Virus record (IMG/VR): IMGVR_UViG_2695420589_000004
Source: a virus
Lineage: Duplodnaviria > Heunggongvirae > Uroviricota > Caudoviricetes
Direction: 5' to 3' (one strand)
DNA length: 4,438 nt
The notes beneath the pieces were generated by a model. That model did not search any database. It saw only the letters and a program-made list of their open reading frames with translations, and was not told the origin of the DNA. A program made the position numbers and the translations under genes. The number at the start of each line of letters is the position of its first letter. Position 1 is the stretch's first letter. Shown piece after piece: positions 1 to 4,438 of this stretch.

Positions 1-1
1 C

Positions 2-103
2 ACCGCTGAACGGGATTATTTCACCCTCAGAGAGCGGCTGATGACGATGCAGATGCAACTGGAAGGGGCACAGGAGTATATCCGCACTCAGTGCATTAAG
101 TAG
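2..103 (+). CDS. 3' end of an upstream ORF that is truncated at the window edge; hypothetical protein, with only the C-terminal 33 aa visible
   Basis: Open frame from position 2 to the TAG at 101-103, translating to TAERDYFTLRERLMTMQMQLEGAQEYIRTQCIK*. It is on the same strand as the downstream phage late genes. No recognisable motif. Its position would fit the end of a lysis-cassette or late-region gene, but that is inference only. Confidence 0.3.
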   Translation, partial: TAERDYFTLRERLMTMQMQLEGAQEYIRTQCIK

Positions 104-145
104 CCTTTTTATCGTGGTAAACATTTCGCAGGGTATGAGGTATTT

Positions 146-496
146 ATGCCATCACTAATCCCACGTGCCTGCCGTAAGCGTGGATGTGCAGGTACAACCA
201 CAGACAGTTCGGGTTACTGCGATAAACATCGCGGTGAAGGCTGGGTGCAGCACCAGCGCGGACTGAGCCGCCACCAGCGTGGCTATGGCTCAAAATGGAC
301 GGTGATTCGTGCCCGTATTCTGAAGCGCGATAAAGGTCTGTGTCAGTTGTGTCTGCGTGTCGGTGTGGTGAGCGAGGCGAAAACCGTCGACCACATCATC
401 CCGAAAGCGCATGGCGGAACAGACGCAGACAGCAACCTGCAGAGTCTGTGCTGGCCCTGCCATAAAGCGAAAACAGCGCGCGAACGAATCCGGTGA
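146..496 (+). CDS. HNH endonuclease, terminase-associated (HK97 gp74-like)
   Basis: 116-aa ORF with ATG at 146 preceded by GAGG at 137-140 (5-nt spacer). The protein has paired Cys motifs (CQLC and CWPCH) flanking a DH catalytic dyad (VDHIIPKAHGG, nt 389-394) and a conserved Asn (SNLQSL), which is the classic HNH/zinc-finger architecture. There is an additional N-terminal Cys/His cluster (CRKRGCAG...YCDKH). It sits immediately upstream of terS, which is the typical location of the packaging HNH in HK97-like phages. Confidence 0.9.
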   Translation: MPSLIPRACRKRGCAGTTTDSSGYCDKHRGEGWVQHQRGLSRHQRGYGSKWTVIRARILKRDKGLCQLCLRVGVVSEAKTVDHIIPKAHGGTDADSNLQSLCWPCHKAKTARERIR

Positions 497-518
497 TAAT
501 TATTCTCACTTGTAGGGA

Positions 519-578
519 GGGGCGGGGCAAATCCCTGTGACCTGACGTCTTCCGGACTGCCCGCCCCATCGTTTTTTT
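519..578 (+). terminator. GC-rich imperfect inverted repeat followed by a T7 run; putative intrinsic terminator after the HNH gene, or alternatively part of the cos region
   Basis: Left arm GGGGCGGGGCA (519-529) pairs with right arm TGCCCGCCCC (558-567): 8 G/C base pairs, a one-base bulge, then 2 more pairs. TTTTTTT follows at 572-578. The loop is about 28 nt, which is long for a canonical terminator, hence the moderate confidence. Confidence 0.4.
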
Positions 579-593
579 ATACCCGCGAAAAAT

Positions 594-639
594 GAAATTT
601 AACCAGGAGTGCCGCATATGGCTGGAACGGCGGGGGGGT
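594..639 (+). repeat. Direct repeat, copy 1 of the terS ribosome-binding site and start region; abuts N-run 640-724
   Basis: The 46 nt gaaatttaaccaggagtgccgcatatggctggaacggcggggggt match 725-770 with one mismatch (637 g versus 768 c). The copy includes AGGAG and an ATG at 618 in the same arrangement as the real terS start. Confidence 0.9.
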
Positions 640-724
640 NNNNNNNNNNNNNNNNNNNNNNNNNNNNNNNNNNNNNNNNNNNNNNNNNNNNNNNNNNNNN
701 NNNNNNNNNNNNNNNNNNNNNNNN
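640..724. other. N-run (85 nt); masked sequence or scaffold gap
   Basis: Contiguous n characters. Confidence 1.
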
Positions 725-770
725 GAAATTTAACCAGGAGTGCCGCATATGGCTGGAACGGCGGGGCGTT
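725..770 (+). repeat. Direct repeat, copy 2; this is the genuine terS ribosome-binding site and start region
   Basis: Near-identical to 594-639 and continues uninterrupted into the terS coding sequence. Confidence 0.9.
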
Positions 771-1243
771 CCGGGCGTCGCCCCAAGCCAACGGCGCGCA
801 AGGCGCTGGCCGGAAACCCCGGCAAGCGAGCCCTGAACAAAGATGAACCTGTTTTTACGCCCATCAAAGGTGTTGAGCCACCAGAGTGGTTCGCTGAAGA
901 AGATCTCCCTCTCGCCACGATCATGTGGCAACTGACAACCAAAGAACTCTGCGGTCAGGGCCTGCTGTGCGTGACTGACCTGGCGGTACTTGAGCGGTGG
1001 TGCGTGGCCTATGAGTTCTGGCGACGTGCCGTGAAAAATATTGCCATACAGGGCAACACCATCACCGGTGCAATGGGCGGCAGGGTCAAAAATCCGGAGC
1101 TGACCGCCAAAAAAGAACAGGAGTCCGAGATGAGCAGCACGGGGGCAATGCTCGGACTCGACCCCAGCAGCCGCCAGCGTCTGATTGGCCTGGCGGGGCA
1201 GAAGAAAGCCACTAACCCGTTTCTGAAAATTATCGAATCATGA
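749..1243 (+). CDS. terS: Phage terminase small subunit, P27 family
   Basis: ATG at 749 with AGGAG at 736-740 (8-nt spacer). The ORF track starts at GTG 740, but ATG 749 has the better RBS spacing. The N-terminus [30 protein letters not shown] matches the characteristic basic 'GRPPKPT...GNPGKR' signature of P27-family small terminases. Length is 164 aa. The TGA stop at 1241-1243 overlaps the terL ATG (ATGA), indicating translational coupling. Confidence 0.9.
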
Positions 1244-2986
1244 GCCGGAAATCTTACCCCAACGTAAATGCTGCAAATCAGTATGCCCGGGATGTCGTGC
1301 GCGGAAAGATTGTTGCCTGCCAGTTTGTGATTCAGGCCTGCCAGCGCCATCTTGATGACCTGATGGCGGAAAAAAGTAAGTCGTTTCGTTACCGCTTCGA
1401 CAAGGACCTGGCTGAACGGGCCGCGAAATTTATTCAGCTGTTGCCGCACACCAAGGGGGAGTGGGCATTCAAACGGATGCCCATCACGCTGGAGCCGTGG
1501 CAGCTATTTGTGATCTGCTGTGCGTTTGGCTGGGTCAATAAAGGCACCCGGTTGCGCCGCTTCCGGGAGGTGTACACCGAAATCCCCCGTAAGAACGGCA
1601 AATCAGCAATCTCTGCCGGTGTTGCCCTGTATTGTTTTGCCTGTGATAACGAGTTTGGCGCGGAAGTGTATTCCGGTGCCACGACAGAGAAACAGGCGTG
1701 GGAAGTCTTTCGCCCGGCGCGACTGATGTGTAAACGCACACCCATGCTGACGGAAGCGTTCGGGATTGAGGTTAACGCCTCAAACATGAACCGTCCGGAG
1801 GATGGCGCGCGGTTTGAACCGCTGATCGGCAACCCAGGTGATGGTTCATCACCCCACTGTGCCGTGGTTGATGAATATCACGAGCATGCCACCGATGCGC
1901 TTTATACCACAATGCTTACCGGGATGGGGGCGCGACNNNNNNNNNNNNNNNCAGCCACTGATGTGGGCCATCACCACCGCCGGGTACAACATTGAGGGGC
2001 CGTGCTACGACAAGCGGCGGGAAGTCATCGAGATGCTCAACGGCTCGGTGCCTAACGATGAACTGTTCGGGATCATCTATACCGTTGATGAAGGTGACGA
2101 CTGGACCGGCCCGCAGGTGCTGGAAAAAGCCAATCCAAATATTGGCGTGTCGGTTTATCGCGAATTTTTGTTAAGTCAGCAGCAGCGTGCGAAAAATAAC
2201 GCCCGTCTGGCAAACGTCTTTAAAACAAAACACCTCAATATCTGGGTGTCGGCGCGTTCGGCGTATTTCAACTTGGTGAGCTGGCAGAGCTGCGAGGATA
2301 AATCACTGACCCTTGAGCAGTTCGAGGGGCAGCCGTGCATTCTGGCCTTTGACCTGGCGCGTAAGCTGGATATGAACAGCATGGCGCGACTTTATACCCG
2401 CGAGATTGACGGTAAAACGCATTACTACAGTGTGGCCCCGCGTTTCTGGGTACCGTATGACACGGTGTACAGCGTCGAGAAAAATGAAGATCGACGGACA
2501 GCCGAACGCTTTCAGAAATGGGTGGAAATGGGCGTTCTGACCGTTACCGATGGTGCGGAGGTGGATTATCGCTACATCCTCGAGGAGGCCAAAGCGGCGA
2601 ACAAAATCAGCCCGGTCAGTGAGTCACCCATCGACCCCTTCGGGGCGACCGGGTTGTCACATGACCTTGCTGATGAAGACCTGAATCCCGTCACTATCGT
2701 CCAGAACTTCACCAATATGTCCGATCCGATGAAAGAGCTGGAAGCAGCGATTGAATCGGGACGTTTTCATCATGACGGCAATCCCATCATGACCTGGTGT
2801 ATCGGCAACGTGGTCGGCAAAAACATGCCGGGTAACGATGATGTGGTGAAACCCGTCAAAGAGCAGGCGGAAAACAAAATCGATGGTGCAGTTGCGCTGA
2901 TTATGGCGGTTGGCAGAGCCATGCTGTACGAGAAAGAAGACACGCTGTCTGACCACATTGAGTCCTACGGGATCCGCTCGCTTTAA
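1240..2986 (+). CDS. terL: Phage terminase large subunit (ATPase plus nuclease), interrupted by N-run 1937-1951
   Basis: ATG at 1240 overlaps the terS stop. The long ORF ends at TAA 2984-2986. Before the N-run the sequence reads ...[25 protein letters not shown], and after it ...[24 protein letters not shown]... Both parts look like one terminase large subunit of about 580 aa, with the N-terminal ATPase region and the C-terminal nuclease region. The reading frame changes by +1 across the 15-nt N-run, so the N-run length is probably not the true length. Confidence 0.88.
1937..1951. other. N-run (15 nt) inside terL
   Basis: Contiguous n characters. terL is in frame 1 before the run and frame 2 after it. 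Confidence 1.
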
Positions 2987-2997
2987 CTGAGGTAATT

Positions 2998-3198
2998 ATG
3001 ATCATGCTGATTCTCGCGCCTCTGGTGGGCGTGCTGGGTGCGCTTTTGCTGGCGTATGGTGCCTGGCTGATTTATNNNNNNNNNNNNNNNNNNNNNNNNN
3101 NNNNNNNNNNNNNNNNNNNNNNNNNNNNNNNNNNNNNNNNNNNNNNNNNNNNNNNNNNNNNNNNNNNNNNNNNNNNNNNAGTCTGTCGGCGGAGGTAA
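2998..3198 (+). CDS. Small hypothetical membrane protein (single predicted TM helix), partly masked
   Basis: ATG at 2998 with GAGGT at 2989-2993. The visible N-terminus [26 protein letters not shown] is a hydrophobic, helix-like segment. After the N-run the same frame reads ...VCRRR and stops at TAA 3196-3198, if the N-run preserves length. It lies 11 nt after the terL stop and ends inside the portal RBS. The 3' boundary is uncertain because of N-run 3076-3179. Confidence 0.4.
3076..3179. other. N-run (104 nt)
   Basis: Contiguous n characters. Confidence 1.
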
Positions 3199-3201
3199 AT
3201 A

Positions 3202-4427
3202 GTGTTCTTTTCGGGATTATTTCAACGAAAAAGCGATGTGCCGGTGACCACGCCAGCAGAACNNNNNNNNNNNNNNNNNNNNNNNNNNNNNNNNNNNNNN
3301 NNNNNNNNNNNNNNNNNNNNNNNNNNNNNNNNNNNNNNNNNNNNNNNNNNNNNNNNNNNNNNNNNNNNNNNNNNNNNNNNNNNNNNNNNNNNNNNNNNNN
3401 NNNNNNNNNNNNNNNNNNNNNNNNNNNNNNNNNNNNNNNNNNNNNNNNNNNNNNNNNNNNNNNNNNNNNNNNNNNNNNNNNNNNNNNNNNNNNNNNNNNN
3501 NNNNNNNNNNNNNNNNNNNNNNNNNNNNNNNNNNNNNNNNNNNNNNNNNNNNNNNNNNNNNNNNNNNNNNNNNNNNNNNNNNNNNNNNNNNNNNNNNNNN
3601 NNNNNNNNNNNNNNNNNNNNNNNNNNNNNNNNNNNNNNNNNNNNNNNNNNNNNNNNNNNNNNNNNNNNNNNNNNNNNNNNNNNNNNNNNNNNNNNNNNNN
3701 NNNNNNNNNTCAGGTGACGTTTCCGGATGGTTCCGTGGATGTGTTGACCCAGAATGAAATCTGGCATGTGCGCACCCTGACGCTGGATGGACTTGTCGGG
3801 CTGAATCCCATTGCGTATGCGCGTGAGGCCATTTCACTGGCAGCGGCAACCGAGGAGCACGGTGCCAGGTTGTTTAGTAATGGTGCGGTGACATCCGGTG
3901 TGTTGCGTACGGAACAAAAGCTCACGCCGGATGCTTACGAGCGTCTGAAGAAAGATTTTGAGGAGTGTCACACGGGGCTTGGCAATGCTCACCGCCCGAT
4001 GATTCTGGAAATGGGGCTGGACTGGAAGTCGATGGCGCTGAACGCCGAGGACAGTCAGTTCCTGGAAACCCGCAAGTTTCAGCTGGAAGAAATCTGTCGT
4101 CTGTTCCGGGTGCCGTTGCACATGGTGCAGAACACCGATCGCGCCACCTTCAACAATATCGAAGAGCTGGGGCTGGGATTTATCAACTATTCACTGGTGC
4201 CGTATCTGACCCGCATCGAACAGCGGATCAACACCGGACTGGTACGAAAAAGTAAGCAGGGCGTTTATTACGCCAAATTTAACGCCGGGGCGTTACTGCG
4301 CGGGGATATGAAGTCCCGTTTTGAAGCCTACGCCACCGGGATCAACTGGGGAATTTACTCTTCCAATGACTGCCGCGACCTGGAAGATATGAATCCGCGT
4401 CCCGGTGGTGTAATGCCGATCAGTTAA
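3202..4427 (+). CDS. Phage portal protein, HK97 family, with a 447-nt N-run inside (3263-3709)
   Basis: GTG at 3202 with a strong GGAGGT at 3191-3196 (5-nt spacer) and an in-frame TAA immediately upstream at 3196-3198. The visible N-terminus is MFFSGLFQRKSDVPVTTPAE. The unmasked C-terminal part (3710-4427) reads ...NPIAYAREAISLAAATEEHGARLFSNG...EDSQFLETRKFQLEEICRLFRVPLHMVQN...YLTRIEQRIN..., which is typical of HK97-family portals. The total span of about 408 codons is the expected portal size. The N-terminal and C-terminal parts are in different frames across the N-run, so the join is inferred. AAGGA at 4426-4430 suggests the next gene, expected to be the head protease, starts just past the window. 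Confidence 0.78.
3263..3709. other. N-run (447 nt) inside the portal gene
   Basis: Contiguous n characters. Confidence 1.
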
Positions 4428-4438
4428 GGATCAGTTGA

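Follow-up and report, generated by a model that had tools for sequence, protein, structure and literature searches.

A probable cos site of the SfV/SfI/phiP27 type between the HNH and terS genes of a lambdoid prophage, and the inverted repeat within it

Described HNH-associated cos sites and the gene order of the window

The cos site of phages SfV, SfI, SfII, SfIV and phiP27 is already known, and its cohesive end has been determined experimentally. Direct sequencing of the virion DNA termini of SfI, compared with the prophage, revealed a gap of 10 nt, 5'-TGCCCGCCCC-3' (PMC3636060), and the GenBank record of phiP27 carries a 10-nt misc_feature named "cos-site", CGCCCGCCCC. Throughout this group the genes follow the order Rz, HNH, cos, P27-family terS, terL and portal. 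In HK97, cos also lies between an HNH gene and terS; its overhang is described as a 10-nt 3' extension in PMC11331095, in conflict with the 12 nt given in PMC9410871. The binding site of the HK97 small terminase subunit (TerS) is found just downstream of the cut, at +15 to +29, and consists of a C/G step followed by an A/T tract that must be deformable (PMC11331095). A model in which the HNH protein cuts one strand and the large terminase subunit (TerL) the other has already been published (PMC11331095; PMC12967558, citing Kala 2014 and Quiles-Puchalt 2014). For the HNH protein of Bacillus phage Gamma, N.phiGamma, strand-specific nicking has been shown at CG^GT (AC^CG; the caret marks a cut or junction here and below), with star sites AC^TG and AC^CC and with relatives that have similar sites (PMC3592412, Xu & Gupta), whereas several further packaging HNH proteins, among them HK97 gp74, lack specificity when tested alone (PMC3592412; PMC12967558). 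The cos site of lambda (cosQ-cosN-cosB) shares with the locus described here a tripartite layout, made up of an accessory element upstream, the nick site and a TerS-binding region downstream, and a cohesive end whose left part is conserved and whose right part is variable (PMC4669245). This likeness is one of analogy only, as lambda has 12-nt 5' overhangs, no HNH protein, a Nu1-type TerS and an IHF-dependent cosB with R sites, and the 10-nt end and P27-family TerS of our locus argue against membership of the lambda type.

The DNA analysed here is a stretch of 4,438 nt from IMG/VR record IMGVR_UViG_2695420589_000004, hereafter the window. It contains the C-terminal end of an Rz lysis gene (2-103), an HNH endonuclease gene for a terminase-associated nickase (146-496, plus strand; PF01844, E = 1.6e-16), a P27-family terS (749-1243 as assembled, with its true start at 618, plus strand; PF05119 and TIGR01558), a terL with ATPase and nuclease domains (1240-2986, plus strand; PF03354 and PF20441), a small membrane ORF from 2998 and an HK97-type portal gene that extends to 4427 (PF04860). 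The TerS protein exceeds the curated cut-offs of the P27-family models, scoring 72.2 bits against TIGR01558 (cut-off 45.6) and 72.6 bits against PF05119 (cut-off 24.7; E = 3.7e-20). The HNH protein begins with a zinc ribbon (CxxxxC...CxxH) that is followed by the HNH domain; Gamma has the same layout and likewise a P27-family TerS, unlike HK97, whose gp74 is without the N-terminal ribbon (PMC3592412). Homology to characterised cos phages extends to both nucleases: the HNH protein is 38% identical to N.phiGamma over its full length (E = 1e-16) and 34% identical to gp74 (E = 2e-10), and TerL is 28% identical to the N-terminal part of HK97 gp2 (E = 2e-8). With HNH on one side, terS on the other and terL and portal farther downstream, the interval occupies the position of an HNH-dependent cos of the HK97/P27 type, and the annotations of E. 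coli UTAK-3 and phiP27 show an identical gene order.

The original prediction had placed the HNH-terS interval at 497-748. Its choice of flanking genes agrees with the domain matches above, whereas the extent it assigned does not hold. Positions 640-724 are a run of 85 N, a scaffold gap from which zero real sequence is missing, and this run is flanked by a 42-nt exact duplication (594-635 = 725-766). The upstream contig end (594-639) duplicates 725-766, and its last bases (636-639) deviate from the true sequence. In an otherwise identical IMG/VR contig that is continuous here (L059), window 1-635 is found at 584-1218 with 100% identity and window 725-2453 at 1177-2892, so that both pieces overlap by 42 nt. 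Because that contig is continuous and the pieces overlap, terS starts with the ATG at 618 (equivalent to 749), behind its true ribosome-binding site at 605-609, and the real non-coding stretch is 497-617, or 121 bp. The window comes from a scaffolded draft, and the 252 bp first given for the intergenic region are an artefact of its assembly. Another scaffold gap, of 14 N at 1938-1951, apparently interrupts the terL frame, which is continuous in L059 and in a further relative (L004). The prophage from which the window derives may be defective.

The cohesive end and the conserved elements around it

Window positions 558-567 on the plus strand are letter for letter the SfI cohesive end, and the end of the SfI record (...TCCGGACTGCCCGCCCC) corresponds to position 567. 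The annotated cos-site of phiP27 aligns to the same ten positions, within a stretch (146-590) where phiP27 is 93.7% identical to the window (megablast, phage records), and bases 1-85 of SfV are 100% identical to window 551-635. When the right end of HK97 is joined to its left end, the product aligns with the window without gaps and reads G-tract, ATCAAATC, 21 nt, GAC, CGCCGCCAAA^GTTT; because of this gapless alignment, the cuts of HK97 and of the window coincide. The matches to SfI, phiP27 and SfV make the right arm of the predicted inverted repeat the cohesive end itself (cosN), the identity and position of which are established by homology. The original prediction had expected a cos site of an HK97-like module in this interval and had suggested an alignment with experimentally defined sites, which bears out that expectation; it had also held that the cut site could not be identified from the sequence, and in this it was too cautious, as the cut can be named by homology to SfI, phiP27 and HK97, with predicted nicks at 557/558 and 567/568.

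We therefore regard it as very probable that 497-617 is the cos site of a lambdoid prophage of the SfV/SfI/phiP27 type, with a packaging module composed of an HNH nuclease, a P27-family TerS and an HK97-type TerL, and that the two arms of the repeat are two separate signals in double-stranded DNA. From the SfI/SfV/phiP27 group the window shows no substantive difference; phiP27 has a different terS allele, 48% identical to that of the window. HK97 differs in the sequence of its end (CGCCGCCAAA), in a gp1 that does not belong to the P27 family and in the sequence of its downstream block.

A broader comparison was based on relatives retrieved with the TerS protein as query, which gave 43 loci in a genome collection and 80 in IMG/VR. 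Together with loci found earlier, they yielded 122 cos regions, 65 of them unique, from which 32 representatives with less than 92% identity were retained (33 with the window). The hosts include Escherichia/Shigella, Edwardsiella, Citrobacter, Serratia, Xenorhabdus, Photorhabdus, Morganella, Gilliamella and Cupriavidus, and a sequence match was present in 1294 of 5426 complete E. coli genomes. The cos regions of the 65 unique relatives align essentially without gaps, a single 1-nt indel being introduced by MAFFT in one of them (L043). Against this fixed spacing, conservation is confined to distinct elements: a block upstream of the nick, the nick motif itself and a block downstream of the cohesive end.

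The nick motif, GAC^TGC at 555-560, marks the left edge of the cohesive end. Across the 33 relatives A556, C557, G559 and C560 are invariant, and position 558 is a pyrimidine in 31 of 33, with G in the other two (L048 and L049). Because this invariant AC^YGC fits the mapped specificity of N.phiGamma, we propose that 556-560 is best read as the site at which the HNH protein would nick the bottom strand, between 557 and 558 (5'-GCA^GTC-3' on the minus strand). Since the gp74-type HNH proteins are non-specific alone, assigning an AC^YG nick to the HNH protein is an extrapolation from the Gamma-type nickases. In the mechanism that we favour, the bottom strand would be nicked at 557/558, most likely by the HNH nickase, and the top strand at 567/568, 10 nt downstream, most likely by TerL, which would leave 3' overhangs. 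The region around the top-strand cut (565-571) is variable among the 33 relatives, and TerL may cut at a fixed distance of 10 nt from the nick, where the sequence would be free to vary. As for polarity, 3' overhangs would explain why the 10 nt are absent from the run-off reads of both SfI ends, since 5' overhangs would have given overlapping reads. We infer both the polarity and the assignment of each strand to a nuclease in this phage; the 3' polarity is taken from HK97 and from our own reading of the SfI gap, and is not a statement of the SfI authors.

The upstream block (515-537) consists of a box, GGGAGGGGCGGGG (515-527), followed by CAAATCCCTG, and it includes the left arm of the inverted repeat. 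Its consensus among the 33 relatives is GGGAGGGGCGGG-YCAAATCYCTG, with high conservation of its columns and with G521, G522, A530, A531, T532, C535 and T536 invariant. In the window the box contains GGGGCA, a variant found in six loci, and GGGTCA is the commoner form. The spacer between the upstream block and the nick site (538-554) is variable in sequence (low information content) and fixed in length, and the box is separated by 28 bp from the invariant AC^YGC. A box at matching spacing is also present in HK97 and in Gamma, and it recurs as a C-tract in Bacillus phi105, Paenibacillus Diva and Staphylococcus aureus phi2, phages with an HNH gene at the end of their record. The right end of Gamma reads GGGGCGGG-(28-29 nt)-AC^CGCCGCCCC, and the distance from the start of the box to the AC of GTAC^CGCCGCCCC is 39 nt, as in the window. 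Both ends of the Gamma record carry CGCCGCCCC, and AC^CG fits the left edge of this end; Gamma differs from the window in its 9-nt terminal repeat (10 nt in the window), the lack of a T-run after cos and the phylum of its host. In phi105 the junction is CCCCCCACCC-N28-AC^CGCGCTCC, of which the last 7 nt (GCGCTCC) are annotated as cos, where an AC^CG nick would predict one base more. The corresponding junctions are CCCCCCCACCC-N28-AC^CGACTGCCC in Diva, at the record end, and CCCCCTGCCC-N28-AC^ in phi2, at the record break. In Gamma, phi105 (off by one), Diva, phi2 and HK97 alike, AC directly precedes the point at which the terminal repeat, the overhang or the record break begins. In Streptococcus P7602, Burkholderia vB_E253 and Serratia Carrot, a clear box-N28-AC pattern was absent or the record was not cut at cos.

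Because the boxes of phi105, Diva and phi2 are C-rich on the top strand, they could not pair with a C-rich cos, and what is conserved is a spaced G·C tract and not a hairpin. By analogy of position with lambda cosQ, the box probably has an accessory part in packaging or termination, as a signal read in double-stranded DNA. An element upstream of the nick is the first that a translocating terminase meets. Neither PMC9410871 nor PMC11331095 contains a statement about a G-tract box upstream of the HK97 cos. Somewhat more speculatively, the HNH-dependent cos sites of phages of Proteobacteria and Firmicutes might share one architecture, exemplified by the SfV/phiP27 family, HK97, Gamma, phi105, Diva and phi2. 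In such an architecture, a G·C homopolymer-like box of about 10 bp, on either strand, would be followed after about 28 bp by AC^YG; the HNH protein would nick the bottom strand there and TerL would cut the top strand 7-10 nt downstream, with the box acting like cosQ or as a docking site for the HNH-terminase complex. We offer this reading tentatively, at somewhat less than even confidence.

Downstream of the cohesive end, a near-invariant block, TTTTTATACCCGCGAAAAATGAAATTTAA, occupies 574-602, that is +7 to +35 from the top-strand cut. The T7 run of the original prediction (572-578, plus strand) overlaps its 5' edge, so that five of the seven Ts (T574-T578) lie inside the block; T572 and T573 vary. 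The core of the block, from the T-run up to and including ACCCGCGAAA, hardly varies among the relatives from Enterobacterales and Gilliamella, and it is also kept in phiP27, in a Citrobacter locus (L048) and in a Cupriavidus locus (L049), where the changes fall downstream of it and where ACCCGCGAAA is retained although terS is only about 50% identical. We consider the block a reasonably likely binding site of the small terminase, equivalent to cosB. Because the window TerS and HK97 gp1 are not detectably similar, the comparison with the HK97 TerS site is a positional analogy only; gp1 also falls outside PF05119 and TIGR01558. A transfer of the HK97 TerS-DNA contacts (Arg128/G21 and the A-tract) to the window was dropped for the same reason. 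The pairwise BLASTP comparison of the TerS proteins of Gamma and the window was not significant, and both match the P27 family models.

The inverted repeat and its alternative readings

The imperfect inverted repeat at 519-567, with the T7 run behind it, was located exactly as predicted. Its left arm, GGGGCGGGGCA (519-529), is complementary to the right arm (558-567) save for one bulged G (527), and T7 begins 4 nt past the right arm. As an RNA structure, it was found to be ordinary and not the strong structure that it had been taken for. The minimum free energy of 505-585 is -27 kcal/mol, compared with -23.65 +/- 3.08 kcal/mol for dinucleotide shuffles (z = -1.09; 31 of 200 shuffles reached this stability), and 14.6% of the 81-nt windows on either strand of the stretch fold at least equally well, so that the stability to be expected of a terminator does not stand out here. 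A consensus terminator scan of 1-1300 returned 0 sites, an Rfam scan of the same positions by E-value found no match, and a repeat search of the window did not report the arm pair, though its shared exact run is long enough to seed one.

The comparison of relatives points in the same direction. RNAalifold applied to the 33 relatives gave no such consensus, merely a 4-pair helix of -1.73 kcal/mol. When the predicted helix and its inner pairs were imposed on the alignment, 64.8% of cells were paired; shuffles that preserve the columns gave 65.7%, and 431 of the 500 equalled or exceeded the observed value. The covariation score of the helix was 0.145 against 0.158 in shuffles, so the two arms do not covary. 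The pairing of the arms is an effect of composition, with G-rich columns standing opposite a C-rich block. Natural mosaics illustrate this, since in two relatives (L065 and L113) a left arm GGGGGAGG is joined to a right arm CCCGCCCC. In most relatives a G-rich arm can still pair with a C-rich one if the register is shifted, with minimum free energies of -18 to -41 kcal/mol, and the missing covariation may be compatible with a structure whose arms are each constrained in sequence. An alternative local hairpin with the cohesive end in its loop (columns 38-45 with 54-61), as seen in Xenorhabdus, was rejected as a feature of the family: 37.5% of cells are paired, 16 of 500 shuffles equal this value, slid controls do so as well, and the window does not form it.

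With its GC-rich arms and, on the coding strand, a T-run behind them, the inverted repeat resembles a Rho-independent terminator, and the original prediction had allowed for a terminator, a terminase recognition element or both. A terminator, alone or alongside cos, might end the transcript of the lysis and HNH genes or, in the lysogen, keep the structural genes insulated, and either version seems unlikely to us. A hairpin of -27 kcal/mol is possible, weak A-U and G-U closing pairs would carry it to T7, the arms can be paired in most relatives and T574-578 are conserved; in four Xenorhabdus relatives (L032-L035), moreover, a stem of 7-10 bp with a loop of 6-8 nt stands at the same place, 0-2 nt before a run of T6-T7. 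Yet this canonical form, a hairpin next to the T-run, occurs in just 7 of the 33 relatives, most strongly in those four from Xenorhabdus, in which the cohesive end lies in the loop. In the window, the arms enclose 28 nt, so the compact stem with a 3-8 nt loop and U-tract that is typical of intrinsic terminators is not found; T7 lies 4 nt after the strong stem, the energy is no better than that of the shuffles or of 14.6% of windows, and the 33 relatives have no consensus fold and no compensatory change in the stem. The T-run is broken in two relatives (L017 and L049) and is contiguous with a longer invariant block of DNA. In other phages, the elements come apart: Gamma and HK97 have the box and cos with no T-run right after cos, and the C-rich boxes of phi105, Diva and phi2 are unable to pair with cos. 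In the late operons of lambdoid phages, a Q-modified polymerase reads through terminators. With late transcription antiterminated by Q, a terminator here would count only in the lysogen. Of the functions first offered for the repeat, we accordingly retain the packaging signals, which we propose for each arm separately, while the terminator finds no backing in the scan, the covariation analysis or the fold statistics.

Two further readings concern the repeat as DNA, and both are less probable than a terminator. If the repeat were extruded as a cruciform or hairpin, or bound symmetrically by a dimer, terminase or the HNH protein could read its structure. The conservation of both arms at a fixed spacing would suit such a reading, as would the 39 nt from box start to AC that the window family shares with Gamma and the resemblance between the bottom strand of the common box, GACCCGCCCC, and the top strand of cosN, GACYGCCCGCCCC. 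We nevertheless judge it improbable, given that the cuts are confined to the right arm and asymmetric about the centre of the repeat, that the arms show no compensatory changes, with 35% of cells unpaired, and that they are mismatched in the mosaic relatives. The box of phi105, Diva and phi2 has the opposite strand composition, and the G9 box of HK97 fits CCGCCGCC only imperfectly. Conversely, the left arm could be a chance G-rich stretch without function, with the right arm (cosN) alone of importance, as fold statistics at chance level would allow. This is very improbable, because few columns of the 33 relatives are as conserved as those of the box and the AAATC next to it, and because HK97, Gamma, phi105, Diva and phi2 all have the box, again at the 28-bp spacing. 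Reading the arms as two separate double-stranded packaging signals, the cohesive end on the right and an upstream box on the left, remains our preferred interpretation.

Significance for HNH-dependent packaging

For annotation, the gain is that the cos cut site is fixed for a very common prophage type of E. coli and Shigella. What is mildly new is comparative only, namely the box-N28-AC^YG pattern in common with HNH-cos phages of Gram-positive hosts, together with its match to the specificity of a characterised nickase. If the shared architecture is true, the inverted repeat would be the local form of a box-plus-nick module. The comparison also supplies testable detail on how HNH and TerL cooperate in cos cleavage, with the left nick at an AC^YGC that is invariant, the right nick in variable sequence and a box that recurs at fixed spacing across phyla.

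Layout of the cos site across HNH phages

The arrangement seen in the window, where a G·C-tract box (515-537) precedes the cohesive end (cosN, 558-567), is found again in HNH-cos phages of both Firmicutes and Proteobacteria as a G·C-tract box, 28 nt and then AC immediately before the overhang. The loci that show it are those of phages Gamma (L130/L131), phi105 (L132/L140), Diva (L133/L139), S. aureus phi2 (L137/L138) and HK97 (L006/L005). The top-strand composition of the box varies by phage, being either G-rich or C-rich. The AC/CG edge agrees with the nicking specificity reported for N.phiGamma, the HNH nickase of Bacillus phage Gamma, and its relatives. The 3' overhang of HK97 has been given as 10 nt (PMC11331095) and as 12 nt (PMC9410871), in papers whose authors overlap; 10 nt is the value that agrees both with the GenBank record and with how HK97 aligns to SfI and phiP27, phages with determined or annotated cos ends.

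The Xenorhabdus loci (L032-L035) carry a canonical terminator-like hairpin at the homologous cos position, approximately 60-100 nt upstream of terS, for example GACCCAAGG-GACCGCCA-CCTTGGGTC followed by T7, with the predicted cohesive-end sequence in its loop. Its pairing is not the same as that of the inverted repeat in the window (519-529 with 558-567).

Scaffold gaps and apparent reading frames

An exact 42-nt direct repeat (594-635 and 725-766) lies on both sides of an 85-N run, and the first copy ends in GGGT at 636-639, whereas the true sequence has CGTT. The repeat and N run (594-766) are a contig overlap left unmerged in the scaffold, owing to which both the ribosome-binding site and the start codon of terS are present twice and spurious ORFs run across the gap. 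Three further N runs occur in the window (1938-1951, 3076-3179 and 3263-3709). The 14-N run in terL (1938-1951) stands for approximately one real base, as indicated by a BLAST alignment of 1729 window bases with 1716 in L059, an otherwise identical, continuous IMG/VR contig; the single terL gene is consequently split into two apparent ORFs, 1240-1995 and 1838-2986, that lie in different frames. Because of the other two gaps, a small ymfR-like ORF is largely missing and the portal gene lacks its N-terminal half.

Related prophages and recombination at cos

L010 (JAEWTL010000102.1) is a contig of 5.6 kb from a MAG that carries the label Bacillota bacterium, and is probably an enterobacterial prophage contig that was mis-binned. 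Its terS is 98% identical to that of the window, and its cos region differs at only two positions inside the 515-602 core, with more differences in the stretch that leads from the HNH stop to the box. In a related prophage of E. coli UTAK-3 (L004, NZ_CP157160.1), a subtilase-family AB5 toxin binding-subunit gene lies directly upstream of the holin/lysis cassette; the annotation of that genome marks terS as frameshifted.

Comparison of window positions 515-600 with three other loci shows the cos region to be a recombination junction. L065 and L113 each combine a Scandinavium/Citrobacter-type left half with an E. coli-type right half. The likeness of phiP27 (L001) to the window stops near 590, between cosN and a differing terS allele that is 48% identical to the window's.

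Follow-up and report, generated by a model that had tools for sequence, protein, structure and literature searches.

A doubled terS start in an SfIV-like prophage scaffold, read as an unmerged overlap of contig ends

Introduction

The deposited phages closest to the prophage considered here are the Shigella serotype-converting phages SfIV (99.3% identity), SfV, SfII, and SfI. The 10-nt cohesive end of SfI, TGCCCGCCCC, was determined experimentally (PMC3636060), and SfIV, SfII, and SfV are reported to share this end without change (PMC3851460). The same module is present in over 1,000 complete E. coli genomes.

The window, by which we mean the whole 4,438-nt stretch of IMG/VR record IMGVR_UViG_2695420589_000004, is a draft scaffold, assembled from short reads, of a prophage of the SfIV/SfV kind (HK97-type, cos-packaging). 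Like SfIV, SfV, SfI, and SfII, it presents the order HNH, cos, terS, terL, and portal, shares the cohesive end, and has terS and terL sequences 97.7–99.3% identical to theirs. The HNH-type gene that lies at the right end of SfIV shares only 74% identity with the window's HNH gene, as against 99% in terS/terL. As written, the scaffold carries the ribosome-binding site and start codon of terS twice, on either side of a run of Ns. Comparison with gap-free relatives leads us to conclude that this duplication is almost certainly an assembly artefact and that the genome has a single terS start.

Organization of the packaging region

The first gene of the region, at 146–496 on the plus strand and upstream of cos, encodes an HNH endonuclease (PF01844, E = 1.6e-16), as it is also annotated in the closed reference. 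The cohesive-end sequence assigned by identity to the SfI determination (558–567, plus strand) separates the HNH gene from terS, with the repeat 27 nt farther downstream. The small terminase subunit gene terS occupies 749–1243 (plus strand) and encodes a 164-aa protein of the P27 family (Pfam Terminase_4; PF05119, E = 3.7e-20), the score of 72.6 bits standing above the curated cut-off of 24.7. Its SfIV counterpart is CDS 68–562, and closed E. coli genomes also label it as P27 family; the terS Shine-Dalgarno sequence, AGGAG at 736–740 (plus strand), can be read directly 8 nt upstream of the ATG. The large subunit gene terL follows at 1240–2986 (plus strand) in two pieces around a 15-N run, which breaks its frame artificially, with the ATPase domain represented by PF03354 and the nuclease domain by PF20441. 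Downstream of terL are a short ymfR-like ORF and then the portal protein gene (PF04860). The succession of HNH, cos, and terminase genes is what we take to be the standard HK97-like arrangement.

The deposited phage records are opened close to cos, that of SfI starting at window position 568 and those of SfIV and SfV at 551; the SfIV record is linearised between window positions 550 and 551. An imperfect GC-rich inverted repeat spans this region, with arms GGGGCGGG (519–526) and CCCGCCCC (560–567), the cohesive end forming the 3′ arm, and a run of seven T residues follows at 571–577. Folded as DNA (−13.5 kcal/mol), the cos-region inverted repeat is no more stable than shuffled sequences (z = −1.08), and a scan of 440–639 for intrinsic terminators and promoters returned nothing.

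A 44-nt anchor covering the HNH end and cos region (window 492–535) pulled 17 contigs from IMG/VR. Among these contigs (loci L005–L021), three different terS modules follow the anchor, one type diverging from the window at about 591 and another already by 582. Because the HNH gene is so much more divergent from SfIV than terS/terL, and because one anchor leads into three modules, the cos region looks like a mosaic recombination boundary.

The repeat as written in the scaffold

The longest exact direct repeat in the window is 42 nt, with 594–635 identical to 725–766 and a start-to-start spacing of 131 nt; the expectation of an exact repeat of this length arising by chance in 4.4 kb is below 1e-15 by our rough estimate. 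Copy 1 (594–635, plus strand) sits at the 3′ end of the upstream contig (1–639) and contains AGGAG at 605–609 and an ATG at 618–620. Copy 2 (725–766, plus strand), the genuine and only terS leader as judged by the comparisons below, opens the downstream contig (725–1936) at its 5′ end, with AGGAG at 736–740 and its ATG at 749. The initial annotation had drawn attention to this doubling, and its description of AGGAG and ATG-GCT-GGA-ACG-GCG-GGG in each copy, with copy 1 meeting the Ns, can be read from the sequence as given. The repeat is likewise present where it was placed, but its extended 46-nt version contains two mismatches rather than the single one reported. Both are substitutions, G at 636 against C at 767 and G at 638 against T at 769, and they turn GGCGGGGCGTT in copy 2 into GGCGGGGGGGT in copy 1, creating a run of seven G residues; an error in homopolymer length is thereby excluded.

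The N-run between the copies, 85 N at 640–724, is abutted on both sides, copy 1 ending at 639 and copy 2 beginning at 725. The junction from copy to copy consists of Ns throughout, with no sequenced bases joining two units. Taken by itself, the scaffold text, with two copies 131 nt apart, is what a genuine tandem duplication of the terS 5′ end would look like; its unit would be about 131 bp or more, and it would put a ribosome-binding site and ATG ahead of terS as a decoy. The copy boundaries, however, fall exactly on the edges of the N-run, and the period of the supposed duplication depends wholly on the length of that run.

Single-copy structure in gap-free relatives

Six gap-free IMG/VR contigs from different genome projects cover the site, five of them (L011, L013, L015, L017, L019) over the whole window and L018 in part. 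All six match the window at 100% identity wherever it has sequenced bases, positions 636–639 alone being left unmatched. On each of the six, window segments 1–635 and 725–1936 overlap by exactly 42 nt, and copy 1 maps onto the same reference bases as 725–766, yielding one copy. The same 42 nt, covering the terS leader and first codons, are present in both the upstream and the downstream contig of the window.

More distant relatives show the same structure. Window 551–1936 (1,386 nt) corresponds to positions 1–1255 of the SfIV record, which is exactly 131 nt shorter, and the same 131-nt deficit is seen across the site in SfV and in closed E. coli prophages. When the segments are aligned separately by BLAST, window 551–635 falls on SfIV 1–85 and window 725 onward falls from SfIV 44, so that the deficit is explained by the 42-nt overlap of the two window segments on one copy. 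A two-copy pattern with spacing of 116–146 nt gave no match in 185,579 species-representative genomes and 2.9 million viral contigs, in scans that required exact 30-mers from the repeat and in which Ns in the subject sequences may go unmatched.

Among 143 fetched loci, the 42-mer occurs twice in L036 only, where the copies are 2,871 nt apart and lie in two modules that are 97% identical. These modules, each comprising HNH, cos, terS, and the 5′ part of terL, occupy 3101–4274 and 5972–7145 on the same strand (96.8% identity), with a single N (4275) at the end of the first. The L036 pair may represent either two neighbouring prophage remnants or a further scaffold join.

The tandem duplication is absent from the identical and closely related genomes that were compared, the six identical contigs, the close phages, and the closed-genome relatives all being single-copy, and no genome or viral contig scanned matched the two-copy pattern of exact 30-mers. 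We regard a genuine tandem duplication as extremely unlikely. In its strain-specific form, it would be a tandem terS leader with a Gly7 (GGG) upstream copy and a decoy or second start 27 nt downstream of cos, a proposal to which we attach next to no credence.

Reliability of the N-runs as gap estimates

The window contains four N-runs, at 640–724 (85 N), 1937–1951 (15 N), 3076–3179 (104 N), and 3263–3709 (447 N), and the identical gap-free contigs allow each to be compared with the true distance between its flanking contigs. At the first, the flanking contigs overlap (a distance of −42 nt); the true gap is just 2 nt (GT) at the 15-N run, 82 nt at the 104-N run, and 378 nt at the 447-N run. All four are therefore mis-sized relative to the identical sequences. 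The consequences are most visible in terL, where the 15-N run adds 13 nt, accounting for the shift from frame 1 to frame 2 in the ORF list. Given that every run is wrong in length and that one breaks the terL frame, the Ns are scaffold filler and not masks that preserve length; the idea that they are deliberate length-preserving masks was considered and ruled out on the same disagreement. The 131-nt period, as these comparisons indicate, is set by an unreliable N count.

A further consequence concerns what could lie beneath the Ns. The sequence between the two repeats consists only of Ns, and these could in principle hide inserted DNA (a mobile element, for example) with a target duplication of 42–46 nt on its flanks. 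The runs do not preserve length, however, as the terL frame attests; the three runs elsewhere in the window overestimate their gaps rather than underestimating them, and identical strains lack any insertion. To our knowledge, a 42-nt target-site duplication would also be unusual for known insertion sequences. An insertion at this position accordingly seems most improbable. The real duplication and the insertion under a mask, both raised as alternatives in the initial annotation, find no support in single-copy relatives and in N-runs that are not masks. The explanation favoured there, a scaffold join at which overlapping contig ends were left unmerged, is instead borne out by the six identical single-copy contigs, the 131-nt deficit, and the mis-sized N-runs.

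Two other features of the draft can be recorded here. The contig edge at 1936 lies 5 nt past a GGC (1929–1931) in a G-rich stretch, the same context as at the break after 635. An isolated 83-nt contig at 3180–3262, between two N-runs, takes in the last part of the ymfR-like ORF and the beginning of the portal gene, and its flanking gaps are overestimated by 22 and 69 nt; this small island shows the fragmentation of the draft.

Origin of the mismatched tail

The four bases at which the upstream contig departs from its relatives, 636–639 (plus strand), read GGGT where the true sequence is CGTT. The change comprises two apparent miscalls, C to G and T to G, and converts codon 7 of terS in frame from CGT (Arg) to GGG (Gly). 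The same CGT-to-GGG change is found in-line and ungapped in L003 and L004, two further contigs of draft origin, which belong to a different lineage (97% identical to the window in terS/terL and 80% in the HNH region). From these two contigs came a first reading in which GGGT was a real allele of a second prophage.

This reading accepts the duplication as artefactual and holds that the genome contains a second, related prophage whose terS has GGG (Gly7), the contig having broken where the two copies diverge, in what would be a repeat-induced break. It has several points in its favor: the module occurs at a median of 2 and up to 7 places per E. coli genome with a 1.9-kb query, L036 carries two HNH-cos-terS copies on one contig, and the GGG codon preserves the frame and is uninterrupted in L003 and L004. 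The complete genomes, however, do not contain such an allele. Among 5,426 complete E. coli genomes, a 79-mer is present in 1,119 records (1,242 places), with the exact CGT form in 1,034, and the GGG form is found in none of the 1,119 records and at none of the 1,242 places. A 301-nt stretch of L003 reaches 99.3% identity in its top matches among closed genomes, and it differs from the closed E. coli genome EC11 at exactly two bases, those by which GGG departs from CGT. On the strength of the complete E. coli records and of these two bases, the allele was dropped as the main explanation. That GGG is confined to draft-derived contigs of otherwise unrelated lineages, and that the changes match systematic G miscalls in type and context (PMC3141275), also weighs against it, and we consider a second-prophage origin of the tail improbable, if somewhat less so than a real duplication or insertion.

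In IMG/VR, 129 of the 132 occurrences sampled, among the matches listed, have CGT, with GGG in two and GGT in one. The variant positions are at about 2044–2072 (minus strand) in L003, about 3087–3115 (minus strand) in L004, and about 5134 (plus strand, GGT) in L131. Because the change recurs in unrelated drafts, always to G, and never in finished genomes, it is best read as systematic error, and the codon-7 changes in L003, L004, and L131, which predict Arg7 to Gly, are probably sequencing errors of this type that have been propagated rather than polymorphisms.

Sequence-specific errors in Illumina data begin within about 10 nt downstream of GGC (Nakamura et al. 2011, NAR 39:e90, PMC3141275). 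The GGC triplets linked to error tend to have C or T before them and G or T after them, and errors of this kind impede de novo assembly (PMC3141275). The local context in the window is A-C-GGC-GGGG-C-G-T-T-CC, in which GGC at 629–631 sits within C-GGC-G and the first miscall is at 636. Both miscalls are to G (from C at 636 and from T at 638), and the reference base before each is likewise G. If the duplication is an artefact, a sequence-specific miscall is the likely cause of the tail, although we hold this with distinctly less assurance than the artefact itself. The initial annotation was correct in placing an error at the end of the first contig, as the lack of GGGT from complete E. coli records supports, but its attribution to a homopolymer does not stand, the change being two substitutions to G.

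A model for the scaffold join

These observations suggest a route by which the repeat could have been written. A systematic miscall in the G-rich ACGGCGGGGCGTTCC, read as ...GGGGGGGT, would have seeded the contig break. The assembly graph would then branch at a node ending at 635, with the upstream contig following the erroneous branch for 4 nt before dying out and the correct branch becoming a separate contig that starts one k-mer back, its first k-mer being 594–636. The 42-nt overlap would correspond to k−1 for a de Bruijn graph with k = 43, the k value and the behaviour of the assembler both being inferred from the scaffold. A scaffolder ordering the contigs by read pairs would find the overlap concealed by the 4-nt mismatched tail, and it is this concealment that we propose as the reason why an estimated gap of 85 N was written.

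Implications for annotation

Once the overlap is recognized, the region contains one terS ribosome-binding site and one ATG, and removing 131 nt (636–766) gives back the true sequence, by comparison with the gap-free contigs. No decoy initiation site is present. What the region does contain, namely an HNH endonuclease gene, cos, and a single terS start (ATG 749), is the ordinary packaging region of an SfIV-like prophage. The repeat feature has no biological content and should not be made the basis of statements on decoy initiation or on how terS is regulated. Its importance is one of data hygiene only: the scaffold should be collapsed across those 131 nt, as gene callers will otherwise predict a terS start that is truncated and spurious. 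A second hazard of this kind in the scaffold is the spurious terL frameshift or split gene at 1937–1951.

Comparison with known systems

The window invites comparison with phage, sequencing, and assembly systems alike. With the artefact removed, its terS leader is the same as that of SfIV, SfV, SfI, and SfII. The error context resembles that described by Nakamura et al. (2011; PMC3141275) in that the first miscall follows a GGC by 5 nt, the miscalled base equals the preceding base, and the GGG variant is found only in drafts. It differs in its inverted repeat, GGAACG/CGTTCC, which spans 6 bp where those authors describe inverted repeats of 8 bp; folded as a mini-hairpin, the window sequence is no better than shuffles (z = −0.09). 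The closest likeness is to unmerged contig ends in short-read de Bruijn scaffolds, with which the window has in common an exact, k−1-like overlap (42 nt), an N-run of estimated length, erroneous bases at the contig tip, and other gaps that are mis-sized as well. From such scaffolds the window shows no substantive difference, the value of k = 43 being our estimate.

Follow-up and report, generated by a model that had tools for sequence, protein, structure and literature searches.

The small gene preceding the portal gene of a P27/SfII-type prophage corresponds to ymfR, a conserved portal-coupled gene predicted to encode a membrane hairpin

The small open reading frame (ORF) found between the large terminase gene (terL) and the portal gene of a stretch of prophage DNA of 4438 nt (referred to here as the window) is, on the evidence of its sequence, ymfR (PHROG 502 / IPR020297), an already known and annotated prophage gene without a characterised function. 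The gene belongs to the late operon, is conserved and under selection, is coupled to the portal gene and encodes a small hydrophobic hairpin. Taken jointly, its identity, the architecture of its product and the conclusion that it is not a moron are held with very high confidence. As an observation on a single gene this was an ordinary rediscovery, ymfR being present in over a fifth of the complete Escherichia coli genomes. Its value lies in the context, namely that hairpins of 45-70 residues precede HK97-type portals, with which they are coupled and co-inherited, from Enterobacterales to Alphaproteobacteria and Bacillota. The conservation of this coupling across phyla is a neat lead that can be tested, and is not a surprise.

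An earlier note on the same DNA had likened the ORF to a moron-type insertion or a small membrane effector, encoding a protein of a single helix with, if the mask preserved length, a basic tail. The real ORF and the small membrane protein that it described were both retained in the present analysis, and the moron, the basic tail, the length and the single helix were not.

Content of the window and reading frame of the small ORF

The late structural region of an enterobacterial prophage of the P27/SfII/ST64B/e14 type begins in the window, which was 97% identical over 2.3 kb to the chromosome of E. coli MB06101 (L001). The following features were located in it:

146-496: HNH endonuclease gene
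Between the HNH gene and terL: small terminase gene (terS), P27 family
1240-2986, + strand: large terminase gene terL, containing the N-run 1937-1951; stop TAA at 2984-2986
2989-2993, + strand: Shine-Dalgarno GAGGT of the small ORF, 4 nt before its ATG, read directly from the sequence
2998-3202, + strand: ymfR-family gene, placed by alignment to L001, SfII and phiP27, by the PHROG 502 match and by dN/dS
2998-3075, + strand: codons 1-26, visible; they cover the first predicted transmembrane helix (AF2 helix 2-25) and end with the invariant Tyr26
3076-3179, no strand: N-run, 104 nt in place of 82 nt; relatives encode here the turn, the second predicted transmembrane helix and the first part of the cytoplasmic tail
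3180-3202, + strand: visible last codons (c)AG TCT GTC GGC GGA GGT AAA TAG, giving ..QSVGGGK and the stop, in the frame set through unmasked relatives
3191-3195, + strand: Shine-Dalgarno GGAGG of the portal gene, within the last codons of the small ORF, read from the sequence
3202-4426, + strand: HK97-type portal gene with a GTG start, interrupted by the N-run 3263-3709; in-frame TAA at 4424-4426

The terL gene shared 97% identity with its annotated counterpart in E. coli MB06101 ('terminase large subunit', L001 1654-3387). Comparison with an unmasked relative revealed that none of the four N-runs of the window preserved length; inside terL, for instance, the 15 N at 1937-1951 stood for 2 nt, and the 447 N at 3263-3709 stood for about 381 nt of the portal gene. 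Since the runs do not have their true length, reading frames carried across any mask of the window are unreliable.

The small ORF began at ATG 2998, 11 nt past the terL stop, and was preceded by the GAGGT at 2989-2993, so that the start and ribosome-binding site given in the earlier note were borne out by the sequence. GAGG was also present at the matching place in enterobacterial relatives (tgaggtaatt, tgaggcattt, cgaggcgttt). The 26 visible N-terminal codons were identical to those of the unmasked relatives, and the hydrophobic character ascribed to this part of the protein was likewise upheld. Nevertheless, the reading beyond codon 26 had to be revised. The N-run at 3076-3179 measures 104 nt, and the same interval measured 82 nt in all three of the unmasked relatives compared (E. 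coli MB06101, SfII and phiP27). The mask is hence 22 nt too long and the frame after it is shifted, so that reading across it produced, as artefacts, a length of about 66 residues, a tail of 'VCRRR' and a stop at TAA 3196-3198.

The true gene has a length of 183 nt (60 codons and the stop) and spans 205 nt in the window owing to the excess of 22 nt in the mask. Its product has 60 residues and ends in the window in ..QSVGGGK instead of the basic RRR tail, which came from the wrong frame. The stop is the TAG at 3200-3202, not the TAA, which lies in another frame; the correct span is therefore 2998-3202. The last base of this TAG is also the first base of the portal GTG at 3202 (TAGTG), an overlap of 1 nt. 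The earlier description of a single helix had to be abandoned as well, since under the mask the gene codes for a Y-P-P-A-G turn and another hydrophobic helix. Of the small ORF, the window shows only residues 1-26 and the final 7 residues, and we infer an intact middle of this gene copy from the relatives, to which the flanks are 97-98% identical. The earlier note had itself cautioned against relying on the masked content.

Identification of the small ORF as ymfR

The unmasked sequence of 60 residues was identical to YmfR of E. coli K-12 (b1150, NP_415668.1, 'IPR020297 domain-containing protein YmfR'). Of 5426 complete E. coli genomes, at least 1135 carried a ymfR annotation at the matching region, with an identity of 97-98%, and the same identity range held for the genes of SfI, SfII, ST64B and phiP27 and for b1150. 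The unmasked relative matched PHROG 502 'membrane protein' with an E value of 2.5e-28 over profile positions 3-57 of 58, and the names 'membrane protein' or 'putative integral membrane protein' were found in the records of SfI, SfII, ST64B and phiP27.

In K-12, ymfR belongs to prophage e14 and is placed as in the window, with a gap of 11 nt and an overlap of 1 nt, flanked by what is left of terL (aaaE) and of the portal gene (beeE). Whereas e14 is a decayed remnant, with ymfR among the few intact genes of its late region, the window holds an apparently complete packaging and head module of the P27/SfII type. The C-terminus in the window, ..QSVGGGK, is that of the phiP27-like variants, and K-12 YmfR differs from it in ending in ..SSVGGGK.

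In the literature searched, ymfR appeared only in e14 gene lists and in one transcriptome table; a functional study or experiment on any member was not found, nor was any paper discussing a family of membrane hairpins that precede portals. Induction of K-12 ymfR alongside other e14 genes has been reported under SOS-inducing stress (PMC10012262).

Searches for relatives were carried out in several resources. Pfam and NCBIfam contained no family for the small ORF and gave only sub-threshold matches to hydrophobic segments. The profile search against the PDB returned nothing significant, the best match being the glycophorin A helix (E 0.7), and Foldseek against viral models returned nothing at E <= 0.001, with a best E value of 0.22 and generic hairpins only. 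Thus, Pfam, NCBIfam, the PDB profile search and the Foldseek viral models offered no relative, by sequence or by structure, whose function is known. PADLOC yielded no family at E <= 1, either for the YmfR-type ORF or for its SfV-type counterpart (see below).

The family is filed under 'moron' in PHROGs, was missed in the SfV record U82619.2 and is mislabelled in three phage records (ON470584.1, ON470603.1 and PQ793804.1; H30-H32). In these three, the ymfR-type ORF is named 'head-tail joining protein W', a label that appears to have been transferred by position.

Conservation and predicted architecture of YmfR

An exhaustive profile search of 1.84 billion proteins at E <= 1e-3 gave 372 cluster representatives, nearly all of 45-70 residues. 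Pairwise dN/dS values were between 0.12 and 0.36 at a dS of about 1 (within Enterobacterales, Halomonadaceae and Alphaproteobacteria), and by this measure the small ORF is a real coding gene under purifying selection. The core motif (Y/F)GAW(L/M)IYPPAGF(I/V) was kept in Reyranella, Shinella, Rhodoferax and Ruminococcaceae MAGs.

All unmasked relatives had the same layout of two helices, about 60 residues and the motif (Y/F)GAWxIYPPAG; in the window copy, the mask hides the second helix and the turn that follows Tyr26. An AF2 model built from an alignment of 29 sequences placed helices at residues 2-25 and 27-52 with a pLDDT of 72. YmfR is accordingly modelled, and predicted, as a two-helix hydrophobic membrane hairpin, and this prediction, together with the PHROG 502 'membrane protein' match, agrees with the small membrane protein that had been proposed from the N-terminus.

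The loop between the helices had no charged residue in any of 44 distinct members, every Lys and Arg being located in the N- or C-terminal tails, and Arg/Lys-rich N-terminal extensions were present in many homologues. By the positive-inside rule, this uncharged loop and these basic tails predict an N-in/C-in topology with the YPPAG turn at the periplasmic face. With this predicted topology, the small protein would have two helices and a charged cytoplasmic C-terminal tail, ARYLDRTQSSVGGGK, a feature that is not specific to holins.

Among 29 members of the enterobacterial type, the residues P8, G11, G14, L18, G21, W23, Y26, P27, G30, G35, C38, L39, W41 and S42 were invariant, and so were the C-terminal G58 and G59. 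The invariant Gly-Gly coincides with the codons that form the Shine-Dalgarno sequence of the portal gene, and therefore probably reflects a nucleotide rather than a protein constraint.

Natural tandem duplications of about 100-120 residues, with four helices and YGAW..PPAG occurring twice, were found in P0152, P0168, P0174, P0209 and L122 (84-401). These duplicates and the invariant glycines (G11, G14, G21, G30 and G35) suggest that the hairpins pack together. An AF2 model of one tandem member, used as a proxy for hairpin packing, gave four helices at a pLDDT of 64 and no trustworthy packing. The tandem form at L122 84-401 was located directly upstream of a portal gene, with an overlap of 4 nt.

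Translational coupling to and co-inheritance with the portal gene

The earlier note had taken terL and the portal gene to be normally adjacent, which holds for HK97 itself, where the two overlap directly and the small ORF is absent; the extra ORF is a departure from HK97 proper. It had also proposed a search for homologues at the terL-portal junction of related prophages, and these were present, directly upstream of HK97-type portals across phyla. Relatives occupied this position in Enterobacterales, Halomonadaceae, Reyranella and Ruminococcaceae. In 50 genome loci, found by means of the small protein, the ORF was directly 5' of an HK97-type portal gene. The stop/start overlap was usually 1 nt, this value being observed in all of the close viral loci and in most of the approximately 50 genome loci. 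The adjacency of ORF and portal persisted when the identity of terL was as low as about 21%, or when terL was situated 0.6-2.2 kb further upstream. Furthermore, a GGAGG- or GAGG-like sequence preceded the portal start in most of the loci bearing the ORF. The shared stop/start base and the presence of the portal Shine-Dalgarno sequence within the last codons of the ORF indicated that the two genes are translationally coupled.

An independent sample of 80 viral contigs, picked by the portal alone, was also analysed. In every complete locus of this sample with a portal at least 70% identical, the ORF was present with the 1-nt overlap, with terL either of the ~98% type or of an unrelated ~36% type (identity to the window terL). 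Divergence of the ORF across 69 distinct loci followed that of the portal (r = 0.82; partial correlation 0.69 when controlling for terL), and the partial correlation with terL was 0.27. For the 142 pairs of loci with different terL and similar portals, the mean ORF distance was 0.17. By these comparisons ymfR belongs to the head module as an accessory gene, and it is the portal gene with which it is co-inherited. This co-inheritance could be mere physical linkage, because an overlap of 1 nt leaves no room for a recombination junction.

One set of loci (L061, L064, L069, L072-L075, L082, L089, L098 and L100, compared with L057-L060) had portal and ymfR 83-100% identical to the reference type and carried two unrelated terL types (~98% and ~36% identical to that of the window). 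The association of one portal-ymfR type with two terL types places a mosaic junction in the short terL-ymfR spacer.

Phage SfV had the same terL as the window type, a portal only 28% identical and a small ORF of a sister family, PHROG 7105. Members of PHROG 7105, like those of PHROG 502, are hairpins of two helices and 50-70 residues encoded between terL and an HK97-type portal gene, and the families are linked by a cross-match to PHROG 502 of E 5.7e-6 and by 18 bits against the family profile. Unlike PHROG 502, PHROG 7105 has a turn without YPPAG and accompanies the other portal lineage (28% identical). The SfV member is an unannotated ORF of 53 residues with two helices, MKSLIADVIGLAGFGLLTCGVYLQFGMAPALILSGALLLVGALAMARRGTRAA, at 2289-2450 of U82619.2 (L055), which matched PHROG 7105 with an E value of 3e-22 and fills the annotated gap of 100 nt between terL and portal. 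It overlaps the terL stop (ATGA), and it shares 59 nt with the portal gene as annotated from GTG 2392; this annotated start is probably too far upstream.

Loci with and without the ORF were compared among related portals. When portals were about 60% or about 40% identical to the window type, some loci carried a diverged hairpin ORF and others carried none. At closer range, the portal of L097 was 82% identical to those of the ORF-bearing loci L092 and L105, and terL abutted the portal gene directly in L097. A relocated copy was looked for in the loci devoid of the ORF, including L097, and none was found; the N-termini of the portals showed no systematic difference between loci with and without it. 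Gain or loss among such close relatives implies that the ORF is not generally required for portal function, and by this pattern ymfR is an accessory gene, dispensable for this portal type.

Late-operon setting and a possible role at the membrane

Upstream of the ORF and on the same strand were found a Q-type antiterminator, a lambda-family holin, a GH24 endolysin, LysC, HNH, terS and terL. The complete lysis cassette (holin, endolysin and LysC) was situated about 2.3-3.6 kb upstream of the ORF. These late genes make the small ORF internal to the late operon, and a holin is not lacking.

The following role is put forward as the leading one for YmfR. The gene would be transcribed as part of the late operon, in which the antiterminator, the lysis cassette, HNH, terS and terL precede it, and would be translated just ahead of the portal gene, coupled to it through the shared stop/start base. 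The hairpin would be inserted in the inner membrane with both ends inside and the turn at the outer face, where hairpins may oligomerise through their glycine-rich helix faces. YmfR may then act with the portal made from the same mRNA, and the membrane might be where it holds or organises the initiation of the portal or procapsid, or the packaging of DNA. The mechanism itself, a predicted late-expressed partner of the portal in the inner membrane, is tentative and rather unlikely. The best explanation as a whole, with this mechanism included, is plausible at somewhat less than even chances.

To our knowledge, the assembly of HK97-type heads has no known membrane step, and if YmfR truly links the portal to the membrane, such a step would be added to an assembly pathway generally treated as cytoplasmic. 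In phage T4, the portal initiator gp20 is membrane-bound and dependent on the viral factor gp40 (PMC9958956). YmfR and gp40 could be functionally analogous, as phage factors that tie portal assembly to the inner membrane; no homology between them is claimed. The differences are that the T4 portal and head are of another lineage than the HK97 type, that gene 40 is neither adjacent to nor coupled with gene 20, and that gp40 is important for T4 head assembly whereas ymfR is dispensable in close portal relatives. A wider proposal can be made, distinctly unlikely as it stands, in which PHROG 502 and PHROG 7105 would form an unrecognised class of portal-coupled membrane hairpins, through which a large share of the HK97-type phages and prophages would initiate the portal or procapsid, or package DNA, in association with the membrane. 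Such hairpins would have a function like that of gp40, and would differ from it in that they are small, are coupled to the portal at the level of translation and have been gained and lost repeatedly.

Alternative roles

It is possible, if unlikely, that YmfR is a late-expressed membrane protein unrelated to the portal, which would act on lysis timing or membrane potential in the manner of a holin, antiholin or pinholin, or would block superinfection, the adjacency to the portal gene being linkage only. S21-type pinholins and class II holins are small two-helix hairpins with short charged tails. YmfR resembles them as a small protein of the inner membrane with two glycine-rich helices, and its position in the late operon is compatible with such a function. 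The patchy presence of the ORF among related portals suggests an accessory function, and the natural tandem duplicates suggest oligomers, as channel-formers would make. Nevertheless, the prophage already has the complete lysis cassette described above, with its canonical holin. A position in the lysis cassette is a hallmark of holins, and the ORF was never found there but always directly 5' of the portal gene across phyla; moreover, the type of ORF switched when the type of portal switched. The charged dual-start motif was also absent, the N-terminus being MIM, MIL or MFL, and no PADLOC match was obtained. A dual start of the holin/antiholin kind at M-I-M was considered separately and rejected, since no charged residue lies between the two Met and most homologues begin with MIL or MFL.

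A role mainly in cis is improbable. According to this explanation, the ORF would be a coupling leader that feeds ribosomes to the weak GTG of the portal gene and so sets the portal dose; its product might carry the mRNA to the membrane, and the peptide would have no function of its own. Several features of the nucleotide sequence are as such a leader would have them: the stop/start overlap of 1 nt is nearly universal, the portal Shine-Dalgarno sequence lies inside the ORF, the portal start is GTG in the E. coli type, and the invariant C-terminal Gly-Gly corresponds to the Shine-Dalgarno codons. However, the protein sequence is under purifying selection, and a motif of 15 residues is conserved between Proteobacteria and Bacillota although the codons vary. 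In addition, relatives without the ORF couple the portal straight to terL by a similar overlap, so that a leader is not needed.

A classical moron or lysogenic-conversion gene, independently transcribed and of benefit to the host, for example by superinfection exclusion like HK97 gp15, is very improbable. The family is placed by PHROGs in the category 'moron, auxiliary metabolic gene and host takeover', the product is a small membrane protein missing from HK97 proper, and ymfR is one of the few genes left intact in the decayed late region of e14. YmfR shares with morons of the gp15 type the nature of a small helical protein of the inner membrane encoded by a phage or prophage, and, as is typical of morons, the ORF was present or absent among similar phages (portals 82% identical with and without it). 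The hallmarks of a separate transcription unit were nevertheless missing. A consensus scan, the only method applied, found no sigma-70-like promoter in the window between 2700 and 3262 or on the + strand of L001 between 2900 and 4100. There was no conserved terminator either, and the ORF overlaps the portal start. Its base composition did not deviate from that of its neighbours, the GC/GC3 values being 0.60/0.69 for the small ORF, 0.56/0.68 for the portal gene and 0.54/0.63 for terL. The gaps to the neighbouring genes were tight (11 nt after terL and -1 nt to the portal gene), the position was kept over deep divergence across bacterial phyla and PADLOC gave no match. K-12 ymfR was induced with the rest of e14, and not apart from the other prophage genes. 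The moron-type insertion of the earlier note is therefore not supported.

A terminator-like hairpin inside the ORF is annotated in SfII, and the scan located one at L001 3417-3444. An internal rho-independent terminator was rejected, as K-12, phiP27 and the window all have a broken form of the stem of 12 bp, and Mangrovibacter, Erwinia, Halomonadaceae and others lack it; the hairpin is a by-product of Gly/Leu codons.

Finally, an equivalent of the lambda head-tail joining protein gpW, to which the slot between large terminase and portal, the small size of the gene and the label in the three phage records would correspond, is next to impossible and effectively refuted, because gpW scored -1.1 bits against the family profile and is a soluble protein, incompatible with the almost wholly hydrophobic YmfR and its two predicted membrane-spanning helices, so that the analogy is one of position only.

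Other observations on the window and its matches

An exact direct repeat of 42 nt, GAAATTTAACCAGGAGTGCCGCATATGGCTGGAACGGCGGGG, which includes the terS start, occurred at 594-635 and 725-766, flanking the N-run of 85 nt at 640-724. Both copies map to one place in the unmasked relative, which means that the true 'gap' is an overlap; the repeat looks like an artefact of scaffolding or masking, not biology.

At the 3' end of the window (4411-4438), the last ~28 nt diverged from L001, and the last ~17 nt had no match in any E. coli portal gene. The in-frame TAA at 4424-4426 falls about 28 codons short of the normal portal end. This divergence could mean that the portal is truncated, that a rearrangement junction lies here or that the end of the sequence is artefactual.

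Matches of 93-100% identity (DNA or encoded protein) to the terL-ymfR-portal region were also obtained under the names of Gram-positive or otherwise unexpected organisms. These were OR844959.1, 'Enterococcus phage Efm 3-10' (1764 bp; H35), 'MAG: Bacillota bacterium' JAEWTL010000102.1 (L006) and Edwardsiella hoshinae (L008). Contamination or mis-binning is likely in the case of OR844959.1 and L006.

In the Shigella flexneri sequence CP182557.1 (L015), a second copy of the locus was found at 4001-4182, with a match 1 nt shorter, leaving an ORF of 24 codons with a TTG start at L015 4108. This second ymfR copy appears to be frameshifted, and its terL and portal genes were still 98-99% matches.

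Additionally, at about 517-578 of the window, in the interval between HNH and terS, an inverted repeat rich in G+C was observed (GGGGCGGGGCA ... TGCCCGCCCC); its arms enclose about 28 nt, and seven T follow. A simple terminator scan left it uncalled because the loop is long. The repeat sits in the interval that contains the annotated cos site of phiP27 (L003 1072-1081).
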